In this document: positions 1 to 64,000 of the stretch, one piece after another
How positions within the stretch are numbered: position 1 is the first letter of the stretch
Layout: each line of letters starts with the position of its first letter
Assembly (NCBI GenBank): GCA_002269645.1
Contig: NIVC01000611.1
Location: forward strand, 62,001 to 126,000
Source: Macrostomum lignano
Lineage: Eukaryota
Reading direction: 5' to 3'
DNA length: 64,000 bases
The notes under the pieces: generated by a model
What the model saw: the letters and a program-made list of their open reading frames with translations, nothing else
Told to the model about the DNA's origin: nothing
Database searches by the model: none
Made by a program: the position numbers and the translations under genes

Positions 1-102
1 GCCAGCCAGGTTGAGCGCAGTCTTCTTTTTGCGACCGGTTAGGGCGTTCACGACCGGCCAGACGACCCTGTTCTGCCGTTCAGGCCCGACGGAGGCGACT
101 AA
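1..102 (-). mobile_element. Fragment of non-LTR retrotransposon ORF2-like coding sequence, running off the window edge
   Basis: Minus strand reads LVASVGPERQNRVVWPVVNALTGRKKKTALNLAG with no stop. W-x-x-V-N-x-L-T-G-R-K resembles the endonuclease-RT linker of LINE ORF2 proteins (recalled resemblance; only 34 codons visible). Confidence 0.4.
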
Positions 103-193
103 GTCATCAATAAACTCAACTGAGTTCCCTTAATCCCTGTCATCAATAAACTCAACTGAGTTCCCTTAATCCCTGTCATCAATAAACTCAACT

Positions 194-340
194 GAGTCAT
201 GGCATCTCAGCACCTCCCCATTGAGTCATGGCATCTCAGCACCTCCCCATTGAGTCATGGCATCTCAGCACCTCCTCATTGAGTCATGGCATCTCAGCAC
301 CTCCCCATTGAGTCATGGCATCTCAGCACCTCCCCATTGA
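194..340. repeat. 29-bp minisatellite (TGAGTCATGGCATCTCAGCACCTCCCCAT), about 5 copies
   Basis: Direct tandem units; the same unit recurs at ~51275-51690. Confidence 0.9.
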
Positions 341-984
341 GCCTCTGCATCACAGAAACTCTCTATTGGGCCTTATGAAGTTCAGGCTTCAGACTTAAGC
401 TCAACCAATGCAACCTTCAATGTAGTGCGCCAAGTTCCTCGCCGGCTAATACATTTTAAAACGAGATTTTAGCATGAATTAATTTTGACATTTTTTAGAT
501 GTTTTGCGTTCTTTTATGGAAAAAATGTTACTAAAATTTTTTTCAGTGGGTTCTGTCTGTGTTGTAGGTGCTGTTCCGGTGGTCTGCTACTAAATTATAG
601 TGAAATAATTAGTTATATCTTTGAGAAAATGCATCCCATCAATTCCTTAGCTGTTGTGAAAGTCGCATTCAGTCACTTGTTAATATCATTATTTTTTGTT
701 TGAATCTAGGCATCTGTCTGTTAGTTTATTTGTTAAAATATGCTGCTGGGCATTTTGAATTCTACACTTCTCTATAACTTGTGCTCATCGACACTATGAA
801 TGTGCCTTTATAGGTGATGCGATTATAATGGCTGTCCTGGTGTTAGTGCTTCAGCAATGCTTAATATATTATTAATAAATGTCTGCAAATGGTGTACCTG
901 TTTTAGCCATAGTTTTAATCTGGTGTTCACCGCGACTCACATGTACTAATTTCAAGATCACTGTTATTTAGTAGACACCATTCA

Positions 985-1487
985 CTATCTAATAAATTGG
1001 CATTCACTATCCAAGGAATCGCCATTCACTATCTATAAGGAATCGCCATTCACTAAGGAATTGGCATTCACTAAGGAATCGCCATTCACTAAGGAATTGG
1101 CATTCACTAAGGAATCGCCATTCACTAAGGAATTGGCATTCACTAAGGAATCGCCATTCACTAAGGAATTGGCATTCACTAAGGAATCGCCATTCACTAA
1201 GGAATCGCCATTCACTAAGGAATCGCCATTCACTAAGGAATCGCCATTCACTAAGGAATCGCCATTCACTAAGGAATCGCCATTCACTAAGGAATCGCCA
1301 TTCACTAAGGAATCGCCATTCACTAAGGAATTGGCATTCGCTAAGGAATTGGCATTCGCTAAGGAATCGCCATTCACTAAGGAATCGCTATTCACTAAGG
1401 AATCGCCATTCACTAAGGAATCGCCATTCACTAAGGAATCGCCATTCACTAAGGAATCGCCATTCACTAAGGAATTGGCATTCGCTA
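985..1487. repeat. 18-bp minisatellite (ATTCACTAAGGAATCGCC) just upstream of the DDX55 start
   Basis: Tandem units; source of spurious ORFs 1033..1467 and 1061..1513. Confidence 0.95.
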
Positions 1488-1521
1488 TTAAAAGAAATCG
1501 CTACACCTCTTGATCTTCTGC

Positions 1522-4500
1522 ATGCGGCAGGAGCAGCAATCGCAGCAGCCCCTCCCCCGGCCAAGCGGCTGGCAGCTGGACAGAGTCGAGCTGTCCCCAG
1601 CTGCCCAATCCGCCATCGCGGCTCTTGGCTTCGCTGCGCCAACCCCAGTCCAGCGAGCCTGCATCCCGCTGCTGCTCAGCAACAAGGATGTAGCGGCGGA
1701 GGCTGTGACGGGGTCGGGCAAAACCCTGGCTTACCTGTTGCCGGCTCTGGAGCTGCTGTCCCGCCGGCCGGAGCCTTGGGGCCGCGGAGAAACCGGCGCC
1801 GTGATTGTGGCGCCGACAGCTGAGCTGGCCAGGCAGGTGAGCGGAGTGCTGGCTCTCCTGCTGCCGCACTATGAGCGGCATCGCCAGCCCGGCAGCTGTG
1901 GCCAGCTGCTGCTCACTAGGGGCTGCTCGCAGGCTGAGATTGATGCGGCTCTGGCTAAGGTGAGTACTATGAGGCTGGGATAATGCTAAAACTCCCGATA
2001 TACCAAGATCTCTATTGGTATACCCCTATTAGTAAGACCCCTATTTCCAAGTTCCCCATTCCCAATACTCTATTTCCAAGTTCCCCATTCCCAATACTCT
2101 ATTTCCAAGTTCCCCATTCCCAATACTCTATTTCCAAGTTCCCCATTCCCAAGTTCCCCATTCCCAAGATCCCCATTCCCAAGCTCCCCATTTCCCAGAT
2201 CATCACTCCTCAGATCCCCACTCCCCAGATCCCCACTCCCCAGATCCCCATTCACCAGATCTCCATTCCCAAGATCCCCATTCCCAAGATCCCCATTCCC
2301 AAGCTCCCCATTTCCCAGATCATCACTCCCCAGATCCCCACTCCCCAGATCCCCATTCACCAGATCTCCATTCCCAAGATCCCCATTCCCAAGATCCCCA
2401 TTCCCAAGATCCCCATTCCCAAGCTCCCCATTTTCCAGATCATCACTCCTCAGATCCCCACTCCCCAGATCCCCACTCCCCAGATCCCCACTCCCCAGAT
2501 CCCCATTCACCAGATCTCCATTCCCAAGATCCCCATTTCCAAGACCCCCATTCCCAAGATCCCCATTCCCAAGCTCCCCATTTCCCAGATCATCACTCCC
2601 CAGATCCCCACTCCCCAGATCCCCATTCACCAGATCCCCATTTCCAAGACCCCTATTTCCAAGTTCCCCATTCCCAAGACTCTATTTCCAAGTTCCCCAT
2701 TCCCAAGACCCCTATTCCCAAGATCCATATTCCCAAAATCCTCATTCCCAATCCCAAGATCCCCATTCCCAAGATCCTCATTCCCAACATCAAGATCCTC
2801 ATCCCCAAGATCCGTCCTGTGAAGTTATGAGCCGAGTACGCAAACGAGACGAGTATTTGCAAATTGGAAGTGGAAAAACACACGCGAAATCTTATGCGTG
2901 GTGTCGCAGTATTTATTAAATTGAATTCACTTAGCATAAATTACTAGATTGAGATTAGGGGTGGGTGCCGCGCTGGCCAACAAAGAGAGAAGAAAGTGAA
3001 TTAGATAACTCCAGCCCCCGACGCTGGGGTGGCAAGGGTGCACTAGAACTAAAACTCAAATAACAAATAATAATAATCTAACTGAGTGAACTATTAAGTG
3101 GCCAATGCCATACGTATAACTAAGCTATCTGACACGTCCCATGATCCCCATTCCCAAGATCCCCATTCCCAAGTTCCCCATTCCCAAGATCCCCATTCCC
3201 AAGATCCCCATTCCCAAGATCCCCATTCCCAAGATCCCCATTCCCAAGTTCCCCATTCCCAAGATCCTCAAAGCCTCAGCCTCCCCCAAACACGCAGGGC
3301 GCCACCCTGGTCGTAGCCACCCCGCGGCGTCTCAGCGACCTGTTGGAGTCGAGCTGCTCAACCGGCGAGCGGCTTCGCTCGGCTCTGCGCTCGGTGGAGC
3401 TGCTGGTGCTGGACGAAGCGGACCGGCTGCTGCAGCAGGGCTTCCGCCCGGCCCTGGACGCCCTGCTGTCCCGCCTGCCGAAGCAGCGCCGCACGGGGCT
3501 GTTCAGCGCTACGCAGACTCGCGAGCTGGAGCAGCTGGTGCGGGCCGGCCTGCGCAACCCGGTGTCGGTGCGGGTGACAGAGAAGCTGGCCAGGGTGCCG
3601 GCCGGCCTCACCAACCTCTACTGCGAGATTGCGGCCGATAAGAAACTGGACTTCCTGTGCACCTTTTTGATGGAGCATGCCGCTGAGCAGAAGGTTAGTT
3701 AGAGCTCCGTGTCACTGGCGATGATGTCTGGGATTTAAATTAGTCTTCCGAAGATATTGGGATATGGGGATTTCAGTTGGGATATGAGGATTTCAGTTGG
3801 GATTTGGGGTTTTCAGTTAAGTTGTGGGGATTTCAGTTGGGATATGAGGTCTGAGGATTTCCGTTGGATTATGGGGATTTCAGTTGGGATATGGGGATTT
3901 CAGTTGGGATATGGGGATTTCAGTTGAGATTTCGGGTTTTCAGTTAAGTTGTGGGGATTTCAGTTGGGATATGGGGATTTCAGTTGGATATTGGGGATTT
4001 TAGTTGGGATATGGGATTTGAGTAGATTGTTGGGATTTGGGAAAATTTTTGGGATTTGAGTAGATTTTTGGGATTAGAGTAACATCGCTGCCAATAATCT
4101 CCCGCAGGTGCTGGTATTCGTGGCCACCTGTGCCGTAGCGGACTACCTGGCCAAGGCGCTGCGCCAGCTCCGCCCCGACCTGCCGCCGCTGTCCGCCATC
4201 CACGGCCGGATGCGCAAGAAGCGCCGCTCCGTGTTCGCCGCCTTCGCCAGCTGCCGCTCCGGCGCCCTCGTCTGCACCGACGTCCTGGCTCGCGGCGTCG
4301 ACTTGCCCGACGTTGCCTGGGTGCTGCAGCTGGACCCGCCCACCAGCACCGAGCATTTCGTGCACCGCTGCGGCCGCACCGCCCGCATTGGCCGACTGGG
4401 CCGGGCCATGCTGCTGCTGCAGCCGCACGAGCTGGAGTACGTGGAGTTCCTCAGGCTGAACCAGGGCGTTGCGGTGAGCAACTGGGGCTCGTCTCATGGC

Positions 4501-7500
4501 TGAGATTCAACCCCATGAGTATGAGCTTGGTCTCTATTGCGAGTGAGATTCGTCTCTATGTAGAGTGAGATTCGTCTCTATCTAGAGTGAGATTCGTCTC
4601 TATCTAGAGTGAGATTCGTCTCTATCTAGAGTGAGATTCGTCTCTATCTAGAGTGAGATTCGTCTCTATCTAGAGTGAGATTCGTCTTTAATCTAGAGTG
4701 AGATTCGTCTCTATCTAGAGTGAGATTCGTCTCTAATCTAGAGTGAGATTCGTCTCTATCTAGAGTGAGATTCGTCTCTATCTAGAGTGAGATTCGTCTC
4801 CATCTAGAGTGAGATTCGTCTCTATCTAGAGTCACATTCGTCTCTATCTAGAGTGAGATTCGTCTCTATCTATAGTGAGATTTGTCTCTATCTAGAGTCA
4901 GATTCGTCTCTATCTAGAGTGAGATTCGTCTCTATCTAGAGTCAGATTCGTCTCTATCTAAAGTGATATTCTTCTCTACCTATAGGGAGAATCATCTCTA
5001 TTTAGAGTGAGATTTTTCCCTATCTAGTATGTGGGATTCGTCTAGCTGTAGAAAGGCTTCATTAATGTGTCCGCTCGCATAGTCGCCTATTAGTTTGAAC
5101 TCAGCAGCAGTTAACTCTCTTCCATTTCAACTCCAGCAGCTGTCTCACCCACCCGTCTCGTTCCATCAGGTGGAGCGCCAGGAGCTTCAGCAGGTGTACA
5201 GCAGTCTGACAGACTTGGGCCCGCAGCTGCGCCAGCTGTGCAGTCGGGACCGCCTGCTGTGCGAGAAATCCGTCCGAGCTTTCGTGTCCTACGTGCAGTT
5301 CTACAGGAAGCACGAGTGCCGCCTGCTGTTCCGCCTGCGCGACCTCAACATCGGCCGACTGGCCACGGCGTTCGGGCTGCTGCGCCTGCCCAGAATGCCC
5401 GAGCTGCGCAAGCTGCCCGTGACCGACTTCGACCCGGTCAAGGACGTCGACGTCGGGGCGATTCCGTATCTGGATCGGAGCGTTCGGCGGCAGCGGGCGA
5501 AGCAGGAGCAGCTGCGGCAGGTGCGTGTAGCGAATCCCTTTCCATTTACATTTTTGATCGCTAATCTCATTTTATAATTCTTGATCCCAAATCCCATTTT
5601 GTAATTTCTGATCTCAGATCCCATTTTGTAATTTCTGATCCCAAATCCCATTTTGTAATTTCTGATCCCAGATCCCATTTTGTAATTTCTGATCCCAAAT
5701 CCCATTTTGTAATTTCTGATCCCAGATCCCATTTTGTAATTTCTGATCCCAAATCCCATTTTGTAATTTCTGATCCCAGATCCCATTTTGTAATTTCTGA
5801 TCCCAGATCCCATTTTGTAATTTCTGATCTCAAATCCCATTTTGTAATTTCTGATCCCAAATCCCATTTTCTAATTTCTCTAATTTCTGATTCCAGTTCC
5901 ATTTCTTAATTTCTGATCCCAGATCCCATCGGGCCATGTACGAATTTCTGATCCCAGACCCCTTTCACTAATTTCTGATCCCAGATCCTATTCACTAATT
6001 TCTGATCCCAGATCCCATTCACTAATTTCTGATCCCAGATCCCATTTTGTAATTTCTGATCCCAGATCCCATTTTGTAATTTCTGATCCCAGATCCCATT
6101 TTGTAATTTCTGATCCCAGATCCCATTTTGTAATTTCTGATCCCAAATCCCATTTTCTAATTTCTAATTTTTCTAATTTCTGATTCCAGTTCTATTTCTT
6201 AATTTCTGATCCCCCCGCCGGGCTGAATTTAGCCGTCTTTTATCCGATGCGTTGTCCGGAGTTTAATCCGGCAGGAATAGCAAATTTACATGCAAAAAAA
6301 CGGACGAAAACCGGACGAAAAGTTTACAAAACGGATGAAAGTGTTGAAAATATGACGTTTATCCGGTTTGGTATCCGGCTGTGTGTCCGGTTATTGCCCG
6401 ATAAGTAATCCGGAGGAAGCCGGATGGGAGAGCGGAGCCAATTCCGGATGAAAACCGGATGAAATGTATGGATGTTACAGCCGGATAAGAAACCGGAGCC
6501 ATTTCCGGATCAAATGTATGGATACCTGTATACTGTCGTCGGATAATAATGGACATTCTAGATGCTTATTACTCAGCCTTAATTTGTGCTCTTTACAGCG
6601 GCTTCCAAAGGTTTGGCACAAAAATTGCACTGTGTGGCGGCTATTATAGCTACGGCTCCTGCTCCTATCTATAGCTGCTGCTCCTGCTATGATTCTGCTC
6701 GTATCTGTATGAACAAGCGAGGAGCTCTAGAGAAGCTTACTAGTAGAAAGCTTTCGGCAGGGGCGCGTCCAGAGGTTTCAGGATGGGGGGCCCATCAGGA
6801 GAGGGGAGAGAAGAGAGAGGAAGGATGAAAGAAGAGAGAAGAGATGAGATATGAGAGATGAAAGAGGGGAAAGGAGAGATGAGAGAGCAGAGACAAGAAA
6901 TGTGACAGTAGAGCTAGAACAGAGGAGAGAGGAGAGGGAAGAGAAATATGTGAGAGCAGACATGAGAGACAGTGGGAGAGAAGTGGAGTGGATGGGAGGA
7001 GAAAGGAGAAAAAAGGGGGGAGAATCGAGAGGACAAGAAGAGAGGGGAAGGGAGAGAAGAGGGAGGAGAGGAAAGAGAAGAATGGAGAAGGGAGAGAGTA
7101 GAAAGGAGAGGAGATGGGAGAGCAGGAGAGGTGAGAGATGAGAGGGAGGAGAGAGTAGAGAGGGGAGATGAGAAAGTAAAGGGGAGAAAGTTGAGAGAAG
7201 AGTGGAGAGTTGGGAGAAGAGAGGAGAGGAGAGTGAGGAGTGAGAAGAGGGGAGAGAGGAGAGAGTAGAGACGAAAGAGAAGAGAGGTGAGGGAAGATCG
7301 ACGAGAGAAGAGGGGAGAGAGGAGATCGGAAAAGAAGAGAAGAGGAAACAGAAGAGAAGATAGAAGTTTCAAAGGATCCGAGGGACATAGAGAGAGACAG
7401 GAAGCCAGAGAATTTGCCAATCTTTCGAAAGACAAGTTTTTGTTTGAGTTGACTCTAGATTTTAGAACTACGACAGATATACTTGTAGATATAAGCGAAA

Positions 7501-8829
7501 ATAATTCTGGGGATCAGAATTCCACATGTTCAAAATCCGCGGGTTTCAACAGCTAAGGTAAAAAAACTGAAAGTGGGGGCCAAAGGGGGGCCCATGGCTT
7601 TACAGGGGGGCCTGGGCCCCCTAGCCCCCCCTTGGACGGGCCACTGGCTTTCGGTAATTAAAACAGAGGATTATAAAGGCTTTAATCGAAACAGTAAGGC
7701 GATCTATATAACTTTTATCCCAACACATACATGGGCGAATGCCGCTGAAAAAATTTGTAGGGCCAGCGCCAGTTTAATTAGATGCAAATATTTCCAACGG
7801 GTATTGTAAACAGTACAATAAATAGACATGGCATGATCAAAAAAATTTCCTGTCAACATTGATGCCCGGTGGCATCTGGTTAATAGATTCGGGTACAGAA
7901 GTAAACAACGGGCACATGTCCACTCGGCAGTCTTTTCCGTGGTATTTGAGCCGCAGTCCGCGTTTTGCTTCTCCCGGTCCATTTTTGAGCCTTGTGCGCT
8001 GAAAATTGACATTGACTTCAAGTGAACTCCCTCATCCGGATTTTGTCCGTTTCACTATCCGGAAGTTTATCACTGTAAGCCGGATTCACAGCCGGATAAA
8101 AAATCGGAACAACTCCGGGTAGAAAGCTATGATTCATCCGACTTTCATCCGCTTCTTATTCCGGTTGGCAGTCCGGTTTTCATCCGCTGATCGACCGGAG
8201 CAGGAATCGGACACAATCCGGATAAAATGTGATCAATAAAAACACTTTAATCCGGTTTTGCTCCGGAGTTTCCTCCGTTTGTTAGTCCGGTAAGAACTGC
8301 CGGATCAAAACCGGATAAAAATTCATTTTCGTCCGGAAAAGTCTAAAATTACGGATTAAACCGGATGAAGGCCGGGTAAATACCGGGTACCGACAGCCAG
8401 GCGGGCCAGATCCTATCGGGCCATGTACGAATTTCTGATCCCAGACCCCTTTCACTAATTTCTGATCCCAGATCCCATTCACTAATTTCTAAACCCATAT
8501 CCCATTCTTGCTCACGATCTCCCCAATTCCCCAATCCTCAGTCATAAATCACACCTGCTGTCCCCCAGGAGAAGCCCAAAAACGACCTGTCGGCGCTGCC
8601 CGCCTACCGCCGGCTGCGGATAGAACGGCGTCGAGAGCGCGAAGCGCGCGCCGCCAAACGAAAGCGCCGCGTGCCCGGGGGCAAAGAGGACGGCGCCGGT
8701 CTTGACGACGAGGACCTGGCCGAGCTGGAGCGCGATGTCGGACTGCTGAAGAAGCTGAGAAAAGGTCGCATCAGCGCCGATCAGTTTGACGAGGCCTTCT
8801 GCCCGCGGGGGTCAGACGAGGACAACTGA
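1522..8829 (+). CDS. DDX55: DEAD-box RNA helicase DDX55/Spb4-like, 5 exons
   Basis: Exons 1522-1959, 3298-3693, 4108-4473, 5170-5520, 8569-8829; all introns GT..AG, phase 0. Motifs: Q-motif TPVQ, KDVAAEAVTGSGKT (motif I), LDEAD, SAT, RGVD, HRCGRTAR, YRKHEC, LATAFGLLRLPRMPEL, C-terminal LLKKLRKGRIS. Confidence 0.92.
2030..3270. repeat. ~15-bp CCCCATTCCCAAGAT minisatellite blocks in DDX55 intron 1 (2030-2815 and 3140-3270)
   Basis: Tandem units; produce the IPKIP pseudo-ORFs. Confidence 0.9.
3765..4080. repeat. ~20-bp GGGATATGGGGATTTCAGTT minisatellite in DDX55 intron 2
   Basis: Degenerate tandem units. Confidence 0.85.
4540..4975. repeat. 22-bp TCTAGAGTGAGATTCGTCTCTA minisatellite in DDX55 intron 3
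   Basis: Tandem units. Confidence 0.9.
5575..6213. repeat. 27-bp TTTCTGATCCCAGATCCCATTTTGTAA minisatellite in DDX55 intron 4, resuming at ~8406-8500 after a transposon insertion
   Basis: Tandem units; the variant ...GATCCC|AGATCC(C/T)ATCGGGCCATGTACG is intact at 5911-5945 and split by the insertion at 6213/8406. Confidence 0.9.
6214..8405. mobile_element. Non-autonomous DNA transposon with CCC termini and 2-bp TSD (CMC/EnSpm-like)
   Basis: TIR CCCGCCGGGCTG (6214) / CAGCCAGGCGGG (ends 8405). TSD CC inferred from the intact host repeat unit. Dense subterminal CCGGAT/ATCCGG motifs at 6240-6550 and 8035-8390. Superfamily assignment is inference. Confidence 0.75.
6758..7646. mobile_element. hAT-type MITE nested inside the previous element
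   Basis: TIR CAGGGGCGCGTCCA / TGGACGGGCCACTG; perfect 8-bp TSD GCTTTCGG at 6750-6757 and 7647-7654; interior is an AG-rich low-complexity tract (~6795-7400). Confidence 0.85.
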
Positions 8830-9458
8830 CTGAACTGGTCGGGTCGCTCATATTGCCAGCGCATTTTCTTACGCGTAAATAGAAAACTAAAGCTACTATT
8901 AGTAGTAAAATAAAAAAAGACAAATTTTAACAATGACTTGCGAGTTTATGAAGACAAAAAAAGGTTAAAAATGTACGCGAGGTAAAAGACAGCAGTGCTT
9001 ATTTTTATTTATCATTATTGTTATTACACTACAAAGCAAAGCAGACCACAGCTCGACACCAAGGCCATTCATTTATGCACACTACAGAATAACAGTTCGC
9101 GTTACATACAATACAGTACATATACTCATGATGTGCGAGTAAACTTAACGAAATGGAATTCAGTAGTTAAATATGTACATTATGTGTAAAATACGTACGT
9201 GCCAGACAATAAAATAGTAGGGTACACTATTGAAGGCCAGGACCCCAGTCTGAATAAATGTAACAGTCACAGCAAATGAGAAAAACGGGTCACTGCATAA
9301 GCCAGAGGCAGCGAAATAGTCAATCAAGCACTGTGCAGCGCATTTTCATGTGAAGCTGCTAATTATACACCAATATTTAGCTGAGTCTTGAAGATCTAAA
9401 CTCGCAGCGATGTGCAGTGCATACTACTTATTAGTAGCAAAAGTAGAACAGCGTATAT

Positions 9459-12400
9459 CTACAACCAGCGGTCTTCGGCATTTTCATCCGGCAGGGTCTT
9501 TGCCTTAGACGAGTACAACAGCGGCTGAGGCTGCGGCTGCTCAGCGTCAAAGGTGCTCAATAGGGTCAGGGTATAGTTGATGAAGGCGGCGTGGCGCAGA
9601 ATCTTCACGTGCTCGGCGCCGTCAATTACAAAGCTGCGAACCTGCGGGCGACGTGACCAAGCAAATGGGTAGGTGCAAGCATCTGGGTAGAGGCTGTAGG
9701 CTACTCAAACATTTGGGTAGATAGGGTGGAGGCTAAACAAGCATCTGGGTAGACAGGGTGGAGGCTACTCAAGCATCTGGGTATATAGGCTGTAGGCTAC
9801 TCAAGCATCTGGGTATAAAGACTGTAAGCTACTCAAGCATCTGGGTAGATAGGTGGAGGCTACTCAAGCATCTGGGTAGATAGGTGGAGGCTACTCAAGC
9901 ATCTGGGTAGACAAGGTGGAGGCTACTTGAGCATCTGGGTAGATAGATAGGCTGTAGGCTACTCAAGCATCTGGGTATATAGGCTGTAAGCTACTCAAGC
10001 ACCTGGGTATCCCGATGGGAAAAGGGCAGCCTCTAATTTTTACCCTAGCCTCAAACGCAGCCTCGAATGAACCTCAAAGTGGATTTTTTGAGGCTGGTTT
10101 GATGCTAGCCTCAAAAATAATCTTTAACCTCAAAAGAGATTGTATTTGATGCTGGATTTGAGGCTAGAGTAGAGGTTCAAATTAGAGTCTGAGATAGAGG
10201 CTAGATTCGAGGCTGGATTAGAGGCTTTTTTGAGCCTGGATTTGACGATTAATTTAGAGGCTAAATTCAAGGCTGGATTAGAGGCTTTTTTTGAGCCTGG
10301 ATTCGACGTTTAATTTAGAGGCTAAATTCGAGGCTGGATTAGAGGCTTTATTTGAGCCTGGATTTGACGTTTAATTTAGAGGCTAAATTCGAGGCTAGAT
10401 TAGAGGCTGGATTAGAGACTGAATTAGAGGCTGTATTAGAGACTGAATTAGAGGCTGGATTAGAGACTGGATTCGAGGCTGGATTAGAGACTGGATTCCA
10501 GGCTGGATTAGAGACTGGATTTGAGGCTCAATTAGAGGCTGGATTAGAGGCTGGATTAGAGACTGGATTCGAGGCTAAACTTGAGGCTGGATTAGAGACT
10601 GGATTCGAGGCTAAATTTGAGGCTGGATTAGAGGCTGGATTTGAGGCTAAATTTGAGGCTGTATTAGAGACTGGGTTAGAGGCTGGAATATCCCGCTGGG
10701 ACCCGTCGCCTGATGTCGTGCGCCTGATGGAGGATCCTTTCTGCAGCGACGATGAATCGGACGCTGCTGCATACACAGTCGGCACCGACAAAATCCTGGG
10801 CACGTGCCTTGTGAGCAGAACGCATATTGCTCTGATGCCGTTCTCGCAGCTGAATTATTCGTAGGCTAGTGGTCTTTTTATCTTTCTCGCTTTCTTTCTC
10901 CGTTTTTCTTTCTCACTTTTGAGACAATTAAAAAGTTATCAAGGTTTGGAGGTCTACTGTGTAAGTAGTGCCAAATTATATGAAAATTCACTACTCCAAT
11001 TCCCAACATGTATTCACTGAAGTGCTGAAGTGAAGTGAAGTGAACTGAAGTGAACTGAACTGAAGTGAAGAAAGATACAGGATTTTCTGTCTTATATGAA
11101 GGCTAGAAGTAATGTTTTCCATAGACATAACTGTCATGAGCCCTAGAGTCCTAGGCTAAAGTATAAACTCAAGTAAAAAAATACAAAAGAAACTAGAGAT
11201 GTTTGTCAGTGGATTTATGACACATCCCTCGTAAAAAGAAACGTGGTAGAGTTGCTCGCCTAATTATAATGCACAGGCCTGGATTATTGTGCACTGCGTA
11301 GATTATTGGGCACAGGCCCGGATTATTGAGCATAGGCCCGGATTATTGTGCAGTGCCCGGATTATTGGATTGTATTCTACCGGTTTATTAGTGCATTAAA
11401 TTCACATGTTTATAACATTTTTTACAAGGTTATTTCGTAGTCTTTGTGCTGTCATCTCCCCTTAAGCTGCCAATATTTTGTACCGATAAACTAAACTGCT
11501 CAACTGTGCTCAAATTCTGATCTATTTGATCTTATTGATTTTGAGTCCTTAATTCACTTTTTATTGTAAATATACTGTCTTTGCTCCAATAACTGCATGC
11601 TTAATTACTGCTGTTACTGTTATTACTGTTCTCAATGAGCGCGGCCGTTGCTGTGCTGTACAAATTTTTGATTCTTCCATTTTTTTAGTAAATTTTACCT
11701 TACCAGCCAGATCCCCAGTTGCTGGGTCAGCCTCTCATTGACAATCTCGAAATCGCCAGCCTTTAATCCAGCCTCTAACTGAGCATCAAATCGCCAGCCT
11801 CTAATTCAGCCTCTAATTCAGCCTCTAACTGAGCATCAAATCGCCAGCCTCTAATTGAGCCTCTAATTGAGCCTCTAATTGAGCCTCTAACTGAGCATCA
11901 AATCGCCAGCCTCTAATTGAGCCTCTAATTCAGCCTCTAATTCAGCCTCTAACTAAGCGTCAAATCGCCAGCCTCTAATTGAGCCTCTAATTCAGCCTCT
12001 AATTCAGCCTCTAACTGAGCATCAAATCGCCAGCCTCTAATTGAGCCTCTAATTCAGCCTCTAACTGAGCATCAAATCGCCAGCCTCTAATTGAGCCTCT
12101 AACTGAGCATCAAATCGCCAGCCTCTAATTGAGCCTCTAATTCAGCCTCTAATTCAGCCTCTAACTGAGCATCAAATCGCCAGCCTCTAATTGAGCCTCT
12201 AATTCAGCCTCTAACTGAGCATCAAATCGCCAGCCTCTAATTGAGCCTCTAATTCAGCCTCTAACTGAGCATCAAATCGCCAGCCTCTAATTGAGCCTCT
12301 AATTCAGCCTCTAACTGAGCATCAAATCGCCAGCCTCTAATTGAGCCTCTAATTGAGCCTCTAATTCAGCCTCTAACTGAGCATTAAATCGCCAGCCTCT

Positions 12401-15400
12401 AATTGAGCCTCTAATTCAGCCTCTAACTGAGCATCAAATCGCCAGCCTCTAATTGAGCCTCCAATACGAGCCTCAAATTGCCAGCCTCTAATTGAGCCTC
12501 CAATACGAGCCTCAAATTGCCAGCCTCTAATTGAGCCTCCAATACGAGCCTCAAATTGCCAGCCTCTAATTGAGCCTCCAATACGAGCCTCAAATTGCAA
12601 GCATCAAATCTGGGTCATTTTTAGAGGCTGCGACACCCAAGAGTCGAGCCTCTAACCCAGCCTCTAGCCTCCCATTGGTTTAGTGTAACCAAATAAAAAA
12701 AAATCATTAGAGGCTAGCGCCAAAAAGTGAGCCTCCAACACCCCTCCAGATTTTCCATCGGGTATATAGGCTGTAGGCTACTCAAGCATCTGGGTATATA
12801 GGCTGTAGGCTACTCAAGCATCTGGGTATATAGGCTGTAGGCTACTCAAGCATCTGGGTAGATAAGGTTGTGGCTACTCAAGCATCTGGGTAGACAAGGT
12901 GGAGGCTACTCGAACATCTGGGTAGATAGGGTGGAGGCTACTCAAGCATCTGGGTAGGCAGGTAGGTTGATCATCCCGATCCCTCAGCTCTCACCGGCTG
13001 CTTCTGAACACCCGACCAGAACTTGACGCAGGCCTGCAGGCTTCGCTCGTTGACCGTGCCGTCTCCGTTGTCATTGACAATGCCCGGCTGGCTATCGGCC
13101 CACCCGGGCTCGTCGCTGGTCCACACGAACCGGCCCGGGGTCGGCAGCCCGTCGCCGTGGACGCAGTGAACCTCAACGCCGGGCGGTTTCGTCGCGTCAA
13201 AGTCGGTCAGAGACGCCAGCCGCATGGCCAGGCCCTCGGGAAAGCCGATGTCAGCAAAGAATTCCGCATAGTTCGAGGAGCTGTAGTTGCGGCCCGGCCG
13301 GCTGGCAAAGGGTTCGCCAGGCGGCCAAAGGGGCGCCTGCGGCATCAGGAATGCCGACGAGGTGAAGGAGCGCTGCAGCGGCCGGATCTGCGCAGATTTA
13401 CAGGCGGGGTGCGGTGGTACCGCGTGGGAATCGGGAATCTGTCATAGACTGGTGACTAACTATGACTCATGGGAATGGTTGGCATCTTATGCTCACAGAC
13501 AAGTACATCATAGCTACAGACAGGTACATCATAGCCACAGACAGGTACATCATAGCTACAGACAGGTACATCATAGCCACAGACAGGTACCTCATAGCTA
13601 CAGACAGGTACCTCATAGCTACAGACAGGTACCTCATAGCTACAGACAGGTACCTCATAGCCACAGACAGGTACCTCATAGACACAGACAGGTACCTCAT
13701 AGCTACAGACAGGTACCTTATAGCTACAGACAGGTACCTCATAGCCACAGACAGGTACCTCATAGCCACAGACAGGTACCTCAAAGCCACAGACAGGTAC
13801 CTCATAGACACAAACAGGTACCTCATAGCTACAGACAGGTACCTCATAGCCACAGACAGCTACCTCATAGCCACAGACAGGTACCTCATAGCCACAGACA
13901 GGTACCTCATAGACACAGACAGGTACCTCATAGCTACAGACAGGTACCTCATAGACACAGACAGGTACCTCATAGCTACAGACAGGTACCTCATTGCCAC
14001 AGACAGGTACCTCATAGCTACAGACAGGTACCTCATAGCTACAGACAGGTACATCATAGCTACAGACAGGTACCTCATAGCCACAGACAGGTACATCATA
14101 GCTACAGACAGGTACCTCATAGTCACAGACAGGTAGCTCATGGACATAGACAGGTACCTCATAGCTACAGACAGGTACCTCACAGCTACAGACAGGTACC
14201 TCATAGCTACAGACAGGTACCTCATAGCTACAGACAGGTACCTCATAGCTACAGACAGGTACCTCATTGCCACAGACAGGTACCTCAAAGCTACAGACAG
14301 GTACATCATAGCTACAGACAGGTACCTCATAGACACAGACAGGTACCTCATAGCTACAGACAGGTACCTCATAGCTACAGACAGGTACCTCATAGCTACA
14401 GACAGGTACCTCATTGCCACAGACAGGTACCTCAAAGCTACAGACAGGTACATCATAGCTACAGACAGGTACCTCATGGACACAGACAGGTACCTCATAG
14501 CTACAGACAGGTACCTCATAGCTACAGACAGGTACCTCATAGCTACAGACAGGTACCTCATGGACACAGACAGGTACCTCATAGCTACAGACAGGTACCT
14601 CATAGCTACAGACAGGTACCTCATAGCTACAGACAGGTACCTCATAGCTACAGACAGGTACCTCATTGCCACAGACAGGTACCTCAAAGCTACAGACAGG
14701 TACATCATAGCTACAGACAGGTACCTCATGGACACAGACAGGTACCTCATAGCTACAGACAGGTACCTCATAGCTACAGACAGGTACCTCATAGCTACAG
14801 ACAGGTACCTCATGGACACAGACAGGTACCTCATAGCTACAGACAGGTACCTCATAGCTACAGACAGGTACCTCATAGCTACAGACAGGTACCTCATAGT
14901 CACAGACAGGTACCTCATAGCCACAGACAGGTACATCATAGCTACAGACAGGTACCTCATTGCCACAGACAGGTACCTCAAAGCTACAGACAGGTACATC
15001 ATAGCTACAGACAGGTACCTCATAGACACAGACAGGTACCTCATAGCTACAGACAGGTACCTCATAGCTACAGACAGGTACCTCATAGCTACAGACAGGT
15101 ACCTCATTGCCACAGACAGGTACCTCAAAGCTACAGACAGGTACATCATAGCTACAGACAGGTACCTCATGGACACAGACAGGTACCTGATAGCTACAGA
15201 CAGGTACCTCATAGCTACAGACAGGTACCTCATAGCTACAGACAGGTACCTCATGGACACAGACAGGTACCTCATAGCTACAGACAGGTACCTCATAGCT
15301 ACAGACAGGTACCTCATAGCTACAGACAGGTACCTCATAGCTACAGACAGGTACCTCATTGCCACAGACAGGTACCTCAAAGCTACAGACAGGTACATCA

Positions 15401-17547
15401 TAGCTACAGACAGGTACCTCATGGACACAGACAGGTACCTGATAGCTACAGACAGGTACCTCATAGCTACAGACAGGTACCTCATAGCTACAGACAGGTA
15501 CCTCATGGACACAGACAGGTACCTCATAGCTACAGACAGGTACCTCATAGCTACAGACAGGTACCTCATAGCTACAGACAGGTACCTCATAGTCACAGAC
15601 AGGTACCTCATAGCCACAGACAGGTACATCATAGCCACAGACAGGTACCTCATAGCCACAGACAGGTACCTCATAGACACAGACAGGTACCTCATAGCTA
15701 CAGACAGGTACCTCATAGCTACAGACAGGTACCTCATAGCCACAGACAGGTACCTCATAGCCACAGACAGGTACCTCATAGACACATACAGGTACCTCAT
15801 AGATATAGACAGGTACCTCATAGCCACAGGTACCTCATAGCCACATACAGGTACCTCATAGACACAGACAGGTACCTCATTGCCACAGACAGGTACCTCA
15901 TAGCTACAGACATGTACCTCATAGCCACAGACAGGTACCTCATAGACACGCCATACACACGCCTAATCGCCATAGACAAGTACTTCAGACCAGATACAAA
16001 CGCATAAATGTAAGCCATCAGCACATCATTAGTTCAACAGCTGGTGCGCCTCACTAGTAAACCGTAATCAACCAAGACTCACCGTGAGCGGCTTTTCAAA
16101 TGGAATGTTGAGCGAATCGCCGCTGGACACCACTCGCACAGTTTTCACCGCGCCACCCAGCGGCGCCCCCACGGCCAGAAGCGCGCGAATATGGCGCCGT
16201 TTCCAATCGGCCGATTGGCGCTGCAGAAAGCGCAGAGCCATAATGTTGCCGTAGCTGTGGGCCACCAGCAGTGCGGGCCTGTTGCCGTTGTCCCGGCAGG
16301 TGGACTCGATCAGCTGCAGCAAATTCGAGTCGAAATTTTCCACGTCCAAATCCGGGGGCGAACGGCGAAAGTCGAACGGGACGCCTCGGACTGACACGTT
16401 TCTCGTGTAGCCCAGCTGCGAATGGTGAGAGATTGTGCGCGACTCTGTTTGTGCTTGGGAGGCCGCGAGCAGAGGAACAGAGGGTTGCAGCCTAGTGGTC
16501 AGAGCGTCGGATTCACGACTTGAAGGTCGGGGGTTCGATTCCCCATCCCACTCGGAACAATTTGTGTCCTTGAGCAAGACACATAAATCTGAATTTCTTC
16601 AGTTCCCCCAGCTGTAAAAGGGGTCCCCCCTAGTAAAAGCGATCCCCCCCCCCAGTCATTGGACTGAACAGCCGTACACAGCCTTCAGATGCGCCGCGCA
16701 ATAGCTGCGGCTGAGCAGTCGGCTGCACATCTGGCAGGTGTAATCAATTGTTATTTATTATCTGTTACAGGCAACACTAGCGCCTGTCATTATCATGTTA
16801 GATATAGATACTCGCAGTAGGGCTGCAGGCACCCTGTTGCAACGCCTTTGGCGACATCGTCACACAGCCAGCGCTGAGGCAATTCCGCTCATTCCACTCA
16901 TTTTAGCGCCGCAGGCACTCATTTTAGCGCCGCAGGAACTCATTTTAGCGCCACAGGCACTCATTTTGGCGCCGCAGGCACTCATTTTGGCGCCGCAGGC
17001 ACTCATTTTGGCGCCGCAGGCACTCATTTTGGTATAGCGGATTGTGGCATAGCGGCATAATTAAGTGAAAAATTCCCACCTGCTTGGTCAGAGCGGCCAC
17101 CAGGCCACTGAAATAAGCGCTAGCGGAGATCCTGGACACATCGAAGTACTCCACTGCGGCTGTGTCGCCATAGTTTGGCACCCGGATGCTCACGTTCGGC
17201 GCATTGTGGCTGATGTTGGTGACGTTGTCAAAATGCAATCGGAAGTTGTCAACAAAACAGTCGATAGTGAAATAAGTGAGCAGCTCGAGGTTCAGCCAGA
17301 TGGGAAAATAATCCTTGGTAGTCTTGGAGCACCAGTAGTGTGGCACCCAGGGCTTGCCGTCGAGTCTGGCCTCAACCTGGCTGCCGCCATCGCCTGGGAT
17401 GAGAATCACTGGAGTCTTGGCAGCGGCAGCAACAATGGGCAGTGCTGGTTGCGCAATAGCCAGTGCCAATAGCAGCAATGCTGCATGCAGGGAGCAGAGG
17501 CTTGAGCCAGATTTGTGCCAAGTGTGCACAAGCATGTCAGCTGTCAT
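9459..17547 (-). CDS. PLA2G15: Lysosomal phospholipase A2 (group XV)/LCAT-family lipase, 4 exons
   Basis: Exons 17080-17547, 16083-16415, 12995-13387, 9459-9641; all phase 0, GT..AG. Hydrophobic signal-like N-terminus, PVILIPGDGGSQVEA, nucleophile elbow VAHSYG, GAPLGG, GDGTV (Asp) and AEH (His) complete the catalytic triad. Confidence 0.9.
9670..10010. repeat. ~32-bp GGGTATATAGGCTGTAGGCTACTCAAGCATCT minisatellite in PLA2G15 intron 3, resuming at 12763-12960
   Basis: Tandem units on both sides of the 10011-12762 insertion. Confidence 0.9.
10011..12762. mobile_element. Foldback-like non-autonomous DNA transposon
   Basis: Termini CCCGATGGGAAAA / TTTTCCATCGGG; 3-bp TSD TAT (10008-10010, 12763-12765) relative to the host repeat unit. 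Long subterminal arrays TTAGAGGCT (~10150-10685) and AGCCTCTAA (~11750-12600) lie in inverted orientation. Confidence 0.8.
13490..15950. repeat. 21-bp CAGACAGGTACCTCATAGCTA minisatellite (~2.4 kb) in PLA2G15 intron 2
   Basis: Over 100 tandem units; source of the 906, 655 and 566 aa pseudo-ORFs. Confidence 0.97.
16480..16620 (+). mobile_element. tRNA-derived SINE in PLA2G15 intron 1 (antisense to the gene)
   Basis: A-box-like GCCTAGTGGTCA (~16490-16501), B-box GGTTCGATTCC (16532-16542), then the GTGTCCTTGAGCAAGACAC hairpin typical of SINE central domains. The anticodon stem pairs poorly. 3' end not defined. Confidence 0.7.
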
Positions 17548-20500
17548 AAGAACCAGTTTTGTAAACAATGGTTATTGTGTGACAGTAAGATCATGTTTGT
17601 ATTAGAGACAGGGGGCTGAGAGCAACCTGGCACACTTTAAGCGACATTGTCAAACAACTGTCATTATTGCATTACTTTCCATTCTGCCAACTCCACTGAG
17701 CAAACAATCTTTCAATTTAATTAAACTTATATTATTTTAAGTATATATCTGCTTTTCAAATTAAATTTCCTACATAGATTTTGCACTGTCTTTCTGTAAT
17801 TGATTTTTTGAGAACTATCTGGTCAATTTTTATTTCAAATTAGCTTTAAAAAAATTCAATTCTTTGGGGCAGTCATGCAAACTTCTTTCATTGAAAAATT
17901 TGAATTGGAAATGGTTCAAATATAAACAATGACATTTTAATGCTTTCAATGGGCAATCTATTTGAATTTTGCATTTGAATGCCCACAATGGGGAGCTCAA
18001 TGTGCTGGTAAAAACTAAATGCATTTCATAGAAAAATGAAAACATAACTAACTTTATACAATAGTCAAGGTGGTATATGCATGCTAGAATGCATTTTAGG
18101 CAAAAGACCCCATATACATCAAATGTATGGCAATTGTTAAGCTGCCTTTGATTCATTATACCAGGAGCCTAAATATATAGTTCTAAGCCCTGATAAGTTT
18201 TTTTAGATTCCAGCTTTTTACATTGGTATAAAATTATGTTTTTAATTAGATTGGACTTCTATGACGATAGATGACTATGACGACTTTTATACTTTCTCAT
18301 TTTCTCATATGTACATCTATAACAATATCTTATTTTCCTATAGCCTATCTATATTAAAATATATAGCTAATAAACTATCTATAACTATTTTTAAACTTTC
18401 TTGTGTAGTTGCAGTATGCCACCTCTTACTATTAGCTATTATAGCTATAGGAATGAGGAATATAGCTATAAATAGTGTTTTGTATAATGCATCTGTGGTA
18501 CTCAATGCATAACAATTTGATTGCCTTCTGACTATTTTCTTTCTTTACTTGTCTCTCTTCTTTGCCCTTTTTATCTTCACTTTCTCCTCACCCCTCTCTT
18601 CTTTTCCATTTTTCTCTCTATTCTCTTTTCTTCTCCCCTTTTTCTCATATCTCTTCTTATAATATTTAAGTAACAAAAGTAATAACTACTGTTACTTTAT
18701 AATTAAAGTAACAAAATCTCTAATTCTTACCAAAATCTATGAGAGCAGTGGCTTGCTTATCAGTTGGTTTCTAAGAAGTCTCCTTTGCAATCTAGCCTTG
18801 TTTGATAGTGGCAAATGCTAGGTGGTTTCCCCATTGGCTTCAATTCTCTTAACTTAAGCCTTTAATATCCTGACCCCAGGGACTTAAGACCTTCCCCTAT
18901 ATTGAAAGTGAAAACATTCATCTTAACATTAATCCCTATCACCTAGCCATATCTTGCATTTGGCATTGAAACTATTTATTGCTTAAGTCCCCAAATCTAT
19001 ATAAGGATTTAAGTCTAAGAGCTAGATGTTAGATAGGATCCTAATCCAATCTAATAACCTTAATCCCATCTGACCTATATTAAGAGCTCCCCTTTGAAAT
19101 TGAAAACACCTTGGGTATGGCATTGAAAATCTCTATTGCTTAAGTCCTAAATTCCAAGGACTTTGAAACTGGCAATATTTATTCACTTTTATTATCCTAC
19201 CCCTATCAGTCAAACCAATAGCTCAATGGCCTTTTAATTCTCAGTTGGGTAGCATAACTAGATATAAGAATTAGATATAAAAAGATAAACTGGATATAAC
19301 TGAAAATTAAGTAATAGGCCTAAATGATAATTTAATCATTATCCAAAATTGATATATATACAAGTGCTAATTTATAAAAGAGGTACTGGAATCATTAGTT
19401 AAACTAATGCTTGAAATCTTATGTAAATAACTTTTGCCAATTGGTTTTTTTTACAAAAGTACTGTTAAGCCAAGCCAATAATATGAATGTAACCCTAGTG
19501 TCTTGTGTATATAAAAATAAGTAGCATAACCGCATCGTAAGCCCTTGAGCTATTCAAGAACATAGGGGGGGGCTAACTTTTCTATTTTTCCTAATGCTAA
19601 AAATTACTGTCATTTCAACTTGAAATATTTCATGTAAAAACTAGAATATAACACTAAGTCCTAAAGTGCAAGTGCGGATGAACTTTAATTGTTATTTAAT
19701 GTTCCTTGAATTCATTAAGTTTAAAATTAACATAGGTAGCACTGGTTAGCAGCTGTAAACTAAACTGCGTTTTATATTTAAGGTACAGCGTAATAGCGTT
19801 AGTATTAACACTTAAAATAAAATGAAAAATTGTGCATTACAGCAAAGTGACTAACGTACTTTGTTTTACGTATGTCTTTCTTGACCACGAATTTAAAAAA
19901 GACATTGCTATAATTTTCAGGACTAGTGAGTCACCAAACAGGCTCAGGACGGGACTTCGCCGCGCTGTAATCTCTAATTACGCGCTGGTATCTTATATCT
20001 AATAGACTATAGAACATGTTAAAAATTGACTTGTTTTCGATTGTATATTGTGATTGATGGTTGCTTTCAATCGAGTTTTACCTTGTCAAAAGGAAAAGAA
20101 CTTTAGAGTAGAGTAGTTTAGAATTAGAAGACTTTTCTTAAACTAGGCTGCTATAGTGCTATTTTTTATTTTTACTATTTTTTGGCTTGTGTTATCGTTT
20201 TTGTGACCGTATAACTAGCAAAATGTTTATTCAATAGTAGTCTAGGGCCTAGTCAATGTAACAGTGTCAGTATAAGTTATAAGTAGGCCCCTATAAAAGC
20301 GAAGTGAAACTTATGTCTATCCTGTAGTTTCGTAGGCCTACATTAAATTATTTTTGTTGAAAATAAAAACTTTAAGTAACTTTAAGCTTAGGCCCTAATA
20401 AGTGACAGAATAGATAGGGTCTAATAAGGAACAAATATAACATGTTCAATGAAAATAATTTTATTAATTTTATGTCCAAAACTATAACATTGCCTAGTCA

Positions 20501-23500
20501 AACTTATTTTTATAGGCCTAGTCACTATTAGGCCTGAGTAGCAAAAAAGCTACCATATTTTTATGGTAACTTTGTAAAGGCTAAGTTTAAGTTAAGGCCT
20601 AGAACAATCACAGCCATAGAAGAAAAGGGGAGAGAGGCCAGACAGACAATAAACCAAAAGCAAGCTTAGCAAAGAAGCTCAGACATTGGGAAGATGGAGG
20701 AACCAAAAAAAGGGGGCAAGGGAGAAAATGCAGACAGCCAAAAGGACAAATGGGCCAAGAAAAAGGAGAGGGAAAGAGGCAAGGGAGAGGGAGAAGGAAA
20801 GAGTAAGGGAGAGGGAAAGAAAGAGGGAGAGCTGCGACCAGTGGCAATCAACAGCTCAAAGGGCACAGGGAACTGCTGACAAAAGTGGGGCACCTAATAC
20901 TATTGACTAAACTAGTGCTCACTTCATTTATTTTCTAAATTTAATAGCCTCTTAGTCTTATTGTTTAGGCACTCATTATTTATATGAAAGTATGGCTAGA
21001 TATTGCTAGCCATAATCTAGAAGGTGGCCTTTATGCCAGAATTTTCTAGAGTATTTTTGCTCTCACTGACAATCTTGGCATATAGAATAGCCTATGCCTA
21101 TTCAGGTTCAACATGAAGTGTACACAGTTGGCATACAAAAAATAGCCAAGTTCAAGAAAAAGTGGCATATAAACTATTTTAGTCTTAGTGTAAAAATTTT
21201 TTAATTATATGTCGGCATACAATTGAAAAAACATGAATTTTCATTCTGGTATATGCCTGCCATGATCCAGACTATAGATTGCTAAGTATTGCATAGTATT
21301 ATATAAATATTTTTGGAAGTTATTTGCAGTGTTGAGCACTAGTCTATTAATAAGCATTAAGATTTTTCATTAACATTAATATGTAGCAATAGTTGATGAA
21401 GATAAAGAGCAAAGGTGGTGGCTCTGTGTTTGCTGAATAAACAGAATAACTTAAAGAGTTGAAGTACTTAGGTTACATTTATTTATAGTATTGAACTGAG
21501 TATAACCAGAAATTTCTAGAAGTTTCGTTAGTTACAACAAAATTAAATATTTTAAATGCTATTACGTAATACTACCGTACAAATGCATTAATAAATATGA
21601 CCACAATAAATTTTATACTTAATATTAAGCAGTAAAACTAACATTTAAATAAACTAAAGGAAATTTCTGGAATCTGACAAGAAGTTATAATAGCATTCTT
21701 TTGGTTTATGTTCACCCCAAACAGTGACAATCACCTTAAACAGTGACAATCACTACAAAAAACAGTTTTAAGACATAAAATACATAGTTTCCAATGAAAC
21801 AAAATCAAATGTTTGAAAACCTTCTTTGTTTATTTCAAAAGATAGTAAGATTGTTGTAGCACCTTATATTTCACCCTTCAGTTTACAATCATCCAAACAT
21901 ATGTTGCCCATTGAAATGATCGTGAACTAAAGCTAGCAGTAAGAAAACCTGTCAAACTAATTTCAACTGTCAAGTTGCAAGTTTAAGCTACGGTAGCCTA
22001 TATATTTCACCTTTGGTTTATGATCACCCAAATGTATGTTGCCTATTAAAATGATCATGAACCAAAGCTGGCTGTAAAAAAGTGTACTGATGGTTGACAT
22101 GCTTTCCTATAGCCAGCTTTGGTTCACGATCATTTCAATGGAGTGCATGTATAGAAGTGATCGTAAACTGAAAGTGGGGAGGGTGCGGTGCTGAAGATTA
22201 ATTATACTAAGCTAGGGTTGACATGCTTTCCTACAGCCAGCTTTGGATGATCGTAAACCAAAGGTGATATATATAAGCTACTAGTGAACCAATGTACAAT
22301 CTTTTCAATCTCAAATAAACAAAGTTAGTTGATCAGCTCCAACTTTTGCTCTCTTTTCATTTGAAACTACTATTGGTTTTTATGTCTTAGTTTTGAACAC
22401 ACCATTTTTGCACTGCAATAAGCAAAATATAAGGTGATCATAAATCAAAACTAGAAAAATAGAAGGTGATCCTAAACCAAAACTGGCAAAATAGATGGTG
22501 ATTGTAAACCAAAGGATTGCTGTTATAACATTACAAATGTATTCAAATTTACTTAAATGCCTAATTAATCTTTTGGTTTATGACAATTATCATGCAGATG
22601 TAACAACTTCTTACTAATAAACTTTAATAATGAATTAAAATTGTAAACTTTATTGCTTATGCATGAGCATCAATTGCTTTGATTAACTTCTTTGCCAATC
22701 TTTCGTAACTTTCTGCTGCGCTTACTAATGCTACTGAAACAACCTTCCTATTCATATCTTATTATTAACTAATTAGCTTTTAAGTTTCAAATAAATAAGT
22801 TACTTTTGTTTACTGTATGCTTACTTTTAGTAGTATTATGCTTATAAGTTTCAACTATTATTATTATTTGTTATTTTTAGCTTGTAAATTGCATGGATAA
22901 ACTCTATGTTCTACTAAAGATGGAAAAGTGGAAGCAGTATATTATGAAGTCTGTTTTGAAAAAAAGTGCAATATTTCTATATTTTTTGTGGTAACTTTAA
23001 TGGATTAATGCTTATTAATGATTATCAATTAATTTTCAGTAAACTTAATAAAATTAAGAGTTAAAAAGTTACACATTAAAGTTACAATTAAGATTTTTTC
23101 ATTCTAATGCTAACACTTTTGCCATTAACGGAAGTTAAGATTTTCATTAATGGTGCCCAACACTGGTTATTTGCATGATATGGCCTAATTTGTGGCATGC
23201 ATGAGGGTTTTTGACCCTAGTGTTATACCATAGTTCAGAAGGTAACATGTACGTCAGGATATCCTGGCATACAACAAGGGTCTTATCATTTTTTAGTGTA
23301 TATCAGGTTATATCCCAGCATACATGACATAGCAGATATATTGTGTCAAATAACAATTTTTTTGTATTGGCATACAAACCTAACATACAAACAAGGTCTC
23401 ATCATTTTTCCAGCATTAAACCCAGTATATACTAATAGATGATCTGAACTATGGGCACCTACTGTGTATTACTGCATGCAATAAGACTTTGTATATAGCT

Positions 23501-25739
23501 AATAAAATTTACAAAGTTTTTTACAAACTTATAAACTTAATAAACTTAATTAAACTTAATTTACAAAATCAATAAAAATTTTTGGCATGTAGCTGTGTGC
23601 AAAATGGATTCAGAAATAAAACATAGGTTTGGATTTGGCTGGACTGTAGAAATTTGGAATTGGTAATGTCTTAATTTAATTTTTTTAATAAGTAATTACA
23701 CTTACAAAATTTTTTTAAATACAAAAATAATTTTTTATTTCTTTCACAGCAAAATTAAAGACTAAAAAGTAATCCAATCCATGGAAAATAATGAATTTAA
23801 ATTGTTTAAATAGGCTTTGCTGCTTTTACTTAATAAGCAAAGTGCTAAAAATACAAGCAAATTTTCAATTTTAACTTCTGCTGGTCTCTGATATGGCACG
23901 CAGTGCAGATAAGGCCCTTGGTGTATGGTGTGTAATGCGCATGAGATTTCCAAATAATCTTGGTGTATGGCATTCAAGGTTAAAAAGTTTCATGGTATGC
24001 ATGGAATATCTTTGAGACTTTAGGGTACAGTGTAAAGAACAAGTGCTGCTCTAATTGTATAGAGTTTTATTGGATCCATGTGAATTGCCCATAGACGAAT
24101 TGCCCACCAAGATTTGCCCATAGGAGATTTGCCCACAGTGCATTTTTCCCATGAGCAAATTGCCCATGGGGCTCTTGGGTCCACTGGCAGTTACACATGG
24201 GCTTTGTTGCACAATGCAACTAAGTAAAATAATAAAAACCTAGTCAGTGGTAGCCCACTACTACAACTAGACCCTCTATCAAAAGGGAAAAAACAATGTT
24301 ATAAACTTCAAATTTATGCTAGGTCAACTGGCCAAAGCCCATGTGTAAATAGATTATAAGTATTACAAAATGTTTCAAATACAATCAATATTAATACTTA
24401 TAATATAGTTTTTAACCAATTTCAATGTATAATATATCATTTTTTAGTTTTTTACACTATATCTATTGATGAGAATAAATCTATTACAAATAGAATAGCT
24501 TTAATAAAACATTTGCTACAATACTTTTAAAAGTTAGTCTTAGACCTGTAGTCAGGATCATGTTATATATATGCTAGAATTTCCCCAAAAATATTTTCAA
24601 TTGTATGCCAAGTATATCAGCCAAAATGCACTAGAGTGCTGGGTTTTACCCATAGTAAGTCTGGAATCTCCTAACTTGAGCATGGGCCTAAATATAAACA
24701 TTTATATAAATTGAAAAAAAAATACAAACATTTTTTATAAAGCTGTTTTTTTCTTATAGAATTACAACATACTTGCAAAATAATTGTTAAATTATATATT
24801 TACAGCTTTATACATATTTTTTTAATAAAATTTTTAATTTTTCAAAACTACTAAAACTTTCATGACAAATGGGATTTATTATGCTTGTGTAAACAACTAT
24901 ATAGTGGCATGGGGCAGCCTTTTCTAGGTTCAGAACAAGAATGTATGCACCACATAATGCATACTGTATACCAAAAATTAATTATGCAAGTTTCCATGAT
25001 AATTGGTTGAGGTATTTTTTCCTAGATATATATGCTTTCACATTAGATAAAAAAATAGATCTAAACATCCTCTATTCCTAACAAAAGTTGTTATTCTAAT
25101 CCTACCAGGTTCTAAATATTTTGATTTTGTCTGACTTTCTTTATTCATGATATTGATAAAATCATTTTAACATTAGAAAAAATATAGGTGGCTATATTAT
25201 TAACAAACCAATACAGTAAAAAACAAGAAATCCCCAGTTCTAACATAGAACAATAGAGTAGGGACTAAACATAGAACCAGAGAATTAAAATTTAAACTTT
25301 ATTGAAGACCTACATATATATCCTCGACCTTATCTGTAAAAGTTACAGTTAAAAGGTAAAAATGCTTTTTTGATTTAGCCAATTTTTTTTATCTTTAATT
25401 TTTCACTATAGGCCATACTGTTACTTATTGTCGTGTCATGATTTATGTGTCATGAGTAGGGAGGATCGGAGATAGGGTGATTATCCTCCCCAAATAGCAA
25501 CGATTTTTTTGAAATTTGATTTTCTAGTATATTTCTTTTAGCTCTCCCTAGGGGCAGGCTACCCCCAAAAATATTTCTAGTGTTCAATCCCCCCCCTCGA
25601 AGAAAATTTCAAACCAGATTTGGCTCACACATAGCTAAACTGGTTAGTGATGGTACAATTGCATTAATTCTCATGCATGAACTCCTGTTTCATGTAAGAA
25701 ACCGAACTATACCTGCTGCAGGGAGAGCACAGGTGGAGC

Positions 25740-26237
25740 ATGGACTTGCAAGGGACTCAGCAGGATCCAGTGAAAGCTCTCATTGAACCTGTGAAACCCT
25801 GCTGCATCTGCATTATATCTCACTATTCTCCATTGACCGAAGAAGTTGGCGATACAATCCTGTGGCTCCTGCCCGAGTGCACCGTTTTCATTGGCCGCGA
25901 CGATGTCACCAAAGTGAAGGATATGGCCTGCTCAACTGTGCAAGTTGGCCTGACGCATTTCACAGTTGGTTGCAAAGCTGCTCAAGGCCAAGTGTGCAGC
26001 TGCTTTGTACTTTTAGACAACGTCGGCGAAGGCGTCTGCATTGCCAGATCGCGCGCTTTGGTATGCGGCCAGTACGATTATTTAAAACACGGCGAGTATT
26101 TTGTTCTGGGCAAGTCCAGCGCCTTCATTGTCACAGTCATCTCTAACCGGGTGGTGCTGGCCGAACTGCGCAAAAGTCTCCGCTCCGATGTGCAGGTATT
26201 GCGCGCCAAATATGGCATGGACGTGCAACAGAAATAG
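25740..26237 (+). CDS. Unidentified 165-aa ORF in a GC-richer island
   Basis: Non-repetitive ATG..TAG ORF within AT-rich flanks; no family recognised. Confidence 0.3.
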   Translation: MDLQGTQQDPVKALIEPVKPCCICIISHYSPLTEEVGDTILWLLPECTVFIGRDDVTKVKDMACSTVQVGLTHFTVGCKAAQGQVCSCFVLLDNVGEGVCIARSRALVCGQYDYLKHGEYFVLGKSSAFIVTVISNRVVLAELRKSLRSDVQVLRAKYGMDVQQK

Positions 26238-26569
26238 CATGGCATCTTGTGCCTATGCGCTGAACTGGGCTACTTACTAAGTAGCATGATTTGAACATCT
26301 GATTTTCCGCAAATGTATTTTATATCGAAAAATTTATGCATTTATGTTCTCGATACTTTTGATTTATGATAGGAAAGCCGTGATGTTTTTATTTGTCTAT
26401 TTGATTCATTGTGTCAACGTTTTCTTCATTTCTCAGCAGCCTCTATACGTAGTAGGTTTTGGACTTTTATTTTTGCACACTAAAGGCCCTGGCTATTTTG
26501 AGCTTTGCTCTGCTCTCAAAGTCTGGGGTGAATATTATTTCTATCATAGATTCCATTTGTGCCCTGAAG

Positions 26570-27480
26570 GTTGTAGGATCCGATCTGTGCCCTGAAGGTT
26601 GTAGGATCCAATCTGTGCCCTGAAGGCTATCATAGGATCCGATCTGCGCCTTGAAGGCTATTATATGATTTGATCTATGCCATGAAGGTTATATGATTTC
26701 ATCTGTGCCCTGAAGGTTATAGGAAGATTTCATCTGTGCCCTGAAGTTTATAGGAAGATTTGATCTGTGCCTGAAGTTTATAGGAAGATTTGATCTGTGC
26801 CCTGAAGGTTATAGGAAGATTTGATCTGTGCCCTGAAGGTTATACGAAGATTTGATCTGTGCCCTGAAGTTTATAGGAAGATTTGATCTGTGCCTGAAGT
26901 TTATAGGAAGATTTCATCTGTGCCCTGAAGGTTATAGGAAGATTTGATCTGTGCCCTGAAGGTTATAGGAAGATTTGATCTGTGCCCTGAAGGTTATAGG
27001 ATTTCATCTGTGCCCTGAAGGTTATAGGAAGATTTGATCTGTGCCCTGAAGGTTATAGGAAGATTTGATCTGTGCCTTGAAGGTTATAGGAAGATTTGAT
27101 CTGTGCCCTGAAGGTTATAGGAAGATTTGATCTGTGCCCTGAAGGTTATAGGAAGATTTGATCTGTGCCCTGAAGGTTATAGGAAGATTTGATCTGTGCC
27201 CTGAAGGTTATAGGAAGATTTGATCTGTGCCCTGAAGGTTATAGGAAGATTTGATCTGTGCCCTGAAGGTTATAGGAAGATTTGATCTGTGCCCTGAAGG
27301 TTATAGGAAGATTTGATCTGTGCCCTGAAGGTTATAGGAAGATTTGATCTGTGCCCTGAAGGTTATAGGAAGATTTGATCTGTGCCCTGAAGGTTATAGG
27401 AAGATTTGATCTGTGCCCTGAAGGTTATAGGAAGATTTGATCTGTGCCCTAAAGGTTATAGGAAGATTTGATCTGTGCCC
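26570..27480. repeat. 31-bp CTGTGCCCTGAAGGTTATAGGAAGATTTGAT minisatellite upstream of PNKP
   Basis: Near-identical tandem units. Confidence 0.95.
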
Positions 27481-27596
27481 TAAAAAAGTTTAGAAGATCT
27501 GTTAAGTCCAGGTCCTTGGAATGTGTCCTTTTTAAGTTATTTCATCAGTCCGCATAATTTCTTAAGTTTTCAACTTTCGTTTGTTTTCCAGCTGCC

Positions 27597-30500
27597 ATGC
27601 GCGCCAGTTTGGTTTGCCCTCGCACGGGCAGAACAGTTTGCACCATAGACAGCGGCGGCAGAGTTGTCATCGGCCGTCAGCCACAGTTCGACATACGAGA
27701 CGCGGCCTGTTCTCGTCAGCAAGCCAGATTAGATTTGCAACAAACAGACAGCGGTAGCAGCGGTGACAGTGACTCATTGACAGTGACTTGTGTTGGAGCT
27801 GGTAGGTTGTATGTCAACTCTAACAGTGATGACAAAGGTGGTGATCAGCGTCAACTATTGACTATGGGCGAGTCGGCGAGATTAGCCAATGGCGACGCTT
27901 TGATACTTGGCAACGACTGTCTGCTGAAGGTGTTATTGGCACCTGAGGACTCGGAGCCGGTGGTAAAGAAGCGGAGACTCGAGCAATTGAATGCGGGCGA
28001 GGGGGCCCAGCAAGATAGCGATGAAAATCCTAGTCAAGTTGATCTTCAATTGAACTTAATGCGCCAAGCAGCCGCTCGGTTCTCCAGCCAATCAGATTGC
28101 GCAGCCAGCGCCAGCCAATTGGAAGCCTCCAACTCGGCCAGCCAATCAAATCCATCCGACTCTCCCAGCCAATTAAAGCCGACTCCAACTGGTTGGCGCG
28201 ATTTCGGCGCAGTGCTTGTCTACACGACGCCCGGCTGTTTGCCCAGCCGCAAAATCGCCGGATTCGATATGGACGGCACGCTGATTACCACGCAGTCTGG
28301 TCGAGTTTTTGCCAAAGATCTGGCGGATTGGAAAGTGATTTATCCCCAGATGCCTGGCCGATTGAAATCTCTGGTCGCTGAGGGCTACAAAGTGGCACTG
28401 TTCTCTAATCAGAAAGGTGTCGAGGTTGGCAAAGTGAGAGTGGAGGATTTGAAAGTCAAAGTGAGTATATGTCCTACTATGCCAGTTTATTTCTTTGTTT
28501 TGAATAGCCAATGATGACTCAATTGCTACTCTTGATGTGTCTTATGATGAGAAGGTTTACCACCTTGTTTCTGTCTGAGGCTATGGAACTTTTCTTTTCT
28601 GTTTTCCTTATTAGATAGATAGGCCGGTATGATGACCCAATTGCTACTCTTGACCTGTTGGTATGATGAGCTGCATCTACCACCATTCACTGTGTCTGAG
28701 GCCCGGATTTATTGTACGTTCGTGCATCAGAATTTTACAAATTATTTAGTATTATAATACAAATTATTTTCTAACTTGCTTGCTAACACACCAGCGTAAT
28801 TCTTTTTTCGTCTCTTAAGTATCGCCTTCACCGCCTTCCGAGAATCACCCTTCACCGCCTTCCGAGATCACCCTTCACCGCCTTTCAAGAATCGCCTTCC
28901 GTGAATCGCCCTTCACCGCCTTTTGAAAATCGCCCTTCACCACCTTTTGACAAGCGCCCTTCACCGCCTTCTGAAAATCGCCCTTCACCGCCTTCCGAAA
29001 ATCGCCCTTCACTGCCTTCCGTGAATCGCCCTTTACCGCCTTCCGAAAATCGCCCTTTACCGCCTTCCGAAAATCGCTCTTCACCGCCTTCCGAAAATCG
29101 CTCTTCACCGCCTTCCGAAAATCGCCCTTCACCGCCTTCTGAAAATCGCCCTTCACCACCTTTCGAGAATCGCCGTTCACTGTCTGCGTTTCTCATCTGT
29201 CTCAAAAAATTATATTTATATGGCCCATATGATGACCTAATTGCTACTCTTGACCTGTCGGTATGATGAGCTGCATCTACCACCAGTCACAATGTCTGAG
29301 GCCAGAATTTTGGGGCAAGATTTATTATAAATTCGATGAACTGTTTATTATGACTTTTAACTGTCCTTGCACTAATGCAAAGTTAATTGTTTTATATGTT
29401 TGTCTTATAAGGCCGATATGATGACCTAATTGCTACTCTTGACCTGTTGGTATGACGAGATGCATCTACCACCATTTTAATTGTCTAAGGCCTGGATTTA
29501 TAGTGATGTTTGAACTGCAGCTATTATTGAAAAGTATTTTCATATCAGTTTTGAAATATAATCACGAGTCTTATTGAACTAAATCGCTTGATAACGAAAC
29601 AGATTGAGAGAGTTTCCGCTCGCCTGGGCGCACCAATGCAAGTTTTTCTTAGCGTGCGCGGTCAACGATATCGCAAACCCTGCACTGGCATGTGGCACCT
29701 ACTGGAGCGAGATGAATTCAATGCGGGCCTCCGACCGGATCCGGCTGAGTCGTTTTACGTTGGAGACGCAGCTGGCAGACCAGCTGAGACTGGTAAAGGT
29801 GAGATTTACTAGTACTGCATTTTTCTTTTTCTGTTACTTCTTTTTTCTCAGATTTCCCCGTATACCGTAGAACTTCCCCGTATGGGATTTCCCCGTATGT
29901 GAATTCCCCGTATGGGATTTCCCCGTATGTGAATTCCCCGTATGGGATTTTCCCGTATGGGATTTCCCCGTATGGGATTTCCCCGTATGTGAATTCCCCG
30001 TATGGGATTTCCCCGTATGGGATTTCCCCGTATGGGATTTCCCCGTATGGGATTTCCCCGTATGTGAATTCCCCGTATGGGATTTCCCCGTATGGGATTT
30101 CCCCGTATGGGATTTCCCCGTATGGGATTTCCCCGTATGGGATTTCCCCGTATGGGATTTCCCCGTATGGGATTTCCCCGTATGGGATTTCCCCGTATGG
30201 GATTTCCCCGTATGGGATTTCCCCGTATGGGATTTCCCCGTATGGGATTTCCCCGTATGGGATTTCCCTGTATGGGATTTCCCCGTATAGGATTTCCTCG
30301 TATGGGATTTCCCCGTGTAAAATTTCCCCTGGGATTTAAAAGTTGGTACACTTTAGTCATTAGACGTTTCTTAAAGTTTAATTAAAACGACGGCCAATAT
30401 GATGACCTAATTGCTACTCTTGACCGGCTGGTATGATGACACATCTACCACTATTTACTGTCTGAGGCCTGTTCTTACTATTTTTTAAATATATCTTTGT

Positions 30501-32418
30501 TCGGAGATGTGAGTAACACGTTAATTAAGGCCCATATGATGACCTAATTGCTACTCTTGACCATTTGGTATGATGATCTGCGTCTACCACCATTCACAGT
30601 GTCTGAGGCCTCAATTAAGTGTAGACCATTTCAGGATTCAGTCCGGATGTTTTAGGGGATTTTTCCTCTGGAATTGCTTCTAGTGAGAGTTTCCTAGTTT
30701 GTAAATACCTTAGAAATTTAGGTTTTTGGGGTTTCTTTGTCTTGTTTTTTCTCGCTTGGATTTCCCTGGCTTGGATTTCTTTTTTTAGATTTCCCTCCAT
30801 ACATGCGCAACCTCCAAAATTTCGGTCGGCCGTGCGACTTAGTTTCAACAAAAATGCGACGTAGTTTTTGGCGAAAAATGCGACTTACATGTAAAAAACC
30901 CTAAAGCAAAATTAACGCAACTTTGGGTAAACGGCAGGAGTATTTATAACTGTCTTATTAAGCCAAAATGCCTCGTCAGCTACTTAGTTTACTACTTGGT
31001 TGTTTTTTCGGTGGGCATTTTTGCGACTTCCTTGGTTGGCCGCCAAATCGGTCGGCCGGATCGGCCGACTGTTGCGCATGTATGTTTCCCTCTTTGGATT
31101 CCAATGTCCTAGATTTCCCTCTCTAAATTTCCGTCTTGGATTTCCCTGTATTTGATTCCCCTGTCTTGGATTCCCCTGTCTTGGATTCCCCTGTCTTGGA
31201 TTTCCCTGTACAGATGTGCATGAGAAAAATCCAATACAAACTGCCAGGTCGCACCGGCCGCAAAGCCGACTTCTCCTGCTCGGATCGGCTATTCGCTCTC
31301 AACTGCCGTATGAGCGCCTTCCACACGCCCGAAGAGTTTTTTCTGGACCATCGCCCCGTGCCGCTGGCCCAGTGCCGCATGCCGGAGTTCGATCCCACAG
31401 TTCTGCTTAATGCAAAAAATGCCCACGCAGATTGCTCGCCTACAGACGAGTTGCGTCAGTTTTTGCTTGACGATTCTTCTAGTAGCAAGTCGGCTGCCCT
31501 GCTTGTGCTGCTCGTGGGCTACCCGGCCAGCGGCAAGTCCACTCTGTGCGCTCAAATCAGCCGCTTGCTGGCCGGCCAGGGCGCTGCGGGTCCAGCTGTC
31601 TGCGTTGTGAATCGGGACCGGCTGGGCACCTGGCAGAAGTGCGTGCAGTCTGCCGAAACTGCGCTCAAGTCTGCTTCTGGCAGAGCCATTGTGCTGGTGA
31701 GAGTTCATGGGGCTTGATAATTGGGGGTCAGTAGCCCAACAACAGGATCTGGGAGGCTGGCCCAGCAACTGGGGATCTGGGAGGCTGGCCCAGCAACTGA
31801 GGATCTGGGAGGCTGGCCCAGCAACTGAGGATCTGGGAGGCTGGCGCAGCAACTGAGGATCTGGGAGGCTGGCCCAGCAACTGAGGATCTGGGAGGCTGG
31901 TTCAGCAACTGAGGATCTGGGAGGCTGGTCCAGCAACTGAGGATCTGGGAGGCTGGCCCAGCAACTGAGGATCTGGGAGGCTGGCCCAGCAACTGAGGAT
32001 CTGGGAGGCTGGCCCAGCAACTGAGGATCTGGGAGTGCAGTCCCACGCCAACCCCAACCCGCAGGTGGACAACACCAGCGTGGACCAGGAGAGCCGGCAG
32101 CGCTATATCGAGTGCGCCCGCCGTTGCAAAGCCGGGGCCGCCTGCCTGGTGATGCAGTGCAGCCTGGCCCAGTGCCTGCACAACGAGCGGTACCGCCGCA
32201 TTGTGGAAGAGGAGGCCGTGGACAATCCAGCGGACGGGCCGCCCAGCAAGAAGCGACGCGAGCCGGTGAGCGAGATGGTGTTCAACCAGATGCGGGCCAA
32301 GTTCGTTGAGCCCAGCCTGTCCGAAGGATTTGATCGCATTTTGAAGGTGCCGTTTGTGCCGAGCTTTCAAGTGGATGAGCACAGGAGACTGTACTGTCAG
32401 TATCTGATGGAGAAATAG
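27597..32418 (+). CDS. PNKP: Bifunctional polynucleotide 5'-kinase/3'-phosphatase, 4 exons
   Basis: Exons 27597-28460, 29603-29798, 31248-31696, 32065-32418 (phases 0,1,0). N-terminal FHA (VIGR...CSRQQ), HAD motif FDMDGT, FSNQ, RKPCTGMW, FYVGDAAGR, DFSCSDRLFALN, TPEEFF, P-loop GYPASGKS, VDNT, PSLSEGF. Confidence 0.93.
28506..28582 (+). ncRNA. Box C/D snoRNA, SNORD76-like, copy 1 (PNKP intron 1)
   Basis: AGCC/GGCT terminal stem; box C ATGATGA at 28511; guide AATTGCTACTC + D' TTGA; C' ATGATGA; ACCACC; box D CTGA at 28575. Confidence 0.8.
28622..28703 (+). ncRNA. Box C/D snoRNA, SNORD76-like, copy 2 (PNKP intron 1)
   Basis: GGCC/GGCC stem; C ATGATGA 28629; AATTGCTACTCTTGA; C' ATGATGA; CTACCACCA; D CTGA 28696. 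Confidence 0.85.
28825..29175. repeat. 24-bp CGCCCTTCACCGCCTTCCGAAAAT minisatellite between snoRNA copies 2 and 3
   Basis: Tandem units. Confidence 0.9.
29221..29304 (+). ncRNA. Box C/D snoRNA, SNORD76-like, copy 3 (PNKP intron 1)
   Basis: TGGCC/GGCCA stem; C 29229; same guide, D' and C'; D CTGA 29296. Confidence 0.85.
29410..29493 (+). ncRNA. Box C/D snoRNA, SNORD76-like, copy 4 (degenerate boxes)
   Basis: AGGCC/GGCCT stem; C 29418; guide intact; C' changed to ATGACGA and box D changed to CTAA (29485), so possibly a pseudogene. Confidence 0.65.
29870..30330. repeat. 15-bp TTCCCCGTATGGGAT minisatellite in PNKP intron 2
   Basis: Tandem units; source of GISPY/GNPIR pseudo-ORFs. Confidence 0.95.
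30392..30469 (+). ncRNA. Box C/D snoRNA, SNORD76-like, copy 5 (PNKP intron 2)
   Basis: GGCC/GGCC stem; C 30399; AATTGCTACTCTTGA; C' ATGATGA; D CTGA 30462. Confidence 0.85.
30528..30611 (+). ncRNA. Box C/D snoRNA, SNORD76-like, copy 6 (PNKP intron 2)
   Basis: Extended stem TTAATTAAGGCC / GGCCTCAATTAA; C 30536; same guide; D CTGA 30603. Confidence 0.85.
31745..32035. repeat. 28-bp GATCTGGGAGGCTGGCCCAGCAACTGAG minisatellite filling PNKP intron 3
   Basis: Same unit occurs at 40720-41460, 52395-52590 and 53180-54300. Confidence 0.95.
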
Positions 32419-32794
32419 CATACGCTTACCGTTGTTGCTATGGTTACCGATTGCAACGCCAATATTGCATCATTTTGCTTACAAAAGTACTGGTATTTGC
32501 AATCGAAATCGTAAAATGTATTTTTTTGATGAGTTTGCATCGATAGCTCTTTCAGTTTTGTAGGTTCACTATTATCATTTTTTATTCCTGTATGCATGCT
32601 AGCTATTGTCTCATAATTACCCATTCGAAACATACATTTAATTTGCTTTATCATTTCATGACTCATGGCTTCATATTTTGGTGCCGGTTTATGACTTTAT
32701 TGACGTTGGAGAGAGAAATTTGTGCATAAAAATTGACTTTTATATTCAAATAGTTCATTTTGACTGCTAGGCTGCTTTCATTTATTATCTACGC

Positions 32795-33305
32795 AATTCC
32801 CATGATCCCTGAGCCACCTGAGCAATTCCCCATGATTCCTGAGCCACCTGAGCAATTCCCCATGATTCCTGAGCCACCTGAGCAATTCCCCATGATTCCT
32901 GAGCCACCTGAGCAACTCCCCATGATCCCTGAGCCACCTGAGCAATTCCCCATGATCCCTGAGCCACCTGAGCAATTCCCCATGATTCCTGAGCCGCCTG
33001 AGCAATTCCCATGATCCCTGAGCCACCTGAGCAATTCACCATGATCCCTGAGCCACCTGAGCAATTCCCCATGATCCCTGAGCCACCTGAGCAATTCACC
33101 ATGATCCCTGAGCCACCTGAGCAATTCACCATGATCCAGGAGCCACCTGAGCAATTCCCCATGATCCCTGAGCCACCTGAGCAATTCACCATGATCCCTG
33201 AGCCACCTGAGCAATTCACCATGATCCCTGAGCCACCTGAGCAATTCCCCATGATGCCTGAGCCACCTGAGCAATTCCCCATGATCCCTGACCCACCTGA
33301 GAAAT
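32795..33305. repeat. 30-bp ATGATCCCTGAGCCACCTGAGCAATTCCCC minisatellite between PNKP and ATP5S-like gene
   Basis: Tandem units. Confidence 0.95.
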
Positions 33306-33374
33306 TCATCTTCACTTGTCGTTCATTCCTCAAGTTTTATTACTTAGCAACGCATTAATAATTTCATTTCCTGC

Positions 33375-34209
33375 ATGCCTGCCATTTTTGCTTACAAACG
33401 CCAATTGCTGCTTCTAGCAGAAGCCGCAGCCGGTGCAGGTGACCGGCTTGGGCCGGGGCTGCTGCAGCAGAGCCGCGGCTACTTTGCTTGGCTGGTTGGC
33501 GTGTGGAATAAAGTGGACCGCGATCGGATCAAACAGGTGTCTGTTAAAATGCCGCGTTTGGCGTCTCATCTCTTCTGTCTCCCTTTGTCAGACCACTCTA
33601 ATTCCCCAGATCAGATCCCTCTACTACCTCTCAGCCTAATTTCTAATCTTTAATCGATATATCCCATCAGTAATTGATCTCGAGTATTTACTCCTTAACC
33701 CTGATTTATAATAATTAATCTCCAAATCATTCATCTGTCCCCAGGTCGGCCCGGACCACGCCTGCGCCGAATGGCTGCTCCGCAACGGCGCCTCAGTCGT
33801 GTGGGCCGACGATCGCGGCGCTACGTCGGACTACAACCAGCTGGGCGGCGTGCCGCCCGACCAGCGCATCCAGGAGATCCTGGCCGACACGGCCTCGCTA
33901 AGCTCGGCCGGGTTTCCCCACCTGCTGGGCCTGAGCAGATTGAGTTCGATGCGGCTGAAGAACTGCCCCTACTTGGACGATTCCGCGTTCACCTACCTGG
34001 CTGATCACTGCCGGCTGGAGCGGCTGTTCGTTAGCCAGTGTCCTCAGGTGACCCCGAAGGGAGTGCTGGAGATGGCCCGCATCGAGGGCCTGAGGCACCT
34101 GCGGCTTGGCCAGATGGCCAGCCTGGGTGCCTCCGACTGGGCCCGGCTGAGCGAGCAGCTGGTCTCCAAGCTGCCGAAATGCCAGTTGGAGTTTGAGACT
34201 GGAGGCTAA
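33375..34209 (+). CDS. ATP5S: Mitochondrial ATP synthase subunit s (factor B)/DMAC2L-like LRR protein, 2 exons
   Basis: Exons 33375-33536 and 33745-34209 (phase 0). FAWLVGVWNKVDRDRIKQ|VGPDHACAEWLLRNGA...DYNQL closely parallels the factor B signature (WLNAVFNKVDYDRI.DVGPDRAASEWLLRCGA); LRR-like C-terminus. Confidence 0.85.
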
Positions 34210-34921
34210 GAGGCTGTTTTTAGGAAGAAACATTTGATTGAGGATTTGATATGAGCGTATCGTACCTATGTTTTCTGATTGAAGTGATCAATCAAATGTA
34301 ATTATCTGCCGCCATTCATTATCCCAGTTCATAAAACACATGGGGTTCCATAAATCCTAAATCTTAAATCCCCAAATCATAAAACCACACAGGATTCCAA
34401 AAAATCCTCAAATCCTAAACCACATGAAATCCAATAAAAATCCCCAAGTCAAAAGTCACATGAGATCCCATAAAAATCCCTAAATCATAGGTCACATGGC
34501 ATCCCATAAAAATCCAAATCATAAATCACATTTAATCTCAAAAAAATCCCTAAATCACAAATCACAGAGATCCCACAATAGTCACAAGTTGATCGCATTA
34601 TTGCTTGCTTACTTCTTGGACAATATTTTTGCTTCCAATGTTCTTAAATTCGCCTCTAGCATTTATGCTTACGAGTATACATGTAAATTAATAGGATGCA
34701 GTTTTGAAGGCCATTGTGTAATGGTATTGATTATTCTATCTGGCAAATAAATCAATTTTGTAACAATTGTTGTGATGAATTTTGATCTCTTGAGTCATCG
34801 GCTATTGAGACGTATCGCACTATGCATTTTTCTATCTTTTTGGATTTATATAGGATGCTTAATATTTCTCACCTGTTCACTTTTCAATTTTACTATTAAT
34901 AACTTTTTCTGGCAAACTTCC

Positions 34922-35461
34922 ATGGCTCCCTCAGCTGCTTCGCCTGCCAGAGGCTGCCTTGGCCCCGTAATGAAAACACGCAGATCACGGGCTACTATGC
35001 ATACTACTGGCGCCGGCTGTAGCAGTAGTATGATCCGCGTCAGCGGTTTACCGCCAGGAGCAAGCGCGGCAGATCTGGAGCGGGCCTTCTCCAGATTCGG
35101 CCGCGTCCTGTCAGTCTGGTCGCCAACAGTCGCTGTCGTCATCGTTGAAATGTCCGATCATTGCGCCGCACTGGAAGCTGTCGATCGGCTGGACGATTCG
35201 CCTCTGTGCGGCGCTCGGGCTCGGCTCGAACTCGCGGCTCATTGTCGCGGCCTGGTTGAGTCCTGCTACGATTGCGGCGCCGAAGGTCATTTTGCCTATG
35301 GCTGTCCCTGGGCGGGCGCGGCTGGCCCGGCTGTTGAGCAGTTGGCCACTGAGATGAGCAGGCAGCTGGTGCTGCACTCTGGTGCTGCCCCTGTGACTGC
35401 ACGCTTAGCTAGTGGCTTCCAACAAGAACCATATTGGAATGTGACAGGATGTAAAACATAA
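34922..35461 (+). CDS. Divergent single-exon RRM + CCHC zinc-knuckle protein, SRSF3/7 paralog without RS domain
   Basis: IRVSGLPPGASAADLERAFSRFGRVLSVW...LDDSPLCGARARLEL and CYDCGAEGHFAYGC align with the neighbouring SR gene. AATAAA signals at ~35463 and ~35482. Confidence 0.7.
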   Translation: MAPSAASPARGCLGPVMKTRRSRATMHTTGAGCSSSMIRVSGLPPGASAADLERAFSRFGRVLSVWSPTVAVVIVEMSDHCAALEAVDRLDDSPLCGARARLELAAHCRGLVESCYDCGAEGHFAYGCPWAGAAGPAVEQLATEMSRQLVLHSGAAPVTARLASGFQQEPYWNVTGCKT

Positions 35462-36774
35462 AATAAATGTGTACTGGGCCAAATAAAAGTAAGCGATTTT
35501 ATTTGATACTCTACAAACAGTAGAAATATAGGGAAAATACGTTAAATTATAAAAAATGATTTCAATAGCCACTTTGTCAACCACGATCTGTCAGTTCAGT
35601 TCATTATAATAATTAGGTTTTACGTCCTGTTGGCTGTTGCTACATTCCAGTGGTCCTTGGTAGGTTACTCACTCACTGAGTTAAATCAACTACTACTCAG
35701 TTCCAGCTCAGTAGTCAGAGGCACAGTTTTACAGAGACCAAATAGTACATTTAGAGTCTACAACAAAATATTTTCTACTGTTCAATTTTTAAGCTAGATT
35801 TAGCGGTGTTCTTTTATTAATGGAAAGTCACGTGACTGATTTGTTATCTGTGGCAAGAATAGCCAACACAATGATGTAATATGTACATTGCAGCACTAGG
35901 CGGAGTGTGCGAGAATGAGCAATGAAATTAAGGGGATGTGTGGGAGAAAACAGACAAAAAGCCAGCGAATAAGTAAGTCGAGTGTCTACTTTTTAAAAAA
36001 TTCATTTGATTCAGTTTTGTCACGTGATAGCGAAGCTTGATCACGTGCTTCTCTTCGTTTATCTAGGACAAGAAAGTAGGAATTGTACTAGATTTCAAGT
36101 AAAATGCGGATTAGGTTTGATAAGTATGTTTCGATACATATCGGCTATCCTAAACTGGTGTTTTTTAGCTTTAGTAATTTTGCTCACTGCTATTTGCTAG
36201 CCACAAAAAATTCCCCGGAACTTCGAACTGCGACAAGCAGGTAATTATTACCCTATTAATCTGCGATGCATTTTACCCACGCTCTTATGGCATCATCCTC
36301 TCTTTAGTCGTGTTTTAAGGTAGAATTTTTATTATCGTTAATGCGTAACTTTACTGGCTGGAGACTAGACCTGCTAATTGGATTTTGGCCTTTTGTGAAA
36401 ACACTTGCTCGTACGTATGTCTGTGTGTACAATTAGCCATAATCCTTATGAATTAAGAATTCAATATTTGTAGCGCTTTGCCAAATTCAAGTTTGATTTC
36501 AAGGATTAAAAGTTTCTGGTTGATCCTGTTATCGAACGGCATTTCTATGTTGCGTCCGCCCGTTTCTTATAAAGTTAATAAAAAGTACTCGTGACATCTG
36601 CTTTGATTTCGGTTGTTTGAGTTATTATTTACACTTGCAATTGCCATACCCCAAGGGTAGCCTAAATAGCATTAAATATTCTGAATAGTGTGACTGGTAA
36701 TAAATGCTAGATAATACATGTAGCCTCATTTTCTGGGGACATGATCTATGACCATTTCGGAGTCGGCCCACAAC

Positions 36775-37310
36775 CCATCCATGACCCTTTCCTCACCGGA
36801 TCCATGACCCTTCCTTCACCGGATCCATGCCCCTTCCCTCACCGGATCCATGACCTTTCCTTCACCGGATCCATGACCCTTCCTTCACCGGATCTATGAC
36901 CCTTCCTTCACCGGATCCATGACCCTTCCCTCACCGGATCCATGACCCTTCCCTCACCGGATCCATGACCCTTCCCTCACCGGATCCATGACCCTTCCCT
37001 CACCGGATCCATGCCCCTTCCCTCACCGGATCCATGACCTTTCCTTCACCGGATCCATGACCCTTCCTTCACCGGATCCATGACCCTTCCCTCACCGGAT
37101 CCATGACCCTTCCTTCACCGGATCCATGACCCTTCCCTCACCGGATCCATGACCCTTCCCTCACCGGATCCATGACCCTTCCCTCACCGGATCCATGACC
37201 CTTCCCTTACCGGATCTATGACCCTTCCTTCACCGGATCCATGACCCTTCCTTACCGGATCCATGACCCTTTCCTTACCGGATCCATGACCCTTCCCTCA
37301 CCGGATCCAA
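36775..37310. repeat. 23-bp CCGGATCCATGACCCTTCCCTCA minisatellite in the probable 5'UTR intron of the SR gene
   Basis: Tandem units between a donor (CAG|GTAATT, 36241) and an acceptor (CACGCAG, 37342). Confidence 0.9.
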
Positions 37311-37357
37311 TACCTTTTCCTCACGCATCGCCGCCCACGCAGAGCCGATCAGCCGCA

Positions 37358-40197
37358 ATGTCCGGCATGCGCCTTGATTGCAAAATCTACGTCGGCGAGT
37401 TGCCGCGCGACGCCAGCGAGAGCGAACTGGAGCGCGCCTTCAAGTCGTTCGGCCGGGTCCGCCAGGTGTGGATCGCCCGCAATCCGCCCGGCTTTGCCTT
37501 CATTGAAATGGACGATCCGCGCGACGCCGAGGACGCCGTCCGCGATCTGGACGGGTCCACCATTTGCGGCGTCCGGGCCCGCGTGGAAATGTCCAGCGGC
37601 CGCTCCAGGCCCAAGGGATTCGACCGTGGCGGTCGGGACCGCGGCGGCCCAAGGCGCGGCTTCGATCCCAACGACCGGTGCTACGACTGCGGCGAGAAGG
37701 GCCACTACGCCTACAACTGCCCGAGGAAGCGGGGTGGCGGCGGCGGCGGTCGCGGAGGTCGAAGCCGGAGCCGCAGTCGCAGCCGGAGTAACGATAGGGA
37801 CAGGCGGGGCAGGTGAGGATTTATTGCACTGTTTGCGCTAATGACGGCTGAGCAATGACTGTTGCAGGTGTTTCTGTTTGTATTTTGCCTGACTCCAGTT
37901 CTCAGTGTGCATCGGCGGGGGGCGTAGTGATTTCGCCTCTGGCTTTTATTCCCCCTCTCCCTACCCTCCCTCGCCCCTCTCCCCACCCTCCCCCCTCACC
38001 CACCCTCACTTGTCCCCTGTCCCTACCCTCCCTCTCCCCCACCCCCTACCCTTCCTCTCTCTCTCGTTTCCACCTTCTTACCTTCTGCGTCCACCTAGAC
38101 GAGAACTATTCTATCAATTTTTGTTCTATTGAGTTCTTTTACTCTAAACCAAGCTGCACATCTGAAGGCGCATTACCTGTTTTTATCTAATGTTTCCTGT
38201 TTTAAGTCATTATTACATATACTACTAAGTTTCCGTAAAAGTGAGCAGTAGTATGTCTAACAAGTTGACGCGCAATATCTAAATGTTATTTTTTATCAAA
38301 ACAGAAAATTTATCGCAAACATGAGTCCTAACTGTCTAATTGATTGATTCAAAGTTGGGGTGCTTAAATTTGTTACTGACTGTTTAATTTGTTCCAACAA
38401 ACAAATGTTCCAGGATCTTCTACTGCAACAAACTTCTTCACCAGGCTCAGCCCAGTTTTGCGCGCTGCACAGACCAATTAGAGAAAGACTTGAGCTTCGA
38501 CTACTTGAGAATAGGAGTTTCTGCTACTTAGAGTAGTACAAAATAACTAGCTGTCTTTCCCTGTAAAATTCAATGCATTTATTTTTTAAGAATTCCTAAT
38601 CTTTTTTGAGGAACAGAATTGCATTTAGACACAAAAAGTAAAAAGTCCCTTTGCTTCATTCTCGGGGCTGAGTCTAAAATCTAATGTACACTCAGCCCCG
38701 AGTGTAGAGATATGACAAATCTCGAAACTGGGGTTATCCGTAACTTTTTCCGATATGTAGCGTAACTAACTTTATCGAAGAAAAATTTACACTTATTTGC
38801 CACGGCTGCAGTCGTAGATATTTTAGTCTAACCTGCACATCTGTAGCATATAATAGCTCGTACTAGGCAGGCGGGTTTTTCAGGATACAAGTGTATTGCC
38901 GATATGTAGCGTTAGTAACTTTATCAAGGCAAAATTTACATTGTTGCTGACAAAATACGAGTACTAGGCCAGGTGGATGTAAGTCGTTTGCCGATATGTA
39001 GCGTAGAAAACTTAATCAAGCCAAAATTTACAGTTTATTAAAACTAATAATACTAAGACAAGATTTTTGTCCGATATGTAGCGCATTTTTGCAATCAAAG
39101 TTAAGGATAAGCCAAAGAGTTTTATTCAAGCTAAATGTCTAAGCATAAGAATAGGCAGGCTTAAGTTAGAGTCAGCGACCTAGCGTCAGCTCGTGACTGC
39201 AGCAGCATCACCAGCATCTTCAGCAGCAGCAGCAGCAGCAGTGCATCTCTGCGCAACAATGCTCTCCCCGGGGTCCCTCACAGCCAGTTTGATCTGCCTC
39301 TAATTGCTTTGCGAATACATAGTGGGGAGATTCTGCACGTTGTCAGGCTGCTGCTCAGCTTCTTCAGCTGGCTGCTCGCGCCCGCTGTGATTGGCTGTGT
39401 TTAATCTCTGCCCGATCGCGCGCTGACAGCCCGTTCGGTCAGTTCAGTTATGCCAATCACTGATTGGCATGTTGTTTTAAATTATTAATTATTTATCATA
39501 TTCAAGTAAACTCACGCATTGAGAATAGATATGTATATAGGTAAACTTGTACTGCAGTCAACTGTTGACATTCGATCTGGTTTTCTCCGAATACAGCTGG
39601 ATTATATTTGGCTAAAAAATCATCCATCGCCATCACTATCTCGCCATCAATGTCATTTTTAGGCGCAGCCCGTCCTACTCGGATCGCAGTCGCAGTCGCT
39701 CACCGCCTCCGCGAAGGCGCAGGTAATTGTTTGACGATATGTATCGAAGTTAACTTTACAAACTGCTTAAATTAAGCTAGATCTTTTATGCAGCCGATAT
39801 GTATCGAAAGTAAAAGTAGAAAACTGGTTAAGTAGGTTAAGGCTACTCATTTTCTATAAAGCCGATATGTTTCGAAAGTAAATTAAAAAAACTGTTAAGT
39901 AGGTTGAAGCTACTAATTTTTTTAGTCCGATATGTATCGAAAGTCTATGTAAGTGTTAACTAGGTCAAACTTACTAAATTTTCTATAAAGCCGATATGTA
40001 TCGAAAGTAATCGTGAAAGTGTTACAGAAAATTTAGCTTATTTTCTGTGCATGTATCGAAAGCAATTACTCTCAATATCGTGAAGTTGTTGCTATATAAT
40101 AAGGTCTTATACAACGCCACGCCAAGTTCTGAAATTTGCTGTTTCCCTTTAAACCGTCCATTTCAGGTCTCGCAGCGGCAGCAGCAACTCCCGCTAA
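37358..40197 (+). CDS. SRSF7: SRSF7/SRSF3 (9G8/RBP1)-like splicing factor: RRM + zinc knuckle + RS domain, 3 coding exons
   Basis: Exons 37358-37812, 39663-39722, 40167-40197 (phases 2,2). KIYVGEL (RNP2), [30 protein letters not shown] (RNP1), [14 protein letters not shown] knuckle, RS repeats. A non-coding 5' exon probably ends at 36240. Confidence 0.88.
38750..40065 (+). promoter_or_regulatory. Two clusters of the conserved motif CCGATATGTA(G/T)CG in SR-gene introns
   Basis: CCGATATGTAGCG at 38750, 38899, 38991, 39071; (C)CGATATGT(A/T)TCGAA at 39735, 39794, 39862, 39927, 39991 and a partial copy at 40051. Flanks are diverged. Regulatory function is inference. Confidence 0.5.
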
Positions 40198-40719
40198 ATT
40201 CGAAGTCAATGTTGGGATGAAATGTTGGGATTTATAAGAAGTGTCAGTGACTAAGCTGGCGGACTTGTGAATTTTAAGTGTTGTTTCCTAAACTGCTCTG
40301 CTTTCTGCATCCCCGAGTCTGTCCTATTCTCCTGTTTCCTTGTCAAAGTTTGAACAAAACTCTTTTTAACAGCCATCTTTAATCTTTAACTGTCGTTGCG
40401 TCCTAATGTAACTTTGGCTCAGTTGAATCAATAAGCAGGCCCTGTCACTCTTGTTATCGATTTTTATTAGCAATATTCTTACTTAAGGGTTTCTTAACTA
40501 TTAAACTAGGGAAAGTGCATCGGTTTGACCTTGGCTGGCACTGATTGACATTCGCGTTGAAAATATTAAATACACTCTGACTGCAGGCTTGCACTGCCAA
40601 TTTATCCACTAGCACCTTAGCCTTGGCTGGTTAAATGCTGATTGCAATAAATTTTGAGCACTTCCATTTCTTCTTAAATGTACTTACTGAATGCAGTCTC
40701 GAAGCTTTATTCAGACTGC

Positions 40720-41460
40720 TCACCTCAGTTGCTGGGCAGCTGCTGGGCCTCTGGCACGCTCCCAGATCTTCAGTTGCTGCGCCAGCCTCCCAGATCCTCA
40801 GTTGCTGCGCCAGCCTCCCAGATCCTCAGTTGCTGGGCCAGCCTCCCAGATCCTCAGTTGCTGGGCCAGCCTCCCAGATCCTCAGTTGCTGGGCAGCTGC
40901 TGGGCCTCTGGCACGCTCCCAGATCTTCAGTTGCTGGGCCAGCCTCCCGGATCCTCAGTTGCTGCGCCAGCCTCCCAGATCCTCAGTTGCTGGGCCAGCC
41001 TCCCATATCCTCAGTTGCTGGACCAGCCTGCCATATCCTCAGTTGCTGGGCCAGCCTGCCAGATCCTCAGTTGCTGGGCCAGCCTCCCAGATCCTCAGTT
41101 GCTGGGCCAGCCTCCCAGATCCTCAGTTGCTGGACCAGCCTCTCAGATCCTTAGTTGCTGCGCCAGCCTCCCAAATCCTCAGTTGCTTGGCCAGCCTCCC
41201 AGATCCTCAGTTGCTGGACCAGCCTCCCAGATCCTCAGTTGCTGGGCCAGCCTCCCAAATCCTCAGTTGCTTGGCCAGCCTCCCAGATCTTCAGTTGCTG
41301 GACCAGCCTCCCAGATCCTCAGTTGCTGGGCCAGCCTCCCAGATCCTCAGTTGCTGGGCCAGCCTCCCAGATCCTCAGTTGCTGGGCCAGCCTCCCAAAT
41401 CCTCAGTTGCTGGGCCAGCCTCCTAGTGTCAGTTGCTGAGCCAGCCTCCCAGTGTCAGTT
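40720..41460. repeat. 28-bp CTCAGTTGCTGGGCCAGCCTCCCAGATC minisatellite
   Basis: Reverse complement of the PNKP intron 3 unit. Confidence 0.95.
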
Positions 41461-41514
41461 GCTGAGCGGGCCTCCCAGACCCCCGGTCCAGCTTAAGCCA
41501 GCATCACAGCACAG

Positions 41515-42299
41515 CCACCATATACATTGGGGCCGCAATCCCCGCCATCATCACTCTGCAGCCGCCGCACCTGGTCTCCAGACTGCTGCCCCACACTGGG
41601 CGCTCATCGGCCCTGCCCGTCCGCTTCCGCCGCCGGCTGTCCGGCGGCAACTCCGAGACCTTCTGGCGCCGACTTCTCGTCCGCATGCTGTTCCCGCCTT
41701 CGTCCACCTCCGTGAACTCGACCTCGGCCTCGGCAGCCAATGATGGCCTGCTCACCATCTGGCACCGCGACAGCGGGCCGGACATCCGCTTCGCCTGGGA
41801 GGTGCTCCTGCCCGGCATTGACGGCTCGCAGGACTGCCGGCTGGAGTTCTGCAACTCGCCGCTGTCCTACCCGATCCGAGACCGTCGCCAGCTGGAAGCT
41901 CTGGTCACCTCCGGCGTCGTGCCAGCGTCCGAGCTTCGGCTGACTAGCGCCTACTTGAGCAGGAACCGAGCTCACGTCAGCTGGTTCAGCAGCTTGTCCA
42001 GTTTAAACCGCCTGCAGTCTCTCAGCCTCATCGGCTGCGCGTTCTCGTCCGGCGATCTCCTGGTTCGGTACCTGGCCGCCGCTCCTGACAGCCTTGAAGA
42101 GTTGCATCTGTGCGGAGTCGAATGCTTGACAGCCAGCAGGATTCGCTCACTGGCCTGCCTGCAGCAGCTGCGGCTGCTCCGCCTGACCCGCCTGCTGGCT
42201 GTGGAACCCGAGGAGCTGGCGGCGCTCAGCGTGGAGATGGCTGGGCGAATGCCCAACACCAAGGTGGTGTGCGATTTGGGTCGGGGGCTGCGGTGCTGA
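41515..42299 (+). CDS. DMAC2/ATP5SL-like mitochondrial LRR protein (5' end unresolved)
   Basis: Frame open from 41466 with an Arg-rich presequence-like segment (LVSRLLPHTGRSSALPVRFRRRL); first in-frame ATG 41685. C-terminal LQSLSLIGC...DSLEELHLCGVECLT...SLACLQQLRLLRLTRLLAV...MPNTKVV parallels DMAC2 (DSLQELSLAGC...LQNLRRL...MLPNCEVV). Confidence 0.6.
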
Positions 42300-42349
42300 C
42301 CCTGACCTGTTGCAAGACCTATTGCCAATAGTGTGCTGACTTATGAGGC

Positions 42350-42760
42350 ATGCGTGACCCACTTGCGTCACACATGAGTCACGCATGACCCAGTGACCCA
42401 CTTACGGATTCACACTGATGAGTCATGCCTGACCCACTTAGGGATTCACACTGATGAGTCATGCCTGACCCACTTACGGATTCACACTGATGAGTCATGC
42501 CTGACCCACTTAGGGATTCACACTGATGAGTCATGCGTGACCCAGTTGTGAATAAGTCATGCCTGACCCAGTGACCCACTTGTGGATGAGTCATGCCTGA
42601 CCCAGTGACCCACTTACGGATTCACACTGATGAGTCATGCGTGACCCACTTATACGGATTCACACTGATGAGTCATGCGTGACCCACTTGCGGATTCACA
42701 CTGATGAGTCATGCGTGACCCAGTGACCAACTTTCAATTGAGTCACATTATGACCCACTT
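42350..42760. repeat. ~36-bp GACCCACTTACGGATTCACACTGATGAGTCATGCCT minisatellite 3' of the DMAC2-like gene
   Basis: Tandem units. Confidence 0.85.
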
Positions 42761-43209
42761 CTAAAGCTTTTAAGCATTACTTATCAAGTTTAATATGCAG
42801 TTATATGTTAAAGTATAAACCTGTGAACTTGTTTCGAACACTTTCTGTACCATAATAAATTAGGCTATGTCTACTTTGCCACAAGTCTTTGTTTATACCG
42901 CTGACCGGCGGTAGTGAGTGCGGAGAAGCTTCACTGATGGCATCCAACTAATTGTCTTTCTATTTTTATATTTAATGGATCGGCGGGAGCATCCGCTTCT
43001 CCAGGCTTTTGCGGCGCAACATCGCTTTCACTTTCTTCCTCATCACTCATTTTTGGGCTCCTGGGATTGCTAATTCTGTCTAAGCATTTCTAAGGTTCCC
43101 ACTGGTCTCAGAGCTGCTAGCGATCTCAAAACTCGTACTAAGCATACATTCTAACTTAAGCTTAGTCATGCGCGTCTGCTCGCCTCTGTACATGTGCCTG
43201 CCTGCATCT

Positions 43210-43750
43210 GTCAGTGTCTGTCTATCCGTCTGTCTGTCTATCCGTCTGTCTGTCTGTCTATCCGTCTGTCTGTCTGTCTGCATGCCTGTCTGTCTGTCTA
43301 TCCGTCTGTCTGTCTGTCTGCTTGTCTGTCTTAGTGTCTGCATGCCTGTCTGTCTGTCTATCCGTCTGTCTGTCTGTCTGCTTGTCTGTCTTAGTGTCTG
43401 CATGCCTGTCTGTCTGTCTGTCTGCCTGTCCGTCTTAGTGTCTGCATGCCTGTCTGTCTGTCTGTCTGCCTGTCCGTCTTAGTGTCTGCATGCCTGTCTG
43501 TCTGTCTGTCTGCTTGTCTGTCTTAGTGTCTGCATGCCTGTCTGTCTGTCTGTCTGCCTGTCCGTCTTAGTGTCTGCATGCCTGTCTGTCTGTCTGTCTG
43601 CCTGTCCGTCTTAGTGTCTGCATGCCTGTCTGTCTGTCTGTCTGCCTGTCCGTCTTAGTGTCTGCATGCCTTCCTGTCTGCCTGTCTGCATGCCTGCCTG
43701 TCTGTCTGTCCGTCTGTATTAGTGTCTGTCTGTCTGTCTGGCTGTCTGTC
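43210..43750. repeat. (TCTG)n-based compound micro/minisatellite
   Basis: Direct inspection. Confidence 0.9.
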
Positions 43751-44359
43751 TCTTTTTCACGGACTCTAAACCAGGACAGTGAGTCTTGGTAGTGCTTAGT
43801 GCTTATCGAGTCTGCATCCAGTAGGCTTCAGAAGCTAAAGAGATTAGAGCAGAGAAGTTTGTTTTTCTGCACTCAAGTTTATCGCTCATTTCCCGGACCG
43901 CAAGTCTGACTGCATTTCGCATCTTACCGTTTTCTTAGTATTGCTTTATTTTCCCTCGTAGTTTGCCGATACTTGGCTGGGGGTCTCGCTGTGCGTTTAG
44001 CTGCTCGGTCCAGCCGACTCAGCGCTTCCAGAATTAATTGAGTTTGTCTGAGGCTGTCTGCGAGCCTTTCATTTTATTAGAAAGCGATTGGTTCTCCCGG
44101 TTAGACTATCAACTTATCCAGCTCTCTATAGTTTTATTATGTTGGGTTTCCGGTTGACTTGGCTGGGGGGGGCTGCAGATTCGATTAATATTCTGAGCTG
44201 GGTGCGGCCGCCCGAGTCTGAGATAATTGATTCTTTTATAGGGCAGCTCTTTCGCCCAGCTTGCATTGTCTGGGTTTATTTTTATCGGCTATCGAGTCTC
44301 CGAGTTTTGCTGAATTTTTTTGGAATTAATTGCCTCACGGAGACGCCTGAGAGATGCTG

Positions 44360-46000
44360 TGGCTCATAGCTCATAGCGACATGGCTCATAGCTCATAGCG
44401 ACATGACTCATAGCTCATAGCGGCATGGCTCATAGCTTATAGCGACATGGGTCATAGCTCATAGCGACATGACTCATAGCTCATAGCGGCATGGCTCATA
44501 GCTTATAGCGACATGGGTCATATGTTATGTCCTCTTCTTCTGTTTCTATACCGACTATTGCCTCCAGGCTACCATCTGACATCAAAGTCAAGTCGAAGAA
44601 GCATTATTTAAAATACGAGCTGTTCACAAGCTTTATTTGCCTCTAGCCGGCGCACGTCTTGCCTGCCCTTTGTAATACTGTTAGCCTTCGGCTCTTAAAG
44701 AAATAAAAGATTGTACCCTAGACTATAGACAAAAGAAGGGAAGCATTAGTGCATTTGCTAAACCAAAAGTCCATACACAACATCATAGCTCATAGCGACA
44801 TGGCTCATAGCTCATAGCGACATAGCTCATAGCGACATGGCTCATAGCTCATAGCGACATAGCTCATAGCGACATGGCTCATAGCTCATAGCGACATGAC
44901 TCATCGCTCAGGGCGGCATGGCTCATAGCTCATAGCGACATAGCTCATAGCCACATGGCTCATAGCTCATAGCGACATAGCTCATAGCGACATGGATCAT
45001 AGCTCATAGCGACATGGCTCATAGCTCAGGGCGGCATGGCTCATAGCTCATAGCGACATGACTCATAGCTCAGGGCGGCATGGCTCATAGCTCATAGCGA
45101 CATGGCTCATAGCTCCTTGCACCATGGCTCATAGCTCATACCGCCATGACTCGTATCGCATAGTGACATGGCTCATAGCTCAGGGCGGCATGGCTCATAG
45201 CTCATAGCGACATGACTCATAGCTCAGGGCGGCATGGCTCATAGCTCATAGCGACATGGCTCATAGCTCCTTGCACCATGGCTCATAGCTCATACCGCCA
45301 TGACTCATATCGCATAGTGACATGACTCATAGCTCAGGGCGGCATGGCTCATAGCTCATAGCGACATGGCTCATAGCTCATAGCGACATGGCTCATAGCT
45401 CAAGGCGGCATGGCTCATAGCGACATGGCTCATAGCTCATCGCAACATGGCTCATAGCTTATAGTGGAATGGCTCATTGGTCATAAGAGCATGGCTCATA
45501 GCTGATCATAGCTTCACTGCATTTAGTTCATAGCTCATACGGACAAGCAAGCACACTCGAGAGATTTAAGAATTATATTGAAGTGTGAGCTTGAAGAGAG
45601 ACAGCAGGTAGAGCCAACCCAGGGGTTCTAAGTTTTCAGCCAATACGCGTTTAGTCTAAGAAGTCACTGTCTTTGCGCTCTGCCGCATTCTCATTGGCTA
45701 TAGTCGAGATTTTGTCTGATAAAACAAACTTTGCCGAGATGGCGTTTTATCAGGCCAAGGTTATTGGAAAGAGGGAAGAGTGAAGACTTTGACTCCCAGT
45801 AGTTTTATCCCAAGAGCTTAAAAAGGAAGTCAGAGGTCCAACCGACAAGTTCGTCATTTTTAAATTGTTTCGTGAATAATATTATACAGGGTAAGTTATT
45901 TGATTGCTACATATATGAACTATGAACCATGCCCGCTATGAGCTATGAGTCATGCCCGCTATGAGCTATGAGCCATGCCCGCTATGAGCTTTGAGCCATG
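44360..46000. repeat. ATGGCTCATAGCTCATAGCGAC minisatellite blocks (44360-44520, 44780-45520) with an inverted block at ~45915-46000
   Basis: Tandem units; reverse-complement units CTATGAGCTATGAGCCATG at the right end. Confidence 0.85.
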
Positions 46001-46634
46001 CGTCAATAGGCAGCGCTGGCCAGTAAAGCAAGTCATCGAATTGCTAAATTACAGCAAGGGTTTGTTCAAGTGCAAACCAAATTCGACTGACAGCTGGAGG
46101 TGTCCCATGGACGAGAGTTAGGATGAATAAAATTGGTTGTAAAATCTCGATTGTCCTTATAGCAGCCCGCCTGCTTGCCTGACATTTGTACGCCCAGCTA
46201 TGCGGTGCCGCAGTTGATCGAACAGTGCGGGTAAAGATGGGATCTGGGACCTGGATGATGCCACTCGGATGCTGGGATGCTGCTGGCTTCATTGCACTTT
46301 CCATCTGCTGCGAAAGTAGTTGCAAGCAAATGTACTTTTATAAGTTCTTAGATCTGCTTCCACAGCAAAAAACTTTCCTATGCGGGTCGGGCGTAGCTGT
46401 GCTGTAAACAGGGATTTCCTATTGGGATATCAGAGTTTTCTATCCCAGTTATACAGACTTTTCTCAGCCACGTCATAAATCATCTTCCACAGCCGCCGCA
46501 TCCGTGATCTGCATTAATGACACAAAATTTCATTTTCTCTCGTTGGTCTCGGGTAAAGTGCCTTATAAACAAACTTTGACGCTCCAATGAACAGCCTTGG
46601 TTCTGCTGAAGACGCAGAACTCAGTAACCTAAAG

Positions 46635-47345
46635 ACCCAAAACCCTCCACACAGACCCAACCCCCTCCACACAGACCCAACCCCCTCCACACAGACCCAA
46701 CCCCCTCCACACAGACCCAACCCCTCCACACAGACCCAACCCCCTCCACACAGACCAAACCCTCTCCCCACAGACCCAACCCCCTCCCTACAGACCAAAC
46801 CCCCTCCCCACAGACCCAACCCCCTCCCCACAGACCAAACCCTCTCCCCACAGACCCAACCCCTCCCCACAGACCAAACCCTCTCCCCACAGACTCAACC
46901 CCCCTCCCTACAGACCAAACCCTCTCCCCACAGACCCAACCCCTCCACACAGACCCAACCCCCTCCACACAGACCAAACCCTCTCCCCACAGACCCAACC
47001 CCCTCCCACAGACCCAACCCCCTCCCCACAGACCCAACCCCCTCCACACAGACCCAACCCCTCCACACAGACCCAACCCCCTCCACACAGACCAAACCCT
47101 CTCCCCACAGACCCAACCCCCTCCCTACAGACCAAACCCTCTCCCCACAGACCCAACCCCCTCCCCACAGACCCAACCCCCTCCCCACAGACCCAACCCC
47201 CTCCCTACAGACCAAACCCTCTCCCCACAGACCCAACCCCCTCCCCACAGACCCAACCCCCTCCCACAGACCCAACCCCCTCCCCACAGACCCAACCCCT
47301 CCCCACAGACCCAACCCCCTCCCCACAGACGCAACCCCCTCCCCC
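46635..47345. repeat. ~20-bp CCCCACAGACCCAACCCCCT minisatellite
   Basis: Tandem units. Confidence 0.9.
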
Positions 47346-48134
47346 ACCACTAACCGCACCGCCCGGACTGTGTTATCGCAAACATTTCGCATCCAATAGT
47401 TTTGTATTTACGCAACTGGGCCTGCGCAGCGGCGCAAAAGGCATTAAAGTACATCAGCACTTTGTTATCAACAGCGCGCAGAGTTAAAAGCCGCCAGCGT
47501 TTCTGCATTAAGAAAACAAGTTCAGCAGAAAGAATAAAAGGAACGGCTGAAACCCGACGCCAGTTAAGGTTTTAGTTTTCGGTAATATTTTAGCATTCGA
47601 ATTTTCCAGCAGCGCTGCGGCAGGTCTGATTCGGACAGATTTTCCCGGCTGGGTGATGAAGGAGGCTGAGCTCGGGTCTCCATTAGTGACGGGAAATTGG
47701 CAAACTGCAATGCCCCCCTTGTTCCCAATTTCAGACAGCAAATAGGAGGCAAAACTTTCCTCTATTTTCCTGCGCAGATATTGGCCTTATAAAATATCTG
47801 ATATCTTCGCGAACAAGTTTTTGACCGAAATGCTGGGACGCACTAAATTTCATTCAATGCTGCTGCTATTGGATACTTTTGCAGTGCGGTCAATTCAACA
47901 ACTGCATCTTTTATAACTGCGACACCTCTGTGCGAACAAGAACTGCATAAATATTTGCTTAATTTAGCAACTAACCTGTAATCAAACTGTTGCTAGCGGA
48001 GACAACAAGAAGGTTAGAAAAAATGGTCGTCAAGTGTTGCCCATGAGAAATGCGTGCGGTGCTTAGTGTCTGACTGTAGCAATATGAACTCTGGTTGGAC
48101 AGGCGGGAAATGATAAAAATGTGTTTGCTTGGGG

Positions 48135-49345
48135 TGTTACAGTTTGTGTGTGGGTGTTACAGTTGTGTGTGGGTGTTACAGTTGTGTGTGGGTGTTACAG
48201 TTGTGTGTGGGTGTTACAGTTGTGTGTGGGTGTTACAGTTTGTGTGTGGGTGTTACAGTTTGTGTGTGGGTGTTACAGTTTGTGTGTGGGTGTTACAGTT
48301 TGTGTGTGGGTGTTACAGTTTGTGTGGGGTGTTACAGTTTGTGTGGGGTGTTACAGTTTGTGTGTGGGTGTTACAGTTGTGTGTGGGTGTTACAGTTTGT
48401 GTGGGGGTGTTATAGTTTGTGTGGGGGTGTTACAGTTTGTGTGTGGGTGTTACAGTTTGTGTGGGTGCTACAGTTGTGTGTGGGTGTTACAGTTGTGTGT
48501 GGGTGTTACAGTTTGTGTGTGGGTGTTACAGTTTGTGTGGGGTGTTACAGTTTGTGTGTGGGTGTTACAGTTTGTGTGTGGGTGCTACAGTTGTGTGTGG
48601 GTGCTACAGTTGTGTGTGGGTGTTACAGTTTGTGTGGGGTGTTACAGTTTGTGTGGGGTGTTACAGTTTGTGTGTGGGTGTTACAGTTTGTGTGTGGGTG
48701 TTACAGTTTGTGTGTGGGTGTTACAGTTTGTGTGGGGTGTTACAGTTTGTGTGGGGTGTTACAGTTTGTGTGTGGGTGTTACAGTTGTGTGTGGGTGTTA
48801 CAGTTTGTGTGGGGGTGTTATAGTTTGTGTGGGGGTGTTACAGTTTGTGTGTGGGTGTTACAGTTTGTGTGGGGTGTTACAGTTTGTGTGGGGTGTTACA
48901 GTTGTGTGTTGGTGTTACAGTTTGTGTGTGGGTGTTACAGTTTGTGTGGGGTGTTACAGTTTGTGTGGGGTGTTACAGTTTGTGTGGGGTGTTACAGTTG
49001 TGTGTGGGTGTTACAGTTTGTGTGTGGGTGTTACAGTTGTGTGTGGGTGTTACAGTTTGTGTGTGGGTGTTACAGTTTGTGTGGGGTGTTACAGTTTGTG
49101 TGTGGGTGTTACAGTTTGTGTGGGGTGTTACAGTTTGTGTGTGGGTGTTACAGTTTGTGTGTGGGTGTTACAGTTGTGTGTGGGTGTTACAGTTTGTGTG
49201 GGGGTGTTATAGTTTGTGTGGGTAGACAAAGTTTGTGTTTATAGTAAATCAAGTTTGTGTTTATTTAGGAGCCAACTTTGTGTTTATTTAGGAGCCAAGT
49301 TTGTGTTTATTTAGGAGCCAAGTTTGTGTTTATTTAAGAGCCAAC
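48135..49345. repeat. ~20-bp GTGTGGGTGTTACAGTTTGT minisatellite plus a short 24-bp repeat upstream of the FHL gene
   Basis: Tandem units; source of VCGCYS pseudo-ORFs. Confidence 0.95.
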
Positions 49346-49438
49346 TTGTGTTCATTAGGCAGACAAAGTTTGTTACAGTTGCAGATAAAATTTTCTCAGT
49401 GAATTTCCTCATCCGATCTCCGGGCATATCGGCAGGCA

Positions 49439-51088
49439 ATGTCAACCGAAAACCAGCCGCAGCAGCAGCCGCCTCCCATCGCCCTGGCCTGCTCCCAGTG
49501 CAGCTGCGCTCTGGCCGGCTGTCGCTACGTCCTTGACGACAAGCAGCCCGCCTGCCTCAGCTGCTTTGACAGCCGCCTGGCCAACACCTGCGCCGCCTGC
49601 GGAGCGAAGATCGGGTGCGACTCCAAGGACGTGAGCTACGGCCAGCGCCACTGGCACGAGGCCTGCTTCCGGTGCGCCGGCTGCTCCGCCCAGCTGGCCG
49701 GGAGCTCCTTCTCGGTGAAGTCCGACGCCATCTACTGCCTGATGTGCTACGAGACTCGCTTCGCCGAGCGCTGCAGCCGCTGCCGGGAGGCGTTCAAAGC
49801 TGGTCAGAGGAAGTTCGAGTTCCGGTCGCGCCAGTACCACGACAGCTGCTTCCTCTGCTGCGAGTGCGGCGCCCAGATCGGCGGCGCCAGCTTCATTCCG
49901 CGCGGCGGAAGTGGCGCCAATGACGAGTCGGCCGAGTGCTGCTGCATGGCCTGCTACGAGGCCAAGTATGCCCAGCGTTGCGCCGACTGCAGACAGGTGG
50001 GCTGTTGCTGTGCTGGTTGCTATGGCGTTTCTATGGCGTTCCTTTGAGGTTGCTATGGGGTTGCAATGGGGTTTCTATGGAGTTGCTATAGGGTTGCTAT
50101 GTCGTTGCTATGGCGTTGCTATGGCGTTGCTATTGAGTTTCTATGGGGTTGCTATGGCTCCATTATACTGATTTAGTATGGAGTTGCCATGGTGTTGCTA
50201 TAATGTTGCTGTTGAGTTGCTATTGGCAGTGCTATTTGCTATGGAGTTACGAAGTTGTTACATACTTTTATATAGCTGCTAAAAATGCTATGGTGTTGCT
50301 ATGGAAACTAAAAACAGTTGCTATCGCGCTTCCATATAGTTGTTATGGAATTGCTAGAGTTGCTATGACGTTGCTATGGAGTTGCTATGACGTTGCTATG
50401 GCGTTGCTTTGACTTTGCTATGGAGTTGCTATGTTGTGCTATGGAGTTGCTATGACGTTGCTATGGAGTTGCTATGACGTTGCTATGGAGTTGCTATGAC
50501 GTTGCTATGGAGTTACTATGACGTTGCTATGGAGTTGCTATGACGTTGCTATGGAGTTGCTATGACGTTGCTATGGAGTTGCTATGACGTTGCTATGGAG
50601 TTGCTATGACGTTGCTATGGAGTTGCTATGGCGTTGCTATGATAGCCAGGCTAAATGTACACTCCCATCGAACACAAGCCGTCGGCCAAAATCCCGCTCA
50701 GGTCATTCGTAAAGGCGGCGTGAGCTACAAAGGCCGGCCGTACCACTCGGACTGTCTGGTGTGCGGCCACTGCGCCAAGCCCCTCTGCGGCCTCAAGTTC
50801 ACCTCGCACGAGGACCGGCCGTTCTGCGGCGACTGCTACGGCGAGCTGTTCGCCAGGCGCTGCTCCGCCTGCTTGAAGCCGATCACCGGCTTCACTGGCA
50901 GCAAGTTCATCTCGTTCGAGCAGCGTGACTGGCACTCGCAGTGCTTCAACTGCGCCCGCTGCGGCGCCAGCCTGGTTGGCAAAGGCTTCTTGGCCGATGG
51001 GGAGAAGGTCGTGTGCACCGAGTGCGGCGGCGTCGGGGGCAGCGGTGGCGCGTCAGGGTCAGGCATCAGTCAGGCTGCTGACAAGTGA
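49439..51088 (+). CDS. FHL2: Four-and-a-half LIM domain protein (FHL2/Limpet-like), 2 exons
   Basis: Exons 49439-49996 and 50702-51088 (phase 0). A half LIM plus four LIMs (CxxC...HxxCxxCxxC...CxxC); matches such as IGCDSKDVSYGQRHWHEACF, GGVSYKGRPYH, CLKPITGFTGSKFISFEQRDWHSQCFNC. Exact paralog not resolvable. Confidence 0.88.
50020..50640. repeat. GTTGCTATG(G/A)-based minisatellite in the FHL intron
   Basis: Degenerate to near-perfect tandem units. Confidence 0.85.
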
Positions 51089-51274
51089 AATTCCTAGGAC
51101 GATTAAGAGGAAGACGCGTTACAAATGAGGACAATTTTTTTTTTGAAGGCCTGAGTTTTCTTTGACATGCATTGGTGGAAGATTTTGGGAATTTTTCAAA
51201 ATTTTTAGAAACTGGCACATATGGGAGCGAAAGATGAAAATGCTGAGATATTGCGCCAATTTGACTTCTGCCTC

Positions 51275-51690
51275 GGCATCTCAGCACCTCCCCATTGAGT
51301 CATGGCATCTCAGCAGCTCCCCATTGAGTCATGGCATCTCAGCACCTCCCCATTGAGTCATGGCATCTCAGCACCTCCCCATTGAGTCATGGCATCTCAG
51401 CACCTCCCCATTGAGTCATGGCATCTCAGCACCTCCCCATTGAGTCATGGCATCTCAGCACCTCCCCATTGAGTCATGGCATCTCAGCACCTCCCCATTG
51501 AGTCATGGCATCTCAGCACCTCCCCATTGATTCATGGCATATCAGCACCTCCCCATTGAGTCATGGCATCTCAGCACCTCCCCATTGAGTCATGGCATCT
51601 CAGCACCTCCCCATTGAGTCATGGCATCTCAGCACCTCCCCATTGAGTCATGGCATCTCAGCACCTCCCCATTGAGTCATGGCATCATGG
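51275..51690. repeat. 29-bp TGAGTCATGGCATCTCAGCACCTCCCCAT minisatellite 3' of the FHL gene
   Basis: Same unit as 194-340. Confidence 0.95.
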
Positions 51691-52394
51691 CATTTCATGG
51701 TAAGATTGAGTTGCATACATGTACTTATCAAGTCACCTGATTCTTTTAAAGTTATAGAATTCAAAATCCAGCCGAGCCTAATTATGTCGGATTTTATTTG
51801 GGGTTTTTTGCTTTCGACCTGTGCACGATGAGCATTCAACTTGCTTAGAAATATTATTTTAACACGCAATTTTTGTTTACACTTATTATAGCCATTGCCT
51901 CATATGCATATTATATCTATTTATTTACGAGTTAAAGCAAAAATACTAATAAAAATCGCATGCTTATGACCTAAAAATAGTGTGTAGTGCAGATATTGTT
52001 TTATTATTATTCGTAAAATTTTCGAATAAATATATATTTGCTCCTGCTTAGCGCGCGTACGAGTTTTACTCAGTAAATACTTATTAATCTTGAACTTTAG
52101 CTCACTGCTTGATTCGTGGATTTAATTATTATTTATGCTATACACTGCAAATATAATTCTGCTGAAAACATAATTGTGTGTAGAATTTTTTCCACTGTGT
52201 AATGTACAGGTACGAAAGTAGAAATGCAGATCGCAGGCTGAAGATATCCTTTGCACTTTTTTCTCCGCAATTTGAATTTTCTTGTATGAACTTTTAATTA
52301 AGGTGAATTTAGTGAGTGTTTCTGCTCACCTGATATTTCTCGGGTAAATTTTATCCTTTTTGTGACATTTCCTTGTCCAACTTCAACATACTGC

Positions 52395-54300
52395 AGCACC
52401 AGCCTCCCAGATCCTCAGTTGCTGGGCCAGCCTCTCAGATCCTCAGTTGCTGGACCATGCAGTGTCCTCCCAGAGTGTCAGTTGTTGGGCCAGCCTCCCA
52501 GAGTGTCAGTTGTTGGGCCAGCCTCCCAGAGTGTCAGTTGTTGGGCCAGCCTCCCAGAGTGTCAGTTGTTGGGCCAGCTTCCCAGATCCCCAGTTAATCA
52601 ACCCAAGCCCAATACCCAGCAGTCTGTCTCCCTATCCAACCACCAGTCATTCTTATCACCTCGTTATAAAACTGTGTGCAGCAAAATAGCTTTGCCATTG
52701 CAACTATTTTAGATGACAAATCTTATTAACATTTATTATTACAGTTTATTACATTTTCCTCCAATCAATTTTTTTTAAATAGAAATGTTTAAAAACAATA
52801 TTCAGTTATTCTTATACTACTCAATGCAATTAAGCTTGTTAATGTTTTCATTGTGTTTAACAAGAGCACAAAAAGCCAGAAAAACAGCATGCAGTCATTT
52901 TATGAAGTGCTTATTGATCTACTCATTGAAACTGAATCTATTGAGTCTATTCACTTCCATCAATTTATTGACTTCGGTAAAAATCTTGCTGACATGCAGG
53001 TAAGTCATGTTAATTAATTGCCGATTTGACGATGTAGTCACAAATTTAGAAGGGTTCTGCGTCTTGAGAGCTGTGCTGAGTTGCAAAAATAATCAGCGTG
53101 TCTGCTTTTGTGCTTTCATAATGGTTTGGTTATTGATCCGGCATGATCGAAATTTATGAGAGTAGCAGTGGCATAGCAACTGTGGATCTGGGAGGCTGGC
53201 CCAGCTAGTGAGGATCTGGGAGGCTGGCGCAGCAACTGAGGATCTGGGAGGCTGGCCCAGCAACTGAGGATCTGGGAGGCTGGTCCAGCAACTGAGGATA
53301 TGGGAGGCTGGTCCAGCAACTGAGGATCTGGGAGGCTGGCGCAGCAACTGAGGATCTGGGAGGCTGGCGCAGCAACTGAGGATCTGGGAGGCTGGCCCAG
53401 CAACTGAAGATCTGGGAGCGTGCCAGAGGCCCAGCAGCTGCCCAGCAACTGAGGATCTGGGAGGCTGGTCCAGCAACTGAGGATCTGGGAGGCTGGCCCA
53501 GCAACTGAGGATCTGGGAGGCTGGCCGAGCAACTGAGGATCTGGGAGGCTGGCCCAGCAACTGGGGATCTGGGAGGCTGGCCCAGCAACTGAGGATCTGG
53601 GAGGCTGGCCTAGCAACTAAGGATCTGGGAGGCTGGCGCAGCAACTGAGGATCTGGGAGGCTGGCGCAGCAACTGAGGATCTGGGAGGCTAGCCCAGCAA
53701 CTGAGGATCTGGGATGCTGGCCCAGCAACTGAGGATCTGGGAGGCTGGCCCAGCAACTGACACTCTGGGATACTGGCCCAGCAACTGACACTCTGGGATA
53801 CTGGCCCAGCAACTGAGGATCTGGGATACTGGCCCAGCATCTGAGGATCTGGGAGGCTGGCCCAGCAACTGAGGATCTGGGATACTGGCCCAGCAACTGA
53901 GGATCTGGGAGGCTGGCGCAGCAACTGAGGATCTGGGATACTGGCCCAGCAACTAAGGATTTGGGAGGCTGGCCCAGCAACTGAGGATTTGGGAGGCTGG
54001 CCCAGCAACTGACACTCTGGGATACTGGCCCAGCAACTGACACTCTGGGATACTGGCCCAGCAACTGACACTCTGGGATACTGGCCCAGCAACTGACACT
54101 CTGGGATACTGGCCCAGCAACTGACACTCTGGGATACTGGCCCAGCATCTGAGGATCTGGGATACTGGCCCAGCAACTGAGGATCTGGGATACTGGCCCA
54201 GCATCTGAGGATCTGGGAGGCTGACCCAGCAACTGACACTCTGGGAGACTGGCCCAACAACTGACACTCTGGGAGGCTGGACCAGCAACTGAGGATCTCT
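52395..54300. repeat. Two oppositely oriented blocks of the 28-bp minisatellite (52395-52590 and 53180-54300)
   Basis: Same unit family as 31745-32035 and 40720-41460. Confidence 0.9.
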
Positions 54301-54792
54301 CTACAGGAATCAAAGCTTGCTGAGACTAACATCTACCTGTTAATGTGCTGCATGTACAGGTATACAGCGCTTCTCCGAGAATCTAGAAGCAATCAAAACT
54401 CACAGATCAGTGCGCAAAAGTTAGCAGGTTAAAAATCAATATTTCAGTCATAGCATTATTGCAGAATACTGTACGTGAGCATGCTAGGAACTAAGGGCTG
54501 GATCTAGTAGTCCTACTAAAAGCAGGTAGATGTGCTAATTTGAAGTTATCTTAAATATTTCAATTAAAAATGTTAAACAATATGGAATTATGAAACAAGC
54601 AGTGCAAAGTCCTGTATCCAAGGTAAGCAAACGGTTGCTAAGCGACGAGTTTCTTTTTCACTTTTTTCAAAATCAATTTAGCGAAATCTTCAAAGGAAGC
54701 ATCTTTATAGTAGCATTGAGAAAACCAAGAGGGTAAACAGCGAGTAAACTATGACAGCTTAAAACTCGTCAGCTAATTCGTTGAAAAAATTT

Positions 54793-61872
<7,080 letters not shown>

Positions 61873-63095
61873 TATAAGTTACTCGCAATCTAGTCCTGCT
61901 GGGGAAAGATTTGTTTAAATCGGATCAACTAATAGATTAACAAATTCGTCCTTGTTAATTTTTTCTAATTAAAATTAGACATTTAAATGTTTAATGACAA
62001 TCAGTGCTAGGTTTTACCGTTATCGCCTTTTATACAGCCCTGTAAAGTCAGGGAGGAGGGTGGAGAGGAGAGGTAAGGAAGGCAAAGAATGGCTGAAAGG
62101 ACACAGCGTTGACACGTTCGTACAGATAGCGGAGCGGGGTCGATAATCTCAAGTTAGAACCGCTCCGCCGCTAGGCCGCGAGTGTACATTTGGGGGGAAT
62201 TCCGGTTTGGACTGGGGAGGGGGTGAAGCTGGGTTGACGCGGTGGGTGGGTGGGTAGAGCAGGCCAATCTAGCGGAGAGGGGGGTTGAGGTGTGATAAGG
62301 TCCCCCAGACGAATGTACACTTTCCCTCGCAGAGTACATTCAAAACATCCTCTATTTTCTCTCCCCCTCATGTCTCAGAGCTGAGAGCTGGGCTACACCG
62401 CCTCAAACCAGCTCGGAACTCCCGTACGCCCGCTCCGGCTCCGACCCGGTTTAAAAATACCTACCGTTGAAAAAACTTACTTTTACTAGAAATTATCGCG
62501 ACTTGATGGAAAAGCATAAGTTGCTACTTCTAGTAGAGCAGAGTAGCCAGAACAATGTTTCGGTTTAAGAAATATGCGCGCAATGTTTCCATTAAAAACT
62601 CACTTGATCATCATCTATGCAGATTAAACAGTCCAGCAGCATAACTGCTGCATATGTGCGAACTGATCTGGTTTTATAATTGGTCCTTTTATATAATTTA
62701 TGTATAGAGCATATATTAAGCCACGTGCACTGAAAGTGAGCATTCATCTAGATCTTGTCTCTAGTCTGAAACTATTATATAAGGAGTTAATGGGCTTTGG
62801 CCATAAACACAAAGAGAAATAAGATTTATCAAAACAACGTTTTATTGAAACAGTATTCAGAGGCGGATCTAGGATTTTTCCGTGGGAAGGGCCGAGTGGG
62901 TCGGTTGACCCCTTGAACCCTGGATCTGGGGGATGGGGGTCAGCTGACCTCTGAAGCCTGGATCCGCTTTTGATTCAGTGCCAAAAGCCTGCTTAAATGA
63001 CTTACGATCTCATTGGTGCAAGACCTTTAATCAAAGGTGCTAGAATAATTATATTTCTCACTCGCAGTTAAAACTGGGAATAGTAGATCCGTCTA

Positions 63096-63745
63096 CACTC
63101 AGCAACAGTCAAAAGTTCCACCCACCAAGCGGGATGAAAATTTTCTCACTTATTGCGACACATTCTCACTCACAATTCAACCCTCAAGTTACGCAACTAA
63201 GCCGCGGCGAGGAAGGGGAAGTTGACTGTATCAATGACTTGTAATAAATGTCAGTCGCACAAAATCATAAAAAAATTTAATGCAATATTCAGTTAGAATC
63301 GCGATGCTTAATAACGCGTGTGGGATCCCCTCGCACGCAGAAATGCGCGATTCTGCGGGGCATCCCCAGGATGAGGCGGCGCAGAAAGTCCTGGAGAAGC
63401 TGCTGCCAAGCGTTTTCAATGGCATGACGCAGCTCCGCAACATTCTGTGGTGGATTCTCTTTTCGAATGCTGCGTTTTAGAAGTTTCAGACATGCTCGAT
63501 GGGATTCATGTTTGGGGACCGGGAAGGCCATGCAGCGCAGAGTGCGCAGCTGTAGCTGTTCTTTCAATTGACTAACATACAGCATCGGCTCGGTGTGGCG
63601 GCGCGTTGTCCTCCTGGACCATTAAGCAGACAAAAGCCGCCCCCAAGTGGCAATAAGATTTATTCGTGTCGTAAGTTGCGTCACTCGAAATAAGTGAAAA
63701 AATCATCTCACTTAGTGGGGTGGAACTTTTGACTGTTGTTGAGTA
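63096..63745 (-). mobile_element. Internally deleted Tc1/mariner element with a pseudogenised transposase 3' fragment
   Basis: TA TSD at 63094-95 and 63746-47; TIR CACTCAGCAACAGTCAAAAGTTCCACCC / GGGTGGAACTTTTGACTGTTGTTGAGTA. Minus-strand remnants QEDNAPPHRA, WPSRSPNMNPIEHV* and LLKRSIRKENPPQNVAELRHAIENAWQQL..., broken by stops and frameshifts. Confidence 0.88.
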
Positions 63746-64000
63746 TACTCTTTTGCCATAGTTTGTCTGCGCAGTGTCACTTGAACTTAGTGCGGCAGCC
63801 AAAATTCAGGGAATCCTATTTGTTTCACCAGGAACCGACACTGGTCCCGCACCACCCCACCTCCCCTACAAGTTGAGGCCCAAGCCTTCGAGCCTTCGAG
63901 ACTCGGGAGTTTTTGTGAGTAAACCCTTCCTTGTAGGGAGGTTTTGTGGGGACGAAAAATAACAGAAGAGTAATTTTTAGTTGAGAGTTAGGGAGAATAA

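Follow-up and report, generated by a model that had tools for sequence, protein, structure and literature searches.

What are the six short, similar units that lie within the PNKP gene of the flatworm Macrostomum lignano, which known RNA do they resemble most, and how could several of them be released from a single intron? We analysed these questions in a window of 64 kb, the whole stretch of DNA under study, and in the related PNKP loci. Judged by their boxes, guide and gene context, the units are with high probability six tandemly duplicated box C/D snoRNA genes of the U24/U76 lineage and of the U76 (SNORD76) type, which lie sense in PNKP introns 1 and 2 and would have the guide role proposed below. 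The feature is real but ordinary: a known rRNA methylation guide in a multi-copy form specific to the lineage. A full-text search for published snoRNA annotation of M. lignano returned incidental mentions only, and the flatworm model would gain a clearly identifiable U76-type methylation guide.

Six snoRNA units in two introns of PNKP

Four exons (27597-28460, 29603-29798, 31248-31696 and 32065-32418) separated by GT-AG introns make up the host gene. The translation of this exon model is contained exactly in M. lignano PAA79880.1, the sole difference being one extra N-terminal residue, and Pfam recognizes PNK3P (7e-48) together with FHA_2 and AAA_33. Minisatellites are present in each PNKP intron and in both flanks.

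27597..32418, + strand: PNKP host gene (FHA, PNK3P phosphatase and kinase)
28461..29602, + strand: PNKP intron 1, 1142 nt, GT-AG, with copies 1-4
28825-29180: 24-bp minisatellite in PNKP intron 1, between copies 2 and 3
29799..31247, + strand: PNKP intron 2, 1449 nt, GT-AG, with copies 5-6
29874-30316: 15-bp minisatellite in PNKP intron 2
30798-31084: MITE-like insertion in PNKP intron 2

The six units, each 78-84 nt long, occupy positions 28504-30611 on the + strand of the window; all are intronic and sense to PNKP, and none has a poly(A) tail. Box C AUGAUGA, the invariant guide AAUUGCUACUC (ending ...AATTGCTACTC) and D' UUGA are found in six of six copies. C' is ATGATGA except in copy 4 (ATGACGA), and box D is CUGA in five copies and CUAA in copy 4. 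ACCACC stands 9-11 nt upstream of box D in all copies, as ACCACU in copy 5, and a terminal stem of 4-6 bp joins both ends of every copy. The scores below refer to R1, a model derived solely from the flatworm copies, and to the SNORD24 family of Rfam.

28504..28584, + strand: candidate snoRNA copy 1; stem AUAGCC/GGCUAU, C AUGAUGA, guide CUCAAUUGCUACUC, D' UUGA, C' AUGAUGA, ACCACC, D CUGA
28622..28703, + strand: candidate snoRNA copy 2; stem GGCC/GGCC, boxes all canonical; R1 107.4 bits, SNORD24 23.7 bits
29221..29304, + strand: candidate snoRNA copy 3; stem UGGCC/GGCCA, boxes all canonical; R1 110.4 bits
29410..29493, + strand: candidate snoRNA copy 4; C' AUGACGA, box D CUAA (G to A at 29487)
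30392..30469, + strand: candidate snoRNA copy 5; 78 nt, short 3' half, ACCACU; R1 93.8 bits, SNORD24 29.8 bits
30528..30611, + strand: candidate snoRNA copy 6; stem AGGCC/GGCCU, boxes all canonical; R1 106.8 bits

Copy 1 is the most divergent of the six (R1 77.8 bits), with SNORD24 at 34.4 bits as its top sub-threshold Rfam match. Boxes, exon model and PAA79880.1 support what an earlier note on this DNA had claimed, namely six SNORD76-like box C/D snoRNA genes distributed four plus two over two PNKP introns.

The exact string AATTGCTACTCTTGA occurs six times in the 64-kb window, always on the + strand (28521, 28639, 29239, 29428, 30409 and 30546), where 0.18 occurrences are expected by chance; the count of six was matched in none of 100 shuffles. 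When both strands (128 kb) were scanned for a generic box C/D pattern (RTGATGA ... CTGA, terminal stem of at least 4 bp), the five intact copies were the sole hits. Other snoRNAs were detected in the window neither by Rfam in E-value mode nor by our own C/D scan, and model R1 found no extra copies in the rest of the window or in the sequence flanking the loci L001, L125 and L126. Each of the three PNKP loci assembled for M. lignano holds six copies in the 4+2 layout, which amounts to at least 18 gene copies in the assembled genome.

Proposed release from shared introns

The snoRNAs would be co-transcribed with the PNKP pre-mRNA and then freed from the spliced introns. As several share an intron, either the spacers would be cut by an endonuclease or part of the product would be left as a longer, snoRNA-ended RNA. 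The earlier note had proposed to inspect the flanks for RNase III-type stems, which gave nothing consistent: the folded spacers contain no consistent RNase III-type hairpins, and when the units were folded with their flanks, extended outer stems appeared at copies 3 and 6, the one at copy 6 being broken in the paralog L001.

Intronic snoRNA gene clusters have been described in rice and Drosophila melanogaster (PMC2780460; Huang et al. 2004, 2005). They are reported to consist of same-orientation snoRNA genes in one host intron, often locally duplicated paralogous isoforms, like those of PNKP. The PNKP cluster differs from them in belonging to a flatworm, in its DNA-repair host, in the spread of one family over two neighbouring introns and in the interleaved minisatellites. 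On this point the earlier note needs correction: several snoRNAs per intron are no novelty among animals, the arrangement being already known from Drosophila (Huang et al. 2004, 2005) and plants.

Where two snoRNAs lie in one intron, exonuclease trimming may halt at the two snoRNPs, with a sno-lncRNA as the product (PMC11028025). Mammalian sno-lncRNA loci have at least two snoRNAs per intron plus intervening sequence, as do the PNKP introns. We consider it unlikely that such multi-snoRNA introns give snoRNA-ended long RNAs (sno-lncRNAs), whether in addition to mature snoRNAs or in their place. One candidate would be the segment of ~0.5 kb that separates copies 2 and 3, mostly 24-nt minisatellite, which could be a repeated protein-binding platform. 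Trimming that stops at paired snoRNPs within one intron (PMC11028025) would favour such a product, as would the bracketing of the minisatellite by copies 2 and 3 at all three loci. However, minisatellites also occur in all PNKP introns and both flanks, so that this one probably reflects the genome as a whole, and its repeat number varies by locus (copy 2-3 spacing of 600, 602 and 804).

Taking both routes together, it appears rather doubtful that flatworms possess a dedicated endonucleolytic pathway for multi-snoRNA introns, as plants and yeast do, or that stable snoRNA-capped, minisatellite-bearing RNAs arise from the PNKP introns. If either were true, expression of a DNA-repair gene would be tied to the output of ribosome-modification guides and perhaps to that of a non-coding RNA with repeats. 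With at least 18 copies over three loci, the system is a possible test bed for the release of several snoRNAs per intron in animals.

Assignment to the U76 type

The preferred reading as U76-type snoRNA genes draws on likeness to vertebrate SNORD76, which has the same box order as the flatworm copies. Its D' guide ...UUGCUACUC is identical in the flatworm copies, in published human SNORD76 oligonucleotides (PMC5390076) and in the vertebrate GAS5-locus copy. The human oligonucleotides, which span ACCACCATTATCTTA and not box D, have TGATGAC, TTGCTACTCTTGA and ACCACCATT in common with the flatworm copies (PMC5390076). Human SNORD76 and the flatworm copies also share the unusual D' UUGA in place of the consensus CUGA, and SNORD76 resembles the copies further in its C' (A/G)UGAUGAG, in ACCACCA 9-11 nt before box D and in the 3' end CUGAGGC. 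ACCACC precedes box D by 9-11 nt in the flatworm and by 11 nt in the vertebrate copy, and presumably by 10 nt in the full human SNORD76 sequence.

The top outside match of model R1 was a snoRNA in a vertebrate GAS5-like contig (L072; 50.5 bits, E=6e-10). Its neighbours are SNORD75 on one side and a snoRNA of the snR60/Z15 family, taken here to be SNORD77, on the other, and it was called SNORD76 by this position in the GAS5-like locus. Aligned identity between this vertebrate copy and the flatworm copies is 78-88% (82% for copy 3). The guides differ in that SNORD76 has AUUUGC and the flatworm AAUUGC, with one likely rRNA mismatch in the flatworm. The vertebrate host is the non-coding 5'TOP gene GAS5, whereas PNKP is protein-coding, and the vertebrate GAS5-like locus carries one copy per intron as against six in two flatworm introns, 4+2, and at least 18 per assembled genome. 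Since the same host would not be expected across phyla, the difference between PNKP and GAS5 weighs little. Searched with R1, the PNKP loci of Lottia, Capitella and Branchiostoma (mollusc, annelid and amphioxus) yielded no such snoRNA; the host genes are exchangeable, with GAS5 in vertebrates and PNKP in M. lignano.

An Rfam scan of the window, paralog and orthologue loci at gathering thresholds gave no match, and no family for SNORD76 appears in our Rfam 15 scans. The best Rfam match for six of six copies is SNORD24, at 34.4, 29.8, 24.4, 23.9, 23.8 and 23.7 bits with a gathering threshold of 41. Vertebrate SNORD76 from the GAS5-like locus, used as positive control, likewise matched SNORD24 only, at 40.1 bits. 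Since vertebrate SNORD76 itself lies just below the SNORD24 threshold, the missing gathering-level match is no refutation, and the earlier note's use of 'no Rfam hit' among its refuting observations was invalid. For screening, candidates of the U24/U76 type are not to be dismissed for want of a gathering-level Rfam match. Separately, sub-threshold matches to DsrA, MIR9555, mir-23 and the glycine riboswitch (29877-30336) were rejected as artefacts of the 15-bp minisatellite.

U24 (SNORD24, yeast snR24, RF00069) targets the same rRNA neighbourhood that is predicted for the flatworm copies, and many non-animal U24-type snoRNAs have a D' guide, UUGCUACUCUUGA, identical to theirs. The same UUGCUACUCUUGA recurs in about 40 environmental eukaryote snoRNAs of the U24/U76 type, implying that the rRNA target is invariant. 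That the six copies are U24 orthologues with two guides, also methylating the equivalent of 28S-C2338 via a box D guide, is highly improbable, even though SNORD24 is their top Rfam match and many protist/fungal-type metagenome snoRNAs join UUGCUACUCUUGA to the U24-type D guide CACCAAGAUCNCUGA. The occurrence of both guides in one snoRNA suggests a common ancestor of the U24 and U76 types. U24 has a second functional guide at box D (ACCACCAAGAUCN-CUGA), whereas the flatworm copies retain ACCACC only. AAGAUC beside box D is absent from them, and ACCACC is followed by 9-11 unrelated variable nt, which leaves the fifth position before box D without complementarity to rRNA. Moreover, every copy stays under the SNORD24 gathering threshold (23.7-34.4 versus 41 bits). 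Profile HMMs of U24-like and U76-like environmental snoRNAs gave similar bit scores on the flatworm copies because the 5' half common to both dominates, and only alignment extent discriminates between them: U24-like alignments end before the D guide in four of six copies, whereas the U76-like profile is aligned to near its end in five of six. The U76-like environmental snoRNAs retain ACCACC 9-12 nt ahead of box D. The flatworm copies indicate that the U76 layout, with a single working guide and a retained ACCACC accessory element, predates vertebrates.

Predicted target

As U76-type snoRNAs, the flatworm copies most likely direct 2'-O-methylation of an LSU rRNA adenosine, the counterpart of human 28S-A2350, which is the target of SNORD76 (PMC6466398). 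The terminal stem of each ~80-nt RNA would draw box C and box D together, and, following established snoRNP biology, the C/D motif would form a K-turn bound by Snu13/15.5K, which would recruit Nop58, Nop56 and fibrillarin. The invariant UUGCUACU(C) directly upstream of D' is predicted to pair with the conserved LSU rRNA segment AGUAGCAA, which we assume to be conserved among eukaryotes and which is also implied by the guides of ~40 other eukaryotes. This pairing would put the counterpart of human 28S-A2350 (yeast 25S-A1449), the adenosine to be 2'-O-methylated, at the fifth pair from D'. Aligned to the conserved eukaryotic LSU segment, the guide forms eight contiguous Watson-Crick pairs, an A-A mismatch and two further pairs, compared with ~11 pairs between human U76 and rRNA and with the 10 nt or so, or more, that are usual for a box C/D antisense element. 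ACCACC complements the abutting rRNA GGUGGU, and ACCACC(A) with (U)GGUGGU of the conserved segment contributes 6-7 accessory pairs. At 9-11 nt upstream, the element is too distant from box D to be a methylation guide; most likely it extends the 8-bp guide duplex by accessory pairing, a documented mechanism (PMC3116282). In copy 5, with ACCACU, pairing is retained via G-U.

Conservation among copies and loci

The copy bodies are 70-89% identical in pairwise comparison (mean 0.81), whereas their 37-nt flanks reach mean identities of 0.49 and 0.51, compared with 0.486 for random intron 37-mers. Inter-copy homology thus ends at the RNA ends, and the flanks are at random level, in agreement with the earlier note's description of conserved boxes and guide between diverging spacers. 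Three pairs of the terminal stem are altered on both sides (GC/AU, UA/AU). Overall, 92.6% of stem cells are paired versus 16-49% when the partner is slid; among 500 shuffles, one attained as much pairing as was observed.

Comparison of paralogous loci gave differences at 6 of 492 sites in the bodies and at 22 of 691 in the non-repeat intron flanks, which contain 20 additional gap columns (Fisher p=0.03). Apart from the change in box D of copy 4, boxes, guide and ACCACC are free of substitutions. It is scarcely credible that the copies are decaying repeats, i.e. snoRNA-derived retrocopies or tandem-repeat debris without stable functional snoRNAs, as the minisatellite-filled locus and the broken box D of copy 4 might suggest, given bodies conserved between random-level flanks, invariant boxes, guide and ACCACC, compensatory stem changes, a uniform host-sense orientation within introns, the lack of poly(A) tails and orthologous copies at three loci that are better conserved than the intron flanks.

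Copy 4, which the earlier note had correctly described as lacking box D, owes this to a single G-to-A change giving CUAA, which should abolish K-turn formation. In the diverged paralog L001 its box D is CUGA, and CUAA is found in the near-identical loci L125 and L126. Because two near-identical loci share the change and the diverged one does not, the loss of box D is recent, and copy 4 is probably a recently disabled copy, while five of the six copies look functional.

Six box C/D units in the introns of PNKP

AATTGCTACTCTTGA occurs six times in the 64-kb window, on the + strand only (chance expectation 0.18), and the unit of 78–84 nt around each occurrence has all the structural elements of a box C/D snoRNA. 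Every unit has a terminal stem of 4–6 bp, box C (AUGAUGA), a guide region of 14 nt whose 3' end is AAUUGCUACUC, and a D' box (UUGA). The D'–C' spacer is short and could form an ACC/GGU mini-hairpin in copies 2–6. It leads to the C' box AUGAUGA, which reads AUGACGA in copy 4. A variable region with ACCACC follows (ACCACU in copy 5), and then box D, whose CUGA is replaced by CUAA in copy 4. When both strands of the window were scanned for generic C/D units, the five copies whose box D is intact were returned and nothing else; Rfam in E-value mode likewise gave no further snoRNA candidates in the window.

Features of the PNKP locus (positions in the window)
28461–29602, PNKP intron 1, containing copies 1–4
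28504–28584, + strand, snoRNA copy 1
28622–28703, + strand, snoRNA copy 2
29221–29304, + strand, snoRNA copy 3
29410–29493, + strand, snoRNA copy 4
29799–31247, PNKP intron 2, containing copies 5–6
30392–30469, + strand, snoRNA copy 5
30528–30611, + strand, snoRNA copy 6
28585–28621, 29305–29409 and 30470–30527, inter-copy spacers
26558–27481, 28825–29180, 29874–30316, 31133–31209, 31744–32035 and 32793–33307, minisatellites (units of 15–31 bp, 5–30 copies)
30798–31084, MITE-like insertion in PNKP intron 2

ORFs around the units join across introns with GT-AG ends, and the spliced product, 620 residues long, has FHA_2, PNK3P (7e-48) and AAA_33 kinase domains; the host gene is PNKP. The closest database relatives of this protein are Macrostomum lignano proteins; the deposited PAA79880.1 contains the translation of our splice model exactly. 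It is encoded by the assembled locus L125 (contig NIVC01000611.1, GCA_002269645.1), whose exons are 100% identical to those of the window and whose snoRNA spacing is the same, which assigns the window to M. lignano.

Immediately 5' of the PNKP start codon lies an acceptor-like polypyrimidine-AG site (ttgttttccag, 27582–27596), and the deposited 'partial' CDS starts 3 nt upstream of the ATG. This position suggests an acceptor for spliced-leader trans-splicing or for a 5'UTR intron. Three further ORF regions lie downstream of PNKP (33715–34206, ~34900–35400 and ~37300–37810). One ORF 3' of PNKP is leucine-rich-repeat-like by eye, and ORFs there point to two putative paralogous genes with an RRM and a CCHC zinc knuckle resembling SRSF7-type splicing factors, whose counterparts in the diverged locus L001 give weak RRM_1 Pfam matches.

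Constraint on the copies

Inter-copy identity of the six bodies is 70–89% (mean 0.81), whereas the 37-nt flanks on either side reach 0.49 and 0.51, the level of random intron 37-mers (0.486); homology does not extend beyond the RNA itself. Columns without any variation are those of the boxes, the guide AAUUGCUACUCUUGA and the terminal GUCUGAGGC, and also most of ACCACC. The terminal stems covary (AUAGCC/GGCUAU, GGCC/GGCC, UGGCC/GGCCA, AGGCC/GGCCU), with three pairs altered on both sides in a compensatory manner. Stem cells are paired in 92.6%, compared with 16–49% when the 3' partner is slid, and the observed pairing was reached in 1 of 500 shuffles.

At least three PNKP loci are assembled in M. 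lignano: L125, which corresponds to the window, the nearly identical L126, and L001, whose exons differ by 1–4%. Each of the three has six copies, ordered 4+2 throughout. Comparison of the window with L001 shows 6 changes in 492 positions of the snoRNA bodies, against 22 in 691 positions and a further 20 gap columns in the non-repeat intron flanks (Fisher p=0.03); no box, guide or ACCACC substitution is found except in box D of copy 4. The six copies thus look like constrained genes. The earlier note had read box D of copy 4 as lost, and CUAA indeed recurs in L125 and L126. Because L001 keeps CUGA, the loss is real and recent, and amounts to one G-to-A substitution that arose in a single lineage of the locus. 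The C' variant of copy 4, UGACGA, is common among apparently functional relatives.

Family assignment

At gathering level, Rfam 15 gave no match. In E-value mode the best match of all six copies was SNORD24 (23.7–34.4 bits; gathering score 41), and no SNORD76 family was among the matches. In metagenome contigs the pattern TGATGA-N(3-12)-TTGCTACTCTTGA was present in >120 stretches, roughly a third of them real C/D snoRNAs. These split into a U24/snR24-like kind with the D-box guide CACCAAGAUCN-CUGA and a U76-like kind with ACCACC 9–12 nt 5' of box D and without AAGAUC.

The same data contain a vertebrate GAS5-like snoRNA host locus (L072 737–6274 and L017; Ga0065711_1029476, Ga0181612_172491), in which Rfam recognises SNORD74, SNORD75, two snR60/Z15-family members (SNORD77/80-type), SNORD79 and SNORD47, one per intron. 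Human GAS5 has its snoRNAs in this order, so that the one located after SNORD75 and before its recognised neighbour must be SNORD76. This positive control scores 40.1 bits on SNORD24 and matches no other family; Rfam 15 therefore cannot recognise SNORD76. The earlier note had named the lack of an Rfam hit, combined with an absence of discrete small RNAs, as grounds for rejecting the assignment; no gathering-level match was found, but the vertebrate control is sub-threshold as well (40.1 vs 41). It is also the top outside match of R1, a covariance model built from flatworm copies only (50.5 bits, E=6e-10), and shares 78–88% identity with them over aligned positions. The SNORD76 layout given in the earlier note is confirmed by published human oligonucleotides (CCACAATGATGACAGTTTATTTGCTACTCTTGAGTGCTAGA ... 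GAGGATCTTAACCACCATTATCTTA; PMC5390076). On the strength of this control and the human layout, we assign the flatworm copies, by sequence, to the U76-type members of the U24/U76 lineage.

Predicted target

Counting five positions upstream from UUGA, as the fifth-nucleotide rule requires, leads to the U of UUGCUACUC, which would pair with the A of AGUAGCAA. We take the target rRNA segment to be GAUCUUGGUGGUAGUAGCAAAUAUUC, and two guide elements kept in ~40 environmental relatives imply it independently. Against this segment the flatworm guide would form 8 contiguous pairs, an A-A mismatch and 2 more pairs. The mismatch stems from AAUUGC in place of AUUUGC, a variant also present in three unrelated environmental snoRNAs (L014, L066, L101); an rRNA reading AGUAGCAAAUA would leave one mismatch with the guide, and one reading AGUAGCAAUUA would give a perfect 11-bp duplex. 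SNORD76 guides 28S-Am2350 (PMC6466398).

The rRNA that directly adjoins the target segment reads (U)GGUGGU, to which ACCACC(A) is complementary; the C-to-U change in copy 5 retains pairing via G-U. Since the motif lies 9–11 nt from box D, with variable sequence between, it cannot be a canonical guide. We infer that it may act as an accessory pairing of the kind that stimulates methylation (PMC3116282, whose list does not contain U76). With the same guide, yeast U24 modifies a pair of adjacent nucleotides (PMC5389607), so the neighbouring G may be a second site.

Distribution and biogenesis

Two environmental contigs each carry two U24-family snoRNA genes on the same strand within about 0.7–1.5 kb (L022, 2099–2173 and 2766–2842; L106, 518–603 and 1994–2078); the flatworm is thus not alone in having members of this family duplicated in tandem. 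Neither a U76-type nor any Rfam snoRNA is present in the PNKP genes of Lottia, Capitella and Branchiostoma, so the association with PNKP is lineage-specific. The PNKP copies are real; both their snoRNA family and the type of arrangement were known before. A full-text literature search found no publications describing M. lignano snoRNAs.

As the copies are intronic and in sense orientation, they should be produced when PNKP is transcribed. A 3' splice site is close (109 nt) in the case of copy 4 only, and the spacers between copies measure 37, 517, 105 and 58 nt. Folding of units and spacers revealed no RNase III-type hairpins that recur consistently; copy 6 of the window has an extended outer stem, which L001 does not keep. 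An endonuclease might open the spacers, or longer snoRNA-ended RNAs might persist, a fate with an analogue at mammalian sno-lncRNA loci (PMC11028025).

Minisatellites lie upstream, downstream and within every PNKP intron, and their repeat number varies among the three loci; the copy 2–3 spacing is 600, 602 and 804 and the copy 4–5 spacing 981, 861 and 872. Sub-threshold Rfam matches at 29877–30336 (DsrA, MIR9555, mir-23, glycine riboswitch) are artefacts of small CCC/GGG hairpins, all on the 15-bp minisatellite TTCCCCGTATGGGAT. The MITE-like insertion ends in perfect inverted repeats of 14 bp (CATACATGCGCAAC), with an 8-bp direct repeat (TTTCCCTC) flanking it. L001 lacks the insertion at the equivalent site and has a 93% identical copy elsewhere (5559–5833).

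Follow-up and report, generated by a model that had tools for sequence, protein, structure and literature searches.

The introns of an SRSF7-like SR-protein gene of Macrostomum lignano very probably carry a lineage-specific family of repeat units, roughly 60-90 nt long, that share a short core. This core looks like a selected, putative protein-binding site, and I tentatively read it as the recognition site of a sequence-specific protein, slightly favoured as acting on DNA. The window, i.e. the whole 64,000-nt stretch of contig NIVC01000611 that was analysed, holds all its core copies in this one host gene. Nothing shows a new kind of splicing system here.

The spliced translation of the gene model is identical to the annotated M. 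lignano protein PAA79883, which also means that the first-pass annotation had the model right, including the 60-nt exon. The coding exons are:

37358-37812, plus strand: coding exon 1, with the RRM, the CCHC zinc knuckle and the start of the RS domain.
39663-39722, plus strand: exon 2, 60 nt encoding 20 residues (annotated protein and spliced translation).
40167-40197, plus strand: exon 3, the last coding exon, with TAA at its end (spliced translation and annotated protein).

The donor consensus of M. lignano is GT[G/A]AG (PMC8629364), and the real donors of this gene score 8-12 in a position-weight scan. Exon 1 has its acceptor at 37343 and its donor at ggcag/GTGAGG (the slash marks the exon-intron boundary), while the donor of exon 2, cag/GTAATT, deviates from the species consensus GTRAG. 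The annotated coding sequence begins exactly at acceptor 37343, a start that would fit spliced-leader trans-splicing with a long outron. Another annotated model, P0121, stops at a stop codon just within intron 1, an end that points to a retained intron or to polyadenylation within the intron.

With at most one mismatch allowed, the 64-kb window contains 10 matches to CCGATATGTAKCG where 0.04 would be expected, and 0 of 100 shuffles reached ten matches. All ten lie within 3.9 kb; one is inverted and the rest are intronic, the latter in sense orientation without exception (9/9). Together with a degenerate copy, they are located as follows:

36129-36146, minus strand: solo inverted unit copy, core at 36132-36144 (motif search, unit alignment).
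38734-39112, plus strand: upstream array in intron 1, four units (motif search, direct repeats, unit alignment).
39527-39548, plus strand: decayed unit copy, AGATATGTATAT with flank, 81% identical to 39736-39756.
39723-40066, plus strand: downstream array in intron 2 (motif search, TRF, direct repeats, unit alignment).

The upstream cores, CCGATATGTAGCG, occupy 38750-38762, 38899-38911, 38991-39003 and 39071-39083, and in units 1-3 the boxes (T/A)ATC(G/A)A and AAAATTTACA are present as well. The downstream cores, CCGATATGTATCG or a form with one mismatch, are found at 39734-39746, 39794-39806, 39862-39874, 39927-39939 and 39991-40003, followed by a partial copy, ATGTATCGAAAG, at 40051-40062; the first of them begins 12-13 nt inside intron 2. 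The 12-nt core common to all units is CGATATGTAKCG, within which CGATA and TATCG form a 5+5 inverted repeat. The conserved stretch is longer in the downstream type, at 18-20 nt, and reads AG(C/T)CCGATATGTATCGAAAGT. Both core CpGs are gone from the decayed copy at 39527-39548. The copy positions in the first-pass annotation were all correct in both arrays, down to the partial copy at 40051, as were its statements that the arrays bracket exon 2 (from introns 1 and 2) and that AAAATTTACA follows in three upstream units (units 1-3). Its list was incomplete, since the inverted copy at 36129-36146 and the decayed copy at 39527 had been left out.

The units are arranged as tandem repeats. Successive downstream copies are spaced at 60, 68, 65, 64 and 55 nt, TRF reports a period of 68 nt (3.3 copies, 75% matches), and six direct-repeat families (D1-D6) repeat at intervals of 60-68 nt and 80-149 nt, with the units head to tail. 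Copy number differs among loci that are otherwise 97-100% identical: there are 4 upstream units in the window, 8 in locus L002 and 5 in locus L003, and 5, 6 and 10 downstream units, respectively, with L002 lacking one upstream unit. Recent units are identical along their entire length, and older units are about 20-35% diverged outside the core. Array length would shift through unequal exchange, like that of other tandem repeats with variable copy number. Simple and tandem repeats make up 15% of the M. lignano genome, whose assembly is redundant (PMC5730564). As 5 of the 18 minisatellite families in the window recur at more than one locus, and 2 of these do so in both orientations, the scattering of repeat units to nearby sites is ordinary here.

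One reading is that the arrays have no present function. They would be two old, decaying minisatellites seeded by a locally scattered unit, and the core would have been kept non-adaptively: through ascertainment via the core, because it mutates less readily than its AT-rich and slippage-prone surroundings, or through a role in amplification, as with the core common to classical hypervariable minisatellites. The free variation of copy number among near-identical loci, including the unit missing from L002, is in line with this reading, as are the abundance of minisatellites in the genome, the recurrence of their families at nearby sites in both orientations, the existence of decayed and partial copies, and the absence of the motif from the paralogue and orthologues described below. 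I nevertheless consider it unlikely, because of the way in which the changes are distributed along the units.

A neutral array is expected to vary evenly along its unit, and these arrays do not: the core is protected. On the old branches of the unit tree, the 13-nt core has 2 changes in the upstream array against 21.4 expected and 3 in the downstream array against 23.5 expected (p ~2e-8 for each), in units that were located via the core with at most three mismatches, so that fully decayed units would escape. A scan for the best 13-column window returns exactly the core in either array (column-shuffle p < 5e-5 upstream and 5e-5 downstream). When the 11 other minisatellites of the window were split into units with blastn-short, none contained such a protected stretch (p >= 0.06). 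The first-pass annotation had described a near-invariant core between diverged spacers, unlike the homogeneous minisatellites nearby; branch counts, window scan and the 11 controls now give this statistical support. The conserved stretch has sharp boundaries, and therefore the footprint of a bound factor fits better than a gradient of gene conversion. The roughly tenfold, sharply bounded depletion on old branches, the retention of two core CpGs and the protected window in none of the 11 other arrays all argue against a functionless core, and ascertainment cannot explain a flank divergence of 20-35% beside 12-13 unchanged columns. On recent branches, in contrast, the depletion in the core is not significant (1 change vs. 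3.2 expected and 1 vs. 3.8), a point in favour of no function. Variants of the core occur in 6 of 39 units across three loci, and the AGCG end is invariant in 17 of 17 upstream-type units.

The motif is absent from the 21.6-kb paralogue locus L004, although that gene has the same intron position, and no additional copy turned up there or in the remaining 60 kb of the window. In the full assembly, Mlig_3_7 (764 Mb), chance alone would be expected to give about 45 occurrences of CCGATATGTAKCG. The array pattern has 0 matches in JGI metagenomes, and a literature search for the motif string returned unrelated primers only. The first-pass annotation had named orthologous introns as a place to look, and the motif is absent from two trematode orthologues. 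As paralogue and trematode orthologues do without it, the motif is not essential to the gene family. To speak of an undescribed element system, as had been done, was an overstatement, for the arrays act as tandem repeats of variable copy number and are absent from the paralogue and from distant orthologues.

Units at three separate places within 4 kb, once inverted, might also be remnants of a mobile element, either as terminal or subterminal repeats with transposase-binding sites or as concatemers of a small non-autonomous transposon, the core then being the site recognised by the element's enzyme. Short binding-motif arrays typify the subterminal regions of some DNA transposons, and a Tc1/mariner remnant elsewhere in the window indicates that DNA transposons are present. 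Against this origin, which I rate as very unlikely, stand the lack of additional copies over the remaining 60 kb of the window and the 21.6 kb of L004 and the absence, around the arrays, of visible terminal inverted repeats, target-site duplications and a transposase reading frame; the element would also have to enclose a conserved coding exon.

The solo copy near the gene's 5' end bears most directly on whether the core acts in DNA or in RNA. Its minus-strand sequence is AGCCGATATGTATCGAAA, with a second box, CTTATCAA, after it, and it matches the consensus of the downstream array at 18 of 18 nt. The copy is some 95 nt upstream of a 5'-UTR donor candidate, cag/GTAATT, whose first intron base is 36241, and adjoins two TCACGTGA E-boxes at 36020 and 36041. 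Its core is intact in 3 of 3 locus copies, while the next 5 nt differ. Because this inverted copy keeps the same 18 nt with diverged flanks, the constraint appears independent of orientation with respect to transcription, and for the same reason DNA is slightly favoured as the level of action. The choice between DNA and RNA rests on this one inverted copy and on indirect arguments. Among the latter, the CGATA/TATCG inverted repeat, the missing support for an RNA structure and the lack of a kept spacing to splice-site-like sequences would slightly favour a protein on DNA; indeed the location of the core relative to such sequences is not constant across the upstream units. A cluster of DNA sites would consist of several copies of a motif of 12 bp or more within about 1-4 kb, usable in either orientation, and the ten copies here, one of them inverted, match this pattern. 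The palindromic DNA site CGATA-TG-TATCG, which had been put forward earlier as one alternative among several, is hence the reading slightly favoured here.

Should the core be recognised by a sequence-specific protein, each array would amount to a cluster of many binding sites of one kind. At one promoter-proximal site and about ten intronic sites, a dimeric or multi-zinc-finger factor might bind the imperfect palindrome CGATA-TG-TA(T/G)CG, and the arrays could then serve the SRSF7-like gene as an intragenic enhancer or as a tethering or insulator-like module. Several points count against action on DNA. Twelve near-invariant positions exceed most transcription-factor sites, SR proteins are a host class known for autoregulation at the RNA level via intronic elements, and the first downstream core, 12-13 nt past the non-consensus donor GTAATT, has a location that suits an intronic splicing enhancer.

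One copy in antisense and many in sense also recall a docking site and its selectors: if the inverted copy were part of an outron or a 5' exon, it could pair with one of the many sense intronic copies, and the looped-out pre-mRNA would steer the choice of splice sites or trans-splice sites. The complementarity to the downstream type is complete (18/18), predicted duplexes reach -24 to -37 kcal/mol where other intron segments give -19 +/- 5, and a coding start at acceptor 37343 would fit trans-splicing with a long outron. Complementarity is, however, a consequence of homology. Upstream-type units would bear a G-A mismatch with the inverted copy, and because the invariant AGCG would sit past this mismatch, RNA-RNA pairing is disfavoured as the source of the constraint. 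Nor are the core variants of the G-U-tolerant kind, and the copies have no mutually exclusive exon set beside them, the 60-nt exon and a candidate poison exon being all there is. I regard such pairing as scarcely likely.

RNA structure and decoy splice sites had been prominent in the first-pass annotation, and these models are largely refuted. It had described compensatory stems in the upstream units. The proposed hairpin is possible in 2 of the 4 units, and 64% of the cells are paired; slid by -1 column, the same stem still pairs 61%, with a higher covariation score. RNAalifold returns a consensus structure of 0 pairs for the units, single units fold no better than their shuffles (z from -1.9 to +1.3), and Rfam has no match to the window at gathering thresholds, nor to 35500-40700 in permissive E-value mode. 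Read as a decoy 5' splice site for U1/U6, the core is CCG/ATATGT, with AT instead of GT at +1/+2, and misses GT[G/A]AG; it is not among the donor candidates of the position-weight scan, and a fit to U12-type donors is likewise absent. For the third proposal, SR-protein GAY sites, the known SRSF7 motif GAYGAY, which may not be the specificity of the flatworm protein, occurs once in the two arrays combined and 0 times in intron 1.

A variant of the decoy model takes the downstream cores as micro-exons of the form yAG/CCGATATGTATCGAAA/GTAAAw. In the downstream units AG always stands ahead of the core and GT after CGAAA, and upstream there are a T-rich tract and sequences resembling TACTAAY, as this variant would have it. 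The AG sites adjoining the units score -4.1 to -0.2 (intron mean -5.4, sd 4.7) and the GT sites -2.9 to 3.6 (mean -1.7, sd 3.6), about 1 sd over the intron background and well under real donors, and no annotated isoform contains a micro-exon. Decoys, hairpins and this variant are together most improbable. A lineage-specific RNA device for SR-protein autoregulation, in the form of either docking-selector-like pairing or an array of decoy micro-exons, is distinctly unlikely.

In three cores, UGUA is followed 35-290 nt downstream by ATTAAA at 39037. Intronic polyadenylation based on UGUA is set aside as an explanation of the core, as UGUA alone cannot account for 12 invariant positions.

The close rival to a protein on DNA is an element at the RNA level: a regulator would recognise the core in the pre-mRNA as CCGAUAUGUAKCG, with the repeated cores serving as intronic splicing enhancers or silencers. 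Within SR-protein autoregulation, such an element could control how the weak donor of exon 2 is used, whether introns 1 and 2 are retained, or whether a poison exon between the arrays is chosen. The region between the arrays is of interest in this respect:

39190-39470, plus strand: GC-rich block, candidate alternative ('poison') exon region (from splice-site scan and translation).

Among the acceptors of the intron, those at 39284 and 39368 score best, sequences resembling donors occur at 39438 and 39541, and every candidate cassette of the block adds an in-frame stop (TAA at 39402, or 39301). Positions 39282-39345 weakly match the homologous intron of the paralogue (L004 10842-10905; 68% identity, E = 0.03), and intron 1 shares 13 14-mers with that intron against 1-8 in shuffles, a marginal similarity. 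It suits the RNA-level rival that the arrays bracket this block with its acceptor-like sites and stops, that all nine intronic copies are in sense orientation within an SR gene, and that the real donor cag/GTAATT, off the GTRAG consensus, lies 12-13 nt ahead of the first downstream core. One upstream unit lineage repeats this layout, with gat/GTAAGT 7-8 nt ahead of the core (8 nt in unit 3). The end of model P0121 just inside intron 1 points the same way, and conserved retained introns are known to be bound by SRSF3 and SRSF7 (PMC5737842). However, the inverted 5' copy with the same 18 nt would be antisense in RNA, 12-18 invariant nt are long for one RNA-binding protein, and GAYGAY is not enriched. 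The pseudo-donor is missing from most upstream units, tandem duplication by itself gives the intronic copies a shared orientation, and the paralogue has the same intron position without the motif. I consider action on RNA somewhat unlikely.

Several known systems resemble these arrays in part. Short shared cores within genes are familiar from hypervariable minisatellites of the Jeffreys type and from intronic VNTR regulators such as STin2 of SLC6A4. Like them, the arrays consist of head-to-tail intronic units with a short shared core, in a repeat-rich genome and with a copy number that differs between near-identical loci; unlike them, the units of M. lignano are long (60-90 nt) and old (20-35% diverged), with 12-18 nt sharply protected. 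Architectural and insulator elements with many sites, among them the gypsy insulator of Drosophila with its 12 Su(Hw) sites and the CGATA clusters of BEAF-32, share with the arrays some ten core copies in either orientation, separated by variable AT-rich spacers over a few hundred bp. The likeness to BEAF-32 clusters may extend to the core itself, which contains CGATA twice, inverted. An element of the BEAF-32 or DREF type would be bound by a BED-finger factor; BEAF-32 is not known outside Drosophila, nor is such a factor known from flatworms. The difference is that spacing here is set by tandem duplication, and insulator or enhancer activity is putative.

Repeated intronic splicing enhancers accompany small regulated exons, as do the UGCAUG repeats downstream of fibronectin exon EIIIB. 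Here too, a repeated motif flanks a 60-nt exon, in a homologue of SRSF7, and its first downstream copy follows a weak donor; the core, with 12-18 nt, differs from the 4-7-nt site of an RNA-binding protein, is not GAYGAY, and has one conserved copy in antisense. Dscam-type systems employ a docking site and selector sequences that form competing RNA pairings, and one copy complementary to many same-sense intronic copies within one gene is a similar arrangement, yet there is no cluster of mutually exclusive exons here, and the variation in the core misfits a pairing constraint. The candidate stop-bearing exon between the arrays recalls the autoregulation of SRSF3 and SRSF7 via poison exons and introns that are retained (PMC5737842), unlike which the motif is absent from a paralogue with the same intron position.

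Should the core prove functionless, the arrays would be a warning that the pattern of conserved core and diverged spacers can emerge within ordinary tandem repeats where a genome is so repeat-rich. An RNA device, if true, would set intron retention or the use of a poison exon in a trans-spliced gene, with array length tuning the set-point. If the core is a real binding site for a protein, it would be a defined cis-element of 12-18 nt, present in at least ten copies in arrays of naturally varying length, and some of the genome's abundant intronic minisatellites would carry selected sequence. M. lignano is a regeneration model with working transgenesis (PMC5730564), and in that case the arrays could serve as a ready-made dosage series for the control of a splicing-factor gene.

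Allowing up to one mismatch, the core motif CCGATATGTAKCG is found ten times in the window, whereas only 0.04 copies would be expected in 64 kb. Nine of these are the intronic copies that the first-pass annotation had already placed around a 60-nt exon, with every coordinate right, while the tenth, absent from that list, is inverted and adjoined by two TCACGTGA E-boxes. The host gene, on the plus strand, codes for an SRSF7-like SR protein whose domains are an RRM, a CCHC zinc knuckle and an RS domain. The annotated protein is the spliced translation of this gene model, with PAA79883 (BOX15_Mlig026908g3) as best protein match (99% identity), and the piece of NIVC01000611.1 around PAA79883 (L001) is identical to window positions 27343-50197.

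Gene features and additional core copies (window positions; a slash marks the exon-intron border)
36132-36144, minus strand: inverted core copy; a candidate 5'-UTR donor, with 36241 as its first intron base, follows about 95 nt downstream
37343, plus strand: acceptor of the SRSF7-like gene
37358, plus strand: ATG start
37812, plus strand: end of coding exon 1, donor ggcag/GTGAGG
39190-39470: GC-rich block within the otherwise AT-rich intron 1, between the arrays
39527-39548, plus strand: decayed core copy in intron 1
39663-39722, plus strand: exon 2 (60 nt), donor cag/GTAATT
40051, plus strand: partial core copy in intron 2
40167-40197, plus strand: exon 3, with TAA at its end

The annotated partial coding sequence has its first base exactly at the acceptor at 37343, which gives it the look of a spliced-leader trans-spliced transcript; 30% of M. 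lignano genes are trans-spliced (PMC8629364). A second annotated model of 157 amino acids (P0121) has its TGA stop just inside intron 1 and would thus be a form in which this intron is retained or truncated. Three UGUA-containing cores lie upstream of an ATTAAA hexamer in the upstream array (39037-39042) that leads into a U-rich stretch; the hexamer is a candidate intronic poly(A) site and might account for the truncated P0121. Of nine CACGTG E-boxes in the window, three (35829, 36021 and 36042) fall within 220 bp just upstream of the inverted copy, a cluster that probably marks the promoter of the SR gene. Farther upstream, 1.9 kb from the gene, an intron-less tandem paralogue (34913-35461, plus strand) encodes an RRM and a CCHC knuckle without an RS domain; the database model A0A1I8JHD3 fuses it with the SR gene, and its product could be a regulator or competitor of the SR protein.

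Two more copies of the locus are present in the assembly, L002 (NIVC01003151) and L003 (NIVC01002006), with 97-100% identity to the window across exons, introns and flanks, which fits the redundancy known for Mlig_3_7 and due to additional chromosome copies in DV1, the line sequenced (PMC5730564). Both arrays are tandem repeats of variable copy number.

Repeat units per locus copy
Window: 4 upstream, 5 downstream
L002: 8 upstream, 6 downstream
L003: 5 upstream, 10 downstream

Recently gained units, five of 91 nt in L002 and four of 64 nt in L003, are identical from end to end, and the window's fourth upstream unit is absent from L002. Also missing from L002 are a C-rich tract with repeats of the CCCTCCCC type near the 5' end of intron 1 (37850-38130) and some 100 nt immediately ahead of the upstream array (38646-38745), a stretch that the window shares with L003 and that contains a hairpin with 16-nt arms (38661-38676 and 38687-38702, 94% complementary); this stretch resembles a small foldback insertion or deletion. 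In each of the three locus copies the inverted core is followed directly by 5 nt of different sequence (CATAC, AAACC and AATAC; window 36124-36128, minus strand, L002 8888, L003 8800), although the loci are otherwise about 99% identical; these 5 nt form a small mutational hot spot adjoining the invariant core.

Simple and tandem repeats make up 15% of the M. lignano genome (PMC5730564), and the window contains dozens of minisatellites. Of the 18 families checked, five are present at more than one separate locus of the window, two of these in both orientations, so that three sites for one family within a gene, one of them inverted, are not unusual here; repeat units spread locally in this genome. 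The recurrent families are a 28-nt minisatellite AGGATCTGGGAGGCTGGCCCAGCAACTG at four loci in both orientations (31744-32035, 40759-41479, 52362-52712 and 53093-54332), a 29-mer (193 and 51275), a 32-mer (9676 and 12756), a 24-mer (10144, inverted at 11757) and a 27-mer (5550 and 8430). Near the window's end lies a degenerate Tc1/mariner transposase remnant (63289-63800, minus strand; motifs …DNAPPH… and …GMPRRI…), whose only database relative is one short contig of a public sequencing-run assembly.

Four elements make up the upstream-type unit, whose full period in L002 is 91 nt: the core CCGATATGTAGCG, the box (T/A)ATC(G/A)A some 20 nt further on, AAAATTTACA, and a tail. In the downstream type the period is 64-68 nt and the conserved stretch reads AG(C/T)CCGATATGTATCGAAAGT. 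The inverted 5' copy shares 18/18 nt with the downstream consensus (AGCCGATATGTATCGAAA) and also bears the second box of the upstream type (CTTATCAA), and because it combines the two it looks like an ancestral, still undivided unit. The first core of the downstream array begins 12-13 nt inside intron 2 (cag/GTAATTGTTTGA-CGATATG), a layout repeated in one upstream unit lineage (gat/GTAAGTCGTTTGC-CGATATG); the remaining upstream units have lost the corresponding GT (ACAAGT, GTAACT, ACAAGA).

In a minimum spanning tree over all units of the three loci, which were located by means of the core itself (up to 3 mismatches admitted), long and hence old branches carry 2 core changes against 21.4 expected upstream (p = 2.1e-8) and 3 against 23.5 downstream (p = 2.4e-8). 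On short, recent branches the depletion is not significant (1 vs. 3.2 and 1 vs. 3.8, respectively). An unbiased search for the 13-column window with the fewest changes recovers precisely the core (column-shuffle p < 5e-5 for the window's four upstream units and 5e-5 for the downstream units of three loci), while 11 other arrays of the window, scanned in the same way, give p = 0.06-1.0, these controls being much less diverged (0.02-0.17 changes per column per edge, vs. 0.30-0.37 in the window-only unit sets). Since the old-branch depletion and the scan both single out the core, and the other arrays yield no such window, the earlier description of an invariant core between diverged spacers, unlike the homogeneous minisatellites, was correct, with the caveats that the units were found through the core, that 6/39 of them have core variants and that one decayed and one partial copy exist. 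That the arrays have no present function I consider unlikely.

The feature is real and statistically solid, but its first interpretation went too far. The proposed compensatory stems are not supported: RNAalifold finds no consensus pairs, single-unit folding z-scores range from -1.9 to +1.3, Rfam gives no match, and the named hairpin pairs 64% of cells vs. 61% when slid by one column, the slid form having the higher covariation score. U1/U6 decoys are not supported either, since the cores read AT where GT is required, off the species donor consensus GT[G/A]AG (PMC8629364), and SRSF7-type GAYGAY sites are not enriched. In the downstream units an AG does immediately precede the core and a GT immediately follows CGAAA, with T-rich and TACTAAY-like sequence ahead of them. 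Scores, however, are -4.1 to -0.2 for the AG sites (intron mean -5.4, s.d. 4.7) and -2.9 to 3.6 for the GT sites (mean -1.7, s.d. 3.6; real donors 8-12), and none of the annotated isoforms uses them as micro-exons, leaving a weak case for decoy micro-exons. Decoys and hairpins, taken together, are barely credible.

An intron occupies the same position in the closest paralogue (P0002, 76% identity), whose locus L004 contains neither motif nor repeat unit. In the trematode orthologues of Calicophoron (L005) and Trichobilharzia (L006) the motif is absent at up to 2 mismatches, with no arrays within the gene; the two-core pattern has no match in the JGI metagenomes, and the motif string was not found as an element in the searchable literature. 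Judged by these absences, the repeat element is, within the sequences covered, specific to this gene lineage. A profile search detected no further family member in the rest of the window or in 21.6 kb around the paralogue, and a transposon remnant is a very unlikely origin.

As the inverted copy retains the same 18 nt, the constraint is independent of transcript orientation. Together with the palindromic core and the absence of RNA structure, this slightly favours DNA over RNA, and my tentative first choice is that the core would be a protein-binding site acting on DNA. The bound factor would be a dimeric or multi-finger protein, matching the imperfect palindrome CGATA-TG-TA(T/G)CG, and the sharp core boundaries fit such a footprint better than a gene-conversion gradient. 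A close but doubtful rival is a protein-binding intronic splicing element on RNA: the host is an SR gene, a weak donor directly precedes the first downstream core, and every candidate cassette of the GC-rich block between the arrays introduces an in-frame stop, either TAA at 39402 or one at 39301; retention of the 18 nt in inverted orientation speaks against it. The block, in which the intron's top-scoring acceptor-like sites (39284, 39368) are found and whose candidate donor-like sites are at 39438 and 39541, is only marginally similar to the paralogue's intron (E = 0.03) and could correspond to the poison exon of SRSF3/SRSF7. At 39450-39470, two CCAAT boxes in opposite orientation are contained in a perfect 21-nt palindrome, ATGCCAATCACTGATTGGCAT, and with an ATTGG at 39390 there are three such sites in 80 nt, vs. 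about 2 per kb in the window. Docking-selector pairing between the inverted and the intronic copies seems scarcely probable, as AGCG is invariant in 17/17 upstream-type units though it would lie beyond a G-A mismatch; the likeness to such systems breaks down, mutually exclusive exons being absent here.

In form, the arrays are minisatellites within a gene, variable in copy number and sharing a core. Clusters of many copies of one binding site are known from gypsy (the Su(Hw) array) and from the CGATA clusters bound by BEAF-32, and in possible function the arrays may be likened to these, or else to repeated intronic splicing enhancers beside small exons and to the autoregulatory introns of SRSF3 and SRSF7 (PMC5737842). 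Directly observed are the tandem-repeat anatomy, the copy-number variation and the long-term protection of a sharply bounded core of 12-18 nt at three places, one of them inverted; the arrays in this SR gene of M. lignano are best filed as tandem repeats carrying a selected, putative binding-site core.
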